NCBI GenBank assembly: GCA_035937595.1
Contig: DASZHS010000001.1
Span: 1,800-65,799, forward strand
DNA: 64,000 nt
Reading direction: 5' to 3'
Origin: Acidimicrobiales bacterium
GTDB taxonomy: Bacteria > Actinomycetota > Acidimicrobiia > Acidimicrobiales > RAAP-2
In this document: positions 1-64,000 of the stretch, in pieces
How the letters are laid out: every line of letters begins with the position of its first letter
Numbering within the stretch: position 1 is the stretch's first letter
The notes under the pieces: generated by a model
Databases searched by the model: none
Seen by the model: the letters and a program-made list of their open reading frames with translations, nothing else
What the model was told of the DNA's origin: nothing
Translations under genes and position numbers: made by a program

Positions 1-783
1 GCAGAGCAGCTCGACGGCGGGCAGTGCGAGGTCGCGACGCAGCAGCGCGACGGCCGCGCTGGTCGCTGCGGAGGGGGCAGCGGCGGCGAGGGTGCTCCCC
101 TGGACGTCGATCGTCACGGGCACGATGGGATGCCGGGCGATCGCTTGGAGCGCGGGGACCGCGCCCGCGAGCCCCGCCGCGCCGCCCGCGATCCGGAGCA
201 TCCACGCCACGTGAAGGGGGGCGGCCGCGCGGGCCGTCGCGAACGTCACGAGCGTGTCGATCGTGGCCGACGTCCCGCCGCCGGTGACCGTCACGCGGAG
301 GGGGTAGACGCCGTCGGCGCCCCCCGGACCGAGCCGCAGGACCGGTGCGGTCGCACCGCACAGCGCCCGGTGCGCGACCGCCGTCCCGTCCGGCGCGACC
401 GGGACCCCGAGCTGCAGCACGGTGCCGTGGGCGACGCAGCTGGCCGGGAGGAGCCCGGTGGTGGACACCGGGCCGGACGGCCCCTGCGGCGAGATCGCCT
501 GGAGCACCGCCGAGCGCGACGTCATCCTCGAGAAGAGCGTGAGCTGCACCGTCGCGCCGGGCGCGAGCGCGGGACCCGACCTCGTGAGGGTGACGACGAT
601 CGGCTGTCCCGCGCGCGTGACCGTCGGCGTCACGTGCAGGAGGCGCACGAGCGGTGGCGTGGCCTGGGCGTCCGCGCGGCCGTTCACCGCGGCGACGGCG
701 ACGAGCGAGCACAGCACGACGACCCCCAACATTGTCCGCGCGCGCGTGCGAGCGTGGCACCGCACCCGCGCGCACGAGGCCAT
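1..783 (-). CDS. secreted hypothetical protein, N-terminal part only (the gene runs off the left edge)
   Basis: Hand translation of the minus strand from ATG at 783 stays open for all 261 codons down to position 1. An alternative ATG at 732 gives MLGVVVLCSLVAVAAVNGRADA, which is signal-peptide-like. Composition is Ala/Val/Thr/Leu-rich. It is absent from the ORF track because there is no stop in the window. It is divergent from cca. Confidence 0.55.
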   Translation of the reverse strand, partial: MASCARVRCHARTRARTMLGVVVLCSLVAVAAVNGRADAQATPPLVRLLHVTPTVTRAGQPIVVTLTRSGPALAPGATVQLTLFSRMTSRSAVLQAISPQGPSGPVSTTGLLPASCVAHGTVLQLGVPVAPDGTAVAHRALCGATAPVLRLGPGGADGVYPLRVTVTGGGTSATIDTLVTFATARAAAPLHVAWMLRIAGGAAGLAGAVPALQAIARHPIVPVTIDVQGSTLAAAAPSAATSAAVALLRRDLALPAVELLC

Positions 784-799
784 GGCCGAAGGTTAGAAG

Positions 800-2230
800 G
801 TGCCTTCGTGCTCACCGGGGCGCGGTACCCTCGCCGGAGTGGCCGCGCCGGGGGTTCCACCGCGCCTGCGGTCGCTGCTCGCGGCCGCCGCCCCGCTCGC
901 CGAGGCGTTCGCGCGTGCCGGGTTCCACGTGTACCTCGTCGGCGGCTCCGTGCGCGACGCGCTCGTCGGCGACGTCGACCTCGGCGCGATCGACCTCGAC
1001 CTCACGACCGACGCGCGCCCGGACGACGTGCTCGCACTCGTGCGTGGTGTCGCCGACCAGGTCTGGGAGCAGGGGCGGGCGTTCGGGACGATCGGGGTAC
1101 GACACGACGGGCGGACGTTCGAGATCACCACCCACCGCGCCGAGATCTACCGCGCCGACTCGCGCAAGCCCACGGTCACCTTCGGCGACGACGTCGAGGT
1201 CGACCTGTCCCGCCGCGACTTCACCATCAACGCGATGGCGCTCGATCTCGCCTCCCTGCGGCTCATCGACCCCTTCGGGGGCGCCGCGGACCTCGCCCAG
1301 CGCCGGCTCGCGACCCCGCTCGATCCCGAGGTGTCCTTCGGCGACGACCCGCTGCGCATGCTCCGCGCAGCGCGCTTCCTCGCCCGCTTCGAGCTGGTCG
1401 CCGACGACGCCCTGGTGAAGGCCGCGACCGACCTCGCGCCGCGCCTCGCGATCGTCTCGGCCGAGCGCATCCGCGACGAGCTCGACCGCATCGTGGTCCT
1501 CGAGGTGCCGTCGGTCGCCCTCTGGTTCCTCGTGCGCACCGGGCTCGCCGCACACTTCCTCCCCGAGCTCGAGGCGCTCGCGCTCGAGCAGGACCCGATC
1601 CACCGGCACAAGGACGTCCTCGCGCACACGCTCGCCGTCGTCGACAAGACCTCGCGCGACCGGCTGCTGCGCCTCGCCGCGCTCTTCCACGACGTCGGCA
1701 AGCCGAAGACGCGAGCGATCGGTCCTGACGGGGTGAGCTTCCACCACCACGAGGTCGTGGGCGCGCGGATGACGCGGGCGCGCATGGAGCAGCTGCGCTA
1801 CCCCACCGAGGACGTGGACACCGTCGCACGGCTCGTCGAGCTGCACCTGCGCTTCCACACCTACAAGATGGGCTGGACGGACCGCGCGATCCGCCGCTAC
1901 GTCCGCGACGCCGGCGAGCACCTCGCGCGCCTCAACGAGCTCACCCGGTGCGACTGCACGACCCGGAACGCTCGGCGCGCCCGGGAGCTCGCCGCGCGGA
2001 TGGACGACCTCGAAGCGAGGATCGCCGAGCTGCGCGAGCGCGAGGCGCTGGACGCGATGCGCCCCGAGCTCGACGGCGTGGCCGTGATGGCTCGCCTCGG
2101 CATCCCGCCGGGGCGCGAGGTCGGCGAGGCGCTCGCGTTCCTCCTCGAGCTGCGCCTCGACGAGGGCCTGCTCGGCGAGGAGGAGGCCGGGCGCCGCCTC
2201 GATGCCTGGTGGGCTGCCTCGCACCGGTAG
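800..2230 (+). CDS. cca: CCA tRNA nucleotidyltransferase (poly(A) polymerase/CCA-adding family with HD domain)
   Basis: 476-aa ORF. It has the nucleotidyltransferase motif YLVGGSVRDALVG..DLDLTT and an RRDFTINAMA motif. It also has the HD-domain motif FHDVGKP..HHHEVVGA. Confidence 0.9.
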   Translation: MPSCSPGRGTLAGVAAPGVPPRLRSLLAAAAPLAEAFARAGFHVYLVGGSVRDALVGDVDLGAIDLDLTTDARPDDVLALVRGVADQVWEQGRAFGTIGVRHDGRTFEITTHRAEIYRADSRKPTVTFGDDVEVDLSRRDFTINAMALDLASLRLIDPFGGAADLAQRRLATPLDPEVSFGDDPLRMLRAARFLARFELVADDALVKAATDLAPRLAIVSAERIRDELDRIVVLEVPSVALWFLVRTGLAAHFLPELEALALEQDPIHRHKDVLAHTLAVVDKTSRDRLLRLAALFHDVGKPKTRAIGPDGVSFHHHEVVGARMTRARMEQLRYPTEDVDTVARLVELHLRFHTYKMGWTDRAIRRYVRDAGEHLARLNELTRCDCTTRNARRARELAARMDDLEARIAELREREALDAMRPELDGVAVMARLGIPPGREVGEALAFLLELRLDEGLLGEEEAGRRLDAWWAASHR

Positions 2231-2273
2231 CCCTCGGTCACCAGCGGCTGCAGGACGCACCGGAGATCTGCCC

Positions 2274-2313
2274 TTGCATCCGGCGCCCCTACGCCATAGA
2301 ATACGCAGTATGG
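2274..2313 (+). promoter_or_regulatory. candidate sigma-70-type promoter with overlapping PadR-type operator
   Basis: TTGCAT (2274-2279), a 17-nt spacer, then TAGAAT (2297-2302). The inverted repeat CCATA-N10-TATGG (2294-2313) overlaps the -10 and lies 17 nt upstream of the PadR start. Confidence 0.45.
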
Positions 2314-2329
2314 TACGAGGTGAGCGGCG

Positions 2330-2917
2330 ATGAGCGTCCGGCACTCCCTGCTGGCGCTGCTGAGTTCTGGCCCCAAGTACGGCATGCAGCTGCGCAACGA
2401 GTTCGAGCTGCGGACGGGCGACGTCTGGCCGCTCAACGTCGGCCAGGTGTACGCGACCCTCCAGCGCCTGGAGCGCGACGGGCTCGTCGCCTCGAGCGAC
2501 GACGTCGAGCCAGGTCCCCAGAAGGACTACCGGATCACCGAGCGCGGGGAGCAGGAGCTCGCCACCTGGCTCACGACCCCGCCGGACCTCTCCGCGCCGC
2601 CGCGCGACGAGATCGTGATGAAGGTGATGGTCGCCGCCTCGGTGCGGGGCGTGGAGGTCGCCGAGGTCATCCAGCTGCACCGCCGGTACATGGTCGAGCT
2701 CATGCAGGAGTGGACCAGGCTGAAGTCCCACGACGGCGGGGACGACCTCAACTTCGCCCTCGTCGTCGACGCCGAGCTCTTCCGGCTCGACGCGATGATC
2801 CGGTGGCTCGACGCCGCCGATGGACGGTTCGCGCGGGCCGCGCGCGACGACGACCTGAAGGACGACGATCTCGAGCCGTCCTTCCCGATGCCGAGACGGC
2901 AGGGGGTGCGCAGATGA
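2330..2917 (+). CDS. PadR family transcriptional regulator
   Basis: The N-terminus LLALLSSGPKYGMQLRNEF...GQVYATLQRLERDGLV is the canonical PadR winged helix. Its stop overlaps the next start (ATGA at 2914). Confidence 0.9.
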   Translation: MSVRHSLLALLSSGPKYGMQLRNEFELRTGDVWPLNVGQVYATLQRLERDGLVASSDDVEPGPQKDYRITERGEQELATWLTTPPDLSAPPRDEIVMKVMVAASVRGVEVAEVIQLHRRYMVELMQEWTRLKSHDGGDDLNFALVVDAELFRLDAMIRWLDAADGRFARAARDDDLKDDDLEPSFPMPRRQGVRR

Positions 2918-3633
2918 GCGCGTTGGAGCTGCACGAGGTGTTCAAGACCTTCGGGGACGGGCCGGCCGCGGTGCACGCGCTGCGCGACGTGTCCCTGTTC
3001 GTGGACGAGGGCGAGCTGGTGGCGGTCATGGGCCCGTCCGGCTCGGGCAAGACGACGCTGCTCACGATCGCGGGCGGGCTCGAGGACCCGACCAGCGGTG
3101 AGGTGGTCGTCGCGGGCGAGCCCCTGTCGCGGCTCTCGCGCGGGCGCAAGTCGGCGCTGCGGCGTCGTTCGGTCGGCTACGTCTTCCAGGACTACAACCT
3201 CTTGGCCGGGCTCTCCGCCATCGAGAACGTGTCGCTCCCCCTCGAGCTCGACGGGACTCCCGCGCGCCGCGCGCAGGCACTCGCGCTCGAGGCGATGGAG
3301 GCGTTCGACGTGGGGGACAAGGGGCACAAGTTCCCCGACGAGCTGTCGGGCGGCGAGCGCCAGCGCGTCGCGATCGCCCGCGCGACGGTCGGTGATCGCC
3401 GCCTGCTGCTGGCGGACGAGCCGTCCGGTGCGCTCGACTCGGTCAACGCCGAGGGCGTGATGCGCACCATCCACGCGGCCTGCCAGCGCGGCGTCGCCGC
3501 GGTCGTGGTGACCCACGACGCGAAGCTCGCCTCGTGGGCCGACCGCGTCGTGTTCATCCGCGACGGCAAGCTCACCGACCAGACGCGGCCCCCGGCGACG
3601 CCCGAGGCCGTGGTCCTCAACGAGGCGCGGTGA
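2914..3633 (+). CDS. ABC transporter ATP-binding protein (MacB/LolD-like)
   Basis: Internal ATG at 2914, in frame in ORF 1948..3633. Walker A GPSGSGKTT, signature LSGGERQR, Walker B LLLADEPSGALD. Confidence 0.93.
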   Translation: MSALELHEVFKTFGDGPAAVHALRDVSLFVDEGELVAVMGPSGSGKTTLLTIAGGLEDPTSGEVVVAGEPLSRLSRGRKSALRRRSVGYVFQDYNLLAGLSAIENVSLPLELDGTPARRAQALALEAMEAFDVGDKGHKFPDELSGGERQRVAIARATVGDRRLLLADEPSGALDSVNAEGVMRTIHAACQRGVAAVVVTHDAKLASWADRVVFIRDGKLTDQTRPPATPEAVVLNEAR

Positions 3634-6179
3634 CGACCGCCTCGGCGCACGCGCACGACGGCGGCCTGCCCGCGCGGCGCGCGGTGCTGCGCTGGTCGCT
3701 CCGGCTCTACCGCCGTGAGTGGCGCCAGCAGGTGCTCATCTGCGTGCTCATCGCCGCGGCCGTCGCCGCGACGATCCTCGCCGCCGGGCTCGTGACCGGG
3801 TCCCGGGTGCCCGCGAATGCCGGGTTCGGGACGGCGAACCAGCAGGTCCAGCTCGCCGGGTTCGACCCGCACCTCGATGCCGAGGTCGCCTCGCTGCACC
3901 GCCACTTCGGGCCGATCGCCGTGATCTCGTCGACGCCGCTCACGACCGGCACCGTCCAGGGCGCGCTCGTCGAGGCCTTCGACCCGCACGGCCCGTTCGT
4001 CGGCCCGCTCGTGCAGCTGGCCGACGGGCGCTACCCGACGTCGCGTCGCGAGGTCGCGCTCACGAGCCAGCTCGCCCAGCTCTACAACGTGCACGTCGGC
4101 GGCACTTGGCGTGCCCTCGGGACGCGCTGGCGGGTGGTCGGCGAGGTGCAGAACCCGACCGACCTGCACGCCTCGATGGCCCTCGTCGTGCCGGGGGCGA
4201 TCACCCGGCCCGCCAGCGTGACGGTCCTCTTCGACGCGACCGGCGACCAGCTCGCGAGCTTCCGACCGCCGAAGGCGTACTACGACACGCTCATCTCCTC
4301 GATCCAGCCGCTGCCGGCGCCGACGTTCGACGTCGGGGCGTTCATCGTGCTCGTCGCCGGGACGTTCGGGATGCTCTTCATCGGCCTCATCGCGGTGGCC
4401 GGCTTCACCGTGATGGGTCGGCGCCGGACCCGGGCGATCGGCATGCTCGGCGCGCTCGGCGCCGCCGAGTCCAAGGTCCGGTTGGTCCTGCTCATGAACG
4501 GCCTCGTCGTCGGGTTCCTCGCCATGGTCCTCGGCGGGACGGTGGGGCTCGCCGCCTGGTGGTGGTACGCGCCGCACCAGCAGGCGAGCGTGGGCCACGT
4601 CGTCGACCCCGCCTCGATCCCGTGGTGGCTCGTCATCACCGCGCTCGTGCTCGCCCCGGTCACCGCGACGCTGGCGGCGTGGCGGCCCGCGCGGGCCCTC
4701 GCCCGGATGCCGGTCGTCGCCGCCCTGTCCGGGCGTCCCAACGAGCCGCACGCATCGAGGCGCAACGCGGCCATCGGCGCGGCCATCCTCGGCGGCGGCG
4801 TGCTGCTCACGTTCGCGGGCTCGGGCAAGGCCGGCGGTGGCAGCGGCAGCGGTGCGGGCGTGCTGACGGTCCTGCTCGGCATCGTGCTCGCGTGCCTCGG
4901 GCTCTTCTTGGTCTCGCAGTGGATCGTCGCGCAGCTCGGCCGCGTGGCCGCGCACGCGCCGCTGTCGGCGCGGATCGCGCTGCGCGACCTCGCGCGGTAC
5001 CGATCGCGCTCGGGGGCCGCCCTCGGGGCGATCTGCCTTGCCATCGTGATGACGGGCGTCGTCGTCGTGGCGTCGACCGCGCGCTACTCGGACCCGTTCG
5101 ACTACGTCGGCCCGAACCTCGCGAGCAACGTTGTCCAGGTGTACCCGCCGCTCGCGGGCGGCACCGAGGTCACCCAGCCGTGCGGCACGGGGTACTGCAC
5201 CCACAAGACCGGCCCGGTGCCGCACCTCCGCGCGACCTTCCGCGCCGCGTCGAAGCGGATCGCGGTCGCCATCGGCGCGACGAGCTCGCTGACGCTCTAC
5301 CAGGCCGACGCGAGCCTGGTCCGCACGTCGGGCGGTCGGCAGTTCACGGGCCAGGTGTACGTGGCCACGCCGGCGCTCCTGGCGCACTACGGCATCCCTC
5401 AGAGCTCGATCGACCCGAGGGCGCTCGTGCTCTCGTCGCGACCGACGCTGCCGGGCACGAGCGGCCTCGCCCTCACCTACGGCTCGGGCAGTCCGCAGGG
5501 CGGCCCAGGCCAGACCGGCCCGGCCCAGACCGGCCCGTGCCCGCCCGGCTACTGCGTCCCCGACCCGTTCGTCCAGGCGGAGTCCCGGCTGCCGACCGGG
5601 ACGTCGGCGGCGAACACGGTCCTGACGATGCACGCAGTCCGCTCCCTGCACCTCACGCTCTCGAGCCCGCAGGCCATCGTGCTCACGACCGCGGCGCCGT
5701 TGTCCACGCAGCAGAAGAACGCCGCGCTCGTCATCGCCAACGGCACCGGCGCCTCGATCGAGACCGCGTCGTCGTTCGCGTCGCTCAACCAGGTGCTCGG
5801 GTGGGCCCTCGTGCTCGGGCTGCTCGTCGCCCTCGGCGTGCTCGCGATGACCGTCGGGCTCATCCGGGCCGAGACGGCCTCCGAGCTGCGCGTGCTCACC
5901 GCGGCCGGCGCCGCCCGGCGGACGCGCCGTGCCCTCACGAGCGTGACCGCCGGCGCCCTCGGCTTCGTTGGCGCCGTGCTCGGGGTCGTGACGGCCTACC
6001 TGCTCGTCGGCGCGTTCCTGGCGAACAACTTCTCGGACAACCTCGCCGAGCTCACGACCAACCCGCCTTTGCGGCCGATCGGCGTGCTCGTGCTCGGGCT
6101 GCCGCTGCTCGCCGCTGTCGGCGGCTGGCTGTTCAGCGCGCGGGAGCCCGCGGCGATCGGTCGCCAGCCGCTCGAGTGA
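3630..6179 (+). CDS. FtsX-like ABC transporter permease (double FtsX module, about 849 aa)
   Basis: GTG at 3630 overlaps the ATPase stop (GTGA). There are two hydrophobic 4-TM blocks, each preceded by a large extracytoplasmic segment, as is typical of actinobacterial MacB-type permeases. Confidence 0.85.
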   Translation: MTTASAHAHDGGLPARRAVLRWSLRLYRREWRQQVLICVLIAAAVAATILAAGLVTGSRVPANAGFGTANQQVQLAGFDPHLDAEVASLHRHFGPIAVISSTPLTTGTVQGALVEAFDPHGPFVGPLVQLADGRYPTSRREVALTSQLAQLYNVHVGGTWRALGTRWRVVGEVQNPTDLHASMALVVPGAITRPASVTVLFDATGDQLASFRPPKAYYDTLISSIQPLPAPTFDVGAFIVLVAGTFGMLFIGLIAVAGFTVMGRRRTRAIGMLGALGAAESKVRLVLLMNGLVVGFLAMVLGGTVGLAAWWWYAPHQQASVGHVVDPASIPWWLVITALVLAPVTATLAAWRPARALARMPVVAALSGRPNEPHASRRNAAIGAAILGGGVLLTFAGSGKAGGGSGSGAGVLTVLLGIVLACLGLFLVSQWIVAQLGRVAAHAPLSARIALRDLARYRSRSGAALGAICLAIVMTGVVVVASTARYSDPFDYVGPNLASNVVQVYPPLAGGTEVTQPCGTGYCTHKTGPVPHLRATFRAASKRIAVAIGATSSLTLYQADASLVRTSGGRQFTGQVYVATPALLAHYGIPQSSIDPRALVLSSRPTLPGTSGLALTYGSGSPQGGPGQTGPAQTGPCPPGYCVPDPFVQAESRLPTGTSAANTVLTMHAVRSLHLTLSSPQAIVLTTAAPLSTQQKNAALVIANGTGASIETASSFASLNQVLGWALVLGLLVALGVLAMTVGLIRAETASELRVLTAAGAARRTRRALTSVTAGALGFVGAVLGVVTAYLLVGAFLANNFSDNLAELTTNPPLRPIGVLVLGLPLLAAVGGWLFSAREPAAIGRQPLE

Positions 6180-6624
6180 GCACGGGTCGGTCGCGTCCCG
6201 CGCCGGCGGCCCGCCGCGCCGGGCGCTGCTCGAGCCGCCAGACGAGCTTCAGCCCCGACCAGTCCTCGTCGAGCATGGCCACCTTCACGTCGACGAGCCC
6301 GAGCGGCAGCAGCGTGTCGCGCACGGCCTGCTCGCAGAGGTCGCTCGTGTGCCCGGCGGCCTTGCGGGGCCACGCGACCCACACCATCCCGTCGGGCGTG
6401 ATGGCGTCGCCGAGCGCGCGCGCGTCGCGGCGCAGCGCCGCGAGCGTGGTGAAGAACGCGACGACGACGTCCGACGGCGTGCGGGAGAGCCGGCGGGTGA
6501 CCGACGCCGCCACGCCGAGCCCCTCGGTCGTCCAGCCCGCGGGCGCGGACCGCACCGCGAGCCGATCGCCGTCGCGCACGCCGACCTTGCGCCAGGTCGC
6601 GGCCGGCGGGTGCAACGTCGCCAC
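6133..6624 (-). CDS. DUF3052-like hypothetical protein
   Basis: 163-aa ORF with a GTG start directly abutting the stop of the upstream gene (6625). The motif ...MVWVAWPKK..GHTSDL..VKV from conserved actinobacterial DUF3052 proteins is recalled from memory. The 3' end overlaps the convergent permease by about 47 nt. Confidence 0.65.
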   Translation of the reverse strand: MATLHPPAATWRKVGVRDGDRLAVRSAPAGWTTEGLGVAASVTRRLSRTPSDVVVAFFTTLAALRRDARALGDAITPDGMVWVAWPRKAAGHTSDLCEQAVRDTLLPLGLVDVKVAMLDEDWSGLKLVWRLEQRPARRAAGAGRDRPVLTRAAGDRSPRAPAR

Positions 6625-7428
6625 TCAGCGCGCGGCGAATGCGCGGCGCGCGACGTCGCGATCGAGCGCGCCGTCGTCGGGGTCGATCGCGCCCGTCGCG
6701 AGGAGCCGCTGCGCGGCCCGCCAGACGGCGCCGTAGGCGACGCTCGCGAGCCGTCCGCCGACCGACAGCCGCCGCACGCCTGCCCCCGCGAGCTCGTGGC
6801 CGCCCGGGCCGCCCGCGAGCAGCAGCACGTTGACGGGTGTGGCGGTCGCGGCCACGACCCTCGCGATCGACGCGAGGTCGACGAGGCCGGGCGCGTAGAC
6901 GCAGCCCGCGCCCGCGTCGCGGTAGGCGCAGAGCCGCCCGATCGTGTCATCGAGGTCGTCCACGCCGCGGAGGTGATTCTCGGCGCGAGCGGTCAGCACC
7001 AGCCCGCGCTCGCGGGCGACCGCCGCTGCCGCACTGACACGGTCGGTCGCGACGTCGAGCGGGACGAGGCGGCCGAGCGCGGGGTCCCAGTCCTCGATCG
7101 AGCAGCCGGCCGCTCCGGCGTCCGCCAGCGCGGCGACCGTCGCGGCGACGCCACCGGGGTCGTCGGGGTAGCACTGCTCGGCGTCCACGCTGACCGGCAG
7201 CGACGTCGCCGCGCACAGCGCCGCGACGTGCGCAACGAGCTCGTCGCGCGTCGTCGTCATGTCGAGCCGGCCCTGCGTCGCGGCGTAGCCGCTCGAGGTC
7301 GTGGCGATGGCCTCCGCACCGAGGTCCTCGAGCAGCCGTGCGGAGCCCGCGTCGAACGCGTTGGGCATCGTGAAGGTCCCCGCCTCGTGCAGGTGGCGGA
7401 AGCGGGCGCGGGCTCGGTCGTGGTCCAT
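6625..7428 (-). CDS. isocitrate lyase / PEP mutase family protein (short, about 267 aa)
   Basis: Internal ATG at 7428. The N-terminus FRHLHEAGTFTMPNAFDAGSARLLEDLGAEAIATTS and the GCSIEDW motif are typical of the ICL/PEPM TIM-barrel superfamily. No K(K/R)CGH isocitrate-lyase signature is seen. Confidence 0.8.
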   Translation of the reverse strand: MDHDRARARFRHLHEAGTFTMPNAFDAGSARLLEDLGAEAIATTSSGYAATQGRLDMTTTRDELVAHVAALCAATSLPVSVDAEQCYPDDPGGVAATVAALADAGAAGCSIEDWDPALGRLVPLDVATDRVSAAAAVARERGLVLTARAENHLRGVDDLDDTIGRLCAYRDAGAGCVYAPGLVDLASIARVVAATATPVNVLLLAGGPGGHELAGAGVRRLSVGGRLASVAYGAVWRAAQRLLATGAIDPDDGALDRDVARRAFAAR

Positions 7429-7499
7429 CCCGCGATGCTCGCCGACGCGCGGCTGGCGGACAAGCGGGAACCGGCCGCGGATGGCCGGCGCCCGGGGTG

Positions 7500-8579
7500 T
7501 CAGGCCGGGTCGCCCCTCGAGAACGCCTCGACCATCTCGAAGGCCACGTCGTCGTGGTACTGCACGGGCGGCGACTTCATGAAGTAGGCGCTCGGGCCGA
7601 CGAGTGGCCCACCGATCCCGCGGTCGAGCGCGGCCTTCGCGCAGCGCACCGCGTCGATGATGACGCCCGCCGAGTTGGGCGAGTCCCACACCTCGAGCTT
7701 GAGCTCGAGGCTGAGCGGCACGTCGCCGAAGTTGCGGCCCTCCATGCGGATGTAGGCCCACTTGCGGTCCTGCAGCCACGGCACGTGGTCCGAGGGCCCG
7801 ATGTGGATGTCGTCGGGGGCGAGCACCGTGTCCTCCATCTGGGAGGTGACCGCCTGGGTCTTGGACACCTTCTTCGACTCGAGCCGGTCGCGGTCGAGCA
7901 TGTTGCGGAAGTCCATGTTGCCGCCGACGTTGAGCTGGTAGGTGTGGTCGAGGGCGGTGCCCCGGTCCTCGAAGAGCCGCGTCAGCACGCGGTGCACGAT
8001 CGTCGACCCCACCTGGCTCTTGATGTCGTCGCCGACGATCGGGACCCCGGCGTCGGTGAAGCGCTTCGCCCACACCGGGTCCGAGGCGATGAACACGGGG
8101 ATGGCGTTCACGAAGGCGACCCCCGTCGCGAGCGCGGCCTCGGCGTAGTGGCGCTGGGCGGCCTCCGAGCCGACGGGCAGGAACGCGACGAGCACGTCGG
8201 CGCGGCTGTCGCGCAGGGCCTGGGCGACGTCGACGGGCTCGGCAGGGGACTCCTCGACGACCTCGCGGTAGTACTTCGACAGGCCGTCGAGCGTGGGCCC
8301 GCGCTGGACGGTCACGCCGACGTGGCCGACCTCGGCGAACCGGATGGTGTTGTTCTGCGACGAGAAGATGGCCTTGGACAGGTCCGTGCCGACCTTCGCG
8401 GCGTCGACGTCGAACGCGCAGACGAACTCGAGGTCGCGCACGTGGTAGCCGGCGAGCTCCACGTGCATGAGGCCGGGCACGACGTCGGCGGGGTCCGCGT
8501 CGTGGTAGTAGCGCACGCCCTGGATGAGCGAGCTCGCGCAGTTGCCGACGCCGGCGATCGCGACTCTGATCGTCCCCAT
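7500..8579 (-). CDS. ino1: inositol-3-phosphate synthase
   Basis: 359 aa. [25 protein letters not shown]... and the rest of the sequence match the actinobacterial Ino1 type. Confidence 0.93.
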
Positions 8580-8598
8580 CGAGTGCTCCTTTCGGCCC

Positions 8599-9261
8599 CT
8601 ACGGGGCGACGTCCGTCGTGATCGGGGCGCCCACGGGCGGCGCGCCCCCTCGCTCGGCCTCGACGAGGCCGTCGAGCCACGAGATGTCGAAGCGGACCCC
8701 CGCGGCGGCGTGCTCGACGACCGAGCGCGCGTAGGGGTCCAGCGTGTCCGCGCCCACGGCGCCCTCGAGCTCGGCGAGGCGGCGCTCGAGCACCGCGCGG
8801 CGGCGCTCGAGCAGCTCGAGGCGGGCGGCCGGGGGCAGGTGCCGCGCGAGGGCGAGGCGCAGCCCGAAGCTGCGCGGGTCGTCCTGGGGCGGGGACTCAG
8901 CGAGGAGCTTCTCGAACAGCTCGCCGCCCTTGGCGGTCAATCGGTAGACCTTGCGCGATCGCAGCCCGCGGCCGATCGTGGCGCGGCGGCCACGGGCCGC
9001 GGCGCGCTCGCCGGCGAGCGAGCCCGTCGAGGGCATCGAGGGGGCCGCGGCGGGCGCGTCGCTCACGATCTCGACCGCGCCCAGGCGCTCGAGCCGTGCG
9101 AGGGCGGGGTACAGCGAGCCGAACGAGACGTTGGTCACGAGCCCCAGCTCGTCGCGGAGCAGCCGGCGGATCTCGTAGCCGTGGCGGTCCTTCTCGCCCA
9201 GGAGGCCCAGGATCGCGAGGTCGAGCACCCCCGAACTATAGCAGTCCGATATATCGACCAT
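8599..9261 (-). CDS. PadR family transcriptional regulator (ino1-associated)
   Basis: [23 protein letters not shown]...[14 protein letters not shown]. The start is ATG at 9261 or, more likely, GTG at 9228 (leaderless; see the promoter feature). The gap to ino1 is 19 nt. Confidence 0.85.
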
Positions 9262-9265
9262 CCAA
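9235..9265 (-). promoter_or_regulatory. candidate leaderless promoter plus palindromic operator for the PadR-ino1 operon
   Basis: On the minus strand: TTGGAT (9265-9260), a 19-nt spacer containing the perfect palindrome CGATATATCG (9247-9256), then TATAGT (9240-9235). An in-frame GTG at 9228 lies 7 nt downstream. Confidence 0.4.
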
Positions 9266-9516
9266 CGTTGACGCACCCGAGGTCCCGGGGCGCCCCTGCC
9301 CGTGCGTGTCGCCAGCGCCCCGGCGCGGTCGAGCCGTCGCCCATGGCAGCGGGCCGGCAGGGACGCGCCGGCCACCGACGGGTGACCGCCGGCCGGCGCG
9401 CCGTGCGAGCGAACGGGCGAGGGCAGCGTCGCGCGGGGCGCCGCAGCGGAAGGTGGAGGCGCGATGGCACACCGTGCGATCGACGAACGTCGGAGGCCAC
9501 CGCTAGCGTCACCGCG

Positions 9517-9933
9517 ATGGCACGGCCGTCGCCGCGCGAAGTGCCGGCTCGAACCGGCGTGGTCGAGTACGGCCTCGTGCGCCACGGCGTGCTCGAGTCG
9601 CTGAAGAAGGGCAAGCTCCGCCGCGAGGACGTGTGCGACGCGCACCCCGAGCTCCTGCGTGCCGCCCAGCACGTCGGCGTGCCCACCGAGCACCCCTGCC
9701 CCGTGTGCGACGCACGGACCACGACCGAGGTCACCTACGTCTTCGGGTCGCGCCTGCCACCCGGCGGGACGTGCCCGTCGACGCGCGCCGAGCTCGCACG
9801 GCTCGAGCGACGCGAGGAGCCCGTCGTGTGCTTCGCCGTCGAGGCGTGCATCGCGTGCGGGTTCCACCACCTCGCGCGCAAGTGGCAGGCGGGCGGCCGG
9901 CCCGCGCGCCGGGCGGCCAAGCGACGGGCCTAG
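9517..9933 (+). CDS. DUF5318-like Cys-rich hypothetical protein
   Basis: Internal ATG at 9517. It carries a CPVC...C..C four-Cys pattern. Its position opposite PadR-ino1 matches the conserved actinobacterial arrangement as I recall it. Confidence 0.7.
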   Translation: MARPSPREVPARTGVVEYGLVRHGVLESLKKGKLRREDVCDAHPELLRAAQHVGVPTEHPCPVCDARTTTEVTYVFGSRLPPGGTCPSTRAELARLERREEPVVCFAVEACIACGFHHLARKWQAGGRPARRAAKRRA

Positions 9934-10766
9934 TGGCGAGCACCGCCCCGGAGATCCGCCGCCGCAAGCGCGCCGACGGCGCGACGCCCATCGTCATGGT
10001 GACCGCCTACGACGAGCCGTCCGCACGGCTCTGCGACGCCGCCGGCGTGGACCTGCTCTTGGTGGGGGACTCCGTCGCGAACACCGTGCTCGGCTACCCG
10101 GACACCCTGCACGTGACGATGGACGACATGGCCCGGCACACCGCCGCCGTCGCCCGGGCCACGCCCTCGGCCCTCGTCGTCGGCGACCTGCCGTGGATGA
10201 GCTACCACACCGGCGTGGACGACGCCGTGCGCAACGCCGCGACCCTCGTCCGTGCCGGCGCGGGCTGCGTCAAGCTCGAGGGCGGGGCCGTCCGCACCCC
10301 GGTGATCGGCGGGATCCTCGCCGCGGAGATCCCCGTCATGGGCCACCTCGGCCTCACCCCGCAGTCCGTGCACGCGATGGGCGGCTACCGGGTCCAGGGC
10401 CGCGAGCTCGACGACGCGAAGCGGCTGCTGGACGACGCCCACGCGGTCGAGGACGCCGGGTGCTTCGCGCTCGTCCTCGAGGGCGTGCCCGACGTGCTCG
10501 CCGCCCGGATCACCGCCCAGCTCGCGATCCCGACGATCGGGATCGGCGCGGGACCCTCGACCGACGGCCAGGTGCTCGTCTTCCACGACCTCGTGGGGCT
10601 CGGGAACCGGCCGCTCGCGAAGTTCGTCCGCGAGTACGCCCAGCTCGGCCCGTTGGTCACCGACGCCGTCGGGCGTTTCGCGGCCGACGTGCGAGCGGGC
10701 ACGTTCCCCGGGCCGCAGGAGACCTACGCCGCGAGCGCCGAGCTCCGAGCCGCGCTCGGGGAGTGA
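9933..10766 (+). CDS. panB: 3-methyl-2-oxobutanoate hydroxymethyltransferase
   Basis: GTG at 9933 overlaps the upstream TAG. Motifs seen: IVMVTAYD, LLVGDSVANTVLGY, VKLEGG, MGHLGLTPQS. Confidence 0.9.
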   Translation: MASTAPEIRRRKRADGATPIVMVTAYDEPSARLCDAAGVDLLLVGDSVANTVLGYPDTLHVTMDDMARHTAAVARATPSALVVGDLPWMSYHTGVDDAVRNAATLVRAGAGCVKLEGGAVRTPVIGGILAAEIPVMGHLGLTPQSVHAMGGYRVQGRELDDAKRLLDDAHAVEDAGCFALVLEGVPDVLAARITAQLAIPTIGIGAGPSTDGQVLVFHDLVGLGNRPLAKFVREYAQLGPLVTDAVGRFAADVRAGTFPGPQETYAASAELRAALGE

Positions 10767-10779
10767 GGTCGCCGAGCGG

Positions 10780-11877
10780 CTACGTGTAGGTGCCGACGAG
10801 CGCCCCGGTCGTCGCGTCCATCTGGTCGATGAGGTTGTTGGACGCGTTGGCGACCCACAGCATCCCGCCGTGCATCGCGAAGCCCGACGGGTTGTCGAAC
10901 TGGTAGGGGCCGTTCGAGTTGCACATCATCCACGGGCTCTGCACCGCGTGGTTCACGACGTTGAACTGGGTGACCATCGAGGAGGCGCCGAGCCAGCTCT
11001 GGCTCGAGACCCAGACGAACGACCGGTCCGCGACGACCGCGCCGGGGTCGTAGAGGTTGGTGGAGGTCGTGCCGAGGAACGCGAGGGAGCCGGCCGCGAG
11101 CTCGTCGATGGTGTTGCCGGTCGCGTTCGTCACCCACAGGTGCGCGCCGTCCGAGGCGATCCCCGCCGGGGACGAGAACGCGTAGGCGGCGCTCGTCGCG
11201 TTCGTGACGAGCCGGAGCCGCGCTCCCGTGACGAGCGACAAGGCGGTCACGCCGTCGGGCGCCGCCGGGTGGCCCGTCGCGGCGTTGCTGAGGTAGGCCT
11301 CGCCGCCGAGGACCGCGACCCCGGTCACGTCGCCGAGCTTCGACGACGACGCCGGGATCGTGCGGAGGAGGGCCCCCGTCGCGGCCGACCACTCGAAGAC
11401 CGCGCCCGTGCTGCACGCCTCGATGAGGTGGCCCCGCGCATCGATCGCGAGGAGCGCGGTCGCCGGGGCCGTGCACCCGGTGGGCCGCAGCACGCGCAGC
11501 CGCCTGACGCCCACGGTTCGGCCCGCGGCGCTGAACGTGAAGGTCGCCACCGCCCCGCCGGTGCCGGCGACGAAGGCCGTGCGGCGGCCCGCGACCGGCT
11601 CGGCGACGATCGCCGTGGGCGCGGACACCCCGAGCAGCGCGTGCGAGACGGTGCGGACGTCGGTGCCGCCGTTCGCGGCGAGCACCGTGAGGGTGCTCGC
11701 GGCCCGGTTCGCGACGGCGATCCAGGGGCCGATCGACGCGATCGAGGAGGGCGTCGCGAAGTGCGGGCTCGACGACGCGCGGGCGGCGCCGGCCGCGGCG
11801 GGGAGGACCAGCGTCGCGGCGAGCAGGGCCACCGCGGCGGCGGCCGAGGCGACGGCGGGACGGGTGCACCGGAGCAC
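10780..11877 (-). CDS. secreted beta-propeller repeat protein (NHL/YVTN-like)
   Basis: Signal peptide MLRCTRPAVASAAAAVALLAATLVLPAAAGAA. Repeated blocks such as LWVTNATGNTIDEL and LWVANASNNLIDQMD. Confidence 0.7.
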   Translation of the reverse strand: MLRCTRPAVASAAAAVALLAATLVLPAAAGAARASSSPHFATPSSIASIGPWIAVANRAASTLTVLAANGGTDVRTVSHALLGVSAPTAIVAEPVAGRRTAFVAGTGGAVATFTFSAAGRTVGVRRLRVLRPTGCTAPATALLAIDARGHLIEACSTGAVFEWSAATGALLRTIPASSSKLGDVTGVAVLGGEAYLSNAATGHPAAPDGVTALSLVTGARLRLVTNATSAAYAFSSPAGIASDGAHLWVTNATGNTIDELAAGSLAFLGTTSTNLYDPGAVVADRSFVWVSSQSWLGASSMVTQFNVVNHAVQSPWMMCNSNGPYQFDNPSGFAMHGGMLWVANASNNLIDQMDATTGALVGTYT

Positions 11878-12137
11878 GAGGGTCCTCCTTGCGGGCGGTC
11901 ACGTCGACCCTACCGAGGCGGCGTCGGGCCCAAAAGGGGCGGCGACGCGAGTTGGGCGGCAGATGTCAGGGGCGTGCCTCGGCGTTGCGATGGCGCGTGC
12001 CGGCGACGCGCCGTCGGCCCGGGCGGTGCCGGCGCGCCCGACGGCTACGATCTGGCGTCCCGCTGCGGCGGGAGCCACACCCTGCCCCGAGCGACGGGGC
12101 CCGGCGTCCGCGTCGGTCCAGAGGGAGGACATGGCCC

Positions 12138-12461
12138 ATGCGGCCCTACGAGACCATGCTCATCTTCGACGTCGCCGTCGACGCCCAGGAGATCCAGGGG
12201 GCGCTCGACCGCGCGCTCGACGCGATGAAGGCGGCCGGCGGAACCCCCGGGCAGATCGACCGTTGGGGGAAGCGCACCCTGGCCTACGAGATGAAGAAGC
12301 GCCGCGAGGGCTACTACGTCGTCGTCGAGTTCACCGGTGAGCCGGCGACCGTCGCCGCGCTCGACCGGCACCTGACGCTCGCGCCCGAGGTCCTGCGGCA
12401 CAAGATCATCCGCCTGCCGGAGAAGGGTGCCGCACGCCGCGTCGCCGCCGGCGCGGCCTGA
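12138..12461 (+). CDS. rpsF: 30S ribosomal protein S6
   Basis: MRPYETMLIF...WGKRTLAYE. SD GAGGGAGGA lies at 12121-12129. Confidence 0.93.
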   Translation: MRPYETMLIFDVAVDAQEIQGALDRALDAMKAAGGTPGQIDRWGKRTLAYEMKKRREGYYVVVEFTGEPATVAALDRHLTLAPEVLRHKIIRLPEKGAARRVAAGAA

Positions 12462-12472
12462 CAAGGAGCACC

Positions 12473-12922
12473 ATGCCAGACAACACCGTCACCCTCGTGG
12501 GCAACGTCACGCGCGACCCCGAGCTGCGCTTCGTGAGCTCGGGCCAGGCCAACTGCTCGTTCGGCCTCGCCGTCAACCGGCGCTGGCAGAACCGCCAGAC
12601 CCAGGAGTGGGAGGAGGCCACGTCGTTCTTCAACGTCGTCTGCTGGCGCGAGATGGCCGAGAACGTGGCCGAGTCCATCACCAAGGGCGCCCGCATCGTG
12701 GTCGCCGGCCGCCTCGAGCAGCGCAGCTGGGAGACCGACCAGGGCGAGAAGCGCTCGGTCGTCGAGGTCGTCGCCGACGAGATCGGGCCGTCGCTGCGCT
12801 GGGCCACCGCGCAGGTGACCAAGAACGAGCGTCGCGGCCCGGGCGAGGCGCGGCCGGCGAGGTCCGCCCCGCCGCCGCGCCAGGAGCCCGCCAGCTACGG
12901 CTTCGACGAGGAGCCCTTCTGA
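12473..12922 (+). CDS. ssb: single-stranded DNA-binding protein
   Basis: OB-fold N-terminus NTVTLVGNVTRDPELRF and acidic tip ...FDEEPF. Confidence 0.95.
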   Translation: MPDNTVTLVGNVTRDPELRFVSSGQANCSFGLAVNRRWQNRQTQEWEEATSFFNVVCWREMAENVAESITKGARIVVAGRLEQRSWETDQGEKRSVVEVVADEIGPSLRWATAQVTKNERRGPGEARPARSAPPPRQEPASYGFDEEPF

Positions 12923-13419
12923 TGGCACGGAACAACATGCGCACGACGAAGCGAGCCCCGAAGGACCTCGGTCGTCGCATCAAGAAGAAGCCCTGCCAGC
13001 TGTGCAAGGACCACGTCGAGTGGGTCGACTACAAGAACGCCAGCATGCTGAAGCGCTACATGTCCGAGCGCGGCAAGATCCGGGCGCGCAGGGTCTCGGG
13101 CAACTGCGAGCAGCACCAGCGCGACATCGCCGAGGCGATCAAGACCGCGCGAGAGCTCGCACTCTTGCCCTACACGCAGCGCACCGTGACCGAGCGCCGG
13201 GGTGGGGGCCGCGGCCGAGACCGCGACGGCCGTGGACGCGGGCCGCGCGGCGACGGCGAGGAGCCGACGCTCGCGACCGCGGAGCGCAGCGCGGGGTTCC
13301 GGGCGGCCGAGGCGGCCCGCGCCGAGCGTGAGGAGCCCGCGGCGGCCGCCGCCACCGCCCCGGCGCCGGACGCCGCGCCGGCACCCGTGCCCGTGGATGC
13401 CGACGTGGAGGCGGGATGA
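12922..13419 (+). CDS. rpsR: 30S ribosomal protein S18 with a long C-terminal extension
   Basis: The ATG at 12922 shares one base with the ssb stop. The core reads KKKPCQLCKDHVEWVDYKNASMLKRYMSERGKIRARRVSGNCEQHQR. It is followed by about 85 extra residues (RGG-rich, then acidic/Ala-Pro-rich). The stop overlaps the rplI start (ATGA). Confidence 0.9.
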   Translation: MARNNMRTTKRAPKDLGRRIKKKPCQLCKDHVEWVDYKNASMLKRYMSERGKIRARRVSGNCEQHQRDIAEAIKTARELALLPYTQRTVTERRGGGRGRDRDGRGRGPRGDGEEPTLATAERSAGFRAAEAARAEREEPAAAAATAPAPDAAPAPVPVDADVEAG

Positions 13420-13865
13420 AGGTCCTGCTCCGCAAGGACATCGACGGCGTCGGGCGGCGCGGCGACATCGTGGAGGTGAAGGGCGGCTTCGCCCGCAACT
13501 TCCTGCTCCCGAGCGGCTCGGCGCTCGTCGCCTCGGACGCCGTCGCCGAGCAGGCCGCGTCGATGCGGCGCTCGCGCGACCTCAAGGACGCCCAGGACCT
13601 CAAGGCCGCCGCGACCCAGAAGTCGGCGATCGAGCGGGCGACGGTCCCCATCCCCGCACGGGCGAGCGCCCAGGGCAAGCTCTTCGGCTCGGTCGGCCCC
13701 GTGGAGGTCGCCGCGGCGCTGTCCGCCGCGACCGGGGTGGAGGTCGATCGTGCCCAGGTCGTGCTCGAGGAGCACGTGAAGGAGCTCGGGGAGCACAAGG
13801 TCGCGATACGGCTCTTCGGCGACGTCGAGGCCACCGCCACGATCGAGGTCGTCGCCCAGGCCTGA
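13416..13865 (+). CDS. rplI: 50S ribosomal protein L9
   Basis: MKVLLRKDIDGVGRRGDIVEVKGGFARNFLLP. Confidence 0.95.
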   Translation: MKVLLRKDIDGVGRRGDIVEVKGGFARNFLLPSGSALVASDAVAEQAASMRRSRDLKDAQDLKAAATQKSAIERATVPIPARASAQGKLFGSVGPVEVAAALSAATGVEVDRAQVVLEEHVKELGEHKVAIRLFGDVEATATIEVVAQA

Positions 13866-14105
13866 TTGGCCGTCCGACGTGCGCGTCGTCGTGCGCCGAT
13901 CGCGCCGGATCCGTGCGCGCGGCGTGCGTGCATCGTGAGGGCGACCACGAGTGTCACACGGTCCGGCCACCATGCACGCATGGCGCGACGTCGTGTCGGC
14001 GTGCGTGCGCCGGGCGCTGTGGACAATGCACCCCGCGATGCACAGCTAACCCTCCCCCTACCGCCCTATCGCCACACAAGCGGCGTGGACGACAGTTGGT
14101 GAATC

Positions 14106-15482
14106 ATGGTGCAGGCCGTCGACGACGCACGTCCCCTCCGCCTCCAGCGGCCTGACGACGGCCCGAGGGTCCCGCCGCACAACCTCCTTGCCGAGGAGTC
14201 GCTGCTCGGCGCGATGCTGCTCGCGACCGACGCCATCTCCATCGGCACCGAGCTTTTGAGCGCCGAGGACTTCTACAAGCCGGCCCACGGCCAGATCTTC
14301 GCGGCGATCTGCCGGCTCTATGAGTCCGGCCAGGCCGCCGACGCCGTCACCGTCGCCGACGAGCTCGACCGCGCGGGGCTCACCTCGATGGGGACGGACC
14401 CCGCCGCGTTGGTCTCCCTGCAGACCAACACCCCCTCGTCGGCGAACGCGACGTACTACGCGGGCATCGTCCAGGAGCTCGCGCTGCTGCGGCGGCTCAT
14501 CGGGGCGAGCGGGGAGATCTCGGACCTCGCCTACAGCGCCCCGGACGACGTGGCCGCCGTCATCGACTCGGCCGAGCGGATGATCTTCGACGTCGCCGAG
14601 CGGCGCAACGCCGAGACGGTGCGCTCGCTCGGCGAGCTCCTGCACGAGTCCGTCGACTGGATCGAGGAGCGCGGCAAGGGACACATCACCGGGACCGCGA
14701 CGGGCTTCACCGACGTCGACAACATCCTCTTGGGCCTCCAGCCCTCGAGCCTCACGATCGTCGGCGCGCGCCCCTCGATGGGCAAGACGAGCTTCGCGCT
14801 CGGGATCCTCACCCACGTGGGCGCGGTGCTGCGCCGGCCGGCGCTCCTGTTCAGCCTCGAGATGAGCCACCTCGAGCTCTCCCAGCGGCTGCTGGCCTCC
14901 GAGGCCCGGGTCGACGCGCAGCGCATGCGCACCGGCCAGCTTGGCGACGCGGACTGGCAGAAGGTGAGCCGGGCGATCACGCGGCTCGGCGAGGCGAACA
15001 TCTTCATCGACGACAACCCGCACCTCACCGTGATGGACGTCCGGGCGCGGGCGCGGCGCCTCAAGAAGCAGCACGGCGAGCTCGGCGTCGTGATCGTCGA
15101 CTACCTGCAGCTCATGAGCTCGCGCATCCGCGCGGAGAACCGCCAGGTCGAGGTCGCCGAGATGTCGAGGGGGCTGAAGATCCTCGCGCGTGAGCTCGAG
15201 TGCCCCGTCGTCGCGCTCTCCCAGCTGTCCCGCGGGCTCGAGCAGCGCTCGGACAAGCGACCGATGCTCTCGGACCTGCGCGAGTCGGGCTCCTTGGAGC
15301 AGGACGCCGACGTCGTGCTGTTCCTCTACCGCGAGGAGGCCTACGACAGCGACGCCCCCGTCGAGAAGAAGGGGCTCGCCGAGGTCCTCGTCTCCAAGCA
15401 CCGCAACGGCCCGACCGGGCATGCCAACCTCGCGTTCCTCAGCCAGTACGCCCGGTTCGACAACCTCGGCCAGGGCATCTGA
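14106..15482 (+). CDS. dnaB: replicative DNA helicase
   Basis: 458 aa, PPHNLLAEESLLGAMLL and Walker A GARPSMGKTSF. No intein is present. Confidence 0.95.
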   Translation: MVQAVDDARPLRLQRPDDGPRVPPHNLLAEESLLGAMLLATDAISIGTELLSAEDFYKPAHGQIFAAICRLYESGQAADAVTVADELDRAGLTSMGTDPAALVSLQTNTPSSANATYYAGIVQELALLRRLIGASGEISDLAYSAPDDVAAVIDSAERMIFDVAERRNAETVRSLGELLHESVDWIEERGKGHITGTATGFTDVDNILLGLQPSSLTIVGARPSMGKTSFALGILTHVGAVLRRPALLFSLEMSHLELSQRLLASEARVDAQRMRTGQLGDADWQKVSRAITRLGEANIFIDDNPHLTVMDVRARARRLKKQHGELGVVIVDYLQLMSSRIRAENRQVEVAEMSRGLKILARELECPVVALSQLSRGLEQRSDKRPMLSDLRESGSLEQDADVVLFLYREEAYDSDAPVEKKGLAEVLVSKHRNGPTGHANLAFLSQYARFDNLGQGI

Positions 15483-15555
15483 CGCCAGGTCGATCCGGAT
15501 CGCCGTCGTCGGCGGCACGAGAGGTCACCCGAACGAGAGGCCACCCGATCCGCCC

Positions 15556-15590
15556 TTGACGGGCGACCGTCGTCGCCCTATAGTTAACTA
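15556..15590 (+). promoter_or_regulatory. candidate promoter and palindromic operator of the GntR-ABC operon
   Basis: TTGACG (15556-15561), a 17-nt spacer, then TATAGT (15579-15584). The spacer is itself a GGGCGAC-CGTC-GTCGCCC hairpin. The perfect palindrome TAGTTAACTA (15581-15590) overlaps the -10. This is a local AT-rich patch in GC-rich DNA. Confidence 0.5.
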
Positions 15591-15615
15591 GATACCTAGT
15601 GAAATCGGGGACACG

Positions 15616-16005
15616 ATGATCGAGTTCTACCTGGACGCGAAGTCGGGCGTCACCCCTTACCTGCAGCTCGTCCACCAGGTCCGGCGCGCCCTCAAGCTGG
15701 GCATGCTGCAGGAGGGTGACCAGCTGCCGACGGTCCGCGAGGTCGTCGCGCGCATCGCCATCAACCCGAACACCGTCTCCAAGGCCTACCGCGAGCTCGA
15801 GCACGAGGGCCTGGTCGCCGCGCGGGCCGGCGTCGGGACCTTCGTCACGGCGACGACGAGCGACGAGGTCCTCGCCTCGCTGGGGCCGCTGCGCCACGAC
15901 CTCGAGCAGTGGCTCGTGCGGGCGCGCGCGACCGGGCTCGACGAGGAGGCCATCGAGGCCCTGTTCCGGGACACCTTTCGGGCCGTGGCACCTGTAGCGT
16001 CATGA
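15616..16005 (+). CDS. GntR family transcriptional regulator (short YtrA-like type)
   Basis: 129 aa. The motif LPTVREVVARIAINPNTVSKAYRELEHEGLV is a GntR winged HTH. The stop overlaps the next start. Confidence 0.9.
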   Translation: MIEFYLDAKSGVTPYLQLVHQVRRALKLGMLQEGDQLPTVREVVARIAINPNTVSKAYRELEHEGLVAARAGVGTFVTATTSDEVLASLGPLRHDLEQWLVRARATGLDEEAIEALFRDTFRAVAPVAS

Positions 16006-16901
16006 CCGAGCTCGCGCTGCGCGCCGAGGGTCTCGGCAAGCGCTACCGGCGCCACTGGGCGCTCGAGAGCTGCGACCTGCACGTCCCCCGCGGCCACGTC
16101 GTCGGGCTCGTCGGCCCGAACGGCGCCGGCAAGTCCACGCTGCTGCAGCTCGCCGCCGGGCTGCTCGAGCCGACGGCGGGGTCGATCGAGGTGCTCGGCG
16201 CGCACCCCGCGTGCGACAGCGCCCAGCTCGGCCGGGTCGGCTTCGTCGCCCAGGACGCCTCCCTCTACGCCTGGCTCAGCGTTGAGGACCACCTCCGGCT
16301 CGGCGCACACTGCAACGCGTCGTGGGACGCCGCCGCGGCGCACGCGCGCCTCGCCGAGCTCGGGCTCTCCCCCCGCCATCGGGCCGGCCGGCTCTCGGGT
16401 GGCCAGCGCGCCCAGCTGTCGCTCACGATCGCGCTCGCGAAGCGCCCCGACCTGCTGCTCTTGGACGAGCCCGTGGCGAGCCTCGACCCGCTCGCACGAC
16501 GCGAGTTCCTCGGGCTGCTCATGTCGACCGTCGCCGGGGCCGACGTGAGCATCGTGCTCTCGTCGCACCTCGTGAGCGACCTCGAGCGCGTCTGCGACTA
16601 CCTCGTCGTGCTCGTGGACTCCCACGTGCGAGTGGCCGGCGAGATCGAGGACCTGGTGGCGGGCCACCACCGGCTCATCGGGCCGCGACAGTCGGGCCAC
16701 GCCGCGCCCGCGAACCAGACGGTCATCGCCGCGAGCGAGACGGACCGGCAGCGCGTGCTCGTTGTGCGCAGCGACGGCCCGGTCGTCGAGCCCGGGTGGG
16801 AGATCGAGTCGGTCAGCCTCGAAGACGTTGTCCTCGCCTACATGGGGCAGGGCGCGGTGCTCCAGTCCTCCCTCCCTTCGACCCCGACGGCGGCGCCGTG
16901 A
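16002..16901 (+). CDS. ABC transporter ATP-binding protein
   Basis: ATG at 16002. Walker A GPNGAGKST, signature LSGGQRAQ, Walker B LLLLDEP. Confidence 0.92.
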   Translation: MTELALRAEGLGKRYRRHWALESCDLHVPRGHVVGLVGPNGAGKSTLLQLAAGLLEPTAGSIEVLGAHPACDSAQLGRVGFVAQDASLYAWLSVEDHLRLGAHCNASWDAAAAHARLAELGLSPRHRAGRLSGGQRAQLSLTIALAKRPDLLLLDEPVASLDPLARREFLGLLMSTVAGADVSIVLSSHLVSDLERVCDYLVVLVDSHVRVAGEIEDLVAGHHRLIGPRQSGHAAPANQTVIAASETDRQRVLVVRSDGPVVEPGWEIESVSLEDVVLAYMGQGAVLQSSLPSTPTAAP

Positions 16902-17977
16902 CCTGGCTCGCGTGGCGCCAGCTGCGCACCCAGACGCTCGTCGCCGCGGCCCTGCTGGCGGCGCTCGCGATCCTGCTCGTCCTCACCGGTCCGAACCTGC
17001 GGCACTACGCCGACACGGTCGTCAACACGTGCACGGCGCGCCACGACTGCATCGCCGTCACGGCCAACTTTCACAAGCTGGCCCACCTCGCGAACCCGAT
17101 CTCGCTGCTGGTCATCGTCGTCCCCATCCTCCTCGGGGTCTTCTGGGGCGCCCCGCTGGTGGCTCGCGAGCTCGAGGCGGGGACCTATCGACTCGCCTGG
17201 ACCCAGTCCGTGACGCGGGTGCGGTGGATCCTCGTGCGCCTCGTTGCGGTCACCTTGGTGGCCGTCGCGATCACCGGGCTGCTCAGCCTGGTGGTGACCT
17301 GGTGGCAGAGCCCCGTCGACCGGCTCAACGCCGGCCTCTTCAACAGCTTCGAGGCACGCGACGTGGTGCCTGTCGCCTACGTGGCCTTTTGCGTGGCGCT
17401 TGGCGCGTTAATCGGTGCGCTCGTGCGAAGGACCATCGCGGCGATGGCGGCGACGCTCGGGTGCTTCGTCCTCGTGCGGTACGTCGTCCAGCAGTACGTC
17501 TACCCGAACTTGCTCGCGCCGCTGCAGCTCACCCGTCACTTCCGCGCGCCGCCCGTCAACGGCAACAACTCCCTCATCAAGCCGCCGAACCCGGCCGACT
17601 GGGTGCAGTCGGACCAGGTCATCGCACCATCCGGGAAGGTCCTCGGCCAGTACGGGGGGATCGGTCCCCATGGGACGTTCGGCTTCAATGTGTCGAACAA
17701 CGGGTCGGCGGTGTTCCGCGGCGTCGGGCGGTGCCCGAACCGGATCGCCACCCCTCCCGGCCACATCCGCCCGCAGCATCTGACCCCCGCGCAGGCGCAT
17801 TTCCTGCAGGCGGAGATCCAACGCTGCGTGGACAGCTTCCATCTGCGCGAGGTCCTCACCTACCAGCCCACGAGCCACTACTGGCCGCTGCAGTGGTCCG
17901 AGGCCGGGATCTTCGGAGCGCTTGCCGTCGCCCTCAGCGCCGCCTGCATCTGGTGGGTGCGCCGACGCCTGCCGTAG
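16898..17977 (+). CDS. ABC-2 type transporter permease
   Basis: GTG at 16898 overlaps the ATPase stop. The product is a multi-TM hydrophobic protein with one large loop. Confidence 0.8.
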   Translation: MTWLAWRQLRTQTLVAAALLAALAILLVLTGPNLRHYADTVVNTCTARHDCIAVTANFHKLAHLANPISLLVIVVPILLGVFWGAPLVARELEAGTYRLAWTQSVTRVRWILVRLVAVTLVAVAITGLLSLVVTWWQSPVDRLNAGLFNSFEARDVVPVAYVAFCVALGALIGALVRRTIAAMAATLGCFVLVRYVVQQYVYPNLLAPLQLTRHFRAPPVNGNNSLIKPPNPADWVQSDQVIAPSGKVLGQYGGIGPHGTFGFNVSNNGSAVFRGVGRCPNRIATPPGHIRPQHLTPAQAHFLQAEIQRCVDSFHLREVLTYQPTSHYWPLQWSEAGIFGALAVALSAACIWWVRRRLP

Positions 17978-18000
17978 GGCGAGGTTCGTACACTGCCGCC

Positions 18001-18654
18001 GTGGCTCGCGGTGGCGACGTGCGAGCGGACACGCGAGCGGACACGCGAGCGGACGTTCGGCCGGTCTTCCTGGCGGCGGGGGCTGCGTTCGTCGCCGTCG
18101 CTGCGTCGGTCGACCCGGGGCGCCTCGACGAGCCCGCGACCGATGCCTGGACGCTGCGCGAGCTCCTCGCGCACGCGACGCGCGGGCTGACGACGGTGGC
18201 CTCCACGCTGGCCGCGCCGATCGACCCGTCGTCACGGGTGCTCGAGAGCGCGAGCGGGTACTTCGCCGCCGCCATGGCCATCCCGCACGTCCACGAGGGG
18301 ATCGTGCAGCGCGCCCGTGACGCGGCGGCGGCCATGGGCGACGACCCGGGCGGCACCGCCCGCGCGGCGCTTGCGACCGTGGCACCGCTCGTCGAGGCCG
18401 CGCCGCCGGACCGGCTCGTGCAGCACTTCGCGGGCCGGCTGCGCTTCGACGCGTACCTGGCGGCGCGGGTGGTCGAGCTCACGCTGCACACCGCCGACGT
18501 CCAGCTGGCGCTGGGGGTGCCGGTCTCGTTCCCGGACGCGCCGGCACGCCTCACCTGCGACGTGCTCCTCGAGCTGATGGACCGCGCCGATCCGCTCGCC
18601 GTCGCGTGCGCGCTGACGGGACGGACAGGACCGACGTGCCAGGTGCTGTCCTGA
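18001..18654 (+). CDS. maleylpyruvate isomerase N-terminal domain / mycothiol-dependent (DinB-fold) family protein
   Basis: The motif WTLRELLAHATRG is typical of this family. The start is uncertain (GTG at 18001, 18010 or 18019). Confidence 0.7.
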   Translation: MARGGDVRADTRADTRADVRPVFLAAGAAFVAVAASVDPGRLDEPATDAWTLRELLAHATRGLTTVASTLAAPIDPSSRVLESASGYFAAAMAIPHVHEGIVQRARDAAAAMGDDPGGTARAALATVAPLVEAAPPDRLVQHFAGRLRFDAYLAARVVELTLHTADVQLALGVPVSFPDAPARLTCDVLLELMDRADPLAVACALTGRTGPTCQVLS

Positions 18655-18696
18655 GGACGGCGCGCTCGCGTCCTGCCGCGCGGGAGGGCGACGCGG

Positions 18697-19473
18697 CTAC
18701 TTCGGCTGCATCCTGATGCCGGCGTCGATGCGGATCGACTCGGCGTTCATGTAGCTGTTCGAGAGCAGCTCGACGGCGAGCGAGGCGAACTCGTCGGCGT
18801 AGCCGAGGCGGTGCGGGAAGAGCACGGCCTGGCCGAGGCGCGCCTTGAACTCGTCGGAGGCAGGCCCGGACCCGTAGATGGGCGTGTCGATCAGCCCCGG
18901 CAGGATGCAGTTCGCGCGGATGCCCACGACGGCGAGGTCGCGCGCGAGCGGGAGCGTGAGCCCGACCACGCCGCCCTTTGATGACGAGTACGCCACCTGG
19001 CCGATCTGGCCGTCCTCGGCGGCGACCGAGGCGGTGTTGACGATCGCCCCGCGGCAGCCGTCCGCGTCGGGCGCGTTCGCGCTCATCTTGGTGGCGGCGA
19101 GCCGGCACACGTTGAACGTGCCGACCAGGTTGATCTCGATGACCTTCTTGTACAGGTCGAGGTCGTGCGCGCTCGCGTACTGGCCGTCCTTGCCGATCGT
19201 CCGCGTCGCCCACCCGATGCCGGCGCAGTTGACGACGGACCACAGCGGCGCCATCGACGCGGCCGCCTCGATGGCGGCGATCGCCTGGTCCGTGTCGGTC
19301 ACGTCGCAGCTGGAGAAGGCGCCCCCGAGCTCGGTCGCCAGCGCCTCGCCCTTCTCGGCGTTCAGGTCCGCCAGCAGCACGCGGACGCCGCGCTTGGCGA
19401 GCAGCCGAGCGGTCGACTCGCCGAGGCCGGACGCCCCGCCCGTGATGACCGCGGACGTGTTGGTGAGCTCCAT
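18697..19473 (-). CDS. SDR family oxidoreductase (3-hydroxyacyl-CoA dehydrogenase type-2-like)
   Basis: ATG at 19473 with an AGGAGG SD. Motifs: TGGASGLG, NCAG, and the YSSSK catalytic motif. Confidence 0.88.
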   Translation of the reverse strand: MELTNTSAVITGGASGLGESTARLLAKRGVRVLLADLNAEKGEALATELGGAFSSCDVTDTDQAIAAIEAAASMAPLWSVVNCAGIGWATRTIGKDGQYASAHDLDLYKKVIEINLVGTFNVCRLAATKMSANAPDADGCRGAIVNTASVAAEDGQIGQVAYSSSKGGVVGLTLPLARDLAVVGIRANCILPGLIDTPIYGSGPASDEFKARLGQAVLFPHRLGYADEFASLAVELLSNSYMNAESIRIDAGIRMQPK

Positions 19474-19560
19474 GGGACGCCTCCTTTGCGACCTGAGGAA
19501 GTTAGTGGGCACGCTCGAGGCGGGCGAATCCTGTGCGAAGCCCGCCGGTACCGTGACGGC

Positions 19561-20622
19561 GTGCCGAGCGCCTACGACCCCGACGGGGCCGCGCTCGACG
19601 TCGCGCTCCGCGACGCGCCCGCGTACCGACGGCGCCAGGTGGACGAGGGGCTGTGGCGCCAGCACCGCCGGCCCGAGGAGATGACGGTGCTCCCGCGCGC
19701 GCTGCGCGACGCGCTCGCAGCGGCGTTCCCCCCGTCGCTGCGCTGCGTGGCGACGGCGGTCGCCGACGACGGGCGCACGACCAAGTGGGTCTTCGCGCTC
19801 CACGACGGCGCCACCGTCGAGACCGTGGCGATGGCCTACGGCGGCCGCGTGACCGTCTGCATCTCCTCGCAGGCGGGCTGCGCGATGGGGTGCACGTTCT
19901 GCGCCACGGGCCAGGCGGGGTTCCGCCGACACCTCGCCGCCGCCGAGCTCTTGGAGCAGGTGGTCGCCGCCGCTCGGCACTGCGCGCCGCGGCGCCTCGG
20001 CAACGTCGTCTTCATGGGGATGGGCGAGCCGCTCGCGAACTACGGCCCGACGCTCTCGACGGTGCGCGCGCTGACCCAGAAGATGGGGCTCTCGGCGCGG
20101 CACCTGACGGTGTCCACGGTCGGGGTGGCCCCCAGGATCGAGCAGCTGGCCGCCGACGCGCCGACCGTCACGCTCGCCGTCAGCCTCCACGCGGCGAACG
20201 ACGCGCTGCGCGACACGCTGGTGCCGCTCAATCGGACCTACCCGCTCGAGCGGGTGGAGGCGGCCTGCCAGGTCTGGCGCGCCGTCACGCGTCGGCGCGT
20301 CTCGTTCGAGTGGGCGCTGATCGACGGCGTGAACGACCGGGCCCAGGACGCCGCCGAGCTCGCCGCCATCGCGCGGCGCTGCGCGGCGCACGTCAACCTC
20401 ATCGCGCTCAACCCGACGCCCGGCTACGCCACGAAGGGGACGCCGCGCGAGGGGGTCCTCGCGTTCCGCGCCGCGCTCGAGCGGCTCGGCGTCAACGCCA
20501 CGGTCCGCGCGACGAGGGGCCGCGAGATCGACGCGGCGTGCGGGCAGCTCGCCGCCGTCGAGGGCGGGCGACGCTCGCGCACCGTCGCCGGGCCGGTGCG
20601 TCGTGAGACCCAGGACGGCTAG
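19561..20622 (+). CDS. rlmN: 23S rRNA/tRNA (adenine-C2)-methyltransferase, radical SAM
   Basis: The radical-SAM motif CAMGCTFCATG, plus GMGEPLANY and a C-terminal ..IDAACGQL. Confidence 0.9.
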   Translation: MPSAYDPDGAALDVALRDAPAYRRRQVDEGLWRQHRRPEEMTVLPRALRDALAAAFPPSLRCVATAVADDGRTTKWVFALHDGATVETVAMAYGGRVTVCISSQAGCAMGCTFCATGQAGFRRHLAAAELLEQVVAAARHCAPRRLGNVVFMGMGEPLANYGPTLSTVRALTQKMGLSARHLTVSTVGVAPRIEQLAADAPTVTLAVSLHAANDALRDTLVPLNRTYPLERVEAACQVWRAVTRRRVSFEWALIDGVNDRAQDAAELAAIARRCAAHVNLIALNPTPGYATKGTPREGVLAFRAALERLGVNATVRATRGREIDAACGQLAAVEGGRRSRTVAGPVRRETQDG

Positions 20623-21842
20623 CGGCCGGGAGCGACCTCGGCGGTGAACCGCGGGAGGCGCCACGCGAGGAGGAGTGCGCCGACCGCGCACCCGAGCCCG
20701 CCGCTCACCGCCGAGATGGCCGGGGTCGTGAGCGCGGCGACCGCGCCCGCCTCGAAGTTCCCGAGCCGCGGGCCGCCGGTCACGACCGCCATCTGGATCG
20801 AGCTCAGCCGGGTGCGGAACTCCTCGCCGATCGACTGCTGCAGGATCGTGTTGCGCAGGATCGCGCTGATTACGTCGGCCCAGCCGGCGATCGCGAGGAG
20901 CACGAGGGCGACCCACAGGATGCTCGAGATCCCGAACGCGGCGATGGCGAGGCCCCAGACGACGACGGCGACGACGACGGCGCGGCCGCGTCGCCGGACC
21001 CCGCCCACCCACCCCGTGGTGAACGCGCCGAGGAACCCCCCGACCCCGGGGGCGGCGTAGAGCAGCCCGACGACGACCGAGCCCGCGTGGAACCGCTGGG
21101 CCGCGAAGGCGGGGAAGAGGGCCGACGGCATGCCGAGGATCATCGCGTTGAGGTCGAGGAGGTAGACGCCCTGGAGCACCTGGCGGCCCCGCAGGTACGA
21201 GAACCCCTCGCGGATCGCCCCGAGCCCCGGGCGCCGCGCGTGGGTGAGCGGCGGCAACGGCGACATCGCCAGGGTGGCGGCGAAGATCGCGAAGAAGCTG
21301 ACCGCGTCGGTCACGTAGGCGGCGGGGAGGCTGAACGCGGCGATGACGCCGCCGAGCGCGGGGCCGACGACGGTCGCGAGCTGGATCGTGGTCTGGTTCA
21401 GCGAGTACGCGGCGAGCAGCTTGTCCCCCGCGACGAGGCGCGGCACCGCCGCGTTGCGCGACGGGTTGGAGAACCCGGTCAGCCCGGCCGCGAGGGCGGT
21501 GAGGGCGTAGAGGGCGACCAAGGAGGGGTGTGCGACGGCGGCGTTCACCGCGATCGCGCCGGTGAGCGCCGAGAGCCCGAGCGCGCTGAAGGCGAGGAGG
21601 CGCCGTTTGTCGACGACGTCGCCGACCGTCCCGCCGTAGAGCGAGCCGATGACGAGGAAGGGCAGCGACACGAGGCTGATCGCGCCCACCTGGAGCGTCG
21701 AGTGCGTGAGGTCCCAGACCTGAATGGCGACCGCCACGATCGTGATTTGGTTGCCCATCATCGAGACGAGCTGACCGCTGAACAGCAGTCGGAAGTCACG
21801 GCTCGCGCGCAGCGGCGACACGTCGACGAGGAGCCGCGGCAT
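20619..21842 (-). CDS. MFS transporter (EntS-like)
   Basis: 407 aa with 12 predicted hydrophobic segments. The N-terminus FRLLFSGQLVSMMGNQ is typical of the family. Confidence 0.85.
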   Translation of the reverse strand: MPRLLVDVSPLRASRDFRLLFSGQLVSMMGNQITIVAVAIQVWDLTHSTLQVGAISLVSLPFLVIGSLYGGTVGDVVDKRRLLAFSALGLSALTGAIAVNAAVAHPSLVALYALTALAAGLTGFSNPSRNAAVPRLVAGDKLLAAYSLNQTTIQLATVVGPALGGVIAAFSLPAAYVTDAVSFFAIFAATLAMSPLPPLTHARRPGLGAIREGFSYLRGRQVLQGVYLLDLNAMILGMPSALFPAFAAQRFHAGSVVVGLLYAAPGVGGFLGAFTTGWVGGVRRRGRAVVVAVVVWGLAIAAFGISSILWVALVLLAIAGWADVISAILRNTILQQSIGEEFRTRLSSIQMAVVTGGPRLGNFEAGAVAALTTPAISAVSGGLGCAVGALLLAWRLPRFTAEVAPGR

Positions 21843-21928
21843 CGGCGCAGGCTACGCAGCCGGCGCCGATCCGACGCCATCGACGACTACCGTGGAGCGG
21901 GCACTCCGGCTCCGAGGAGGCAACGGCA

Positions 21929-23044
21929 ATGGTGCGTTCTGCAAGGGCGACGCGCGGGGCGACCGCGGCGGCGGACGAGGACATGGTCCAGCTGCTCGCA
22001 CCGAGCGGCGAGCGCGTCACGCACCCCGAGTACGACCTCGAGCCGAGCGACGACGAGGCGCGCGGGCTGTACCGCGACATGGTGATCATCCGTCGCTGCG
22101 ACGTCGAGATGACCGCGCTGCAGCGCCAGGGGCAGCTCGCGCTCTGGGCGCCGCTGCGCGGCCAGGAGGCCGCCCAGATCGGCGCGGGCCGCGCGCTCGC
22201 GCCCGACGACTTCTGCTTCCCCGGCTACCGCGAGCACGGCATCGCGTGGTGCCGCGGCATCACGCCCGAGCAGTCGGCCCGAAGCTTCCGCCAGGTCACG
22301 AACGGCGGGTGGGACCCCTACGAGCACAACTACGCCGAGCCGTCGATCGTGATCGGGAACAACGTGGTCAACGCCGTCGGCTACGCGATGGGCGTGCAGC
22401 ACGACGGGGCGGAGAGCGCGGTCATGGCGTGCACCGGCGACGGCGGGATGAGCGAGGGCGACGTCGCCGAGGCGTTCGTCTGGGCCGCGGTGTTCCAGGC
22501 ACCCATCGTCTTCCTGCTGCAGAACAACCAGTGGGCGATCTCCGAGCCCACCGAGCGCCAGAGCCGGATCCCGCTGTGCCGCCGGGCGGACGGGTTCGGG
22601 TTCCCCGGCGTGCGCGTCGACGGCAACGACGTCTTCGCGATGCTCGCGGTCACCCGCGCCGCCCTCGCCCGCGCGCGGGAGGGCTCGGGGCCGACGCTGC
22701 TCGAGGCGTTCACCTACCGCATGGGCGCGCACACGACCTCGGACGACCCGACGCGGTACCGCGTCGACACCGAGGTCGAGGACTGGCTGCAGCGCGACCC
22801 GGTCGAGCGGCTGCACCGCTACCTCGTCGCGGCGGGCGCCGCGGACGAGGCATGGACCGCGGAGATCGACGCGGAGGCCGACGGGATCGCGAGCCGGCTG
22901 CGCGACGCGGTCGTGGCGCTGCGCGGGCCGTCGCCGGCGTCGATCTTCGACCACGTCTACGCCGAGCCGCACCCCCTCGTCGACGAGGAGCGCGCGCAGA
23001 TGGTCGCCCTCTTGGGCGCCGAGGACGCAGGGAGTCTCAAGTGA
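21929..23044 (+). CDS. 2-oxoacid dehydrogenase E1 component alpha subunit (BCKDH/PDH type)
   Basis: 371 aa with SD GAGGAGG. It has a TPP motif region GDGGMSEGDV...LLQNNQWAIS. Confidence 0.9.
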   Translation: MVRSARATRGATAAADEDMVQLLAPSGERVTHPEYDLEPSDDEARGLYRDMVIIRRCDVEMTALQRQGQLALWAPLRGQEAAQIGAGRALAPDDFCFPGYREHGIAWCRGITPEQSARSFRQVTNGGWDPYEHNYAEPSIVIGNNVVNAVGYAMGVQHDGAESAVMACTGDGGMSEGDVAEAFVWAAVFQAPIVFLLQNNQWAISEPTERQSRIPLCRRADGFGFPGVRVDGNDVFAMLAVTRAALARAREGSGPTLLEAFTYRMGAHTTSDDPTRYRVDTEVEDWLQRDPVERLHRYLVAAGAADEAWTAEIDAEADGIASRLRDAVVALRGPSPASIFDHVYAEPHPLVDEERAQMVALLGAEDAGSLK

Positions 23045-24015
23045 CCGAGCTCACGCTGGCCAAGGCGATCAACGAGGGGCTCCGCAAGGCCATGGAGGAC
23101 AACCCGAAGGTCCTCCTCATGGGCGAGGACATCGGACGGCTCGGCGGGGTCTTCCGTGTCACCGACGGGCTGCAGAAGGACTTCGGCGAGCAGCGCGTCA
23201 TCGACTCGCCGCTCGGTGAGTCGGGGATCGTGGGCACCTCGGTCGGGCTCGCGATCCGCGGCTACCGCCCGGTGTCCGAGATCCAGTTCGACGGCTTCGT
23301 CTACCCGGCGTTCGACCAGCTCGTCTCCCAGGTCGCCAAGCAGCACGCGCGCTCCGAGGGCGCGATCACGCTGTCGCTGGTCGTGCGGATCCCCTACGGC
23401 GGGGGCATCGGGGCCGTCGAGCACCACTCCGAGAGCCCCGAGGCGTACTTCGCGCACACCGCGGGGCTGCGCGTCGTGTCCCCGTCGACGCCGAACGACG
23501 GGTTCTGGATGGTGCGCCAGGCGATCGAGTGCGACGACCCGGTCCTGTTCCTCGAGCCCAAGTGCCGCTACTGGGAGAAGGGCGAGGTCGACGAGGCCGC
23601 GCCGCCGTCCGGACTCTTCGAGGCGGCCGTGCGCCGCGTGGGCACCGACGCGACGCTCGTCGCCTACGGGCCGAGCGTGAAGACCTGCCTCAAGGCCGCC
23701 GAGGTGGCGCAGGGCGAGGGCCGGAGCCTCGAGGTCATCGACCTGCGCTCGATCTCGCCGCTCGATGCCGACACGGTCGCCCGCTCCGTCGAGAAGACGG
23801 GGCGGCTGCTCATCGCGCACGAGGCGCCGGTGTTCGGCGGCATGGGCGCCGAGATCGCCGCGCGGCTCACCGAGCGGTGCTTCTACTCGCTCAGCGCACC
23901 GCCGCTGCGCGTCGGCGGCTACCACACGCCGTACCCGCCGAGCCGCGTCGAGGAGGACTACCTCCCGAACATCGACCGGCTGCTCGACGCCCTCGACCGC
24001 GCCTTCGAGTTCTAG
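23041..24015 (+). CDS. 2-oxoacid dehydrogenase E1 component beta subunit
   Basis: GTG at 23041 overlaps the alpha-subunit stop. Sequence LAKAINEGLRKAMEDNPKVLLMGEDIG..GGVFRVT. Confidence 0.9.
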   Translation: MTELTLAKAINEGLRKAMEDNPKVLLMGEDIGRLGGVFRVTDGLQKDFGEQRVIDSPLGESGIVGTSVGLAIRGYRPVSEIQFDGFVYPAFDQLVSQVAKQHARSEGAITLSLVVRIPYGGGIGAVEHHSESPEAYFAHTAGLRVVSPSTPNDGFWMVRQAIECDDPVLFLEPKCRYWEKGEVDEAAPPSGLFEAAVRRVGTDATLVAYGPSVKTCLKAAEVAQGEGRSLEVIDLRSISPLDADTVARSVEKTGRLLIAHEAPVFGGMGAEIAARLTERCFYSLSAPPLRVGGYHTPYPPSRVEEDYLPNIDRLLDALDRAFEF

Positions 24016-24020
24016 CCCCG

Positions 24021-25355
24021 GTGGCCGAGCGCTCGTTCCCGCTGCCCGACGTGGGCGAGGGCCTCACCGAGGCCGAGATCGTCACCTGGAAGGTGGCCGT
24101 CGGCGACACCGTCACGATCAACCAGCCGCTCGTCGACATCGAGACGGCGAAGGCGACCGTCGAGCTGCCGAGCCCGTACGCGGGCCGGGTGGTCGCGCTG
24201 CTGGCCGCACCCGGCGACGTCGTCGACGTCGGGACCTCCATCATCACGATCGAGACCTCGGGCGACGAGAGCGCCGCGACGGCGGCGTCGGCGTCGTCGG
24301 CCGCGCCCGCCGAGCGCACGGCGGTCCTCGTCGGCTACGGCGTGGCGACCGAGGAGGCGCCCACGCGGCGGCACCGACGCGGCGCCGCCGCGCCGCCCCC
24401 GCCCGCCCCCGCCGCCCCAGCTTCGCGGGCGGTCCCCTCCGCGCCCGCGCTCGCGCCGCGCTCGACGCCGCCGGTGCGCAAGCTCGCGAAGTCCCTCCAC
24501 CTCGACCTCGCCGCCATCCGCGGCACGGGTCGCGACGGGCTCATCACCCGTGCGGACGTCGAGGCGGCGGCCTCGCCGACCACGGCCGTCGCGCGCGCGC
24601 CGTCGGGGCCGACCCGCTTCGCCGGCGTCGAGCTCGCCGGGTGGGACGAGGGGCCGCTCGAAGAGCGCATCCCGGTCCGCGGCGTGACGCGCGCGATGGC
24701 GGAGTCGATGAAGCTGAGCGCCTTCACCCAGCCCCAGGCCTCTGCGGCGCTGCAGGTCGACGCCACGCGGACGATGGACCTCGTCGACTCGCTGCGCGCC
24801 CGCCCCGCCCTCGCGGGGGTCAAGCTCTCGCCCCTCACGATCCTCGCACTGGGGGTCTGCCACGCCGCGAGGGCGAACCCCGGCATCAACAGCGCCTTCG
24901 ACGAGGCGGCCGGCGAGGTGGTCGTGCGCCGCCGCATCGCCCTGGGGATCGCCGCCGCCACGGACCGGGGGCTCATCGTCCCGAACATCAAGGGGGCCGA
25001 CCAGCTCGACCTCGTGGCCATGGCGAGGGCGCTCGACGCGCTCGTGGCGACGGCGAGGGCGGGGACGACGACGCCCGCCGACATGCTCGGCACGACGCTC
25101 ACCATCACGAACGTCGGCCCCTTCGGGATCGACGGCGCCGTCGCAATCCTCCCGCCGGGGACGTCGGCCATCGTCGCGGTCGGCCGGATCGCACCCAAGC
25201 CCTGGGTCGTCGACGGGGCGGTCGTGGCACGCCAGGTGGTCGAGCTCACGGTCACCTTCGACCACCGCCTGGTCGACGGCGCGCTCGCCTCCACGTTCCT
25301 GCGCGACGTGGGGCGCTTCGTCGAGGACCCGGCCGCGAGCCTCCTCGGCGGATGA
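24021..25355 (+). CDS. dihydrolipoamide acyltransferase E2 component
   Basis: Lipoyl domain DVGEGLTEAEIV.W.V..GD.V...Q.L..IETAKA, a Pro/Ala linker, a subunit-binding domain, and the catalytic ..DHRLVDGA. Confidence 0.9.
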   Translation: MAERSFPLPDVGEGLTEAEIVTWKVAVGDTVTINQPLVDIETAKATVELPSPYAGRVVALLAAPGDVVDVGTSIITIETSGDESAATAASASSAAPAERTAVLVGYGVATEEAPTRRHRRGAAAPPPPAPAAPASRAVPSAPALAPRSTPPVRKLAKSLHLDLAAIRGTGRDGLITRADVEAAASPTTAVARAPSGPTRFAGVELAGWDEGPLEERIPVRGVTRAMAESMKLSAFTQPQASAALQVDATRTMDLVDSLRARPALAGVKLSPLTILALGVCHAARANPGINSAFDEAAGEVVVRRRIALGIAAATDRGLIVPNIKGADQLDLVAMARALDALVATARAGTTTPADMLGTTLTITNVGPFGIDGAVAILPPGTSAIVAVGRIAPKPWVVDGAVVARQVVELTVTFDHRLVDGALASTFLRDVGRFVEDPAASLLGG

Positions 25356-26191
25356 CCGGCGACGCCGCCCTCGAGCTCGTCGACCTCGACCGGTACCCGA
25401 TCGACGCGCCCGCGTCGCCCGGGCACGACGCGGCCGTCGGCGCGGCACGCGCCGAGCTCGCGGACCGCGGCGCCGCGGAGCTCGCGGGCTTCGTCACCCC
25501 CGACGGCGTCGCGGCGCTGCAGCGCGACGCCGAGGCGCTGGCGGTGCGGTCGTTCCACTCCGACGGCGTCGGCACGGCGTACCTCGAGCTGCCAGAGGAC
25601 CGGTGGGCACCCGAGCATCCCCGCCAGACCTGGGCGCCCTACGCCGTCGGCGCCGTCGGCTACGACGTGATCCCGCGCGCCTCGCCCCTGCGCCGCCTCT
25701 ATGAGTCCGCCCTGCTGCTCGCCTTCCTCGAGGCCGTCCTCGACCGCGGACGCCTGCACCGCTACGCGGACCCCTGCGGCGCGCTCAACCTCGCCGTCAT
25801 GGGGAAGGGCGACGAGCTGCAGTGGCACTTCGACCAGACCGACTTCGTGGTCTCCCTGGCCATCCAGGCGGCCGAGCACGGTGGCGACTTCGACGTCGCC
25901 CCGAGGATCCGCAGCGCCGGCGACGAGCGCTACGACGACGTCGGCCGCGTGCTCAAGGGCGACCGCTCGCGCGTCGTCACCCTGCCGATGACCCCGGGCA
26001 CGCTCCTCGTCTTCGAGGGCCGCCACTCGCTGCACCGCGTGAGCCCGATCGAGGGCGACGCGCTGCGCCACGTCGGCCTGCTCGCCTACGACACCTCGCC
26101 CGGCACGGTCTCGTCGGACCTCCTGCGCGAGGTCCGCTACGGGCGCACGACGCCGTTCGCCGACCCGCCCGACGCGTGGCCGCCTTCGTAA
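25352..26191 (+). CDS. Fe(II)/2-oxoglutarate-dependent oxygenase (substrate unknown)
   Basis: ATG at 25352 overlaps the E2 stop (ATGA). The triad is H-x-D in WHFDQTD plus a distal His in GRHSLHRVSP, with an Arg 11 residues later. That makes it hydroxylase-type (HxD), not halogenase-type (HxG). Confidence 0.75.
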   Translation: MTGDAALELVDLDRYPIDAPASPGHDAAVGAARAELADRGAAELAGFVTPDGVAALQRDAEALAVRSFHSDGVGTAYLELPEDRWAPEHPRQTWAPYAVGAVGYDVIPRASPLRRLYESALLLAFLEAVLDRGRLHRYADPCGALNLAVMGKGDELQWHFDQTDFVVSLAIQAAEHGGDFDVAPRIRSAGDERYDDVGRVLKGDRSRVVTLPMTPGTLLVFEGRHSLHRVSPIEGDALRHVGLLAYDTSPGTVSSDLLREVRYGRTTPFADPPDAWPPS

Positions 26192-26694
26192 CCCAGCTCG
26201 GCGAGGCGTTCTGCGGGGCCGGCCCCGAGGCCGCGCACGTGAACACCGTGCTCGGCGCCAAGGGCGGCCCGGTCGAGGCCGCGTGGGTGACGGCCCTCGC
26301 CACCCCCCGCAAGGGGCACGTGGCCTTCGTCGTCGCGGCCCAGCCCTCGCTCGCGGTCAAGCCGATGACGCTGTTCGTGAACAAGGCGACGATCGCGACC
26401 GACGACCACGCCGCCCTCACCTGGGGCCCCGCCCAGGCCGGCGTCGCCTCCGGCGTGCTCGACGCCGTCGCCGACGGCACGGTCCCGGCCGCGCTCGCCG
26501 ACGAGCTCGTGCTGATCGTGGCGGTGTGGCTGAGCGCCGAGGCGCGCGACGCCGACGCCGTCTACGGGTGCAACCGCGAGGCGACCCACGCCTCGCTGCG
26601 CGCCGGCGCGCTCGGCCACCCGACGCCCGGCGACGTGCTCGCCGTGCGCGAGGACCCGTACAACGCCTACTGGCTGCCGCCCTCGATGCGCTGA
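26176..26694 (+). CDS. formaldehyde-activating enzyme (Fae) family protein
   Basis: It is collinear over about 160 aa with the Methylobacterium Fae sequence as I remember it: [20 protein letters not shown] / [32 protein letters not shown] / [34 protein letters not shown] / [22 protein letters not shown]. The start is uncertain. The in-frame GTG at 26176 overlaps the upstream gene by 16 nt. Confidence 0.8.
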   Translation: [172 protein letters not shown]

Positions 26695-26728
26695 GCCCCG
26701 GGACCGGTGCTCGCGCGGACCGGCGGCG

Positions 26729-27550
26729 TCACCCGGTGGCGGGCGGGCGCTCGATCTGGAGCTGGACCTCGCGCTCCTCGAACCCCACCGCGCGGTACAG
26801 CTCGATCGCCACGTAGCCGGGGTCCGCGACCATCACGAGCGTCCGCGCGCCGAGCGTGTCGAACCCAAAGCGGCCGGCGTGGTGGACGAGCGTCCCCGCG
26901 AACCCCTGGCGTCGAAGGCCCGGGTCGGTGTGCACCGTCTGGAACCGCGCGAGCCCCGGTCCTGCGGTGACGAGGCCCATCTGACAGACGAGACGGCCGT
27001 CGGCGAAGGCACCGAACCAGGCCCCGTGCCCGGCCTCGACGAGCCGCCGGTTCGTGACGGCCTTGGCGGCCGCGAACGCGCGGAACCCCGCCCGGTCGAG
27101 CTCCTGGCCGATCGAGCGCACCTCGAGGTCCACGCTCTGGACCCAGTCCTCGTCCGTGCGGAGCGTGCGGCACTCGGCGTCGGGGTTCGGGTGGCGCGGC
27201 TCGTGGACGATGGACGTGGTCATTACGGCCTGGGCGTCCGCGGTGAAGCCCCGAGCGGCGAACCACGCGAGGTCGTCCAGCGCGCCGTGCGTGCCGTCGA
27301 AGCCGAGCGCCACGTGCCGCGCGTCAGGGAAGGTCGCGGCGAAGCGGTCGAGCCACCCTGGCGACGACGCCGGCGTCGGGACGTCGTGCAGGAGCAGGAA
27401 GTTGCCCCACCAGTGGGAGGGGTTGTGCGAGCTGCGGACGACGAGGTGGTCCCCACGCTCCTCGATCGTCGTGCCGCCGAGCCTGAGGAGCGAGAGATCG
27501 GTGCGGAACCCGAGGGAGGCGACGTCCACGCCCCGCACCGTAGGCAGCAT
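26729..27550 (-). CDS. GNAT family N-acetyltransferase
   Basis: ATG at 27550. The C-terminal acetyl-CoA motif is V.TDPGLRRQGFAGTLV. Confidence 0.75.
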   Translation of the reverse strand: MLPTVRGVDVASLGFRTDLSLLRLGGTTIEERGDHLVVRSSHNPSHWWGNFLLLHDVPTPASSPGWLDRFAATFPDARHVALGFDGTHGALDDLAWFAARGFTADAQAVMTTSIVHEPRHPNPDAECRTLRTDEDWVQSVDLEVRSIGQELDRAGFRAFAAAKAVTNRRLVEAGHGAWFGAFADGRLVCQMGLVTAGPGLARFQTVHTDPGLRRQGFAGTLVHHAGRFGFDTLGARTLVMVADPGYVAIELYRAVGFEEREVQLQIERPPATG

Positions 27551-27588
27551 CGGGCCGGCCGTCGCCCCGGACGACGACGGTGCCCCGG

Positions 27589-28059
27589 TCAGCTCGCCGG
27601 TGTCGACTCCGCGGCGGCCTTCAGCCGCTCGAGCGTCTGGGTCATCGTCTCGCTGTTGTGGGTCTCGCGGTCCTCGATGCCGGTGCCGAGCTTGCCGAAG
27701 AACTTGGCGACCGAGCCCCGCTGGTCGACCGTGGACTCCGTCACCCGACAGCCGGACGGGATCGGCTCGAGCTCGTAGCGCCACTCGGCCACCTTGAAGG
27801 GCCCCACGTTGATGAGGAAGGCGAGCGCCTTGTCCGGCGTCGCCTCGGTGATCCTCCCGTGGGTCGTCCAGGTCTTCGAGCCGTGCCGGTTCGCCCCCTT
27901 GAACGTGACGCCCACCGCCGGCCCCGACGCCCCCTTCAGCCACTCGACGCCCTCGTTCTCGGGCGACCACCTGCCCATCTGCGTGAGATCCGCCACGAGC
28001 CCCCAGACCTTCTCGGGGGGCGCGGCGATCTCCGTCGTCACCTGCACGCGCGCTGCCAT
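27589..28059 (-). CDS. SRPBCC (polyketide cyclase/dehydrase-like) family protein
   Basis: 156 aa. The N-terminus ...I.APPEKVWGLVADLTQMGRWSPE is typical of the family. Confidence 0.8.
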   Translation of the reverse strand: MAARVQVTTEIAAPPEKVWGLVADLTQMGRWSPENEGVEWLKGASGPAVGVTFKGANRHGSKTWTTHGRITEATPDKALAFLINVGPFKVAEWRYELEPIPSGCRVTESTVDQRGSVAKFFGKLGTGIEDRETHNSETMTQTLERLKAAAESTPAS

Positions 28060-28127
28060 GCCGCGACGGTAGCCGCGACGGCGAAGTCGGGCACGACGCG
28101 GGCTGGTCCTGGTGGTCGAGCCGCCCG

Positions 28128-28742
28128 CTACCCCGTGCCGAGCGCGACGTCGTCACCGCGCACGAGACGGATGAGCTCGCCGTAGCCGCCGCGGGCGTCG
28201 GCCGGGACGCGCCACACGTCGACCGTCGCGAAGACGCCGAGCGTGCGGATCCGGATCGCCGGCGCGCCCTGGCGTGCGCGGTCGGACCCCCACTCGCGGC
28301 GGTGCCCGAAGATCGCGAGCCCGCCGACGGCGACGTCGACGCCCTCGGGCACGTAGACGTCGACGTTGCCGAAGAGGGCGAGCACGTTGACGCGCGTGGT
28401 CGGTGCGTCGATCTGCGCCTCGCGCAGGTCGAGGTCGAGGTCCGAGAAGGCGGCGGCGGCGACCGTCGAGCCCTTGAGGCGGAGCCGCCCGCGCCGCACG
28501 ACGTGGGCGAACAGCGCCACGGTCGCGCGCGTGGGCCGACGCCGCGGGAGCGCCGCCGGCGCCGTCGGGACCGGGAGGTCGGACTGGATCGCGGCGAGCT
28601 CGCCGTGCACCCGCGCGCGGTAGGCCTGCTCGACGCGCTCGGTGAACTCCTCGAGGTTCAGCCGCCCGTCGAGCAGGTGCTCACGGAGCGCGACGACCGC
28701 CTGCTCGCGCTCGGCGTCCGAGGCCCGAAGCTCGGGATCCAC
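28128..28742 (-). CDS. DUF1707 domain protein with LiaF-like C-terminal domain
   Basis: The N-terminus LRASDAEREQAVVALREHLLDGRLNLEEFTERV is the DUF1707 motif. Confidence 0.8.
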   Translation of the reverse strand: MDPELRASDAEREQAVVALREHLLDGRLNLEEFTERVEQAYRARVHGELAAIQSDLPVPTAPAALPRRRPTRATVALFAHVVRRGRLRLKGSTVAAAAFSDLDLDLREAQIDAPTTRVNVLALFGNVDVYVPEGVDVAVGGLAIFGHRREWGSDRARQGAPAIRIRTLGVFATVDVWRVPADARGGYGELIRLVRGDDVALGTG

Positions 28743-28848
28743 CGCAGGAATCTAGCCCTGGCGCCCGCCGTGAGGTCGGCCGCCGCGTGGCCGCGCGGCG
28801 CGGCGCCGACGCGGCGCCTCGAGAGCGCTGCGATCGATCCGGCGCGGG

Positions 28849-29322
28849 TCAGGCGCCGTCGACGCTGAGGCGCGGCGTGGCCGCGAGGACCTCGAGCGCA
28901 CGGTCCGCGTGGCGGTCCATGCTGAACGCCGAGTCGATGACCTCGAGCACACGGCGGCGCTCGTCGAGGACGAAGGTGACGCGGCGCACCTTGAGGATGT
29001 TCAGCGCGCGCTTCACGCCGAAGGCCTTGGCGACCGCGCCGTCTTGGTCGCTGAGCAGCGGGTAGTCGAAGCCGTGCCGCTCGGCGAACGTCGCCTGCTT
29101 GTCGACCGAGTCCATGGAGATCCCGACGCGCACCGCACCGGCGGCGTCGAACTCGGCACCCAGGTCGCGGAAGTGGCAGCTCTCCTTGGTGCAGCCCGTC
29201 GTCATCGCCGCGGGGTAGAAGAACAGCACCGTGCGCCGTCCGTCGGCGATCGTCGAGAGCGACCGGACGCGACCCGTCTGGTCCGGGAGCTCGACGTCGG
29301 GCGCGGTGTCCCCGGCGTGCAC
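28849..29322 (-). CDS. bcp: peroxiredoxin (Bcp type)
   Basis: GTG at 29322. FFYPAAMTTGCTKESCHFRD contains the peroxidatic CxxxxC region. Confidence 0.88.
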   Translation of the reverse strand: MHAGDTAPDVELPDQTGRVRSLSTIADGRRTVLFFYPAAMTTGCTKESCHFRDLGAEFDAAGAVRVGISMDSVDKQATFAERHGFDYPLLSDQDGAVAKAFGVKRALNILKVRRVTFVLDERRRVLEVIDSAFSMDRHADRALEVLAATPRLSVDGA

Positions 29323-29360
29323 GTGCGCAGCGTAGGCGGATGGACCCGGCGAGCCGGTGC

Positions 29361-30086
29361 TCAGGGGTCGAAGCGGAACCCGATCCCGCGGACGGTGACG
29401 AGGTGGACGGGCGCGCCCGGGTCCTTCTCGAACTTTCGGCGGATGCGCTTCACGTGGGTGTCGAGCGTCCGGGTGTCGGCGAGGTCCTGGCCCCACCACA
29501 GCGTGTCGATGCACTCCTCGCGGGTCACGACCTGCCCCGCTCTCGAGATGAGCAGCGCCAGCAGCTCGAACTCCTTGCGCGACAGCTCGAGGAGCGCGCC
29601 GTCGACGGACGCCTCGTGGCGCGCGAGGTCGAGCCGCACCCCGCCGGCGCTCACGACCTGGTCGTCGACGCCGGTGTCGCGTCGTCGTCGCAGCACCGCT
29701 CGCATGCGGGCCACGAGCTCGCGGAGCCGGTAGGGCTTGGCGACGTAGTCGGCGGCCCCGAGCTCGAGCGCCAGCACGACGTCGACCTCGCCGTCGCGTG
29801 CGGTGACCATGATCACGGGCACGTCCCGCTCCGCGCGGATCTCCCGGCACAGCTCGATGCCCGAGACGTCGGGGAGCATGACGTCGAGGAGCACGAGGTC
29901 GGGTCGGTCGCGCCGCACCGCGGCGCGCGCCTCGGCACCGTCGGCGGCGACGACGACGTCGAAGCCCTCCTGGGAGAGCCCGATGCTGAGCGCGTCGCGG
30001 TAGCTCTCCTCGTCGTCGACGACCAGCACCAGCTCGTGGGAGCGAGCGCGCGAGTCGCTCGCGGTGACCGGCGTCGTGGCGCTCAT
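29361..30086 (-). CDS. OmpR-family response regulator, RegX3-like, with no adjacent kinase
   Basis: ATG at 30086. The receiver reads LVVDDEES...LLDVMLP...VPVIMVTARDGEVDVVLALELGAADYVAKPY. The winged-helix output reads ...TLDTHVKRIRRKFE...TVRGIGFRF. Confidence 0.9.
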   Translation of the reverse strand: MSATTPVTASDSRARSHELVLVVDDEESYRDALSIGLSQEGFDVVVAADGAEARAAVRRDRPDLVLLDVMLPDVSGIELCREIRAERDVPVIMVTARDGEVDVVLALELGAADYVAKPYRLRELVARMRAVLRRRRDTGVDDQVVSAGGVRLDLARHEASVDGALLELSRKEFELLALLISRAGQVVTREECIDTLWWGQDLADTRTLDTHVKRIRRKFEKDPGAPVHLVTVRGIGFRFDP

Positions 30087-30363
30087 CGGGTGGACGGCGA
30101 CCTCGGGACCAGTCGCAGCAGCGGCCGCACGCGGCACCGTCGAGGCTGCCCGCGCCGGTGTCGACCCGGGCACGCGGCACGCCGGCCGTGCGCTGGGACC
30201 GGCGTGCCGCCACCCGTCGAGGTGGGCATGACCATCGGCCGAGGGGGAGAGTTCCGCCGGGGCCATGCCACACCTGCACGGTATGGGGACGAGGTGAACC
30301 TGAGGTGAAGCGTGCCCGACCCCGAGGTAGCCGCTGGGTGTCGCTCGTCGTCGGTCGTCACCG

Positions 30364-31506
30364 TCACGGCACCCAGTCGCACGCCGCAACGGCCTCGTCC
30401 GCGAGCGGGTAGGCCGCCATCTCGTCGCCGACGCGGCGCGCGGCGTCGCCGTACGACGGGTCGTCGAGCACGCGCTCGACGGCCGCGCGGAGCGCCGGTC
30501 CGACGTCGGCCCACGCGTCCTCTCCGGTGCCCGCCGCCACGACGAGCCCGGCGCCGGCGCCGGCGACGACCGCACCGTTGCGCGCGTTGTCGGCGAACAG
30601 GGGGCACACGACGACGGGCAACCCGGCCGCCAGCGCGCCGAAGGTCGTGCCGGAGCCACCGTGGCACACGACGACGTCGCAGGCGGCGAGCACCGACGCC
30701 TGCGGCACCCAGGGCTCCACGTGGACGTTCCCTGGCAGCGCGCCGAGCGCCGCTCGATCGAAGCCGCGGCCGACGGTGAGCAGCACGCGGACCTTGGCGT
30801 CCCCGAGCGCAGTGGCGGCCGTTCGGAACGCGCGCGCGGCGAGCTCGGTGTGGCTGACGATGCTGCCGAACGTCACGTAGACGAGCGGCGCCGCCGCGTC
30901 GTCCCACCACCTCGGGAGCGGCGCCGGAGTGGCGGGGGCGACGCGGTAGCGCACGGTCACGTCCCACGGAGAGGGGTCGAGCCCCGCCGGGAAGGCCGTG
31001 AGGAAGGGCGCCCGTGCGATCGCGTCGGCGGTTCCCGCGCCGAAGCCGTCGACGACCGCGCCCACCATGGACAGCACGTCGCGCTCGATGCGGGCCTGGG
31101 AGATCGCGATCGTCCCGAGGGGTAGACCGCCCGACCGCGCCGCGACCGCGGACGCGTACTCGCACGGCTCGCGGAGCACGAGGTCCGGCCGTAGCCGCTC
31201 GGCGAGCGCGACGGCGGCGGGCAGCATGGCGCGCGTGCCGTGCTCGGCGAACAGCTCGCGGTCGATGAGCCCCGGATCGGCGGCCGCCGCGCCGCGCCCG
31301 AGGCGGTCGCGGTAGGCGTGGACGACCGCCGGGGCCGGCTCGCCGCCGACCACGAGCGCGAGCCCCGCCGTTCGCGCCGCGGGCACCAGCGCGGGCGGCA
31401 CGAGGAGCGTGACGTCGTGCCCAAAGCTCGCGAGCTGGCGTCCCACCGCGGCGACGGGCTCGAGGTGCCCCGCGCCGCCGAGCGACGTGGCGACGACGAC
31501 GCGCAC
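30364..31506 (-). CDS. glycosyltransferase (GT1 / MGT-UDP-glycosyltransferase family)
   Basis: 380 aa. N-terminus GGAGHLEPVAAV, C-terminus CHGGSGTTFGALAAGLPVVVCPLFADN. Confidence 0.85.
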   Translation of the reverse strand: MRVVVATSLGGAGHLEPVAAVGRQLASFGHDVTLLVPPALVPAARTAGLALVVGGEPAPAVVHAYRDRLGRGAAAADPGLIDRELFAEHGTRAMLPAAVALAERLRPDLVLREPCEYASAVAARSGGLPLGTIAISQARIERDVLSMVGAVVDGFGAGTADAIARAPFLTAFPAGLDPSPWDVTVRYRVAPATPAPLPRWWDDAAAPLVYVTFGSIVSHTELAARAFRTAATALGDAKVRVLLTVGRGFDRAALGALPGNVHVEPWVPQASVLAACDVVVCHGGSGTTFGALAAGLPVVVCPLFADNARNGAVVAGAGAGLVVAAGTGEDAWADVGPALRAAVERVLDDPSYGDAARRVGDEMAAYPLADEAVAACDWVP

Positions 31507-31642
31507 AAAGGGAACCTAGGCCACGCGATCCCTTGCGATGGCTGGGGATCCGCCCCGCGACGGCGCCCTGGGACCCCCTCGGGAATCACGGCCCTCGAGA
31601 TTTAGTTGTTGTGTCAGGCAAATCAGGACGAGAAGGACCCCG

Positions 31643-34012
31643 ATGACGAACGAGAACGTGACGCTCCCCCTGCTGCCCCTCACCTCCGGGGTGGTGCTGC
31701 CGGGGATGGTCTTCACCATGGCGCTCGAGTCCGGCGAGGCCCGAGCCGCCGTCGAGGCCGCCCGCTCGGCCGGTGGCCATCTGCTGCTGGTGCCCCACAT
31801 CGAGGGCCGCTTCGCCAACGTCGGCGTGATCGCCGAGGTGATGGAGGAAGGCGAGCTCCCCGGCGGCCTGCCGGCCGTGGCCATCCGAGGCGACGGTCGC
31901 GCGGTCATCGGCACGGGCGTGCCGGGGACCGGCGACGCCCTGTGGGTCGAGGCCGAGCCCCTGGTCGAGCCCGAGCCCAGCCCGGCGGCCAACGAGCTCG
32001 CCCGCGAGTACCGCGCGGTGCTGGAGAACATCCTGCACAGCCGGGGCGCCGCGCGGATCGCCGCACAGCTGCGCGAGGTCACCGAACCGAGCCGTCTGGC
32101 CGACGTGTCGGGGTACTCGCCCGACCTCTCGCTCAGCCAGAAGGTGGAGGTGCTCGAGACGCTCGACGTCGAGGCACGGCTGCGCCTGGTCCTCGGCTGG
32201 GCGCGCGACACGCTCGCCGACCTCACGCTCCGCGAGAAGATCAAGACGGACGTGGAAGAGGGCATGGAGAAGACGCAACGAGAGTTCCTGTTGCGCCGAC
32301 AGCTCGACGCCATCCGCAAGGAGCTCGGCCAGCTGGGTGACGGCGACGCCGACGACCCCGACGACTACCGCGCCAGGATCGAGGCGCGGGACCTGCCCGA
32401 GCACGTGCGCACGGCGGTCGAGCGCGAGGTGAACAAGCTCGAGCGGACGAGCGATCAGAGTCCGGAGACGGGCTGGATCCGAACCTGGCTCGACACCGTG
32501 CTCGAGCTGCCCTGGGGCGTGGAGTCAGAGGACCGCCTCGACGTCGCCGAGGCATCCCGCATCTTGGAGCAGGACCACGACGGCCTCGAGGACGTGAAGG
32601 AGCGCATTCTCGAGCACCTCGCCGTCCGCAAGCTCCAGGCCGAGCGGGGCCTCGCGCCGGTCGACGGGCGCGGGTCGGGGTCCATCCTGGCCCTCGTCGG
32701 CCCCCCGGGCGTCGGCAAGACGTCGCTCGGCGAGTCGGTCGCGTCCGCCCTCGGGCGCAAGTTCGTCCGTGTCTCGCTGGGCGGGGTCCGCGACGAGGCC
32801 GAGATCCGGGGCCACCGTCGCACCTACGTCGGTGCCCAGCCCGGCCGGCTCGTCCGCGCCCTGCGTGAGGCGGGGACCATGAACCCGGTCATCGTCCTCG
32901 ACGAGGTCGACAAGATCGGCACGGACTTCCGGGGCGACCCCTCCTCGGCGCTGCTCGAGGTGCTCGACCCGGCGCAGAACCACACCTTCCGCGACCACTA
33001 CCTCGAGGTCGACCTCGACCTGTCGCGCGTGCTGTTCATCGCGACGGCCAACGTGACCGAGACGATCCCGGGACCCCTGCTCGACCGCGTCGAGGTGATC
33101 CGCATCGATGGCTACACCGAGTCGGAGAAGGTCGCGATCGCCAAGCACCACCTCGTGGCTCGCCAGCTCGCCCGCGCTGCGCTGCACCCCGAGGAGGTGC
33201 AGGTCAGCGACGAGGCGCTCGGCGCCATCGTCGCCGACTACACGCGGGAGGCTGGCGTGCGCAACCTCGAGCGCGAGCTCGGGAAGCTCATGCGCAAGGT
33301 GGCGACCGCGTTGGCCTCCGGTGAGCGCCCAGCGCCCGTCGTGGTCGACGCCGGCGACGTGCGGGGGTGGCTTGGCCGGCCACGATTCTTCTTCGAGCCC
33401 GCAGACCGAACGAGCGTCCCCGGTGTTGCCACGGGCCTGGCCGTCACCGGTGCCGGCGGCGACGTGCTGTTCGTCGAGGCGAGCGTGGCCGACGGGCCCG
33501 AGGGACTGATCCTCACCGGTCAGCTGGGCGACGTGATGAAGGAGTCGGCAGAGATCGCGTTGTCGTTCGTCCGCTCGCACGCAGCTGAGCTCGGCATCGA
33601 TGCGACCGCCTTTGCGGGCCGGCGGTTCCACGTGCACGTCCCCGCTGGCGCGGTTCCAAAGGACGGTCCGTCGGCGGGTGTGACGATGACGACGGCGCTC
33701 GTGAGCCTGCTGCGTGACGTGCCGGTGCGCCCGGTCCTCGGGATGACCGGCGAGGTCACACTCCAGGGTCGCGTGCTGCCCATCGGTGGCGTCAAGCAGA
33801 AGGTGCTGGCCGCCCACCGGGCTGGGCTGACCGAGGTCGTCCTGCCGGAGCGCAACGGACCCGACCTCGAGGACGTCCCCGCAGAGGTCCGCGAGGCCAT
33901 GACGTTCCACCTGGCCGCCACGGTCGCCGACGTCCTCGCGCCGGCACTGTCTTCGACGGACGCGGCGGCATCGGGGACCGGAACGGACACCGGGCTGGGT
34001 GTCGCCGCCTGA
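31643..34012 (+). CDS. lon: ATP-dependent Lon protease
   Basis: ATG at 31643. It has a LON N-domain, AAA+ Walker A GPPGVGKTS, and the protease motif PKDGPSAGVTM with the catalytic Ser. Confidence 0.95.
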   Translation: MTNENVTLPLLPLTSGVVLPGMVFTMALESGEARAAVEAARSAGGHLLLVPHIEGRFANVGVIAEVMEEGELPGGLPAVAIRGDGRAVIGTGVPGTGDALWVEAEPLVEPEPSPAANELAREYRAVLENILHSRGAARIAAQLREVTEPSRLADVSGYSPDLSLSQKVEVLETLDVEARLRLVLGWARDTLADLTLREKIKTDVEEGMEKTQREFLLRRQLDAIRKELGQLGDGDADDPDDYRARIEARDLPEHVRTAVEREVNKLERTSDQSPETGWIRTWLDTVLELPWGVESEDRLDVAEASRILEQDHDGLEDVKERILEHLAVRKLQAERGLAPVDGRGSGSILALVGPPGVGKTSLGESVASALGRKFVRVSLGGVRDEAEIRGHRRTYVGAQPGRLVRALREAGTMNPVIVLDEVDKIGTDFRGDPSSALLEVLDPAQNHTFRDHYLEVDLDLSRVLFIATANVTETIPGPLLDRVEVIRIDGYTESEKVAIAKHHLVARQLARAALHPEEVQVSDEALGAIVADYTREAGVRNLERELGKLMRKVATALASGERPAPVVVDAGDVRGWLGRPRFFFEPADRTSVPGVATGLAVTGAGGDVLFVEASVADGPEGLILTGQLGDVMKESAEIALSFVRSHAAELGIDATAFAGRRFHVHVPAGAVPKDGPSAGVTMTTALVSLLRDVPVRPVLGMTGEVTLQGRVLPIGGVKQKVLAAHRAGLTEVVLPERNGPDLEDVPAEVREAMTFHLAATVADVLAPALSSTDAAASGTGTDTGLGVAA

Positions 34013-34083
34013 CAAGTCACGCGAGCGCGGCCGCCCCTTCGTATCGCCTTGCACGCCGGCGACGGGATGCGATCGCGCTCAGC

Positions 34084-34524
34084 TCACCTGACGCGCACCG
34101 TGACGTAGAAGCTGCCATTGCCCATCGTGCAGCGGAGCGCCTCGCCGCAGGAGACTCGTGACGCAGAGAGGGTGGCGCTCCCGGGTGCGGACGCCCGGAA
34201 CGTCGCCGTGACGGTGCCGCAGCCTTGGCCGGGGACGCAACCCCGCAACCGCGGGACCACCGTCACGGCACCACGTGCTGGCAGCACATCGGCGTTCGAG
34301 CTCGGATGCATCGACCAGTAGGTGCTGTCGAGGACCACGCGGAGGGTCTCGCCGGTATGGAGGTACACCGTCGATCCCTTGTCGCCGAACGTGACGGTGA
34401 CCGTGCCGGCGCGCTTGGGCGCCGCGCCAGACTGGCTGGCGACGAGCCCACCGAGGCCGAACACCAGGAGCACCGCGGCAGTGCCCAGACCGAAGCGCAT
34501 GACTCGTGTCTGCTCGCGTCGCAT
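34084..34524 (-). CDS. small secreted hypothetical protein (4 Cys, beta-rich)
   Basis: ATG at 34524 has AAGGAG 7 nt upstream. Signal peptide MRREQTRVMRFGLGTAAVLLVFGLGGLVASQSGAA. The mature part of about 110 aa contains the Cys pairs C..GQGC and C....RC. Confidence 0.65.
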   Translation of the reverse strand: MRREQTRVMRFGLGTAAVLLVFGLGGLVASQSGAAPKRAGTVTVTFGDKGSTVYLHTGETLRVVLDSTYWSMHPSSNADVLPARGAVTVVPRLRGCVPGQGCGTVTATFRASAPGSATLSASRVSCGEALRCTMGNGSFYVTVRVR

Positions 34525-34897
34525 CTCGTGAACTCCTTGTCGTCGAGCGGCCCCGATGGCCGGCACCTCCTTCCTGTCGCGACGGGCGGACTCCTTTCAC
34601 TTCCGCCCGACGGCCGGTGCCGCCGGTGTTGCCCCAAGCGCAGCCCCAAGCGCGGCCCCAGTGCGTCATGTGCGCAGACGGGAGCTTCGCCGGCGTCAGA
34701 GGTCTCGGACCCGGTGGCTGCCATCGAGGCTGACGAAGTGTCGCGGTCGCTCCAAGCCACGTCTGGACAGAGGGCGACGGGTGCCGCCGGGGCCGGTCAC
34801 ACCACGTTCGACCGGCGCAACCCCAGCGCGGGCCCTCGCCGTCGCCGTCGCCGTCGCGGTTTGAGCTCACGACACGCCGGTCGTAGCCTGCGGCGCG

Positions 34898-35965
34898 ATG
34901 AGGACGATTCGAGGATTTAGCCCCGCGCTTTTGCGCCTTGGGCGTGTCGGCACGGCGAGCCTTGCCTTGGCGACGGCGCTCGCCGGCTCGAGCTGGCACG
35001 TTGTCCATGGGCCCGGCGCGCACGGGAACCGACTCACGGGTGTGTCCTGCGCCTCACCGACCTTCTGCTTCGCGGTCGGTCAGTCCGGCAAAGGCGCAAC
35101 CTTGGCCGAGCTGTGGAACGGCCACCTGTGGACCATCACCACCGGCGCGAGGTTGCAGGGGCCGACCAGCTCCCTCTCGAGCGTGTCGTGTCTGTCGGGG
35201 AACGCCTGCTGGGCGATCGGCGTAGCCAAGAGCGACTTGTTCGAGCACTGGAACGGGAGCGACTGGCACGTGATCAGCGGCCCGCCGGGCTCATGGAGCC
35301 CTACGGGGCTGTCGTGCCCGAGCTCCACGTTCTGCGTCGCTTCGGGGAATACCGGCACTGCTGCAGACCTGGCGATCTGGAACGGTCAGCGATGGGTCGT
35401 GACGCACGGTGCGAAGTCGGAATCGAGAGCTCGCCTGCCGGCGGTCTCCTGTTCCTCGATCATGTTCTGCGAGGCAGTGGGCGTAGTGCCCAGTCGCACG
35501 GCTTCCCAGGTCCCCGCTGCGGAGTCGTGGGACGGGCAGGGTTGGGTGAACTCGCACGCTATCGCCCCTCGCTACGCGTCCCTCGATGGTGTCTCGTGCT
35601 GGTCCGCCTCGGGTTGCCTGGCCGTCGGCTCCGCGTACGTGCGGGCCGCTGGCCTCTCGGGGTTCGCCGAGCGGTGGAACGGCCTCCGATGGTCGAGGGT
35701 GAAGGTACCGCTGGCGAGAGGTGAGGTGCTGCTCAACGTGGCGTGCACGGGCCCAAGTCACTGCCTCGTCGTCGGACATGAAGGAATACAGCCGATCGTC
35801 TTGTCGTGGAACGGCAGGAGCATGGCGACGGCGAGAACCCAGCACGTGACGGCTGGCGGTGTCCTCAGCGCGATAGCGCTCACCGGGGGATTCGGTGTCG
35901 CCGTTGGCTTCTCCAACGGGACAGGGTCGCGGGCAGGGAGCTCGCTCATCGAGATGCAGACGTGA
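34898..35965 (+). CDS. secreted repeat protein with 6-7 copies of a Cys-pair motif (propeller-like)
   Basis: 355 aa. The unit of about 45 aa is [LV]xxVSCxSxxxCxAVG....(A)xxWNGxxW, read six times, plus a degenerate seventh copy lacking the Cys residues. There is a hydrophobic N-terminal signal-like segment. Confidence 0.65.
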   Translation: MRTIRGFSPALLRLGRVGTASLALATALAGSSWHVVHGPGAHGNRLTGVSCASPTFCFAVGQSGKGATLAELWNGHLWTITTGARLQGPTSSLSSVSCLSGNACWAIGVAKSDLFEHWNGSDWHVISGPPGSWSPTGLSCPSSTFCVASGNTGTAADLAIWNGQRWVVTHGAKSESRARLPAVSCSSIMFCEAVGVVPSRTASQVPAAESWDGQGWVNSHAIAPRYASLDGVSCWSASGCLAVGSAYVRAAGLSGFAERWNGLRWSRVKVPLARGEVLLNVACTGPSHCLVVGHEGIQPIVLSWNGRSMATARTQHVTAGGVLSAIALTGGFGVAVGFSNGTGSRAGSSLIEMQT

Positions 35966-36465
35966 ACGCTGTCCGCATGGGAGTCGACGCAGGTCGCGCA
36001 GCACGCCGATCCAGTCGTCCGAGAATCGATTGAATGGCGACTGGGTTCGGGGAGAGTAGCGCCGCCAGCTGACGGTTTTGGGCGGCACAAGGTCTGCCAC
36101 ACGACACGCATCGGTGCTCCAACGCGAGCTCGTTGTGGACAGGTGCAATCAGTCGTCGACCTCGACGCGCGCGGTGCGGCGGGTAGCAGCGCAATCTGCA
36201 AGTGGCGACAGCGGTACCCGTGAGTCAGCACGTGATGAAGTTCTCACGACCCGGCGCGTCGCATCCAGTGGTTGAGGGCAGGGTTGCACTCCTCCCTCGG
36301 ACGACGCCGCAGGTTGCAGCGCTTCCACGTGACGGCGATCGACTCCTGGCCTAGGGTGGCCGAGCCGCGACAACGGCGCGAACCTACAACGGGCGTTCGG
36401 TCCATGCCGAAGCAGGGATTCCCATGGAGCCTTCCGGACGGCCGTCAACCAAACGGAGGACACAC

Positions 36466-37686
36466 ATGAGAAAAGTACGCAGGGGTCGCGGTCTGGCCTT
36501 GGCGGTAGCCGGGGTGACTGCGCTGTCCATGCTCGTCCTGAGCCCGATGGCCGCAAACGCCACGTCAGCGCCGAGGTCGAAGCCCGCCCCGGGCTGTGCC
36601 CAGGTGCAGCAGCCTTCGAGTTCAGCTGCGATCGCCCACATCGGCGGCATCATCCTCGCGCAGAGCTCCGTTGCCACTGGTGGGTGCCACAAGCCCCCGC
36701 CAGAGCCGGCGTTCGACGGCGCTCCGCCGCTGCTCTTCCACCCGACGAACTGCTTCGGCTTCGGTGTCCCGTGCTTCAACGGCAACGTGATGATGACGGC
36801 GTCGACCGGCCCGCTCTACGTGACACCGATCTTCTGGAACCCGACCGGGTACCCGATGTCGGATGCCTATAAGAGCATCATCACGGGGTACCTGAACAAC
36901 GTCGCGAAGATGAGCGGCCAGAACCAGAACGTGTTCTCGACGCTGAACGAGTACTCAGGGACCAACGGCCAGATTCAGTACAACATCAAGGTCGGACCGG
37001 TCATCAACGACACCAGCGCGCTGCCGTTGTCGGGTTGCACGGTGGAGCCCCTTGACACGTCGGGGATCTACGCCGACAACTCGGGCTACAGCGCCTGCCT
37101 GGACGACAACCAGATCGAGAACGAGGTCGAAGCGGTTCGGACGGCCAACAGCCTGCCGGCCGACCTGACTCACATCTACGTGGTGTACCTGCCCAAGGGT
37201 GTCGAGTCGTGCTTCTTCCCGGGGCCGACCGCTTCCAACAACGTCTGCACGATCAACCACTTCCCGACCGCGGCGTACTGCGCGTACCACAGCTTTGACA
37301 ACCAGAGCGCCGTCTACGCGAACATGGTGTACCCGATCTACCAGTCGCCGGTTGGCTTCACCTGCGGCAGCGACGCAAGGTTCCCGGTCATCGAGTCGCC
37401 GAACGGCAACGCCGACGCCGACACCGAGATCAGCCCGACCAGCCACGAGATCAGCGAAGCGATCACCGACCCGGATACCCAGACGGGCTGGTATGACCAG
37501 TTCGGGTTCGAAAACGGTGACGAGTGCGCGTACGTCTATGGCTCGACGAACGGCCCGCGTGGCGGCTACTTCAACCAGGTCATCAACGGCCAGAGGTACC
37601 TCACGCAGCTCGAGTTCAGCAACAAGGTGTTCGCAAGCTCCGGCGGCACCGCCGGATGTGTGCCAGGGGCGTCGTCAGTCAAGTAG
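36466..37686 (+). CDS. secreted Cys-rich hypothetical protein (possible EXORDIUM/PHI-1-like domain)
   Basis: ATG at 36466 has GGAGGA 6 nt upstream. Signal peptide MRKVRRGRGLALAVAGVTALSMLVLSPMAANA. The mature protein has 12 Cys. The stretch ..HIYVVYLPKGV..C....C.YHS....PNGNADADTEISPTSHEISEAITDPDTQTGWYD resembles the plant PHI-1/EXORDIUM core. The gene is visibly lower in GC than its flanks. Confidence 0.7.
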   Translation: MRKVRRGRGLALAVAGVTALSMLVLSPMAANATSAPRSKPAPGCAQVQQPSSSAAIAHIGGIILAQSSVATGGCHKPPPEPAFDGAPPLLFHPTNCFGFGVPCFNGNVMMTASTGPLYVTPIFWNPTGYPMSDAYKSIITGYLNNVAKMSGQNQNVFSTLNEYSGTNGQIQYNIKVGPVINDTSALPLSGCTVEPLDTSGIYADNSGYSACLDDNQIENEVEAVRTANSLPADLTHIYVVYLPKGVESCFFPGPTASNNVCTINHFPTAAYCAYHSFDNQSAVYANMVYPIYQSPVGFTCGSDARFPVIESPNGNADADTEISPTSHEISEAITDPDTQTGWYDQFGFENGDECAYVYGSTNGPRGGYFNQVINGQRYLTQLEFSNKVFASSGGTAGCVPGASSVK

Positions 37687-37711
37687 TCGCCTACGCACAG
37701 CAAGGAGTCCA

Positions 37712-37753
37712 CGAGGCTCCGGGTCGGGACGCAGTTCCCGGCCCGGAGCCTCG
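37712..37753 (+). terminator. long perfect hairpin downstream of the island's last gene
   Basis: CGAGGCTCCGGG (37712-37723) pairs with CCCGGAGCCTCG (37742-37753). The 18-nt loop contains an inner CGGGA/TCCCG stem. There is no clear U-tract. Confidence 0.5.
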
Positions 37754-37870
37754 TTGCATCTGGACCTGAATCGCCGCCGGTCGCGCCCCGGCGTCGCGCG
37801 ATCGGGTGCACCTTGGTGACCTGGTCGGATTAGGGAAGGTCCGTGGAGGTCGCCTGCGCAAGCCGTGCGT

Positions 37871-37943
37871 GCGTTGGGCTCACCGCGTTGGGCTCACATA
37901 TTGGGGCTCACCGCGAGTGGAGCGGGCGACGGAGCGGGCGACG
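37871..37943. repeat. two sets of short tandem repeats abutting and overlapping the 3' end of tRNA-Gly
   Basis: Three copies of a 14-mer: GCGTTGGGCTCACC (37871-84), GCGTTGGGCTCACA (37885-98), TATTGGGGCTCACC (37899-912). Then GAGCGGGCGACG twice (37920-31 and 37932-43). The second 12-mer copy is the tRNA acceptor/discriminator end. Confidence 0.8.
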
Positions 37944-38003
37944 GGAATCGAACCCGCGTTCTCAGCTTGGGAAGCTGATGTTCTGCCGCTGAACTACGCC
38001 CGC
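37933..38003 (-). tRNA. tRNA-Gly (anticodon CCC)
   Basis: Hand-folded cloverleaf from the reverse complement. Acceptor GCGGGCG/CGCCCGC, D-stem GTTC/GAAC, anticodon stem TCAGC/GCTGA with loop TTCCCAA, T-arm GCGGG-TTCGATT-CCCGT, discriminator U. CCA is not encoded. Confidence 0.9.
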
Positions 38004-38033
38004 AGAATGGGCAGAGACTAGCGTTCTCGCGCC

Positions 38034-38612
38034 ATGGTTCTCTCTGACCGCTCGATCCGAGAGGCGATCGAGGCAGGTCGGATCGTCATCGATCCCCTCG
38101 GTGTGGACTGCATCCAGCCCTCGTCCGTCGACCTGCACGTTGACCAGTACTTCCGGCTGTTCCGCAACCACACCTCGAGGGTGATCGACGTTCGAGAGGA
38201 TCAAGAGGACCTCACCGAGTTGGTCGACGTGGGAGCCGAAGGGCCGCTCATCTTGCACCCGGGCGAGTTCATGCTGGGTGCGACGATCGAGCGGGTCGGC
38301 GTCCCCGAGGACCTGGTCGCGCGGCTCGAGGGGAAGAGTTCGCTCGGCCGGCTCGGCCTGCTGATCCACTCGACGGCCGGCTTCGTCGACGCGGGGTGGG
38401 ACGGGCACCTCACCTTGGAGCTGTCGAACGTCGCCAACCTCCCGATCACGCTGTACCCAGGAATGAAGATCGGCCAGATCAGCTTCTTCCAGATGACGAC
38501 CAAGGCCGACCGCCCCTACGGCTCGAGCGGGCTCAACTCCAAGTACCTCGGGCAGCGCGGCCCGACGCCCAGCCGCTACGCGGAGAACTTCCGCCGGCAC
38601 ACCTCGTCGTGA
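38034..38612 (+). CDS. dcd: dCTP deaminase
   Basis: 192 aa. [21 protein letters not shown]...[12 protein letters not shown]. Confidence 0.93.
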
Positions 38613-38646
38613 ACGGCTCGCTGGGCTGCGGGACGAGGGACCTCGC

Positions 38647-40695
38647 GTGACGGCCACCCGCCTCGTCGTCGGCCTCGGGGTCACCGCGGTGTGCTTCGCC
38701 GTGGCCGGGCTCCGGTTCTGGTGGCTGCGCCGGCTCATCGGGACCGGCGTCCCCGCACCGGGCCGCTGGAAGGGCTTCCGTCCGCGCGCTGAGGCCGAGC
38801 TCGTCGAGGTCGCGGGGCAGCGCAAGCTGCTGCGCTGGACGGTGCCGGGGCTCGCGCACTTCTTCACGATGTGGGGCTTCACGATCCTGTTGCTCACGAT
38901 CATCGAGGCGTACGGGGCGCTCTTCAGCCGCAGCTTCCACATCTGGTTCATCGGAACCGACGCCTGGGTCGGGTTCCTCGAGGACTTCTTCACGGTCGCC
39001 GTCCTCGTCAGCCTCTGCGTCTTCGCCGTGATCCGCGTCGTCAACTCGCCGGCGCGCAAGGAGCGCTCGAGCCGGTTCTACGGCTCGCACACCGGGGCGG
39101 CGTGGCTGGTCCTCGCCTACATCGCCGCGGTGATGGTCACGCTCCTGCTCTACCGTGCCGCGCAGGTCAACACGGGCTACTTCCCCTACGGCACGTCCAC
39201 CTGGGCGTTCGCGAGCCACACCGTCGCGAGCTGGCTCGCCCCCCTCGGGACGTCGGCCAACAGCGCCATCGAGACGACGTTCCTCCTGCTCAACATCGCG
39301 GTCATCGCCTCGTTCCTCGTCTTCGTCTCGTACTCGAAGCACCTGCACATCTTCATCGCGCCGATCAACGTTGCGTCGTCGCGGCGGCCCCGCGCGCTCG
39401 GGGCGCTCGACAAGACGCCCGACATGGACATGGAGCACGTGAGCGAGGACACCGTGTTCGGCGTCGGGCACGTCGGCGAGTTCACCTGGAAGCAGATGCT
39501 CGACTTCGCCACCTGCACCGAGTGCGGACGGTGCCAGTCGCAGTGCCCGGCGTGGAACACGGGCAAGCCGCTCAGCCCGAAGCTCGTGATCATGGACCTT
39601 CGCGACACCCTCTTCGCGTCGGCGGACCGTCTGCTCGCCGGGGCGCCGAACGACGGCGACACGCTCGTGCCCTCGGTCATCGACCCCGACGTGCTGTGGA
39701 GCTGCACGACGTGCGGGGCTTGCGTCGAGGAGTGCCCCGTCGACATCGAGCACGTCGACGCCATCATCGACATGCGTCGCTACGAGGTGCTCATGGAGTC
39801 GCGGTTCCCCACCGAGGCGGGGTTGCTCCTCCGCAACCTCGAGAACCAGGGGGACCCGTGGGGGCTGGGGGCGGCAAAGCGCACCGACTGGCTGGCCGAG
39901 CTCGACTTCGAGGTGCCCGTGGTCAACGACGTGATCCCCGAGGACGTCGAGTACCTCTACTGGGTGGGCTGCGCGGGGTCCCTCGACGAGCGCGGTCGCA
40001 AGCAGGTGGTCTCGACGGCGCGGATGCTGCACCGCGCCGGCGTCCGCTTCGCGATCCTCGGGCCGAAGGAGTCGTGCACGGGCGACCCGGCGCGCCGGAT
40101 GGGCAACGAGTACCTCTACCAAGAGCTCGCCAAGGCGAACATCGAGACGCTGCACGCGGCGGGCGCGCGAAAGATCGTCGTCACCTGTCCGCACTGCTTC
40201 AACTCGATCCGCAACGAGTACCCCGCGCTCGGTGGGGAGTTCGAGGTCGTCCACCACGCCCAGCTGCTCGACACCCTGGTCCGCGACCACCGCCTCACGC
40301 CCGGGACCGGGTACCAGGGGACCGTCACCTACCACGACCCGTGCTACCTCGGCCGCCACAACCGCGTGTTCGACGAGCCGCGCGGCGTGCTCGACGCGAT
40401 CCCCGGCGTGCGGACTGTCGAGATGGGGCGCTGCCGCGAGAAGGGGTTCTGCTGCGGCGCGGGTGGCGCGAGGATGTGGATGGAAGAGACGATCGGCACG
40501 CGTGTCAACCGGAACCGCACCGAGGAGGCCCTCGCGACGGGCGCCGACGTCGTGTCCACGGCGTGCCCCTACTGCATGATCATGCTCGACGACGCCGTGA
40601 AGGCCGAGGGCCGCGGCGACGACGTCCGGGTCCTCGACATCTCCCAGGTCCTGGAGGCCTCGCTCGCCGTGCAGCCCACCCCACCGTCTGGGTGA
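38647..40695 (+). CDS. membrane-anchored (Fe-S)-binding reductase, HdrD/GlpC-like (Mtb Rv0338c-type)
   Basis: 682 aa with an N-terminal multi-TM domain. Two ferredoxin motifs are present: [12 protein letters not shown] and [12 protein letters not shown]. Two CCG-type Cys-rich domains are present: ..GCAGS..CPHCFNS.. and ..[21 protein letters not shown]. Confidence 0.85.
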
Positions 40696-40717
40696 CGCCG
40701 CACAACTTCACGCCCTC

Positions 40718-40757
40718 GTAACGCATCGCTAACGGCGTCGAAACACACACCGGTCAC
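40718..40757 (+). promoter_or_regulatory. candidate GlnR-box array upstream of amt
   Basis: GTAAC-n6-CTAAC-n6-GAAAC-n8-GTCAC. This resembles the actinobacterial GlnR a/b-site pattern gTnAc-n6-GaAAc. The array ends 41 nt upstream of the amt start. Confidence 0.4.
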
Positions 40758-40798
40758 ACTCACCGCCAGGCAGAACCGCCGCCGCGGAGGAGGACCCA

Positions 40799-42280
40799 GT
40801 GCACCTCATTGCGATCGGGCCCTACCCGAGCTGGCTCAACCCCGGCGACAACGCATGGCAGCTCGTCGCCGCGACGCTCGTCGGGCTGATGAGCCTGCCG
40901 GCGCTCGCCGTGCTCTACGGCGGACTCGTCCAACGGCGCTGGATCGTGAACACGATGCTCATGGCGTTCGTCGGGTTCTCGGCCGTCCTCGTCGTCTGGG
41001 TGCTGTGGGGCTACAACCTCGCGTTCGGCCCGCTCTCGCACTTCGGGGCGACGGGCTCGTTCCTGTCGGGGTTCGTCGGCAAGTTCTGGCCGATGGCGAG
41101 CCACTTCGGCGAGCAGAACCAGGCCGTCTCCGGCGCCCTTCCCTCCGGGCTGCACTTCCACTTCCCGACGGCCACGTTCGCGTACTTCCAGGTCGTCTTC
41201 GCCGCGATCACGCCGCTGCTCTTCCTGGGCGCGGTCGTCGGGCGCATCAAGTTCCGGGCCTGGCTCTTCTTCGTGCCGCTCTGGATCACGTTCGTGTACT
41301 GCATCAACGCGGCGCTGCTGTGGGGTGGCGGCTTCCTCGCCCAGAAGGGCGCCGTCGACTACTCGGGCGGCTACGTCATCCACCTCTCCGCTGGCGTCGC
41401 GGGCTTCGTCGCCGCCTGGGTCGTCGGGCCGCGGCTGCGGCGCGACCGCGACCACGGGGTCCCGAACAACCTGATGATGGTGGCGCTCGGCGCAGGGATC
41501 CTGTGGCTCGGCTGGAACGGGTTCAACGGCGGGGACCCCTTCTATGCGGGCGTGGACGCGGCGTCGGCCGTGCTCAACACGAACCTCGCGACCGCGACGG
41601 CGGTGCTCACCTGGGTCGTGTTCGACATCTGCTTCAGCAGGGCGCGCAAGCCGACGTTCCTTGGAGCGATCAACGGCATGATCTGCGGCCTGGTGGGGAT
41701 CACCCCCTCGGCCGGCTGGGTGAACGGCTTTGGGGCGATCATGGTCGGGCTGATCTGTTCCTCGCTCGTCTGGGTGTCGTGGAACTACCTGAGCCGGGTG
41801 CGCCCGTTCTCCAAGGTCGACGACGCGCTCGGCGTCGTGTACACCCATGGCATCGCGGGCCTCGTGGGCGGCCTCCTCGTCGGCGTGCTCGCGGACCCCG
41901 GGATGATCGAGTACGTGAGCGGCACCAAGCACCCCGGCGGCCCGGGGTCCTTCGGCGTCAGCGGTTTCCTCTACTCGCACAGCTTCCACCAGCTCTGGGA
42001 GCAGTTCCTCGCGGCGTCGTGGATCATCGTGTTCACCGCCGTGGCGACGTTCCTCATCCTGCGGGTCGTGAAGGTCCTGGCGCGGGGGCTGCGCGAGCCC
42101 GACGAGGTCCTGCTGGTCGGGGACCTCGCGATCCACGACGAAGAAGCGCTCCCGCGCGAGACGTTCGCAGAGCGGGTCGACGCGCTTGCCCGGCACTCCA
42201 ACGGCAACGGCAACGGCCACGGCAACGGCGAGGGCAACGGCCACGGAGCGGTGATCGAGAAGGTGAAGGAGCCCGCATGA
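40799..42280 (+). CDS. amt: ammonium transporter
   Basis: 493 aa with a GTG start and SD GGAGGAGGA. Amt motifs are ..GAVDYSGGYVIHLSAG.. and ..LGWNGFNGG... The C-terminal tail is NGNGNGHGNGEGNGHG. Confidence 0.93.
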   Translation: MHLIAIGPYPSWLNPGDNAWQLVAATLVGLMSLPALAVLYGGLVQRRWIVNTMLMAFVGFSAVLVVWVLWGYNLAFGPLSHFGATGSFLSGFVGKFWPMASHFGEQNQAVSGALPSGLHFHFPTATFAYFQVVFAAITPLLFLGAVVGRIKFRAWLFFVPLWITFVYCINAALLWGGGFLAQKGAVDYSGGYVIHLSAGVAGFVAAWVVGPRLRRDRDHGVPNNLMMVALGAGILWLGWNGFNGGDPFYAGVDAASAVLNTNLATATAVLTWVVFDICFSRARKPTFLGAINGMICGLVGITPSAGWVNGFGAIMVGLICSSLVWVSWNYLSRVRPFSKVDDALGVVYTHGIAGLVGGLLVGVLADPGMIEYVSGTKHPGGPGSFGVSGFLYSHSFHQLWEQFLAASWIIVFTAVATFLILRVVKVLARGLREPDEVLLVGDLAIHDEEALPRETFAERVDALARHSNGNGNGHGNGEGNGHGAVIEKVKEPA

Positions 42281-42615
42281 AGCTCGTGACGGCCATCCTC
42301 AATCCCGGCGGACTCGACGAGGTCCGCTCCCGCGTCCGCGCCCTCGGGGTGAGCGGCATGACGATCACCGAGGCGCACGGCGTCGGCCATGAGGCGGGCC
42401 ACGCCGAGGTCTACCGAGGTGCCGAGTACGAGGTGGACTTCGTACCACGGCTGCGCGTCGAGATCCTGGTCGACGACGAGGACGCGGATCGGGTGACCGA
42501 GACGATCGCGCAGTGGGCGACGACCGGGCACGTGGGCGATGGGAAGGTCTGGGTGACCCACGTCGAGTCCGCGGTGCGCATCAGCACCGGGGAGCGCGAC
42601 GCCGCCGCGGTCTGA
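42277..42615 (+). CDS. glnK: P-II nitrogen regulatory protein
   Basis: The ATG at 42277 overlaps the amt stop (ATGA). MKLVTAILNP...YRGAEY (T-loop Tyr)...GDGKVWV. Confidence 0.92.
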   Translation: MKLVTAILNPGGLDEVRSRVRALGVSGMTITEAHGVGHEAGHAEVYRGAEYEVDFVPRLRVEILVDDEDADRVTETIAQWATTGHVGDGKVWVTHVESAVRISTGERDAAAV

Positions 42616-42617
42616 GC

Positions 42618-43376
42618 TCAGCCCGCCTGGCGTGCGACCGCGTCCGCGGCCGCGGCCGCGGCCGCGGGGTCGCCGAGATAGCGCGAGTCGAGGACCCCCA
42701 TCGCGTCGTCGAGCTCCAGCACGTAAGGGATGCCCGTCGGCACCTCGACGCCCGGGATCGCCTCGGGCGCGATCGCCTCCAGGTGCATGCGCAGCGCGCG
42801 GATCGAGTTGCCGTGCGCGGCGATGAGCACGGCACCGCCCCTCGCCCCCTCGGTGCGCAGGTCCGGGACGATCGTGTCATCGAAGCAGGGGAGCACGCGG
42901 GCGACGACGTCCTTCAGGCACTCCGTCGCCGGCAGGAGCTCGCGGGGCACGTCGCGGTAGCGGGGGTCGGTGTCGCTGCGTCGCGGGTCGCCCGGGGGCA
43001 TCGGCGGCGGCGGCACGTCGTAGCTCCGGCGCCACGCGTGGACCTGCTCGCGCCCGTAGCGCTCGGCGGACTCCTTCTTGTTGCGACCGGTGAGATCCCC
43101 GTAGTGCCGCTCGTTCAGCCGCCAGCTGCGCCGGACGGGCAGCCAGCTGCGGTCGGCCGTGGCGAGCGCGAGCTCGGCGGTGCGGATCGCGCGCGAGAGG
43201 ACCGAGGTGTGCAGGACGCGCAGGTCCAGACCGGGCTCGTCACGGAGCAGCGCACCGGCGGTCACGGCCTCGCGCTCACCGGCGCCGGTGAGGCCGACGT
43301 CCTCCCAGCCGGTGAACAGGTTCTGCTCGTTCCATACGGACTGGCCGTGTCGCAGGAGCACGAGCGTCGGCACCAC
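42618..43376 (-). CDS. gpmA: 2,3-bisphosphoglycerate-dependent phosphoglycerate mutase
   Basis: GTG at 43376 (or 43373). [37 protein letters not shown]. Confidence 0.92.
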
Positions 43377-43450
43377 CGCACAGTAGCCACGACGCTTCGC
43401 CGTCCCGCCGCGGGGACGCCGGCACCGGCGGGTCGTGGTGGTGCGGGTCG

Positions 43451-43918
43451 TCACTCGCCCGGCGGGCCACCGCACGGCGTGTAGGGCGACCAGTGCCACG
43501 TGATGCGGACCTCGGTCGGCACGACGATGGCGCAGCGCGTGCGCTTCACCGTGCCGAGGCCGTCGTCGTAGACGGTCCAGCCGTGCAGGACGTACATCGT
43601 GAAGACGTCGTAGGCGCCGTCGTCTTGGACGCTCCGCTGTGCGGCCCCCGACGACCGGCGGGGGACGAGCTTGGCCGCGGCCCAGTACACGGGGCCATCG
43701 AGCGCGTAGTAGGTCATGCCCTTCGCGAGCCCGACGTAGTCGCGCACCGGCAGGTGGTGCGCGGCGGCGCCCGCCGCGAGGAGCGCCGCTTCGAGGCCGG
43801 GCGTCACGCGAAGCCCCTGGGTACCCATCACCGCCCTCGGCGACGACCCACCCCCACACGCGGTGAGCGACGCCGCGCCGACGAGCACCCAGGCGACGAC
43901 GAGTGCCGTTCGCCACAT
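43451..43918 (-). CDS. lipoprotein of unknown function (paralogue A)
   Basis: ATG at 43918 with lipobox LTAC. The C-terminal region is shared with the next gene. Confidence 0.7.
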
Positions 43919-43994
43919 CGAGCCCCTCCCGACGCGCGCACCGCACCCCGCCACGGGCTCATTAGGTCGGTGGCGGCGCCCGGTGGCCGAACGC

Positions 43995-44543
43995 TCACAC
44001 ACCGGCCGGCACGCCGCAGGGGGTCGCCAGCGACCAGCCCCAGACGGTGCGCACGGCGGTGGGCACGCGGATCGCACAGATGGTGCCGTGCTGGCCGCCG
44101 AGCCCGTCGTTGAACGCCGTCCACGCACCGTGCGACGCCTTGGTGAAGATGGCGTAGGCGCCGTCGTCCTGCACGCTCACCTGGGCTCGCTGCGACGCGG
44201 CGCTCGGGACCACCTGCGCCCCTGCCCAGTAGAGCTGGGTGGTCGGGTCGTACGCGTAGAACGTCTTGCCCGTGGCGAGGCCCGTGTAGGCCGAGGCCGG
44301 CAGCGAGTGCGCGGCCGCGAACGCGGCGACGAGCGCCGACCTGATCCCGGCGGTCACCGCCAGGTTCTGCGCACCCGAGCCCGACGTGGCGGACGTGGTC
44401 GTGGGCGGTGTCGCGCTGGGCGACGAGCCACAAGCCGCGAGCACGAGGGCGCTGGCGGCCACCAGCGCGGCGACGGCGACGCCCTTCAGCGGCGGCCGGG
44501 TGCTCGCCCGGTGCTGGCCCGGCGACGCATCGGGCCGCCGCAC
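43995..44543 (-). CDS. lipoprotein of unknown function (paralogue B)
   Basis: Lipobox LAAC. The start is uncertain: GTG at 44543 lies 10 nt after the upstream stop, while the ORF track extends to 44609. The shared pattern with paralogue A is AAAH.LP..Y.GLA.G.T.YA.D...YWA.A..VP...[12 protein letters not shown]...G.WT..DGLG....CAI.VPT.VR..W.WS..TPCG.P.G. Confidence 0.65.
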   Translation of the reverse strand: MRRPDASPGQHRASTRPPLKGVAVAALVAASALVLAACGSSPSATPPTTTSATSGSGAQNLAVTAGIRSALVAAFAAAHSLPASAYTGLATGKTFYAYDPTTQLYWAGAQVVPSAASQRAQVSVQDDGAYAIFTKASHGAWTAFNDGLGGQHGTICAIRVPTAVRTVWGWSLATPCGVPAGV

Positions 44544-44553
44544 GACCGGGACC

Positions 44554-44829
44554 TCAGCCCTTGACGATGTTGTGAATGGGGGAGACCATCGGCTCGCCGG
44601 GGTCCGCACCGACCTCGGCCATGATCGGCCGGAGCGTCTCGCCGAAGGCCTGGAACGACGCCTCGGAGTCCCAGACGTCGAAGACCTGGATGGAACCCTC
44701 GTGCTCCATCGCGACGTGGTACAGCCGTCCCTTGGGGGCGCCGGCGCCGGCGGCCTCGAGGCGCTTGAGGGCGTCGTCGTAGACGTCGGGGGCGAAGTTG
44801 CTGGGCTGGAAGTAGAGGCCGAGGGGCAT
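44554..44829 (-). CDS. small hypothetical protein (91 aa; ABM/ferredoxin-like fold guess)
   Basis: The ATG at 44829 has an AAGGAGA SD. The longer 120-aa version in the track lacks an SD. Confidence 0.6.
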   Translation of the reverse strand: MPLGLYFQPSNFAPDVYDDALKRLEAAGAGAPKGRLYHVAMEHEGSIQVFDVWDSEASFQAFGETLRPIMAEVGADPGEPMVSPIHNIVKG

Positions 44830-44979
44830 GTCGTCTCCTTGTTGGTGGCCAGGCGGTTCCCGGCGGTGCGTCAGGTCTGGGCGGCGGAGCCTACCGAGGC
44901 CCTCGCCGAGCGACAACCGGATCCTGGCTCCCCGGCGCGGCCCGCCCCCCGGCCCACGGGCCCTCCCGGGCCACTCAGA

Positions 44980-45036
44980 GTTGACAAGAAGGGCAGCAAG
45001 TTCTACTTGACAAGGGTCCTATCAAGTTTGTAGAAT
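44980..45036 (+). promoter_or_regulatory. dnaK promoter with two HAIR-like (HspR operator) inverted repeats
   Basis: CTTGACA-N7-TATCAAG (45006-45026) compares with the HAIR consensus CTTGAGT-N7-ACTCAAG. A weaker copy GTTGACA-N7-CAGCAAG lies at 44980-45000. The promoter reads TTGACA (45007-12), an 18-nt spacer, then TAGAAT (45031-36). Confidence 0.65.
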
Positions 45037-45112
45037 GTCTGCTGATCTCCCGTGGCACGCCCGTCGGACCCGCCGGCGGCCGCCCCGGGGGCCACCAGGA
45101 GCGGAGCACGCG

Positions 45113-46944
<1,832 letters not shown>

Positions 46945-46948
<4 letters not shown>

Positions 46949-47577
46949 GCGCGGGGTTCGAGGACGGCGGGGGAGGTCCCGCGCCGCGCTCGAGTGAGGC
47001 CAGGTCCGACGCGCCGACGGGCGAGACGCCCGCGACGCGCCCGGGCGACGCCGCGCCCGGCGCCGACGATGACGCGGGCACGGCGACCGCCGGTGCGATC
47101 GACGGCGTGTCGTTCGCGGCCGTTGACGAGCGCAGTGAGCTCGAGCGCGAGCGCGACGAGTACCTCGACGCGCTCCGGCGGGTGCAGGCCGACTTCGAGA
47201 ACTACCGCAAGCGGGTCGACCGACAGTTCGAGGAGCTCGCCGCCCGCGGCGTCGCCACCCTCGTGGGCCGAATCCTGCCCGTCCTCGACACGCTCGACCT
47301 CGCCGAGGACCACCTGCTCGCCGAGCCGCCGGGCAGTGGTGCGGTCGCGGCGGAGACCAAGGCCCTCGTCCAGGCGCGCGCGCTCCTGCTCGACACCTTG
47401 GAGAAGGAGGGGCTCGAGCGCGTGGGCGCGGCCGGCGAGCCCTTCGACCCCACGGTCCACGACGCGGTCGCGCACGCCGAGGCCCAGGGCGGACCGACCG
47501 TCGACGAGGTGCTGCGATCGGGCTACCGGTGGCGCGGGCAGGTGCTGCGGCCCGCGATGGTGAAAGTCAGGGGCTGA
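46945..47577 (+). CDS. grpE: nucleotide exchange factor GrpE
   Basis: The GTG overlaps the dnaK stop. ..[14 protein letters not shown].. is the GrpE motif. Confidence 0.92.
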
Positions 47578-48671
47578 TGGCCGAGCGAGCGTGGTTCGAG
47601 GAGGACTACTACAAGGCGCTCGGCGTACCCTCGACGGCGACGGACAAGGAGATCACCAAGGCCTACCGCAAGCTCGCGAAGGCCCACCACCCCGACACGA
47701 ACCCCGGCTCCGAGGAGCGGTTCAAGGAGGTCTCCGCCGCCTACGACGTGCTCGGGGACCACGCCAAGCGCCAGGAGTACGACGAGGTCCGACGGCTCGG
47801 GCCGATGGCGGGCGGGTTCGGCGGCGGCGGCGGCGGGTTCCGCGCACCCGGCGGCGCCACCTTCACGATGGGCGACATCGGGGACTTCGGGGACCTGCTT
47901 GGCGGGCTCTTCGGCTCGCGACGCCGCGCGCCCAAGCGGGGGGCCGACGTCGAGACGGCGCTGCACCTGCGCTTCGAGGACGCCGTGCGGGGGGTGACGA
48001 CGTCGGTCAACCTGCCGACCGACGCGCCGTGCCACACGTGCCACGGCTCGGGCGCCGCCCCCGGGACCACGCCGGTCGAGTGCGAGCGCTGCCACGGGCG
48101 CGGCGTGCTCGACGACGACAAGGGCATGTTCTCCCTGTCGACGATCTGCCCGGTGTGCCAGGGGCGCGGCGTGCGCATCGAGACGCCGTGCCCCACCTGC
48201 CACGGCTCGGGGCGCGAGGCTTCGAGCCGCTCGGTGAAGGTGCGGATACCCCCGGGTGTCGAGGGCGGGCAGCGCATCCGGGTGCGGGGCAAGGGCCAGC
48301 CCGGACAGCAGGGGGCGCCGGCCGGCGACCTCTACGTCGTCGTCCACGTCTCGCGCGACCCGCGATTCGGCCGCAAGGGCCGCAACCTCACGACGCACGT
48401 GCCGGTCAGCTTCGCCGACGCCACGCTCGGGACGACGGCCGTCGTCGACACGCTCGACGCCCCGGTCACCGTGCGCGTCCCGCCCGGCACCTCGCCCGGG
48501 ACCACCATGCGCCTCCGTGGCCGCGGCGTGCCGGCACACGGGAAGACCGCCGCCGGTGACCTGCTCGTGACGATCGACGTGACGGTCCCGACCGACCTCA
48601 CCGACGAGCAGCGCGCGGCGGTCCAGGAGATGGCGAAGACGCTCGAGGGCGTGACGGAGGAGCGATCGTGA
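47577..48671 (+). CDS. dnaJ: molecular chaperone DnaJ
   Basis: ATG at 47577. J-domain DYYKALGV...[12 protein letters not shown], a G/F region, and four CxxCxGxG zinc motifs. Confidence 0.95.
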
Positions 48672-49107
48672 CGACGCGAGCCACACGGGGGAAGGCGGCG
48701 GGACCCGCACGCGGCGGCGGGCACGGCGACGAGGGCGCCCACGCCGTCTACGTGATCTCGGTCGCGGCGCGCCTCGTCGGCATGCACCCCCAGACGCTGC
48801 GCAACTACGAGCGGACGGGACTCCTCGACCCCTCGCGCACGAGGGGCGGCTCGCGCCGCTTCTCGGAGGCCGACCTCGACCAGCTGCGCCGCATCCACCA
48901 GCTGACGAGCGACGGCCACAACCTCGAGGGCGTGCGGCGGATCCTCGAGCTCGAGCGCGAGCTCGACGCGCTGCGCGACGAGCTCGACGCGCTGCGCGCC
49001 TCGGTGGCGCGCAGCGTCGAGGAGACCCACCGCGCCTATCGCCGCGACCTCGTGCCGCTGCGCCAGGCGGCGGTCGTCTGGCGCGCCGCGCCGAGGGGGA
49101 CCGACCG

Positions 49108-49111
<4 letters not shown>
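48668..49111 (+). CDS. hspR: MerR-family heat-shock repressor HspR
   Basis: [37 protein letters not shown]. It sits immediately after dnaJ. Confidence 0.9.
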
Positions 49112-51603
<2,492 letters not shown>

Positions 51604-51737
51604 CGCGGTCGTCGACGTCGCGCCGCGCGGGCCGCGGCGCCACCGCCCGATGGCGCAGGGCCGACCCCGGCGAGACCTAGCCTGACCCGATCGCGGCGCT
51701 GCTCGAGCTCGAGGGTCTCACGCGCCGCTACGGAGCG

Positions 51738-52586
51738 GTGACCGCGCTCGACGGGCTCACCTTCTCGGTCCCGGCGGGCCGCGTCGTCGGGTTCCTCGGG
51801 CCGAACGGTGCCGGCAAGACGACCACGATGCGCGCGATCTTCGGGCTCACGGACCTCGACGCAGGGTCGGTCCGCTGGCAGGGCGCGCCCGTCGACCAGG
51901 CCGCACGGCGCCGGTTCGGCTACATGCCCGAGGAGCGCGGGCTGTACCCCACGATGCACGTGGCCGAGCAGGTCACCTACCTCGCCCGGCTCCACGGGCT
52001 CGACCCGGTGGCGGCGGGGGCCGCGACCACGACGTGGCTCGAGCGCCTCGGGATCGCCGAGCGCGCCGGCGACAAGGTCGAGAGCCTGTCCCACGGCAAC
52101 CAGCAGCGGGTGCAGCTCGCCGCGGCGCTCGCGCACGATCCCGAGCTCCTGGTCCTCGACGAGCCGCTCGCGGGCCTCGACCCGACCGGGATCGACGCCA
52201 TCTCCCAGGTGCTCGTCGAGCAGGCGCACCGCGGCTGCTGCGTCCTGCTCTCGAGCCACCAGCTGGACCTCGTCGAGGACCTGTGCGAGTCGGTCACGAT
52301 CATCGACCACGGCAGGGTCGTCGTCGCGGGCGACGTGGACGTCCTCGCGGAGAGCGGGCCGCGCCGGCTCCTCGTCCGCGTCGAGGGCGACCGCGCCGGT
52401 GCCTGGGCGCGCGGGCTCCCCGGCGTCCGGGTCTCCGAGAGCGACGGGGGCGCGATCCGCCTCGTGCTCGACGACGACGTCGACAGCGACGACGTGCTCC
52501 GAGCGGCGATGGGCGCGGGGCGGGTGACGGCGTTCTCCTTCGAGCGCCGCCGGCTCTCCGAGGTGTTCCGCGAGGCGCTCGGATGA
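51738..52586 (+). CDS. ABC transporter ATP-binding protein
   Basis: Walker A GPNGAGKTT, signature LSHGNQQR, Walker B LLVLDEP. The first canonical start (GTG 51738) cuts off the conserved N-terminal strand LLELEGLTRRYG, which is in frame upstream back to the TAG at 51678. The true start is possibly CTG at 51699. Confidence 0.85.
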   Translation: MTALDGLTFSVPAGRVVGFLGPNGAGKTTTMRAIFGLTDLDAGSVRWQGAPVDQAARRRFGYMPEERGLYPTMHVAEQVTYLARLHGLDPVAAGAATTTWLERLGIAERAGDKVESLSHGNQQRVQLAAALAHDPELLVLDEPLAGLDPTGIDAISQVLVEQAHRGCCVLLSSHQLDLVEDLCESVTIIDHGRVVVAGDVDVLAESGPRRLLVRVEGDRAGAWARGLPGVRVSESDGGAIRLVLDDDVDSDDVLRAAMGAGRVTAFSFERRRLSEVFREALG

Positions 52587-53878
52587 CCCTCGCGATCGTG
52601 GTCGGATGCGCGGCCGTCCTCGTCGCGCTGCGGTACTGGCGGCGAGCGCGGCGGAGCGGCGCGCACCACGACCCCTGGCGGGTCGGTGCGCGGTCGATCG
52701 ACCTGCACGGCGCCCCGCTCGTGGCGGCACGCGAGCTCCGCGAGCGCGTGCGGGGGCGGCCGTTCCGGATCGGGACGGCGCTCATCCTCCTCGCGGTCGC
52801 GGCCGCCATCGTGATCCCGATCCTCACCCGTGGGACGCCGACACCCACCCAGGTGGGCATCGTCGGGCCCGCGACCCCGCAGCTGCGCGCCGCGATCCAC
52901 ACCGCGGCCGCCGGCGTCGGGACCTCCGTGCACGTCGTCGTAGAGCCGAGCGCGTCGGCGGCGCGCGACGCCCTCGAGCGCGGCCGCCTCGACGTCGCGC
53001 TCCTCGGCGACCGAGCCGTCGTCGTGGCGACGCTCGATCCCACGGGTGCCTCGTCGAGCACCCAGCTCGCGACGGCGCTCGCCGGCGTCCTGGGTGTGCA
53101 CGCCGCCTACCGGGCGGCCGGGCTCTCCCCGGCCCAGATCGCTCGGCTCGCGGGTGCGAAGCCCATCACGATCCTGAGCCTGCAGCCGGCCACGAAGCCC
53201 CACAACGCGGGGAGCTCGGTCATCGGGGTGATCCTCGTCTTCTTGATGCTCACCCAGTACAACACCTGGATCCTGCTCGGGGTCATGGAGGAGAAGTCGA
53301 GCCGCGTCGTGGAGGTGCTGCTCGCGACGGTGCGGCCGATCCAGCTCCTCGCGGGCAAGGTGTTCGGCATCGGCCTCGTCGCGCTCGGCCAGGCGACGCT
53401 GATCGTCTCGTTCGCCCTGGTCCTCGGTGCGATCGTGGGCTCGAACCTCCTCCACGGGGCGGCCCCGATCGAGCTCGCGGCCGCGCTCCTCTGGCTCGTG
53501 CTCGGCTACGGCTTCTACTGCTGGGCCTACGCCGCGGCGGCGTCGATGGCCGAGCGCCAGGACCAGATCCAGTCCGTCGCGCTCCCCTTGTCCATCCCGA
53601 TCCTCATCGGCTACGTCTTCTCGCTGACGGTGGCGGGCTCGGGGAACGCCTCACCGTTCTTCAAGGTCCTCGCCTACCTCCCGCCGACCGCACCGTTCGC
53701 GATGCCCGTCCTCGTCGGGCTCGACCAGGTCTCGATCCTCGGGTTCGCCACCTCGGTCGTCATCAGCCTCCTCTGCACCGTCGGCGTCGCACGGCTGGCG
53801 GCCGTCGTGTACCGCCGCGCGATCCTGCGCACCGGATCAAAGGTGCGACTGCGCGACGTCCTGCGGACCGCGCACTAG
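52583..53878 (+). CDS. ABC-2 type transporter permease (NatB-like)
   Basis: The ATG at 52583 overlaps the ATPase stop. It has an N-terminal TM, a large loop, and a C-terminal block of 5 TMs. Confidence 0.8.
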   Translation: MTLAIVVGCAAVLVALRYWRRARRSGAHHDPWRVGARSIDLHGAPLVAARELRERVRGRPFRIGTALILLAVAAAIVIPILTRGTPTPTQVGIVGPATPQLRAAIHTAAAGVGTSVHVVVEPSASAARDALERGRLDVALLGDRAVVVATLDPTGASSSTQLATALAGVLGVHAAYRAAGLSPAQIARLAGAKPITILSLQPATKPHNAGSSVIGVILVFLMLTQYNTWILLGVMEEKSSRVVEVLLATVRPIQLLAGKVFGIGLVALGQATLIVSFALVLGAIVGSNLLHGAAPIELAAALLWLVLGYGFYCWAYAAAASMAERQDQIQSVALPLSIPILIGYVFSLTVAGSGNASPFFKVLAYLPPTAPFAMPVLVGLDQVSILGFATSVVISLLCTVGVARLAAVVYRRAILRTGSKVRLRDVLRTAH

Positions 53879-53889
53879 CGGCCTCGCCG

Positions 53890-54408
53890 CTACCAGCCGA
53901 CGGTGCCGTCGACGAGCTCGCGCAGGAAGTCCGCGTGCCCGTTGTGCCGCGCGTACTCCTCGATCATGTGGACGTAGATCCACCGCAGGGTGCACGGGCG
54001 GCCGTCGCGCAGCCCGGCGTCGTCGAGCTGCTTGTGCGAGGCGCTCGTCCGCGCCGCGTTGCAGGCGCCGCGCCACATCTCGAGGTCGTCCTCCCAGACC
54101 GCGTCGTCGAGCGGCACGAGCGCGGCGTCGCCGGCCCCCGGCGTCGCGAAGTAGCGGGGCGTCTCGGGCTCGCGGAGCAGCACGCGGACGAACCAGCTCC
54201 GCTCGACCTCCGCCATATGGCGGACGAGCCCGTGCAGCGAGAGGCTCGACGTCGGGATCGCGCGGCGCTTGCGCTGCTCGTCGCTGAGCCCCTCGCACTT
54301 CATGAGCAGCGTCACCCGGTGGAACTCGAGCCACTCCTCGAGCATCTGGCGCTCCGGGAGGTCGTAGGGCGGCTCGTGGCGCCGCGGGTCCACCAGCTCC
54401 TCGACCAT
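53890..54408 (-). CDS. DinB-family / DUF664 (mycothiol-transferase-like) protein
   Basis: ATG at 54408 with a GAGGAGGAG SD. Motifs ..SLHGLVRHMAEVER.W. and ..HMIEEYARHNGHADFLRE... Confidence 0.8.
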   Translation of the reverse strand: MVEELVDPRRHEPPYDLPERQMLEEWLEFHRVTLLMKCEGLSDEQRKRRAIPTSSLSLHGLVRHMAEVERSWFVRVLLREPETPRYFATPGAGDAALVPLDDAVWEDDLEMWRGACNAARTSASHKQLDDAGLRDGRPCTLRWIYVHMIEEYARHNGHADFLRELVDGTVGW

Positions 54409-54539
54409 CGCTCCTCCTCGCCGGCGCGTCGTCGACGCTCGTCCGTACCGGCGGGCTGGCGCGACGACGCGTCGCGCCACCCAGGTCGACGCGACCTCGC
54501 CGGTAGGATTGGTCGTCAGCAACCGCGGAGGGTCATCCG

Positions 54540-55817
54540 TTGCCAGCAACCGTCGTGGTCGGCACCCAGTGGGGTGACGAGGGCAAGGGGAAGCTCACCG
54601 ACCTGCTCTCCAAGGAGATGGACGTCGTCGTCCGCTACCAGGGCGGGCACAACGCGGGCCACCGCATCGTCGTCGACGGCGAGGCGTTCGCGCTCCAGCT
54701 CGTCCCCTCCGGCGTGCTGTACCCGGCCGTGACCCCCGTGATCGGCAACGGCGTGGTCGTCGACCCTCAGGTCCTGCTCGCCGAGGTCGACGCGCTCGAG
54801 GCGAGGGGCATCGACACCTCGCACCTGCTCGTCTCGGGCAACGCGCACCTGATCATGCCCTACCACCAAGAGCTCGACCGGGTGACCGAGCGGTTCTTGG
54901 GGCGCAACGCGCTCGGCACGACGAAGCGCGGCATCGGTCCCGCCTACGCCGACAAGGCGGCCCGCGTCGGGCTGCGCGTCCAGGACCTCCTCGACGCGAA
55001 GATTTTCCGCCAGAAGCTCGAGGTCGTCCTCAAGGAGAAGAACGGCGTCCTCTCGCGCGTGTACAACCGGCTCCCCATGTCGGCGGACGAGATCGCCGCG
55101 GCCTACCTCGACGTCTACGCCCCGAGGATCGCGCCCATGATCGCCGACACCGTCGGGTTCCTCCACGACCAGCTCGCCGCAGGGCGTCACGTGCTGCTCG
55201 AGGGCGCCCAGGCGACCTTCCTCGACCTCGACCACGGGACCTACCCCTTCGTCACGTCGTCGAACCCGGTCGCCGGCGGCGCGTGCACCGGCTCGGGGAT
55301 CGGCCCGCGCGACATCTCGAGGGTCATCGGGATCGCGAAGGCCTACGTGACACGAGTGGGTGCGGGGCCGTTCCCGACCGAGCTCACCGACGACGTGGGC
55401 GACCTGCTCGTCGAGCGCGGCCACGAGTTCGGGACCAACACGGGGCGCCGCCGGCGCTGCGGGTGGTTCGACGTCCCGATGGCGCGCCAGGCCGCACGGC
55501 TCAACTCGCTGTCGGACATCGCGCTCACCAAGCTCGACGTGCTCGACGCGCTCGAGTCGGTGAAGGTCTGCGTCGCCTACGAGGCCGACGGGAAGCGCTA
55601 CGACTACCCGCCGTACCACCAGTCGGTGCTGCACGCGGTCACCCCGGTCTACGAGGAGCTCGAGGGGTGGCGCGAGGACCTGACCGCCTGCACGTCGTTC
55701 GACGAGATGCCCGCGGCCGCGCGGGACTACGTCGCGTTCCTCGCCACGTGCACGGGCGTGCCGATCCACGTCGTGGGCGTCGGGCCCGGCCGCGAGCAGT
55801 TCGTCGCCGTGCCGTGA
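54540..55817 (+). CDS. purA: adenylosuccinate synthase
   Basis: TTG start. [14 protein letters not shown], 425 aa. Confidence 0.95.
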
Positions 55818-57070
55818 GCCGCCACGCCTGCGTGGTCGGCGCCGGTGCCCGCGAGCACGCCCTCGCCCTCGCGCTCTCGCGCACCGCGGACGTCTCGGTC
55901 GCCCCGGGTGCCGACGCGATGCGCGCCCCGCGCATCACGCCGACGGGCGCGTCGGCGCTCGACGTCGACGCCGACCTCTACGTCGTCGGCCCCGAGGGTC
56001 CCTTGGTCGAGGGGCTGGCCGACGAGCTGCGCGCGCGCGGCCGCCGGGTCGTCGGTCCCGGGCGTGACGGCGCGCGCCTCGAGGGGTCCAAGGCCTTCAT
56101 GAAGGAGCTCCTCGACGCCGCCGGCGTCCCGACGGCCCGGTACGGCACGTTCGAGGACCTCGACGACGCGGTCGCGTTCCTGCGAGCGCTCGGCGGGACG
56201 GTCGTCGTCAAGACCGACGGGTTGGCCGGGGGCAAGGGCGTGCTCGTCACCGAGGACCTCGACGCGGCCGCGCGCGACGTCGAGGCCAAGCTGTCCGGCG
56301 CCGCCTTCGGCGCGGCGGGCCGGCGCGTCGTCATCGAGGAGGGGCTCGTGGGCGAGGAGTGCACGCTGCTCGTCCTGGTCGACGGGTCCCGCGCCGTGCC
56401 CCTCGCGCCGGCGCGGGACTACAAGCGGCTCGCCGACGGCGACACCGGGCCCAACACGGGGGGCATGGGGGCCGTCTCGCCCCCCGACGACGTCGACGAC
56501 GCGCTCGTGGCGAGGATCATGGCCGACGCCGTCGAGCCGACCCTGAAGGAGCTCACCGCCCGGGGGATCGACTACCGCGGCGTGCTCTACGCAGGGGTGA
56601 TGGTGGACCACGGCGCGCCGAGGGTGCTCGAGTACAACGTGCGGCTCGGCGACCCCGAGGCCGAGGTCGTGCTGCCGCGCTTGGCCGACGACCCCTTCGA
56701 CCTGTTCGAGGCGGTGGCCACCGGCACGCTGAGCACGGCGCCACGCTTCACCTCGGACGCGGCGGTGACCGTCGTGCTGGCCGCGGCGGGCTACCCCGAC
56801 GCCGTCGCCAGAGGCGCGCTGATCCGCGGGCTCGCCGAGGACGGGCAGCTCGCCGAGGGACGCGACGGGGTCATCGTCTTCCACGGCGCGACGCGCAAGG
56901 AGCGCGACCACTACGTGACGGACGGCGGCCGCGTCCTCGCCGTCACCGCGCTCGCGCCGACGGTCGCCGCCGCCCGCACCCGCGCGTACGAGGCGGTCGA
57001 CCAGCTCTCCTTCGACGGCTGCCAGGTGCGCCGGGACGTCGCGGGCCCCCCGATCGGGATGTCGTCGTGA
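55814..57070 (+). CDS. purD: phosphoribosylamine--glycine ligase
   Basis: GTG at 55814 overlaps the purA stop. It has an ATP-grasp region ..[14 protein letters not shown].. and ..GPNTGGMGA... Confidence 0.92.
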
Positions 57071-58371
57071 TCCCCCGCTACGCCCCCCCGGACCTCGCCG
57101 CGCTGTTCACCGACGAGGCGAGGTTCGCGGCCATGCTCGAGGTCGAGCTCCTGGCCGCCGAGGCGATGGAGCGCGCCGGTGTCGCACCGCCCGGCGTCGC
57201 CGCGCGCCTGCGCGCGGCCGCCCCGGTCGTCGACGCGGCCTTCGTCGAGGCCGTCGGGCGCCGCGAGGCCGAGACGCGCCACGACACCGCCGCGTTCGTC
57301 GACGTCGTGCAGGCATCGATGGCCTCCGACGAGTCGTCGTGGCTCCACTACGGCCTCACGTCCTCCGACGTCGTCGACACCGCGCTCGCCCTGCAGCTCA
57401 CGCGTGCGCTCGACGTGCTGGCGGCCGACGCGCGCGGCTTCGTCGCCGTGCTCGCCGCGCGTGCCCGGGCGACGATCGACGTCCCGGTCGCCGGGCGCAC
57501 CCACGGGATGTTCGCCGAGCCGACGACCTTCGGCGCCAAGTTCGCGCTCCTCAGCCTCCAGGCCGAGCGCGACCGCGTGCGGCTCGAGCGGTCACGCGAG
57601 GGGATCGCGGTCGCGAAGCTCTCCGGGGCGGTCGGGACGTTCTCGTCGATCGACCCCGCGATCGAGGCCCAGGTCGCCGCGGCGCTCGGGCTCACCCCCG
57701 TCCCGGCGTCCCAGGTGCTCGCCCGCGACCGACACGCCGAGGTCCTCTACGCGTGCGCGGCCGCCGCCACGACGACCGAGGCGCTCGGCACCGAGGTGCG
57801 CCTGCTCTCGCGCAGCGACGTCGGCGAGGTGTCCGAGCCGTTCGCCGAGGGCCAGAAGGGGTCCTCGTCGATGCCGCACAAGCGCAACCCCGTCATCGCC
57901 GAACGGCTGTGCGGCCTCGCGAGGGTCGTGCGCGGCTACCTGGTGCCGGGGCTCGAGGACGTGGCCCTCTGGCACGAGCGCGACATCTCGCACAGCTCCG
58001 TCGAGCGCATCGTGCTCCCGGACGCGATCCAGCTCACCGGGTTCCTGCTCCGCAGCGCGACCGCGCTCGCCGCGGGCCTCGTGGTCCACGCGGAGCGCGC
58101 GCGAGAGAACCTGGAGGACGCGAGCCTCGGGCTCGTCTTCTCGCAGTCCGTGCTCCTCGCCCTCGTCGACCACGGCCGCTCGCGCGACGACGCCTACCGG
58201 GTCGTCCAGCGCGCCGCCGCCAAGGCCGCCTCCACGCGCACGCCGTTCCGCAAGGTGCTGGAGGCCGACGAGAGCGTCGGCCTCGACCAGGCGGCCCTCG
58301 ACGCCGCGTTCGACCTCGGCCGCGTGCTCCGGCACCGGACGAGGTTCCTCGACGCGATCGACGGGCTGTGA
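57067..58371 (+). CDS. purB: adenylosuccinate lyase
   Basis: GTG at 57067 overlaps the purD stop. The fumarate-lyase signature is GSSSMPHKRNP. Confidence 0.93.
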   Translation: MIPRYAPPDLAALFTDEARFAAMLEVELLAAEAMERAGVAPPGVAARLRAAAPVVDAAFVEAVGRREAETRHDTAAFVDVVQASMASDESSWLHYGLTSSDVVDTALALQLTRALDVLAADARGFVAVLAARARATIDVPVAGRTHGMFAEPTTFGAKFALLSLQAERDRVRLERSREGIAVAKLSGAVGTFSSIDPAIEAQVAAALGLTPVPASQVLARDRHAEVLYACAAAATTTEALGTEVRLLSRSDVGEVSEPFAEGQKGSSSMPHKRNPVIAERLCGLARVVRGYLVPGLEDVALWHERDISHSSVERIVLPDAIQLTGFLLRSATALAAGLVVHAERARENLEDASLGLVFSQSVLLALVDHGRSRDDAYRVVQRAAAKAASTRTPFRKVLEADESVGLDQAALDAAFDLGRVLRHRTRFLDAIDGL

Positions 58372-59276
58372 CCACCGCCGGCCTCACGGGGCTCGAGCAC
58401 CTGCACTCCGGCAAGGTGCGTGACCTCTACGCGATCGGCGAGGACCGGCTCCTGCTCGTCGCGTCGGACCGCCTGAGCGCCTTCGACGTCGTCATGGCGG
58501 AGCCCATCCCCGAGAAGGGGCGCGTGTTGACCGCGATGACGGCCTATTGGTGCGAGCAGCTCGACGGGGTCGCAGAGTGCGCTCTGCTGACGTGCGCTCC
58601 CGCGGAGATCGAGAGGTCCGTGCCCGGGTTCGGTGGAGCGCCGTCGCTCGCCGGACGCGCCATGCTCGCCCGTCGCGCCGAGATGGTGCCCCTCGAGTGC
58701 GTCGTGCGGGGCCGGCTGGCCGGCCAGGCGCACGAGGAGTACCTCGCGTCGGGCACGATCCACTCGATGCCCGCGCCGAAGGGCCTCGAGCTCACGGACC
58801 CGCTGCCCGAGCCGATGTTCACGCCGTCCACCAAGGCGGCGGTGGGCCACGACGTGAACATCTCCTTCGACGACGCGTGCGCGCTCGTAGGTGCGACGCT
58901 CGCCACGCGGCTGCGGACGCTGTGCCTCGAGATCTTCGAGGTGGCCGCGCGTCGCGTCGACGCAGCCGGCCTCGTGCTGGCGGACACCAAGTTCGAGCTC
59001 GGCCTGATCGACGGGGCCCTCGTGCTCTGCGACGAGGTGGTCACGCCGGACTCCTCGAGGCTGTGGCCGAAGGACGCGATCGTTCGCGGCGAGGCGCCGC
59101 CGGCGTTCGACAAGCAGCCCTTCCGCGACTGGCTGGCCGCCCAGCCGTGGGACCGGACGCCGCCGCCCCCTCCCGTGCCACGCGACGTCGTGGACGTCAC
59201 GTCGCGCCGGTACGTCGCGGCCTACGAGCGCGTGACGGGGCGGTCGCTCGACGACTGGTACGGTCCGTCGTCGTGA
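58368..59276 (+). CDS. purC: phosphoribosylaminoimidazole-succinocarboxamide synthase
   Basis: GTG at 58368 overlaps the purB stop. LHSGKVRDLY..LLLVASDRLSAFD. Confidence 0.92.
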   Translation: MTTAGLTGLEHLHSGKVRDLYAIGEDRLLLVASDRLSAFDVVMAEPIPEKGRVLTAMTAYWCEQLDGVAECALLTCAPAEIERSVPGFGGAPSLAGRAMLARRAEMVPLECVVRGRLAGQAHEEYLASGTIHSMPAPKGLELTDPLPEPMFTPSTKAAVGHDVNISFDDACALVGATLATRLRTLCLEIFEVAARRVDAAGLVLADTKFELGLIDGALVLCDEVVTPDSSRLWPKDAIVRGEAPPAFDKQPFRDWLAAQPWDRTPPPPPVPRDVVDVTSRRYVAAYERVTGRSLDDWYGPSS

Positions 59277-59523
59277 GGTTCGACGCACGCGTCGAGGTGA
59301 CGCTGCGCGACGGCATCGCGGACCCCGAGGGCGCGACCATCGAGCGCGCGCTGCCCGCGCTCGGCTTCCACGGCGTCCACGGCGTGCGCGCCGGCCGGTC
59401 GTTCCGACTCTCGGTCGACGCGGACACCGCCGACGCCGCACGCGTCCTCACCCAGGCCCTGGCCGACCGCCTCCTCGCCAACCCGGTCATCGAGCGCGCC
59501 ACCGTCGAGCTCGTGGACGCCCG

Positions 59524-59527
<4 letters not shown>
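59273..59527 (+). CDS. purS: FGAM synthase subunit PurS
   Basis: 84 aa. The GTG overlaps the purC stop. V.V.LRDGIADPEG..IE.AL..LGF. Confidence 0.88.
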
Positions 59528-60198
<671 letters not shown>

Positions 60199-60244
60199 CG
60201 TCGCGCGTCCGAGCCCGCCCGACGGCGATCGGTACGATCCCCAC

Positions 60245-61600
60245 GTGGCACGCACCGATCGCCAGGTCGCGGACGCGGCGGCGATCGCCGAGCGCCTCCT
60301 CGTCGTCCTGCGGCGCCGCCACGGCTGTCCCGGCATCGCCTACGGGCTCCGCCACGACGGCACGACGGTGCTCTTCGGCGCCGACGGCGTCGCCGACCTA
60401 GCGACCGGCGCGCCGGTCGACGTGGCGACGACGCGGTTCCGCTGCGCCTCCATCACGAAGACCTTCACCGCCACCCTCGTCCTGCAGCTGGTCGAGCGAG
60501 GCCAGCTCCGTCTGGACGACGCCGTCACCACGTGGCTGCCCTGGACCCGGCGCACCCTCGGCGCGGACGTCACGGTCCGCCACCTGCTGCTGCACGCGGG
60601 CGGGGTCATCCGCGACGGGTCGAACGCGTGGGACGACACGACCATGCCGGATCGCGAGGCCCTGCACCGCGAGCTCGGCGCGGCCGCGACGTTCGGGGCG
60701 CCCTCCGAGCGCTTCCGCTACTCCAACATGGCCTACGCCCTTCTGGGCGAGGTGCTCGAGGCCGCCACGAAGACGCCGTTCGCGGCGCTGCTGCGACGCC
60801 GGATCGCACGGCCGCTCGACCTCGCCCAGACCGACGCGGACCTCACCGCGGTCTCGCGCCGGGCGCTCGCGACCGGGTACTACGCGGCATGGCCGGACGA
60901 GCCGCGGCGGGCGGCGGCGCACGTCGAGGCGCGGGCGATCGCGCCGGCCGGCGGACTCGTGTCGACGGTCGGCGACCTCCTCGCCTACGAGCAGGCCCAC
61001 CTCCCGGGCGACGACCGACTCCTCAGCGAGCTGTCGAAGCGCGAGATGCAGCGACCGCAATGGCAGCGCGCCACCGAGCCGCACTACGGGCTCGGCTGGA
61101 TGACCTGGCACGTGGGCGGGATCTCGGTGGTCGGCCACAGCGGGGGGTACCCGGGGTTCACGACGAAGATCGCGTTCTCGCCGCGGGATCGACTCTGCGC
61201 GGCCGTGCTGACGAACGCGATCTCGCCCGTCGCGGCCCTCGGGGTGGACGCCATCTACGGATCGATCGACGCCGTCGGGTCGCGGTGGGAGGAGGCCTCG
61301 GCTCCGTCGCCGTGGCACACGCGTGCTGAGCTCGCGAGCTACGGCGGGATCTACCGGGACAACTTCGGCACCCTGGTCGTTGGCCGCGTGCACAACGCGC
61401 TCCTGGTGGTCCCCGCCGAGGACGTCCAGCCGTTCGCCGGGGCGTCGCTCCTCACGGCCACCGGACCACGGAGGTTCCTCGTCGCGTCGGGCTACGACTT
61501 CGGCTTCGTCGGCGAGCAGGTGCGCTTCCGCACCGATCGCCGTGGTGCCGTGACCACGCTCGTGTGGGGACCGCACCCCTACGTCCGGATCGGGCCGTGA
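60245..61600 (+). CDS. serine hydrolase / beta-lactamase-family protein
   Basis: GTG at 60245. The SxxK motif is FRCASITKTFTA, and a YSN motif is FRYSNMAY. It has a C-terminal extra beta-domain. Confidence 0.85.
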   Translation: MARTDRQVADAAAIAERLLVVLRRRHGCPGIAYGLRHDGTTVLFGADGVADLATGAPVDVATTRFRCASITKTFTATLVLQLVERGQLRLDDAVTTWLPWTRRTLGADVTVRHLLLHAGGVIRDGSNAWDDTTMPDREALHRELGAAATFGAPSERFRYSNMAYALLGEVLEAATKTPFAALLRRRIARPLDLAQTDADLTAVSRRALATGYYAAWPDEPRRAAAHVEARAIAPAGGLVSTVGDLLAYEQAHLPGDDRLLSELSKREMQRPQWQRATEPHYGLGWMTWHVGGISVVGHSGGYPGFTTKIAFSPRDRLCAAVLTNAISPVAALGVDAIYGSIDAVGSRWEEASAPSPWHTRAELASYGGIYRDNFGTLVVGRVHNALLVVPAEDVQPFAGASLLTATGPRRFLVASGYDFGFVGEQVRFRTDRRGAVTTLVWGPHPYVRIGP

Positions 61601-61640
61601 GGCCCCGTCTCCTGCCCGATCCGCGGCGGGGTGCGCTCGA

Positions 61641-62207
61641 CTAGCCCCTCGTCCGCTTAACGTTCGCCTTCGCGAGGACGTCGGCGGGCACGCCCATCGA
61701 GCGGAAGGCCGAATAGGAGATCCCGCGCCGGGCGGCATAGCCCTTTGCGACCGAGGTGAATTCCTTCTCCAGCGCGGAGAGGTCGGCGCGGGTCTCCAGT
61801 CGGGCCTTCTCGATCTCGAGGTTCATGCGCTCCTGGGTGAGCTCCAGCTGCTGCATCGGCGAGGCGTCGTCGAACGTCCTCGAAATCTTGGAAAGGCGCG
61901 CCTCGATCGACGACGGCGTGCGCTTGCGGCCACGCTTCCCTCTGCCGGCTTTCAGGGCGTCGAGATACTTGTTAATCGCACGCGATTCCCTGCGTCCCTG
62001 GGCCAACGCCGCCTTGTGGGCCGCGGACATGCCGCGCGGCTTCGCCGGGGCCTTCCTTACCGTCTTCTTCGCCGCGGTCTTCGCGGGCGTCCTCGCGGCT
62101 CTCTTCGCGGCCGGCTTCGCGGTGGACTTCGTTGCTGCACGGGGCACTGGACTACATCCTTTGTTGGGAGACCGTCCACCATAGACCGAGGTTGCGGTGC
62201 CCTCCAA
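61641..62207 (-). CDS. Lys/Ala-rich basic protein (histone-H1-tail-like N-terminus, coiled-coil centre); putative nucleoid-associated protein
   Basis: 188-aa ORF. The N-terminus reads AATKSTAKPAAKRAARTPAKTAAKKTVRKAPAKPRG. The centre is a heptad-like EIEKARLE... The C-terminus reads YAARRGISYSAFRSMGVPADVLAKA. The start is uncertain. The local GC is lower than in the flanks. Confidence 0.6.
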   Translation of the reverse strand: MEGTATSVYGGRSPNKGCSPVPRAATKSTAKPAAKRAARTPAKTAAKKTVRKAPAKPRGMSAAHKAALAQGRRESRAINKYLDALKAGRGKRGRKRTPSSIEARLSKISRTFDDASPMQQLELTQERMNLEIEKARLETRADLSALEKEFTSVAKGYAARRGISYSAFRSMGVPADVLAKANVKRTRG

Positions 62208-62361
62208 ATCACCGATGTCGCGTCATCGGCACGTCGTTGCATCGGCCAATTGGCACATGGCCTTCATGTGCAATGCGCCACGCGTGATGCACGCTGCGGA
62301 TGCTCCGATCCCGACGCGTCGAGGGAGCGGGCGCCGATGGCGGCGTTGGTACTGTGCAGCC

Positions 62362-64000
62362 ATGGCGACGGTCGCGGCACGCCACCGTGCCCTGGGCCTC
62401 TCCGACGAGGAGCTCGCCGAGATCACCCGCGTGCTCGACCGGCCGCCGAACGACCTCGAGCTCGCGCTGTTCGGCGTCATGTGGTCGGAGCACTGCTCGT
62501 ACAAGTCGTCGCGCATCCACCTGTCCCGCCTTCCCACGGACGGCGACCGCGTGCTCGTCGGACCCGGCGAGAACGCCGGCGTCATCGACGCCGGCGGCGG
62601 CGTCGCGGTGGCGGTGCGGATCGAGTCGCACAACCACCCGTCGGCGATCGAGCCGCACCAGGGGGCGGCCACGGGGGTCGGCGGCATCCTGCGCGACATC
62701 TTCACGATGGGCGCGCGCCCGCTGTGCGTGCTGGACCCCCTCTTCTTCGGCCGGCTCGACACGCCCCGGCAGCGCTGGCTCTTCGACGGCGTGGTCGGGG
62801 GCATCTCGAGCTACGGCAACTCGGTCGGTGTCCCAACGGTCGGCGGCGAGCTGACCTTCGACCCCTGCTACGAGGGGAATCCGCTCGTGAACGTCCTGTG
62901 CCTCGGGGCGCTGCCCACCGAGCGGCTCGTGCTCGGGCGGGCGAGCGGCGTCGGGAACCTCGCCGTGCTGCTCGGGGCCTCGACGGGGCGGGACGGGATC
63001 GGCGGGGTGTCCGTGCTCGCCTCGGCCGGCCTCGGCGCGAACGGTCGCGACGACGACAAGCGGCCGTCCGTCCAGGTCGGCGACCCCTACGAGGAGAAGC
63101 GCCTCATCGAGGCGTGCCTCGAGCTGCTCGACCGGTCCCTCGTCGTCGGGATCCAGGACCTCGGAGGTGCGGGCCTCGCCTGCGCCACGAGCGAGACCGC
63201 GGCACGGGCCGGCCTCGGGATGGACGTCGACGTCGCCGCGGTCCCGCGTCGCGAGGAGGGGATGGTGCCCGCCGAGGTGATGACGTCGGAGAGCCAGGAG
63301 CGCATGCTCGCGATCGTCACCCCCGAGAGCGTGGACGACGTGGCCGAGGTGTGCCGCCGCTGGGAGGTCGCCGCCACGGTCGTCGGCCGTGTCACCGCGC
63401 CGTCGGGTGCGAACGGCCACGTTCCGCTGGGCCTCCTCCGCGTCCGCGACGGGTTGGAGGGCCCGGTCCTCGCCGAGGTCCCCGCTGCCGCGCTCGCCGA
63501 CGACGCCCCGCGCTACGACCGTGCGCGCCGCCGTCCGACGGACCTCGACGCGTGCCGTGCCGACGATCCGACCGGCGACGAGCACCGCGGCTCGTGCCGC
63601 GAGGACCTCCTCGGCCTCGTCGTCGACCCGTCGTGGGTCTACCGCCAGTACGACCACCAGCTGTTCTTGAACACGGTCGTCGGGCCCGGCGGCGACGCCG
63701 CCCTCCTGCGGCTCTGCGGGCCGGGGCTGCCCTCGACCGATCGCGGCGTCGCGATCACGACGGACTCGAACCCACGAGCCTGTGCACTCGACCCGAGGGG
63801 CGGCACGGCCCTCGTGCTGGCGGAGTCCATCGCGAACCTCGCGTGCGTCGGGGTGGCGCCGACCGCCGTCGTCAACTGCCTCAACTTCGGGAACCCGGAG
63901 CACGCGTCGGTGATGTGGCAGCTCGCCGAGTGCGTCGACGGGCTCGCCGAGGCGTGCCGCGCCTTCGGCCTGCCGGTGGTCGGTGGGAACGTCTCGCTGT
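62362..64000 (+). CDS. purL: FGAM synthase subunit PurL (5' part; runs off the right edge)
   Basis: Hand translation from ATG at 62362 gives MATVAARHRALGLSDEELAEITRVLDRPPNDLELALFGVMWSEHCSYKSS...VRIESHNHPSAIEP. It is open to the window end, so it is absent from the ORF track. Confidence 0.93.
   Translation, partial: MATVAARHRALGLSDEELAEITRVLDRPPNDLELALFGVMWSEHCSYKSSRIHLSRLPTDGDRVLVGPGENAGVIDAGGGVAVAVRIESHNHPSAIEPHQGAATGVGGILRDIFTMGARPLCVLDPLFFGRLDTPRQRWLFDGVVGGISSYGNSVGVPTVGGELTFDPCYEGNPLVNVLCLGALPTERLVLGRASGVGNLAVLLGASTGRDGIGGVSVLASAGLGANGRDDDKRPSVQVGDPYEEKRLIEACLELLDRSLVVGIQDLGGAGLACATSETAARAGLGMDVDVAAVPRREEGMVPAEVMTSESQERMLAIVTPESVDDVAEVCRRWEVAATVVGRVTAPSGANGHVPLGLLRVRDGLEGPVLAEVPAAALADDAPRYDRARRRPTDLDACRADDPTGDEHRGSCREDLLGLVVDPSWVYRQYDHQLFLNTVVGPGGDAALLRLCGPGLPSTDRGVAITTDSNPRACALDPRGGTALVLAESIANLACVGVAPTAVVNCLNFGNPEHASVMWQLAECVDGLAEACRAFGLPVVGGNVSL

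Follow-up and report, generated by a model that had tools for sequence, protein, structure and literature searches.

A Conserved Oxygenase-Fae Gene Pair beside a 2-Oxoacid Dehydrogenase Operon in the Acidimicrobiales

Introduction

The locus described here raises the question of whether five genes packed head-to-tail on one strand serve a single pathway. The first three encode the E1 alpha, E1 beta, and E2 components of a 2-oxoacid dehydrogenase, the fourth an Fe(II)/2OG oxygenase, and the fifth a homolog of the formaldehyde-activating enzyme, Fae. A sequence-only reading of the window (the whole 64-kb stretch of DNA analyzed) had assigned all five to one catabolic module. Comparison with related genomes shows instead that the block is made of two units side by side, a dehydrogenase operon and an autonomous two-gene module. 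The window itself is an origin-proximal housekeeping region of an Acidimicrobiales MAG.

Layout of the Five-Gene Block

The block and its edges comprise the following features.

20619..21842, minus strand: MFS transporter gene, divergent from E1 alpha, upstream edge of the block (PF05977/PF07690)
21843..21928, plus strand: intergenic region of 86 nt, probable operon promoter at low confidence (sequence read)
21929..23044, plus strand: E1 alpha, TPP-dependent, of a PDH/BCKDH-type 2-oxoacid dehydrogenase (PF00676, TIGR03181)
23041..24015, plus strand: E1 beta, GTG start (PF02779, PF02780)
24021..25355, plus strand: E2 dihydrolipoyl acyltransferase (PF00364, PF02817, PF00198)
25352..26191, plus strand: HalD/BesD-family Fe(II)/2OG oxygenase, predicted hydroxylase type, module gene 1 (PF23169)
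26176..26694, plus strand: Fae homolog, module gene 2 (PF08714, TIGR03126)
26729..27550, minus strand: GNAT-like acetyltransferase gene, convergent, downstream edge of the block (PF00583, weak match)

The tight head-to-tail packing of the five ORFs on the plus strand is evident from the sequence and the gene calls, and independent calls on an identical JGI contig gave the same ORF boundaries. The positions and strand given in the sequence-only reading were confirmed, and its four junctions proved exact. The tetranucleotide GTGA at 23041-23044 is common to the E1 alpha stop and the E1 beta start; the E1 beta stop codon TAG ends at 24015 and is separated by 5 nt from the E2 GTG at 24021; ATGA at 25352-25355 is common to E2 and the oxygenase gene; and Fae starts at a GTG (26176) and shares 16 nt with the oxygenase gene, whose TAA occupies 26189-26191. 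This GTG had been taken for the only in-frame start of the Fae gene. It remains the best one, preserving the conserved N-terminus of Fae in agreement with homologs and gene callers, but it is not unique, since the same frame stays open upstream as far as a GTG at 25822. The GNAT-like gene downstream is absent from related loci, and its adjacency to the module is not conserved.

Within the 86-nt intergenic region are a -10-like motif of the TAnnnT type, ACTACCGT (21886-21893), and a Shine-Dalgarno-like site, GAGGAGG (21914-21920), 8 nt ahead of the E1 alpha ATG. The motif ACTACC is also found ahead of the oxygenase start in four loci at which the pair adjoins an MFS gene. Consensus scans for promoters and terminators were empty, such scans being uninformative at 73% G+C. 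Given the overlaps and the 5-nt gap, a single transcript carrying all five genes is likely in the window's lineage. Co-transcription of the oxygenase and Fae genes with E1/E2 is plausible here because the genes overlap and the E2/oxygenase junction has no room for a terminator, and the pair is probably read from the dehydrogenase promoter in this lineage.

The Dehydrogenase Genes

E1 alpha matches PF00676 at E 3e-67 and scores 417.5 bits against TIGR03181, the NCBIfam equivalog for PDH E1-alpha, marginally above the cut-off of 411.35. Its best solved relatives are the E1 alpha of Geobacillus PDH (203 bits) and then Thermus BCKDH (177 bits), while the best solved relative of E1 beta is the beta subunit of the Thermus 2-oxo acid (branched-chain) dehydrogenase (301 bits). 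E2 contains lipoyl (PF00364), E3/E1-binding (PF02817), and catalytic (PF00198) domains and reached no equivalog cut-off in NCBIfam. The three genes have the make-up of a 2-oxoacid dehydrogenase with heterotetrameric E1, the type to which PDH, BCKDH, and acetoin DH belong, namely a TPP-binding E1 alpha, a transketolase-like E1 beta, and a three-domain E2. The choice between pyruvate and branched-chain 2-oxoacids as substrate, and hence the name "BCKDH-type" used in the sequence-only reading, cannot be called from these comparisons. Unit 1 (21929-25355) is an ordinary Gram-positive-type operon of heterotetrameric E1 and E2, of PDH/BCKDH type, and the E3 that serves it is encoded elsewhere, outside the operon.

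Conservation and Independence of the Oxygenase-Fae Pair

Of 80 related species genomes, 79 have the oxygenase and Fae genes side by side; in the remaining one the locus is cut off by the end of a contig. At 64 of the 79 loci the stop and start codons overlap, by 1-19 nt and mostly by 4 or 16, and the spacing never exceeds 43 nt. This bears out the proposal that the two genes form a functional unit. The pair is conserved throughout the order Acidimicrobiales, at 60-80% identity, and in at least one deeper branch (GCA_005777735.1), where the oxygenase is 50% identical to that of the window and the overlapping Fae 59%. Any other gene conserved with the pair occurred at 27 of the 80 loci at most. 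The papers searched gave no description of such a pair.

The genes upstream of the pair vary. Over the 80 loci the upstream neighbor is qcrB in 12, an MFS gene in 9, E2 in 6, and another gene in 45, with contigs too short in the remaining 8. In 12 genomes the pair stands behind the cytochrome bc1 genes qcrA-qcrB. At the nine MFS-linked loci a divergent MFS gene immediately precedes the oxygenase gene, without E1/E2 genes in between, and some of these loci carry the flanks of the window (SDR, RlmN-like radical SAM, and MFS genes on one side, AhpC and a response regulator on the other) around the pair without E1/E2. On a complete chromosome the pair sits alone between unrelated genes. Genes for E1 alpha, E1 beta, and E2 are directly upstream in only 6 of the 66 genomes with enough flanking sequence; the full five-gene set is less conserved than the pair (79/80). 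The arrangement of the window, all five genes in order, is also present in six further species genomes and on metagenome contigs, where E2 and the oxygenase gene are spaced by -4 to +17 nt. When the pair was placed on a neighbor-joining tree, loci linked to E1/E2 formed two groups interleaved with the MFS-linked loci. Conservation of the pair beside bkd genes, as envisaged in the sequence-only reading, thus extends beyond this genome but is confined to a small subclade, and the pair is independent of E1/E2. Where they do occur together, in the window's lineage, co-transcription of the five genes could reflect a real, lineage-specific metabolic link.

Oxygenase homologs below about 50% identity were never found beside Fae. 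These distant homologs adjoin hut genes, an aspartase-like lyase, or an aldehyde dehydrogenase: in the non-Fae sister clades the gene after the oxygenase encodes an aldehyde dehydrogenase at two loci, an aspartate-ammonia-lyase-like protein at about ten, and the series hutU-I-F-H at another two.

The Oxygenase

The oxygenase scores 45.2 bits against PF23169 HalD (cut-off 26). Its AF2 model has a pLDDT of 91, and the best Foldseek matches of the model are HalB, HalD, BesD, and the lysine hydroxylase 7jsd, with TM of 0.62-0.77 and an E of 2e-13 for HalB. A profile of 44 oxygenase homologs finds HalB at E 2.8e-16 and BesD at 2.8e-12. Identity to known HalD/BesD members is only 15-18%.

The facial triad is H159-x-D161 ... 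H228, and the 2OG-binding Arg is R239. Across 116 sequences (the window oxygenase and 115 family representatives) the HxD segment W158-H159-F160-D161 is invariant; H228 is retained in 109, and H159, D161, and R239 show little or no variation. In the profile alignment the halogenases have WHWG in the same columns and the hydroxylase WHWD. Because of its HxD...H triad the enzyme is predicted to be of the hydroxylase type and not a halogenase, despite the halogenase name that the family carries at NCBI. The halogenase identity was rejected on the invariance of HxD, with no HxG-type Gly/Ala replacement of the carboxylate ligand.

Known HalD/BesD members hydroxylate or halogenate C4 or C5 of lysine or ornithine. 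In BesD, Asp140 has a role in binding the alpha-amine of the substrate. The corresponding position in the profile alignment is variable across the family and is Gln162 in the window clade; the binding mode of this oxygenase may therefore differ. In HalB the carboxylate of the substrate is bound by Arg83 (PMC10041140). This residue lines up with the Arg in the "dhpR" motif of the profile, which in the window protein is R91 of H89-P90-R91. This Arg is invariant in a close alignment of 13 sequences and is present in 85 of the 116 family-wide.

The Fae Homolog

The fifth gene product belongs by sequence to the Fae family, the 5,6,7,8-tetrahydromethanopterin hydro-lyases. It scores 162.6 bits against PF08714 (cut-off 27) and 137.7 bits against TIGR03126, a curated equivalog-domain model (cut-off 118.05), with a match covering positions 2-154 of the 160 in the profile. 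It is 38.6% identical to Fae of Methylorubrum extorquens (1Y5Y; E 4.6e-28), and 20 of the 25 clade-invariant columns are identical to that enzyme, among them the histidine of the "AH" motif. The segment EAAHVN aligns with EVAHID of the M. extorquens protein, whose His22 is reportedly the acid catalyst. This catalytic His is invariant in 118 clade sequences. Apparent fusions in the database were rejected as frameshift artifacts.

Mycothiol-related genes are present in the window. Genes of the H4MPT pathway or its biosynthesis, and mtd, mch, or fhc, were not found in those parts of the 64-kb window that were annotated, and no H4MPT-linked gene was a conserved neighbor in the 80 loci (about 20 kb around each homolog). 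Actinobacteria are generally reported to lack the H4MPT pathway (PMC8879981).

A Model for the Pair and Its Alternatives

We favor, with somewhat better than even confidence, the reading that a PDH/BCKDH-type housekeeping operon lies beside an autonomous two-gene module in which formaldehyde from the oxygenase is probably captured by Fae. Unit 2 (25352-26694) is a translationally coupled module that stands behind different housekeeping operons in different lineages. Its HalD/BesD-family Fe(II)/2OG hydroxylase would bind a small carboxylate-bearing substrate, probably amino-acid-like, and hydroxylate a methyl group bound to a heteroatom. The carbinolamine or hemiacetal product would then collapse with release of formaldehyde, which the co-produced Fae would condense with a pterin C1 carrier. 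Formaldehyde would in this way be conserved or detoxified and not set free. Release of an aldehyde by the oxygenase, as the sequence-only reading had proposed, gains indirect support from the sister clades, in which aldehyde dehydrogenase or amino-acid ammonia-lyases take the place after the oxygenase, without Fae; these neighbors and the hut genes fit an oxidative dealkylation to an aldehyde and a free amino acid. Several observations count against the model: no characterized HalD/BesD enzyme is known to be a demethylase, identity to those enzymes is low, the BesD Asp140 position is a Gln, and the window survey, like the reports on Actinobacteria, gave no sign of an H4MPT pathway that would make H4MPT the C1 acceptor.

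An alternative that we consider unlikely, while granting it some weight, is that no free formaldehyde is made and that Fae has been recruited to another reaction, for example as a hydro-lyase or cyclase acting on the hydroxylated product or on an enzyme-bound carbinolamine. In this view the two enzymes would carry out successive steps in modifying or making a metabolite or cofactor conserved in the Acidimicrobiales. The strong conservation of the pair across the order, the housekeeping genes all around it, the lack of H4MPT genes in the annotated window sequence and among the conserved neighbors at the 80 loci, and the reported lack of the pathway in Actinobacteria are consistent with such a role. 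So are the known relatives of the oxygenase, which are C-H hydroxylases or halogenases; we know of no characterized HalD/BesD member that is a demethylase. Fae nevertheless exceeds the curated TIGR03126 cut-off, its invariant positions, catalytic His included, largely match those of an H4MPT-dependent enzyme, and the aldehyde- or amino-acid-handling enzymes beside the sister oxygenases point to catabolism.

That all five genes form one pathway seems improbable. As first proposed, an amino or oxo acid carrying a methyl group would be demethylated or hydroxylated by the oxygenase, the formaldehyde removed by Fae, and the resulting 2-oxoacid oxidized by the E1/E2 complex. The five-gene order is indeed shared by seven species genomes whose proteins span 54-77% identity, as well as by additional metagenome contigs, and in the window there is no terminator room between E2 and the oxygenase gene. 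Yet E1/E2 genes are upstream of the pair in so few of the related genomes, and qcrA-qcrB twice as often, that a place for the complex in the same pathway is not borne out; loci with the same flanks have no E1/E2 at the site, and the E1/E2-linked loci are split into two groups among the MFS-linked ones. Nor does the block contain an aminotransferase or a dehydrogenase that would turn the oxygenase product into a 2-oxoacid.

Still less probable is that the oxygenase simply hydroxylates a C-H bond of a free amino acid, as the BesD-family "Hydrox" does, with Fae a general formaldehyde detoxification enzyme sharing only the operon: the fold, HxD triad, and aligned carboxylate-binding Arg do resemble those of lysine hydroxylase 7jsd, but near-universal adjacency and frequent overlap in very different contexts are hard to account for without a functional tie, and the two genes co-diverge in the deep branch.

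Comparison with Known Systems

Unit 1 resembles the pdhA-pdhB-pdhC-type operons of Actinobacteria and Firmicutes, for which the Geobacillus PDH E1 and Thermus BCKDH E1 served as comparison systems. These share with the window the order E1 alpha-E1 beta-E2, overlapping stops and starts, an E2 with lipoyl, PSBD, and catalytic domains, and an E3 encoded outside the operon. Rv2497c-2495c of Mycobacterium tuberculosis, reported as BCKDH, is another operon of this type. The subclade of the window differs in having two extra genes after E2, with no gap.

The oxygenase has PF23169 in common with the radical amino-acid halogenases BesD, HalA, HalB, and HalD and the lysine 4-hydroxylase "Hydrox" (PDB 6NIE, 7U6J, 7U6H, 7JSD), and shares the W-H-x-D motif with "Hydrox." It is about 25 residues longer than these proteins, and its partner gene is Fae, whereas theirs are biosynthetic genes. 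AlkB and the JmjC lysine demethylases, also Fe(II)/2OG enzymes, are alike only in the proposed reaction logic, in which an N- or O-linked methyl group is hydroxylated and formaldehyde is then lost; neither showed specific homology to the oxygenase or appeared among its best 50 structural matches.

Fae of M. extorquens AM1 (PDB 1Y5Y/1Y60; EC 4.2.1.147) agrees with the window protein in family and length, and its N-terminal motif GE..G..E.AH, GPAQ, and NK.TI are all retained. The M. extorquens enzyme depends on H4MPT, whereas the host of the window protein is an actinobacterium with mycothiol-related genes, and the gene of the window clade is always linked to that of a 2OG oxygenase and not to mtd, mch, or fhc. 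Archaeal Fae-Hps proteins (NCBIfam NF009833, which the window Fae matches at 96 bits, below the cut-off) couple Fae to a formaldehyde-releasing enzyme and offer a precedent for stoichiometric coupling in which a pterin takes up the aldehyde. In the archaea this is achieved by protein fusion with hexulose-phosphate synthase, whereas in the window Fae is joined by translational coupling to an Fe/2OG oxygenase.

Gene Organization and Expression

Genes for a 2-oxoacid dehydrogenase of the PDH/BCKDH type are followed in the window by genes for an Fe(II)/2OG oxygenase of the HalD/BesD family and for a Fae homologue (hereafter the pair). All five open reading frames translate cleanly, and their boundaries agree with the gene calls on the public (JGI) contig. 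The window matches contigs of an Acidimicrobiales MAG identically, and the Fae protein is the same as NCBI entry HEV3211781.1.

Genes of the five-gene block and their family matches
21929-23044, + strand, E1a: E1 alpha subunit; PF00676 (Pfam) and TIGR03181 (NCBIfam) at 417.5 bits, slightly over the cut-off
23041-24015, + strand, E1b: E1 beta subunit; PF02779 and PF02780 (Pfam)
24021-25355, + strand, E2: lipoyl, E3-binding and catalytic domains (Pfam)
25352-26191, + strand, oxygenase: PF23169 'HalD' Fe/2OG oxygenase (Pfam)
26176-26694, + strand, Fae: PF08714; TIGR03126 at 137.7 bits against a cut-off of 118.05

The four junctions agree exactly with those of the sequence-only reading. E1a and E1b overlap in GTGA at 23041, 5 nt separate E1b from the GTG at 24021, E2 and the oxygenase gene overlap in ATGA at 25352, and the Fae GTG at 26176 lies 16 nt within the oxygenase gene. 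These overlaps, together with an SD-like GAGGAGG found in front of E1a only, suggest that the five genes probably form one transcript in the lineage of the window. Such a transcript speaks to expression and not to pathway membership of E1 and E2. The nearest solved relatives are a Geobacillus PDH E1a for E1a and a Thermus branched-chain enzyme for E1b, and the dehydrogenase may act on pyruvate or on branched-chain 2-oxoacids. Scans for sigma-70 promoters and intrinsic terminators between 21500 and 27000 returned no sites and are uninformative at the G+C content of the window (~73%). At gathering thresholds, Rfam gave no match in seven loci searched for a riboswitch or RNA leader in front of the pair, and a single tRNA was its sole match in the whole window. 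A motif resembling a -10 box (TAnnnT), ACTACC(N)T, precedes E1a in the window (21886-21893) and in locus L002. The same motif is found 7-10 nt 5' of the oxygenase start in four loci where the pair is linked to an MFS gene (L010, L015, L027 and L065). Its occurrence before E1a in the former and before the oxygenase gene in the latter hints that one divergent promoter may drive whichever gene stands first, with some mRNAs leaderless.

The block lies in an origin-proximal region of housekeeping genes, among them rpsF-ssb-rpsR-rplI-dnaB, an RlmN-like radical SAM gene, lon, dnaK-grpE-dnaJ-hspR-clpB and purA. A biosynthetic gene cluster was rejected on account of these neighbors (rpsF through dnaB, lon, the chaperone genes and purA). 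Between 36000 and 40000 the G+C content falls to 0.64-0.69 around the tRNA gene (37933-38003, - strand), which adjoins a 395-aa ORF (about 36499-37686) lacking a Pfam match; this stretch may have been acquired as a small island or may simply be rich in RNA and intergenic sequence.

Conservation of the Oxygenase-Fae Pair

A scan for the oxygenase, with one genome per species, recovered relatives in 298 genomes, the best 80 of which were analyzed. These 80 are labeled Acidimicrobiales, Acidimicrobiaceae or more broadly actinobacterial, with the one exception of L065, labeled Acidobacteria. The oxygenase and Fae genes are adjacent in 79 of the 80 loci, the single exception being truncated at a contig end. 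Among the 80 pair-bearing loci obtained by adding the window's own contig to these 79, 65 show an overlap of the oxygenase stop with the Fae start, in most cases of 4 or 16 nt, and the distance between the genes is at most 43 nt in all. The window's neighbor genes were compared with the best-80 loci by tblastn. Of the 66 loci that extend 3.6 kb or more upstream of the pair, only 6 have E1a-E1b-E2 directly in front of it, with E2-oxygenase gaps of -4 to +17 nt. The block that the sequence-only reading put forward as a possible catabolic module for a methylated amino or oxo acid is rarely maintained, whereas the pair within it almost always is.

Several other genes occupy the upstream position. 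Nine loci share the flanks of the window, with SDR, radical SAM and MFS genes on one side and, in most, AhpC and response regulator genes on the other; here the MFS gene abuts the oxygenase gene, without E1 or E2. At least 12 Acidimicrobiales loci carry the pair directly downstream of, and on the same strand as, qcrA-qcrB, which encode two bc1-complex subunits, the Rieske protein and cytochrome b (examples are L007:7467-11367, L025:8552-11334 and L041:8043-11334). Single loci have the pair after a gene of the isocitrate/isopropylmalate dehydrogenase family or between GH26 and EAL genes, and on a complete 4.7-Mb chromosome it is flanked by unrelated genes. Pair-bearing assemblies of complete or near-complete Acidimicrobiales genomes include OY969923.1, OY970155.1 and the MAG of HEV3211781.1. 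Clustering of all ORFs from the 80 loci revealed no third conserved gene: no other family occurs in more than 27 loci, and the most frequent (ppa, an HtrA-like protease and a MacB-type exporter) represent one synteny class. A neighbor-joining tree built from the two concatenated proteins of the pair puts the loci linked to E1/E2 in two groups, interleaved with MFS-linked loci.

The adjacency and overlap of the two genes, the scarcity of E1/E2, the variety of upstream genes and the lack of a third partner identify the pair as the unit that is conserved. It happens to follow several housekeeping operons, of which the dehydrogenase operon is one, and the five-gene 'extended bkd operon' is a lineage-specific juxtaposition. 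A two-unit architecture, with a dehydrogenase operon beside an autonomous pair, very probably describes the arrangement.

Fold and Active Site of the Oxygenase

The predicted structure of the oxygenase (pLDDT 91) best matches HalB, HalD, BesD, HalA and a lysine 4-hydroxylase homologue (7JSD), with TM scores of 0.62-0.77 at 15-18% identity. Single-sequence and close-profile searches of the PDB gave only weak C-terminal matches to WelO5, and the sequence match to HalB (E 2.8e-16) and BesD (E 2.8e-12) was obtained only with a diverse profile of 44 homologues. Each of the 116 sequences in the alignment (the window oxygenase and 115 representatives) contains W-H-[FY]-D in the columns where halogenases of the family have W-H-W-G, and nearly all contain a distal histidine and an arginine. 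A halogenase was rejected because the HxD motif is invariant; its presence in place of HxG indicates an enzyme of the hydroxylase type. Arg83 of HalB binds the substrate carboxylate (PMC10041140), and its column is occupied by the arginine of a conserved HPR motif (R91 in the window oxygenase), an alignment that suggests a carboxylate on the substrate. The position of BesD Asp140 is a glutamine in the window oxygenase, so that the binding mode of BesD is not simply transferable.

Fae and Candidate Formaldehyde Sinks

The window Fae is 38.6% identical to Fae of M. extorquens, and 20 of the 25 columns invariant across 118 clade members hold the same residue in that enzyme, including the histidine that is reportedly its acid catalyst. 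The M. extorquens enzyme is a pentamer. Formaldehyde capture is the only function known for Fae. Apparent oxygenase-Fae fusions among public protein entries (P0056, P0292 and P0369; PF23169 plus PF08714) were rejected as Rosetta-stone evidence, being frameshifted, garbled translations. Arg/Pro-rich out-of-frame stretches occur in these three and in P0313, a fourth apparent fusion of this garbled kind, and such entries could mislead surveys of domain architecture.

Three genes of the window point to a mycothiol-using organism:
7500-8579, - strand, inositol-1-phosphate synthase (ino1)
18001-18654, + strand, MDMPI_N-domain protein
53890-54549, - strand, mycothiol S-transferase

In such an organism, mycothiol-dependent formaldehyde oxidation would be another possible sink, as opposed to a pterin-linked route.

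Distant Homologues and the Reach of the Pairing

Among 1.8 billion cluster representatives searched, 241 proved to be oxygenase relatives at E<1e-30. The pair is present on a deep branch in GCA_005777735.1 (SXLH01000039.1; L173:4250-5610), where the oxygenase and Fae are 50% and 59% identical to those of the window and their genes overlap by 7 nt. The context there (G+C 69%) differs entirely from that of the window and comprises sulfatase, MBOAT, RPE65, GH2 and di-haem oxidoreductase genes. Either the pair is older than the sampled Acidimicrobiales or it has moved beyond them, and it may have spread outside the order. A second locus, L172, was grouped with L173 as a deep-branching copy.

No Fae gene was found next to more distant oxygenase homologues in any of 80 metagenome loci, scanned with a 12-sequence oxygenase alignment, or in five loci inspected individually. 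Clades that share 53-54% identity with the window oxygenase belong to this Fae-less set, and the loci nearest them are lyase-linked. An aspartate-ammonia-lyase-like gene (NCBIfam PRK12273, ~420-450 bits, below cut-off) follows the oxygenase homologue in about 10 loci; it is C-terminally short and forms a two-gene unit with these closest Fae-less relatives (loci listed for this unit are L090:7001-10629, L140:8001-10059, L111, L117, L129, L144, L147, L150, L156, L157 and L171:2532-4828). An oxygenase homologue precedes an aldehyde dehydrogenase gene in L090 and L171; aldehyde dehydrogenase was also noted in the lyase-type unit of a cyanobacterial contig (Trichormus) and of L171. Another homologue (35-45% identity) is the first gene of oxygenase-hutU-hutI-hutF-hutH (L091:7001-13538 and L092:8001-14581), and the L091 copy shares 4 nt with hutU and stands beside a divergent IclR regulator; this gene order suggests a histidine derivative as its substrate. 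Some Fae-less homologues adjoin a divergent LysR regulator.

A Proposed Formaldehyde-Capturing Mechanism

The oxygenase may hydroxylate a heteroatom-bound methyl group on a molecule resembling an amino acid; formaldehyde would be lost from the unstable product and trapped by the co-translated Fae on a putative pterin carrier. Of the mechanisms considered this is the likeliest, yet it is a tentative proposal, somewhat more apt to fail than to hold. Indirect evidence in its favor comes from the near-obligate coupling to Fae, a formaldehyde-capture enzyme, and from the coupling of sister clades to aldehyde dehydrogenase or amino-acid ammonia-lyases, the two product-handling steps expected after oxidative N-dealkylation. 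Archaeal Fae-Hps provides a precedent. Against the proposal, no characterized member of the HalD/BesD family is known to be a demethylase. H4MPT genes were seen neither in the annotated parts of the window nor as conserved neighbors at the 80 loci (~20 kb per genome), and Actinobacteria are reported to be without the pathway (PMC8879981).

The broader reading, that the pair is an unrecognized, order-wide oxidative demethylation module capturing its own formaldehyde on an unnoticed methanopterin-type carrier in Acidimicrobiales or on another acceptor (tetrahydrofolate or mycothiol), is unlikely. If it were true, use of a non-H4MPT acceptor would be an activity new to the Fae family, and the wider PF23169 hydroxylase branch would consist of N-dealkylases, not C-H hydroxylases, and would feed free amino acids back into ammonia-lyase pathways.

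Relation to Known Systems

Framed as a dehydrogenase plus two genes, the finding mostly reflects a chance gene order, and annotation as an 'extended dehydrogenase complex' would mislead. The more useful result is a tightly coupled HalD/BesD-family oxygenase and Fae in nearly every sampled genome of the Acidimicrobiales, an order abundant in soil, peat and lakes with few cultured members. There the pair is a candidate route for the use of methylated nitrogen compounds without release of free formaldehyde. A literature search returned no account of Fae paired with a 2OG oxygenase, of a Fae from Acidimicrobiia or Actinobacteria, or of such oxygenases in hut operons; PF23169 and Fae are known families, and their conserved pairing and host range appear undescribed. 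The NCBI name 'HalD/BesD family halogenase' is at odds with the hydroxylase-type motif of the window oxygenase, and the pair offers a testable function for the large hydroxylase branch of the family so named, as well as a test for Fae chemistry outside H4MPT-containing organisms.

What the first reader, a model, noticed from the sequence alone, without database searches (positions are those of the whole stretch)
26176..26694. Formaldehyde-activating enzyme (Fae) homologue with no H4MPT pathway genes nearby
The roughly 172-aa product aligns without gaps to the Fae core as I remember it (GEA..G.G.E.AH...., KP.TL...K.TI, GPAQ.GVA..V.DAVA.G..P). Fae is characteristic of tetrahydromethanopterin-dependent C1 metabolism in methylotrophic Proteobacteria, Planctomycetes and methanogens. 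It is not a standard component of mycothiol-using, high-GC Gram-positive formaldehyde detoxification. No mtdB, mch, fhc or H4MPT-biosynthesis genes lie in this 64-kb window. Three explanations are possible: the organism carries an unexpected H4MPT-linked pathway elsewhere, this Fae paralogue uses another nucleophile (for example tetrahydrofolate or a thiol), or it was acquired horizontally.
Basis: partly seen in the sequence, partly recalled or inferred. Interest (0 to 1): 0.6.

Follow-up and report, generated by a model that had tools for sequence, protein, structure and literature searches.

The report
Orphan Fae paired with 2OG hydroxylase
A soil actinobacterium (class Acidimicrobiia) that lacks the tetrahydromethanopterin cofactor pathway still carries a real formaldehyde-activating-enzyme gene, always paired with an uncharacterised iron/2-oxoglutarate hydroxylase, which points to an undescribed use of this enzyme family.

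Summary
Window 26176-26694 (+) encodes a 172-aa Fae-family protein: Pfam Fae 162.6 bits; TIGR03126 137.7 bits against a cut-off of 118; gapless 39% identity to M. extorquens Fae.

The genome is 94% complete and has no Mch, Ftr/FhcD, FhcA/B, MtdB or RFAP synthase. Neither Mch nor RFAP synthase was found in 50 other genomes that carry close homologues. The "pathway elsewhere" reading is therefore rejected.

Recent horizontal transfer is unlikely. GC3 matches the neighbours, and 5 of 6 genomes of the same family carry the gene.

The protein lies outside the canonical Fae clade. It keeps His22 and Gln88, but conserved residues differ (D24N, F38W, F84W, F119W and others).

The new result is the partner gene. 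The Fae start overlaps by 16 nt the stop of a 279-aa BesD/HalD-fold Fe/2OG oxygenase with an HxD motif, which marks a hydroxylase. In 201 Acidimicrobiia genomes, 27 have Fae. All 27 have the oxygenase orthologue; none of the 174 Fae-negative genomes does. The genes are adjacent in 17 genomes and unlinked in 10.

Best reading (inferred, about 45%): the hydroxylase releases formaldehyde from an amino-acid-like substrate, and the Fae-like enzyme traps it on tetrahydrofolate. No biochemistry exists. This is a new variant of a known kind, of moderately high interest.

The parts
26176..26694 (+). Fae-family protein, 172 aa, of the non-canonical ('orphan', H4MPT-independent) clade. The GTG start lies 16 nt inside the upstream gene.
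   Evidence: Pfam and NCBIfam hits; 1Y5Y alignment; tree placement outside the canonical clade; residue comparison.
25352..26191 (+). BesD/HalD-fold Fe(II)/2-oxoglutarate oxygenase, 279 aa. H159-x-D161...H228 facial triad, so a hydroxylase rather than a halogenase. The ATG overlaps the E2 stop (ATGA).
   Evidence: PF23169 at 45.2 bits against a cut-off of 26. AF2 model with pLDDT 89.8. Foldseek best hits HalB/HalA/BesD/HalD and the BesD hydroxylase homologue 7jsd, TM 0.6-0.76. Invariant residues in alignment A1. All homologues are named 'hypothetical protein'.
24021..25355 (+). 2-oxoacid dehydrogenase E2 (lipoyl, E3-binding and acyltransferase domains), directly upstream in the same operon.
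   Evidence: Pfam 2-oxoacid_dh and E3_binding; Biotin_lipoyl in the L002 orthologue; start mapped; exact metatranscriptome contigs span 25201-25410.
23041..24015 (+). 2-oxoacid dehydrogenase E1 beta subunit. Its GTG overlaps the E1 alpha stop (GTGA).
   Evidence: Transket_pyr and Transketolase_C; coordinates.
21929..23044 (+). 2-oxoacid dehydrogenase E1 alpha subunit, first gene of the five-gene same-strand array.
   Evidence: Pfam E1_dh, 227 bits.

Best explanation
Shown: the gene encodes a genuine Fae-fold protein from a clade that works without tetrahydromethanopterin. In Acidimicrobiia it forms a conserved two-gene module with a BesD/HalD-fold Fe(II)/2OG hydroxylase. Here that module is the tail of a five-gene operon behind a branched-chain-type 2-oxoacid dehydrogenase (E1 alpha, E1 beta, E2).

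Inferred mechanism: the hydroxylase oxidises a methyl or methylene carbon next to a heteroatom on a small, amino-acid-like substrate. An N-methyl group giving a carbinolamine is one case; a C-methyl group giving a hydroxymethyl group that leaves by retro-aldol cleavage is another. Either route releases formaldehyde. The Fae-like enzyme uses its retained acid catalyst (His22 equivalent) and pterin-binding Gln (Gln88 equivalent) to condense that formaldehyde with the only reduced pterin C1 carrier the genome is equipped for, tetrahydrofolate. This gives 5,10-methylene-H4F, which FolD and folate metabolism then use. The module would therefore detoxify formaldehyde and salvage the C1 unit at its source.

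The substrate of the hydroxylase and the acceptor of the Fae-like enzyme are both inferred, not shown.
For: Family membership.

No H4MPT pathway or biosynthesis:
- Mch 0/1, Ftr 0/1 and RFAP synthase 0/1 in the own genome.
- tblastn with FhcA/B/D, MtdB and DUF1464 from a canonical cluster finds nothing except Fae itself and one weak GXGXG hit.
- Mch 0/50 and RFAP synthase 0/51 over the cut-off in other carriers. These include cultured Actinomadura, Actinoallomurus, Sphaerisporangium and Amycolatopsis. The archaeal controls ring.

Distinct clade: the canonical clade (1Y5Y plus sequences of Fae-Hps length) is separated by SH-aLRT 99 and a stem of 0.93. A canonical-clade member lies in an fhcA-fhcD-fhcC / fae / mtdB cluster, which serves as a positive control.

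Residues: His and Gln are invariant in both clades. Conserved switches are D24N, F38W, L52F, V72A, F84W, A94G, F119W and I120V. The canonical-only residues E19, N59, H121, Y135 and R144 are lost.

Coupling to the oxygenase:
- 16-nt overlap here, and mostly 4-nt or 16-nt overlaps in 33 of 66 loci, across different surrounding contexts.
- In 201 genomes of the class, 27 are Fae+. All 27 carry the oxygenase orthologue, and 0 of 174 Fae- genomes do (Fisher p=4e-34, not corrected for phylogeny).
- The genes are adjacent in 17 genomes and unlinked in 10.

Other support: the oxygenase has the BesD-family fold with HxD. FolD is present. Non-coupled homologues in other actinomycetes sit beside betaine-type ABC transporters, a DAO-family FAD oxidoreductase, ALDH and Fe-ADH genes, a setting of methylated-amine and aldehyde catabolism.
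Against: - No biochemical data exist for any member of this clade or of the oxygenase family.
- No characterised BesD/HalD-family enzyme is a demethylase. The known members hydroxylate or halogenate unactivated C-H bonds of free Lys/Orn.
- Formaldehyde condenses with H4F spontaneously (PMC8879981), so the need for an enzyme is not obvious.
- From my recollection of Vorholt et al. 2000 (not checked here), canonical Fae is inactive with H4F.
- The recurring neighbours (2-oxoacid dehydrogenase, acyl-CoA dehydrogenases, SDR, amidohydrolase_2) suggest acyl/branched-chain catabolism rather than an obvious methylated substrate.
- The roles of the switched residues in cofactor binding could not be checked against the 1Y60 structure paper, which is not held.
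Confidence: 0.45

Rival explanations
1. The Fae-fold protein acts on the hydroxylase's product, but not on formaldehyde or a pterin. It would use the retained acid catalyst to make or break a C-N bond (aminal, hemiaminal or imine) on another aldehyde or amine intermediate. An example is cyclisation or deamination of a hydroxylated amino acid on its way into the 2-oxoacid dehydrogenase / acyl-CoA route.
For: Many conserved residues are changed, including three Phe-to-Trp switches and the loss of H121, Y135 and R144. The BesD family acts on C-H bonds of free amino acids. Neighbours are a 2-oxoacid dehydrogenase, acyl-CoA dehydrogenases, SDR, ALDH and HIBADH.
Against: Gln88, which reorients when the pterin binds in canonical Fae (recalled from the abstract of Acharya et al. 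2005), is invariant, as are His22 and the GPAQ.GVA motif. The protein still scores above the equivalog-domain cut-off of TIGR03126. No precedent is known for a Fae-fold enzyme with a non-C1 substrate.
Confidence: 0.3
2. A general formaldehyde-detoxification enzyme that uses a thiol such as mycothiol, or no cofactor. Its position next to the oxygenase would be conserved gene order without a functional link.
For: Actinobacteria are known for mycothiol-dependent formaldehyde oxidation (PMC8879981). The contexts around the pair vary.
Against: Co-occurrence is strict (27/27 against 0/174) and persists in 10 genomes where the two genes are unlinked. Start/stop overlaps indicate co-translation. The Fae fold has a pterin site and no known thiol site. 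The known thiol-dependent Gfa is an unrelated fold, and the protein gives no such Pfam hit.
Confidence: 0.1
3. An ordinary H4MPT-dependent Fae whose pathway partners were missed (6% of the genome is unassembled), or a recently transferred relic from a methylotroph.
For: It passes the TIGR03126 equivalog-domain cut-off. The genome is 94% complete, not closed.
Against: Five independent pathway or biosynthesis markers are absent here. Mch and RFAP synthase are absent in all 50 other carriers, several of them closed or isolate genomes. The protein falls outside the canonical clade. Its composition matches the host, and it is conserved across 19 genera of the class.
Confidence: 0.03

Closest known systems
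Fae, formaldehyde-activating enzyme of Methylorubrum (Methylobacterium) extorquens AM1 (EC 4.2.1.147; PDB 1Y5Y/1Y60)
   Same: Same single-domain family. 39% identity with no gaps over 153 residues. Catalytic His22 and pterin-contacting Gln88 are conserved, as are the GPAQ.GVA and KP.T motifs.
   Different: The organism has no H4MPT pathway or biosynthesis. The protein lies outside the canonical clade. Conserved switches are D24N, F38W, L52F, F84W, F119W and others, and H121, Y135 and R144 are lost. It is coupled to an Fe/2OG hydroxylase instead of fhc/mtd/mch genes.
Fae2 / Fae3 paralogues of proteobacterial methylotrophs (e.g. Methyloversatilis universalis FAM5)
   Same: Fae-family proteins of unknown function that are not the canonical enzyme. 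Fae3 has been suggested to shuttle C1 units between H4F and H4MPT (PMC5023235).
   Different: Those paralogues occur in organisms that possess H4MPT and a canonical Fae1, whereas this protein is the only Fae in an H4MPT-free genome.
BesD / HalA / HalB / HalD radical amino-acid halogenases and their hydroxylase homologue (PDB 6NIE, 7U6J, 7U6H, 7JSD)
   Same: Best structural matches of the upstream oxygenase (TM 0.6-0.76), and the same Pfam family PF23169.
   Different: Only 15-18% identity. It has HxD rather than HxG/A, so it should hydroxylate rather than halogenate. It is 279 aa with its own conserved motifs. It is chromosomal and widespread in Acidimicrobiia rather than located in natural-product clusters. 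Its substrate is unknown.
Oxidative demethylases with built-in folate capture (sarcosine/dimethylglycine oxidases and dehydrogenases), and the 2-aminoisobutyrate hydroxylase plus alpha-methylserine hydroxymethyltransferase route (both from my own knowledge)
   Same: The same logic as proposed here: an oxidase or hydroxylase creates a formaldehyde-level carbon, which is passed directly to tetrahydrofolate.
   Different: Those systems use GcvT-fold or SHMT-fold folate domains, not a Fae fold, and flavin or di-iron oxidases, not a BesD-type 2OG enzyme.

Membership tests
Fae (PF08714 / TIGR03126, EC 4.2.1.147) | Significant match to the family models above the curated cut-offs | tested here: met
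   PF08714 162.6 bits (cut-off 27). TIGR03126 137.7 bits (cut-off 118.05).
Fae (PF08714 / TIGR03126, EC 4.2.1.147) | Proposed acid catalyst His22 and pterin-contacting Gln88 present | tested here: met
   H21 and Q87 in chain numbering (+1 in the paper's numbering) are invariant in the orphan group and in the window protein.
Fae (PF08714 / TIGR03126, EC 4.2.1.147) | Organism possesses H4MPT-linked C1 enzymes (Mch, Mtd, Fhc/Ftr) | tested here: not met
   Mch 0 hits. Ftr 0 hits. tblastn with FhcA/B/D, MtdB and DUF1464 gave no hits. Mch 0/50 in other carriers.
Fae (PF08714 / TIGR03126, EC 4.2.1.147) | Organism can make H4MPT (RFAP synthase MptG) | tested here: not met
   TIGR00144: 0 of 51 genomes over the cut-off, including the own genome; the controls ring in 4 archaea.
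Fae (PF08714 / TIGR03126, EC 4.2.1.147) | Falls in the clade of biochemically characterised Fae | tested here: not met
   The canonical clade of 33 rows (1Y5Y plus sequences of Fae-Hps length) has SH-aLRT 99 and excludes all actinobacterial, Chloroflexota and Binatia loci.
Fae (PF08714 / TIGR03126, EC 4.2.1.147) | Accelerates condensation of formaldehyde with H4MPT | not testable with these tools
   Needs an enzyme assay.
Fae-Hps bifunctional enzyme (NF009833) | Fae domain fused to 3-hexulose-6-phosphate synthase | tested here: not met
   Single-domain protein of 172 aa. NF009833 scores 96 bits against a cut-off of 274, matching the Fae part only.
BesD/HalD Fe(II)/2OG amino-acid halogenase/hydroxylase family (PF23169), for the upstream gene | Family model match and fold | tested here: met
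   PF23169 45.2 bits against a cut-off of 26. Foldseek top 40 hits are all BesD-family structures, E down to 3e-13.
BesD/HalD Fe(II)/2OG amino-acid halogenase/hydroxylase family (PF23169), for the upstream gene | Halogenase signature: the carboxylate ligand of the facial triad replaced by Gly/Ala (HxG/A) | tested here: not met
   H159-F-D161 is invariant in 25 orthologues, which predicts a hydroxylase.
BesD/HalD Fe(II)/2OG amino-acid halogenase/hydroxylase family (PF23169), for the upstream gene | Acts on free L-lysine or L-ornithine | not testable with these tools
   Sequence identity of 15-18% is too low to map substrate-binding residues.

The most novel reading that the evidence does not exclude
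This clade is the first enzyme family that activates formaldehyde onto tetrahydrofolate (or another carrier that is not H4MPT). It works as an obligate partner of a BesD-fold 2OG hydroxylase acting as a previously unknown small-molecule demethylase or hydroxymethyl-releasing enzyme. That would define a new formaldehyde-channelling module that is widespread in soil and freshwater Acidimicrobiia.
Probability: 0.3. Interest if true: 0.8.

Novelty: new variant of a known kind. Interest (0 to 1): 0.62.

Why it matters
Fae (KEGG K10713, EC 4.2.1.147) is routinely used in metagenome surveys as a marker of H4MPT-linked methylotrophy. This work shows that a large clade cannot mean that. The clade comprises more than 4,000 clusters at 90% identity and is present in about 13% of sampled Acidimicrobiia, as well as in Streptosporangiales, Amycolatopsis, Gaiellales, Chloroflexota and Binatia. 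All tested carriers lack Mch and RFAP synthase.

The strict pairing with an uncharacterised hydroxylase gives a concrete and cheap experimental route to two unknown enzyme functions. It may also bear on an old question: does any enzyme catalyse the reaction of formaldehyde with tetrahydrofolate, which is assumed to be spontaneous?

Tried and rejected
- A 371-aa database protein with both HalD and Fae domains (P0177) looked like a Rosetta-stone fusion. Its sequence shows out-of-frame stretches at the junction and at the C-terminus, so I treat it as an assembly frameshift, not as evidence.
- The Fae structure paper (Acharya et al. 2005) is not held, and the review PMC8879981 gives no residue detail. 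Assigning the switched residues to the cofactor pocket therefore rests on memory and is marked as such.
- Profile search of the oxygenase against PDB sequences reached only the C-terminal 60 residues of WelO5-type halogenases. Substrate-binding residues could not be mapped.
- Metatranscriptome contigs (runs X11 and X12) match exactly across the E2-to-oxygenase junction, but coverage over the Fae gene is weak and ambiguous. Co-transcription of Fae itself is not shown.
As a result, Mch over the whole class sample and the Pfam Mpt_N model in the own genome were not run. MtdB was instead tested by tblastn with a canonical-cluster protein.
- Two further canonical or intermediate representatives (P0266, P0341) and P0377 lie on contigs too short to show context.
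- A link to the respiratory genes qcrABC/ctaCDE that flank the pair in many Acidimicrobiaceae was considered. I rejected it as lineage synteny, because the pair occurs in at least three unrelated contexts.

Full report
**1. The observation**

Window 26176-26694 (+) is an open frame of 172 codons with a GTG start.
- It matches Pfam Fae (PF08714) at E=9.6e-48, 162.6 bits, over profile positions 2-152 of 159.
- It matches NCBIfam TIGR03126 at 137.7 bits, above the curated cut-off of 118.05.
- It aligns without a single gap to residues 6-158 of M. extorquens Fae (1Y5Y; E=4.6e-28; 59 of 153 identical, 39%).

It is the only Fae-family gene in the genome. That genome is 2.44 Mb in 72 contigs and is estimated 94% complete.

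**2. No H4MPT pathway anywhere**

In the organism's own genome, Mch (PF02289), Ftr/FhcD (PF01913) and RFAP synthase (TIGR00144, the committed step of methanopterin biosynthesis) give no hit. The same searches ring in the archaeal control genomes.

I also took FhcA, FhcB-like, FhcC, FhcD, MtdB and DUF1464 proteins from a canonical bacterial H4MPT cluster (locus L080) and ran tblastn against the genome. Only the Fae gene itself answered (38% identity), plus one weak GXGXG-domain hit.

A scan of one genome per species found 66 loci with 45-80% identical Fae proteins. The carriers were:
- Acidimicrobiia and Gaiellales metagenome-assembled genomes (MAGs);
- cultured Actinomadura alba, Actinoallomurus vinaceus, Sphaerisporangium perillae and three Amycolatopsis;
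- Chloroflexota and Binatia MAGs.

Of 50 of these genomes, none has Mch. Of 51, including the own genome, none has RFAP synthase above the cut-off.

**3. A distinct clade with changed conserved residues**

I built a maximum-likelihood tree of 111 Fae-family sequences: the loci, representatives from 50%-identity clusters, and 1Y5Y.
- The M. extorquens enzyme groups with sequences of Fae-Hps fusion length in a 33-row clade with SH-aLRT 99 and a stem of 0.93 substitutions per site.
- Every actinobacterial, Chloroflexota and Binatia locus, including the window, lies outside it.
- As a positive control, a member of the canonical clade (P0286) sits in an fhcA-fhcD-fhcC / fae / mtdB(Mpt_N) cluster.

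A column-by-column comparison (numbering as in the structure paper, which is chain index +1) gives three results:
- The proposed acid catalyst His22 and the pterin-contacting Gln88 are invariant in both groups. Their roles are recalled from the abstract of Acharya et al. 2005, which is not held here.
- Eight positions conserved in both groups carry different residues: D24N, F38W, L52F, V72A, F84W, A94G, F119W and I120V.
- Five residues conserved only in canonical Fae (E19, N59, H121, Y135, R144) are not kept.

The catalytic core is kept, and many residues that are conserved in canonical Fae are changed. I expect these to line the ligand pocket, but I could not check that. This pattern is what a change of acceptor would produce, though it does not prove one.

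**4. The partner gene, the main new result**

The Fae start lies 16 nt inside the preceding gene, 25352-26191. That gene's ATG in turn overlaps the stop of a 2-oxoacid dehydrogenase E2 (ATGA). E2 follows E1 beta after 5 nt, and E1 beta overlaps E1 alpha (GTGA). This is five same-strand genes with no room for a promoter between them. Exact metatranscriptome contigs from soil span the E2-to-oxygenase junction.

The 279-aa product matches Pfam HalD (PF23169, 45.2 bits). An AlphaFold model (pLDDT 89.8) is closest to the radical amino-acid halogenases HalB, HalA, BesD and HalD and to their lysine hydroxylase homologue 7JSD (TM 0.6-0.76, 15-18% identity). The metal-binding motif is H159-x-D161...H228, invariant in 25 orthologues. 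The enzyme should therefore hydroxylate, not halogenate. Every database homologue is labelled 'hypothetical protein'.

Evidence for the link between the two genes:
- The oxygenase gene lies directly upstream of Fae in 33 of the 66 loci, mostly with 4-nt or 16-nt overlaps.
- This holds in at least three unrelated surroundings: behind the 2-oxoacid dehydrogenase, as here; between qcrABC and ctaCDE; and between amidohydrolase_2, Zn-ADH and acyl-CoA dehydrogenase genes.
- In an even sample of 201 genomes of the class, 27 carry Fae (19 of 103 genera; 5 of 6 genomes in the own family).
- All 27 carry a high-scoring orthologue of the oxygenase (at least 280 bits, or truncated at a contig end).
- None of the 174 Fae-negative genomes does. 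Eleven of them have only weaker paralogues, at 145-220 bits.
- Fisher p=4e-34, uncorrected for phylogeny.
- The two genes are adjacent in 17 genomes and on different contigs or 276 kb apart in 10.

Co-occurrence that survives the loss of linkage is strong evidence that the two proteins work together.

**5. Other contexts of the clade**

In Streptosporangiales and Amycolatopsis there is no oxygenase. There the Fae homologue heads an operon with an MR/MLE enolase-superfamily enzyme, an aldehyde dehydrogenase, a HIBADH-type reductase and an Fe-alcohol dehydrogenase. That operon is preceded either by an OpuAC (betaine/choline-type) ABC transporter, or by a DAO-family FAD oxidoreductase with a urocanase.

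Where the genes are unlinked in Acidimicrobiia, Fae sits next to an acyl-CoA dehydrogenase, an SDR and a luciferase-like monooxygenase.

The common themes are catabolism of small nitrogenous or quaternary compounds and aldehyde handling. No H4MPT gene appears in any of these contexts.

**6. Horizontal transfer**

GC and GC3 of the Fae gene (0.76, 0.99) and of the oxygenase gene (0.75, 0.97) match the neighbouring E2 (0.77, 0.96). The gene follows family-level relationships in the tree. There is no sign of recent acquisition from a methylotroph. Ancient transfers among Actinomycetota, Chloroflexota and Binatia are likely, given the mixed clades.

**7. Interpretation**

Shown: the gene is a real Fae-family member, independent of H4MPT, in its own clade, and functionally tied to a BesD-fold hydroxylase.

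Inferred (about 45%): the hydroxylase generates formaldehyde from an amino-acid-like substrate, either by N-methyl hydroxylation or by C-hydroxymethyl formation followed by retro-aldol release. The Fae-like protein then condenses that formaldehyde with tetrahydrofolate. FolD is present.

Points against this reading:
- No BesD-family demethylase is known.
- Formaldehyde reacts with H4F spontaneously (PMC8879981).
- The neighbours are acyl-catabolic rather than obviously linked to a methylated substrate.

The main rival (about 30%) is that the Fae fold has been recruited to a different aldehyde/amine chemistry on the hydroxylated product.

**8. Literature**

Full-text searches found no description of Fae in Acidimicrobiia, of an orphan actinobacterial Fae clade, or of an Fae/2OG-oxygenase pair. 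Fae2 and Fae3 of methylotrophs remain without a known function, and they occur alongside H4MPT (PMC5023235). Earlier notes of this scan describe the same five-gene array and similar orphan or oxygenase-coupled Fae genes in other genomes. I used them as leads only.

**9. Limits**

The tree is a quick search with SH-aLRT support only. No experiment exists for any member of either family.

Noticed in passing
window 21929-25355 (+): A complete E1 alpha / E1 beta / E2 2-oxoacid dehydrogenase set (branched-chain or acetoin type) runs directly into the oxygenase-Fae pair, with overlapping stops and starts (GTGA, 5-nt gap, ATGA). The same arrangement is seen in relatives L002, L006, L008 and L014. It may hint at the carbon skeleton processed by the pair.
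   Followed up: partly
L017 2542-11179; also L025, L031, L046 (Actinomadura, Actinoallomurus, Sphaerisporangium): A conserved operon: OpuAC-type betaine/choline ABC transporter, Fae homologue, MR/MLE enolase-superfamily enzyme, aldehyde dehydrogenase, HIBADH-type reductase, Fe-alcohol dehydrogenase, with a divergent IclR regulator. It occurs in cultured strains that lack Mch and RFAP synthase, which makes it a tractable system for the function of orphan Fae.
   Followed up: partly
G053:C1:1686377-1687171 and G142:C8:21991-22785: Two of the unlinked oxygenase orthologues are reported with one in-frame stop each (TAA, TGA). This could mean decay, recoding or sequencing error.
   Followed up: no
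protein P0177: A database protein annotated with both HalD and Fae domains is an artefact of frameshifts in a metagenome contig, not a natural fusion.
   Followed up: yes
G064, G074, G093, G101, G113, G117, G129, G149, G181, G217, G241: Eleven Fae-negative Acidimicrobiia carry a more distant paralogue of the oxygenase (145-220 bits). This is a second subfamily of BesD-fold hydroxylases that works without Fae.
   Followed up: no
window 26729-28742 (-): Downstream, on the opposite strand, lie a GNAT acetyltransferase-domain protein, an SRPBCC/polyketide-cyclase-like protein and a DUF1707/LiaF-C protein. The SRPBCC gene and an AhpC/TSA gene are also conserved beside the pair in L002 and L003.
   Followed up: no
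window 38647-42280 (+): A 682-aa protein with two CCG cysteine-rich domains and 4Fe-4S dicluster domains (HdrD/GlpC-like) is followed by an ammonium transporter.
   Followed up: no

Follow-up and report, generated by a model that had tools for sequence, protein, structure and literature searches.

The window, the whole stretch of 64 kb of DNA analysed here, comes from an uncultured Acidimicrobiaceae lineage and carries, between lon and a gene for tRNA-Gly(CCC), an interval of 3.9 kb with three genes, named here orfA, orfB and orfC. The features of this interval, referred to below as the islet, and of its borders are the following:

31643–34012, plus strand: lon, last gene of the left conserved block (Pfam Lon_C, AAA and LON_substr_bdg)
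34013–37930: the islet, 3.9 kb, three secreted-protein genes between lon and tRNA-Gly(CCC)
34055–34084: weak resemblance to the 3' half of tRNA-Gly as read on the plus strand, extended from a 21-mer (16/21 ungapped, 26/34 gapped)
34084–34500, minus strand: orfA, secreted protein of 138 residues with 4 Cys, called by JGI (GC3 0.86)
34501–34897: non-coding gap with short tandem repeats (GC frame plot, TRF, Rfam)
34898–35965, plus strand: orfB, secreted protein of 355 residues, predicted seven-bladed beta-propeller (AF2 model, homologues, repeats)
35966–36465: non-coding gap of 500 nt upstream of orfC, with no frame-specific GC3 signal
36466–37686, plus strand: orfC, secreted protein of 406 residues with 12 Cys, apparently distantly Phi_1/EXORDIUM-like
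37711–37754: hairpin, likely terminator, 25 nt past the orfC stop
37871–37915: three tandem 14-nt units (GCGTTGGGCTCACC), 20–60 nt from the tRNA 3' end (TRF and repeat search)
37919–37942: last 12 nt of the tRNA 3' terminus, exactly duplicated in tandem (TRF, repeat comparison)
37931–38003, minus strand: tRNA-Gly(CCC), hotspot target, with which the right conserved block begins (ARAGORN; Rfam, 69.5 bits)
38034–38612, plus strand: dcd, opening a conserved run of dcd, a CCG-domain gene, amt, PII and beyond (Pfam DCD, 1e-50)

The three islet genes all code for proteins with a signal peptide and a Cys content of about 3%, compared with a background of 1.1%. They had been described as secreted and Cys-rich in a preliminary description of this DNA, of which the quoted sequences were all found in place. 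That these proteins have no recognisable function was overstated, as each is a member of a large family tied, weakly or by structure, to known folds. With regard to orfA, matches were found to 744 clusters at 50% identity. The chagasin/I42 (PF09394) signal is weak, being found in five out of 42 homologues (best E-value of 3.8e-4) and not in orfA itself, and a search of the PDB with the family profile gave E-values of 0.028 for ICP (2wgn_B) and 0.56 for chagasin; by these sequence comparisons, orfA may be weakly chagasin-like. The orfC gene is preceded by a GGAGGA ribosome-binding site located 5 nt upstream of its ATG, and its product has more than 1600 homologues (58% to 80% identity). Nine Cys, H275 and an SHE..E..TDPD motif are invariant among 42 of them. 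The match of orfC to Phi_1 (PF04674) scores 19.6–19.8 bits, below the cutoff of 25 (E-value between 5.5e-4 and 6.4e-4, according to the start chosen), and a weak match is also seen in 34 of the 42 homologues (best E-value of 8e-6), which points to a distant relationship with, rather than membership of, the Phi_1/EXORDIUM family.

The orfB product has 460 homologues, the top two sharing 62% and 45% identity with it; the public gene call splits the gene into fragments. The consensus LxGVSCxSxxxCxAVG...ExWNGxxW occurs seven times, with a Cys pair in six of the seven repeats, and the AF2 model (pLDDT of 89.8, pTM of 0.87) displays seven times four strands. The best PDB matches obtained with Foldseek are YCF48 structures (E-value of 1.7e-10, TM-scores of 0.59–0.68). 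The protein is thus predicted to adopt a seven-bladed beta-propeller fold, which it would share with YCF48/BNR-like propellers. It differs from them by its conserved Cys pairs and WNGxxW motif, by its secretion in a non-phototrophic host, and by the lack of any Pfam match to PSII_BNR or the BNR Asp-box, in orfB itself as in 39 aligned homologues, whereas the cargo proteins of two related loci, L087 and L134, do match PSII_BNR.

The remainder of the islet consists of non-coding gaps of 331–397, 500 and 244 nt. The preliminary description gave two gaps, of 373 and 500 bp; the latter was confirmed, but the former varies with the choice of the orfA start. This first gap (34501–34897) has neither a coding signal in the GC frame plot nor an Rfam match, and it includes a 12-nt array of 2.5 copies at 34631–34660 and a 6-nt array of 4.3 copies at 34832–34857 (TRF). 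Searches of the 500-nt gap for Rfam families, promoters and terminators returned no match, and no conservation was seen with the regions upstream of orfC homologues. The hairpin following orfC has 19-nt arms, 95% complementary, and a 6-nt loop.

With regard to composition, the islet has a GC content of 0.667, compared with 0.741 in the 10 kb to its left, 0.704 in the 10 kb to its right and 0.725 in the window, and falls within the lowest 4% of 3.9-kb windows. The GC3 of the three genes (0.82–0.88) is also lower than that of 24 trusted window genes (0.939 +/- 0.025), with z of -2.3 to -5. The lower GC initially reported is real. Amino-acid composition and non-coding DNA account for part of this dip: orfC has a GC1/GC2 of 0.53/0.49, yet a GC3 of 0.88, and dcd itself is just 65.6% GC.

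The islet and its flanks were compared with related loci. On the left, the window is colinear with locus L168 from position 28948 to exactly 34012 (RR, GT and lon). On the right, colinearity with 80 relatives (metagenome loci) extends from tRNA-Gly(CCC) through dcd, the CCG-domain gene and amt. Positions 34013–37930 are exactly the interval without counterpart in relatives, where the two flanks were never seen adjacent. Neither lon nor any of the three islet genes lies to the left of the tRNA in any of the 80 relatives, and the islet genes were found in the same place in none of the 80 dcd-anchored and about 90 lon-anchored loci; the islet also has no DNA similarity to any element in relatives. 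The adjacency of lon and tRNA-Gly elsewhere, which the preliminary description had proposed to check, was observed in none of roughly 170 related loci, and because of this, a simple insertion between the two genes is not demonstrated.

The islet adjoins an intact tRNA gene on its 3' side, which is where tRNA-targeting elements insert. In relatives, this tRNA-Gly(CCC) is a proven integration hotspot, with tyrosine integrases and att copies of the tRNA 3' half. Its sequence is identical in L083–L088 and nearly identical in the remaining aligned relatives. Elements or scars are present at L087, L088, L111 and L134/L141, and partial tRNA copies at L091, L107, L131, L151 and L154/L158, among others; such copies occur in at least 12 loci besides L087, 0.1–5.8 kb away, and no integrase was detected among the ORFs tested in L107, L131 and L151. 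The islets of relatives measure 1.4–5.8 kb and have a few cargo genes; otherwise, the tRNA flank is occupied by varied accessory and mobile genes.

The most informative of these loci is L087, whose dcd is 95% identical to that of the window. Its integrase abuts this tRNA gene, an att copy of 43 nt without a mismatch lies 5.7 kb off, and the GC of the element is 0.59–0.64 against 0.68. The integrase is L5-like and shares 33% to 37% identity with integrases of actinophages, most of which infect Mycobacterium, and the two cargo propellers both belong to the orfB family. For the mycobacteriophages L5, D29 and Che12, a tyrosine integrase and an attB in tRNA-Gly are described, with listed coordinates spanning 43 bp. 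The L087 element resembles L5-type integration by its perfect core, which covers 43 nt of the 3' half of tRNA-Gly, its actinophage-like integrase, and the paired arm-like repeats close to both of its ends, whereas the elements of relatives, unlike the L5-type phages, are small islets. The preliminary description had proposed to look for an integrase-bearing version of the islet; the element of L087 uses the same tRNA, but the islet has no DNA similarity to it. In the 2.6 Mb of retrieved loci, the orfB family was found only in the islet, in both L087 cargo genes and in one inserted segment in L154; the chance of such a gene in a random 3.9-kb stretch is about 0.004–0.015, and the family is also found apart from integrases.

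In contrast to L5-type integration, the window has neither an integrase nor a significant core copy. No integrase or transposase (DDE included), whole or fragmentary, was found in its 64 kb: neither tblastn, for which six integrases of relatives served as queries, nor a profile search covering every window ORF of at least 60 residues gave anything below E = 0.1, except an overlap with the tRNA itself. As for the core, the preliminary description relied mainly on a bracketing repeat, and had itself named insignificance against shuffled sequence as grounds for refutation. The repeat is present: GCCGGCGACGGGATGCGATCG (34055–34075) matches GCGGGCGACGGGAATCGAACC (37934–37954) at 16 of 21 positions, with the 10-nt core GGCGACGGGA. 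As evidence, it does not withstand comparison with shuffled sequence. Matches of 16/21 or better are expected 0.86 times per strand per 64 kb (200 dinucleotide shuffles), and one was observed on the same strand and one on the other. The gapped alignment (26/34, at 34054–34084) is the best tRNA-like match of the upstream 38 kb, with a score tied with that of an unrelated site near 15.4 kb, and matches of this score number two for 0.92 expected. The true att copies at tRNA-Gly in relatives extend over 22–51 nt with 87% to 100% identity. The 16/21 repeat is thus no better than chance, no above-chance direct repeat of the tRNA 3' segment was found at the distal end of the islet, and the location of the match, inside the 71-nt lon–orfA spacer at the left synteny break, is suggestive only.

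The tRNA end has further repeats. GGAGCGGGCGAC is present at 37919–37930 and again, exactly, at 37931–37942, which confirms the tandem duplication of the 12-nt terminus reported earlier. Since a T precedes the outer copy, the latter reads as a CCA-encoding end, reproducing the TGGAGCGGG seen in L083–L086, L089 and L090. Exact tandem duplications with a period of 10–15 number four in the window, compared with 0.39 in shuffles. The preferred reading of the copy is a local duplication, slippage-like in appearance, rather than an att remnant. The GCGTTGGGCTCACC motif (at most one mismatch) is enriched in the window, with 8 occurrences for 2.3 expected, and clusters in no other locus compared; we can propose that the 14-nt units might correspond to an integrase arm-type site.

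We lean towards the view that 34013–37930 is lineage-specific accessory DNA and the likely remnant of at least one insertion at tRNA-Gly, with its integrase deleted and its distal att decayed. It fills the hypervariable 3' flank of a tRNA that is a recurrent target of L5-type tyrosine-integrase islets in related Acidimicrobiia. At least one insertion of this kind would have left islet DNA behind; the integrase would then have been deleted and the distal att copy would have decayed past reliable detection, which would have fixed in place three independently acquired genes, of which orfA would code for a weakly chagasin-like protein, orfB for a YCF48-like propeller stapled by disulfides, and orfC for a distantly Phi_1/EXORDIUM-like protein. 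The islet is probably an old, immobilised insertion, because it lies beside a tRNA-Gly repeatedly targeted by mobile elements in relatives. The scar of a tRNA-targeted element proposed in the preliminary description is supported by the established position on the tRNA 3' side, by an atypical GC3, by the absence of the interval from relatives, by their use of the hotspot and by a cargo family common to an intact element, but not by its repeat, nor by any integrase remnant. We infer from the same observations that the DNA arrived by integrase-mediated recombination at the tRNA and that its left end is at the lon stop; its boundaries and att site are putative. The missing integrase, the chance-level att (where genuine scars in relatives are long and well conserved), the lack of DNA similarity to any element in relatives, the occurrence of the orfB family apart from integrases, the pre-insertion junction never seen in relatives and the variable neighbours of lon among them speak against a decayed insertion.

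The last point bears on a distinctly less probable explanation, namely that an inversion, translocation or deletion joined the lon and tRNA-Gly blocks and that the genes are native secreted families, with no delivery by an element. The downstream neighbour of lon does differ in three lineages (DUF2630 and YfhO; an M48 peptidase, then an FtsX gene, as in L168; or the islet), the three families, large in each case, are often met with in soil Actinomycetota, with homologues found in housekeeping contexts, and the window is devoid of mobile-element genes. However, such a junction accounts poorly for a break falling to the base at the 3' end of a proven-hotspot tRNA, for a GC3 2.3–5 SD under that of window genes, and for an orfB family that is the cargo of the intact L087 element at the same site.

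We consider unlikely the exact model of the preliminary description, in which a single 3.9-kb element inserted between adjacent lon and tRNA-Gly, leaving a decayed distal att at 34055–34075 and a second att trace in the 12-nt copy. Like real att cores, the match does run from the tRNA 3' end towards the anticodon stem, and it lies 43 nt past the independently defined left synteny break; with about 1–2 chance matches per 64 kb, landing in the 71-nt spacer has a p near 0.002. This positional argument is nevertheless post hoc, since the match was chosen for its position, and an equal score is reached at another site of the window and in shuffled sequence. The model is also at odds with the T-preceded 12-nt copy, a plain tandem duplication of the CCA-encoding end, and with the absence of lon/tRNA-Gly adjacency in related loci. 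A single cargo unit, as first described, is unlikely because the closest homologues of the three genes are unlinked, in unrelated contexts, and the genes do not form a conserved module. An ancestral interval, lost or replaced in all sampled relatives, was already disfavoured and is very improbable: its sole support is that the empty junction was never seen, and it would need many independent losses, while none of the dcd- and lon-anchored loci keeps any of the genes there, the closest homologues (72–80%) sit in other contexts, and GC3 is atypical.

There would be nothing unusual in a decayed insertion at this tRNA. Integration hotspots are classically tRNA genes, integrase-less remnants next to them are common, and tRNA-linked genomic islands and islets with degenerate ends have been described for E. 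coli pathogenicity islands. The islet resembles the latter by its position on the tRNA 3' side, atypical composition, variable occupancy and loss of mobility genes, but it is very small (3.9 kb), has no detectable direct repeat and belongs to an uncultured Acidimicrobiaceae lineage, its cargo being three secreted proteins unrelated to one another. Another comparison is with actinomycete integrative and conjugative elements (AICEs), actinobacterial elements whose tyrosine integrases likewise target tRNA genes; no replication or FtsK-like transfer genes were seen in the islet or in the small-islet ORFs examined in relatives.

As it stands, the case is ordinary and its value chiefly practical. 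Where genomic GC is about 72%, short GC-rich repeats of a tRNA end are no evidence of an att site. The analysis also draws attention to three secreted Cys-rich families, all large and none with a characterised member; orfB is mis-called in public annotation. The tRNA-Gly(CCC)/dcd locus is moreover shown to be a heavily used hotspot in this uncultured Acidimicrobiaceae clade, with islets of 1.4–5.8 kb and L5-like integrases. A bolder and rather doubtful reading is that, in peat and soil Acidimicrobiia, the tRNA-Gly(CCC) 3' flank may be a dedicated cassette site, through which small L5-type integrase islets would shuttle genes for disulfide-stapled YCF48-like propellers and other secreted proteins between genomes, the window containing a captured, immobilised cassette. 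If true, secreted proteins would be exchanged here by a system working on a small scale, in place of an occasional prophage scar.

The interval between lon and tRNA-Gly(CCC), hereafter the islet, belongs to an uncultured Acidimicrobiaceae-like bacterium, whose Lon shares 90% identity with the Lon of Acidimicrobiaceae MAGs. Two other JGI assemblies (L001 and L002, from samples 3300037852 and 3300037846) are identical in sequence over the whole interval, which excludes a chimeric assembly as the source of the lon-islet-tRNA-dcd junction. The region is organised as follows:

31643-34012, plus strand: lon
34013-34083, no strand: 71-nt spacer
34084-34500, minus strand: orfA, 138 aa
34501-34897, no strand: gap of 331-397 nt, depending on the orfA start
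34898-35965, plus strand: orfB, 355 aa
35966-36465, no strand: gap of 500 nt
36466-37686, plus strand: orfC, 406 aa, with a GGAGGA ribosome-binding site
37711-37754, no strand: hairpin with 19-nt arms
37871-37915, no strand: tandem array, 3 x 14 nt
37919-37942, no strand: exact tandem duplication, 2 x 12 nt
37931-38003, minus strand: tRNA-Gly(CCC)
38034-38612, plus strand: dcd

The orfA-orfB gap contains short tandem repeats at 34631-34660 (12 nt x2.5, GCCCCAAGCGCA) and 34832-34857 (6 nt x4.3, GCCGTC), and a search of the intergenic gaps of the islet with Rfam, a promoter scan and a terminator scan returned no matches. The islet is indeed of lower GC content, as the preliminary description had claimed, with 0.667 compared with 0.741 in the left 10 kb, 0.704 in the right 10 kb and 0.725 in the entire window. 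Among 3.9-kb windows it ranks in the lowest 4%, and the minimum is reached in a window straddling orfC, the tRNA and dcd. This dip is due in part to amino-acid composition and non-coding DNA; GC1 and GC2 of orfC are 0.53 and 0.49, and the GC content of dcd is 65.6%. GC3 nevertheless remains low, at 0.86 in orfA, 0.82 in orfB and 0.88 in orfC, versus 0.939 +/- 0.025 in 24 trusted genes of the window.

Relatives were compared by blastn and tblastn, while tblastx, which gave thousands of spurious high-GC matches, was dropped. A dcd-anchored metagenome scan yielded 80 loci, and most of those long enough to show it keep the order dcd, CCG-domain gene, amt, PII and further genes. In most of the 80, tRNA-Gly(CCC) was detected left of dcd (at less than 250 nt in 25), with an identical or nearly identical sequence in the 18 aligned relatives. 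None carries lon, orfA, orfB, orfC or any other window ORF left of the tRNA, and the islet has no DNA similarity to any of them, the elements of relatives included. With regard to the other flank, most relatives whose Lon is about 90% identical (including L167 and L169-L172) share the order DUF3039, lon, DUF2630 and YfhO. Locus L168 has a response regulator, a glycosyltransferase (EryCIII-like) and lon, as in the window, and its colinearity with the window runs from 28948 precisely up to the lon stop at 34012, after which an M48 peptidase and an FtsX gene follow; no orfA remnant was found after lon in this locus. The lon 3' side is a recurrent breakpoint, with two conserved lon contexts among the relatives of about 90% identity. 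In a lon-anchored genome scan, lon alone was conserved around the gene, which did not help to define an empty site. From the colinearity limits on the dcd side and on the left side in L168, it follows that 34013-37930 is precisely the interval common to none of the relatives. Adjacency of lon and tRNA-Gly, however, was found in none of about 170 loci, and hence no clean 'empty site' was observed.

The 3' flank of tRNA-Gly(CCC), left of dcd, is a hotspot occupied by integrase elements in relatives. In L087, whose dcd is 95% identical, the gene directly next to the tRNA 3' end encodes a tyrosine integrase (Pfam Phage_integrase, 3e-13), the 3' half of the tRNA recurs without mismatch over 43 nt at a distance of 5.7 kb leftwards, and paired ATGTCGCCC repeats are close to both element ends. 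The GC content between the att copy and the tRNA is 0.59-0.64, versus 0.68 in the backbone. L087:2958-8783 is an intact islet of about 5.8 kb at tRNA-Gly(CCC), with an L5-like integrase and two Cys-pair propeller cargo genes; its attP is reconstructed by joining 2958-3000 to 8711-8754. The integrase shares 33-37% identity with actinophage integrases, mostly of Mycobacterium phages; the phages L5, D29 and Che12 use tRNA-Gly as their integration site, for which the coordinates given cover 43 bp (PMC2884959). L088 harbours an integrase of the L087 type (81% identity), and further relatives of it occur in L134/L141, L124, L147, L109 and L103, while L111 (6154-9970) possesses a different integrase, a 43-nt att copy 3.7 kb away and a PRiA4_ORF3-like protein. 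Partial tRNA copies of 22-51 nt (87-100% identity) are present in L091, L107, L131, L134, L151 and L154/L158, among others. Those of 39-51 nt (90-98% identity) are associated with L134:1734-9204, L091:8283-8510, L107:1147-7045, L111:6154-9970 and L131:562-3150; L134 has two tandem tRNA-Gly 3' copies, and just 118 nt separate the L091 copy from the tRNA. Islets of 2.5-5.8 kb at these loci carry varied cargo, such as ArsP/YHS, AhpC and DsbD in L107. Among the ORFs tested in L107, L131 and L151, none was recognised as an integrase. The hotspot flank of other relatives contains IS transposases, a PLD-like protein, a GH28 hydrolase, spherulin/fn3 proteins and TldD/PmbA, among others. A tRNA-targeted element, as postulated in the preliminary description, is of a kind that exists at this locus in relatives; true cases there are unmistakable, which the candidate of the window is not.

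The link between the islet and these elements comes from orfB. It is a real gene, although the public (JGI) annotation breaks it into a C-terminal piece of 108 aa (35639-35965) and, on the opposite strand, an ORF of 92 aa (35080-35358); for this reason the protein database has no entry for the complete 355-aa product. Its 460 homologues share a sevenfold repeat with the consensus LxGVSCxSxxxCxAVG...ExWNGxxW, and the AF2 model (pLDDT 89.8) is a seven-bladed propeller with YCF48 structures as best PDB matches; a profile search of the PDB with the family was empty. Both L087 cargo genes belong to this family (hmmsearch 1e-29 and 4e-24; hhalign probability 97.9%), and the cargo of the L134 element includes a different YCF48-like propeller. 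In 2.6 Mb of fetched loci, the family appears beyond the islet and the L087 element only once, as a propeller gene at L154:17394-19169, within an extra segment of about 4.7 kb inserted between PII and the next conserved gene and absent from the other dcd-anchored loci. The probability that a random 3.9-kb stretch holds an orfB-family gene is about 0.004-0.015. Family membership shared with the L087 cargo is the strongest positive evidence for a link of the islet to the hotspot elements. On balance, we favour the islet being an old, immobilised remnant of integration at the tRNA-Gly(CCC) hotspot, with an uncertain left limit: integration would have been followed by loss of the integrase and decay of the att site. 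No tyrosine integrase or rve transposase, intact or fragmentary, was found in the 64-kb window, which speaks against mobility at present. A match to the L088 integrase extending into 37882-37932 is explained by overlap with the tRNA.

A serious rival, if a rather improbable one, is a rearrangement junction that placed native secreted-protein genes beside the tRNA. The tie through the L087 cargo points away from it; the orfB family is, however, found away from integrases too, and orfC homologues at 72-75% identity have a housekeeping neighbourhood that lacks a tRNA as well as lon, orfA and orfB. The orfC family is essentially absent from plasmids. The closest orfA homologues are unlinked to orfB or orfC, and the contexts retrieved for those of all three genes were short or unrelated contigs. 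Since the closest homologues are unlinked, the trio is a mosaic and not a conserved module.

The orfA family comprises 744 clusters and gives a weak chagasin/I42 signal. That of orfC exceeds 1600 proteins and is strongly conserved (58-80% identity), with nine Cys, H275 and a SHE..E..TDPD motif invariant in 42 homologues, the last two being suggestive of a metal or catalytic site. The Pfam Phi_1/EXORDIUM signal of orfC is sub-threshold, 34 of the 42 members matching weakly, a profile search of the PDB with the family was empty, and the AF2 model (pLDDT 45) was too poor for a fold search. Such conservation (36466-37686; P0002-P0120) is unusual for an uncharacterised secreted protein. A long non-coding stretch precedes the gene in the window (500 nt), in L163 (about 890 nt) and in the contig of P0003 (about 500 nt), and the upstream region of orfC has no sequence conservation with those of its homologues. 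A Phi_1-like gene of a Solirubrobacterales MAG (L043:15150-17600; 37% identical to orfC, family HMM E 1e-47) lies about 3 kb downstream of the lon gene of that locus, which may be a coincidence.

The preliminary description had proposed, more narrowly than the remnant reading, a single element with the 21-mer at 34055-34075 as its distal att site, matching the image of the tRNA-Gly 3' end at 37934-37954. Both 21-mers are present as quoted and agree at 16 of 21 positions. In 200 dinucleotide-preserving shuffles of the window, matches of at least 16/21 to the tRNA 21-mer occur 0.86 times per strand, compared with a single match on each strand of the actual window. Repeat-finding extends the pair to 19/24, and gapped alignment to 26 matches across tRNA positions 4-37, a score equalled at an unrelated site near 15.4 kb and expected 0.92 times per 64 kb in shuffles versus 2 observed. 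As shuffles and the 15.4-kb site give equal scores, the bracketing repeat does not rise above chance, ungapped or gapped, in the shuffled-sequence comparison set beforehand as a test. In favour of this model, the match sits inside the 71-nt spacer, the left synteny break found later, where a chance match would fall with a probability of roughly 0.002, an argument that is post hoc since the match had been picked for its position. We regard the single-element model as unlikely.

The 12-nt tandem duplication at the tRNA end is real, whereas its interpretation as an att remnant gives way to local slippage within the tRNA end: a T in front of the outer copy makes the sequence TGGAGCGGGCGAC, the CCA-encoding 3' end of L083-L086, L089 and L090, and the repeat thus reads as a slippage duplication. 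Exact tandem duplications of period 10-15 number 4 in the window versus 0.39 in shuffles. Owing to the duplication, the nucleotide after the functional tRNA copy is G instead of A (CCG), and this copy has no encoded CCA; the six relatives encode CCA directly, and the outer copy retains the T that would encode it. The three tandem 14-nt units (GCGTTGGGCTCACC) at 37871-37915 are separated from the tRNA 3' end by 20-60 nt, a placement resembling that of the integrase arm-type repeats beside the tRNA in L087, L088 and L102/L103. For the TTGGGCTCAC motif beside the tRNA, no matching array was found near the candidate att site, in the rest of the window or at any other locus.

An ancestral interval would have to have been lost in all the relatives, and is very unlikely. 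Whichever origin holds, the islet represents a further case of a well-known kind.
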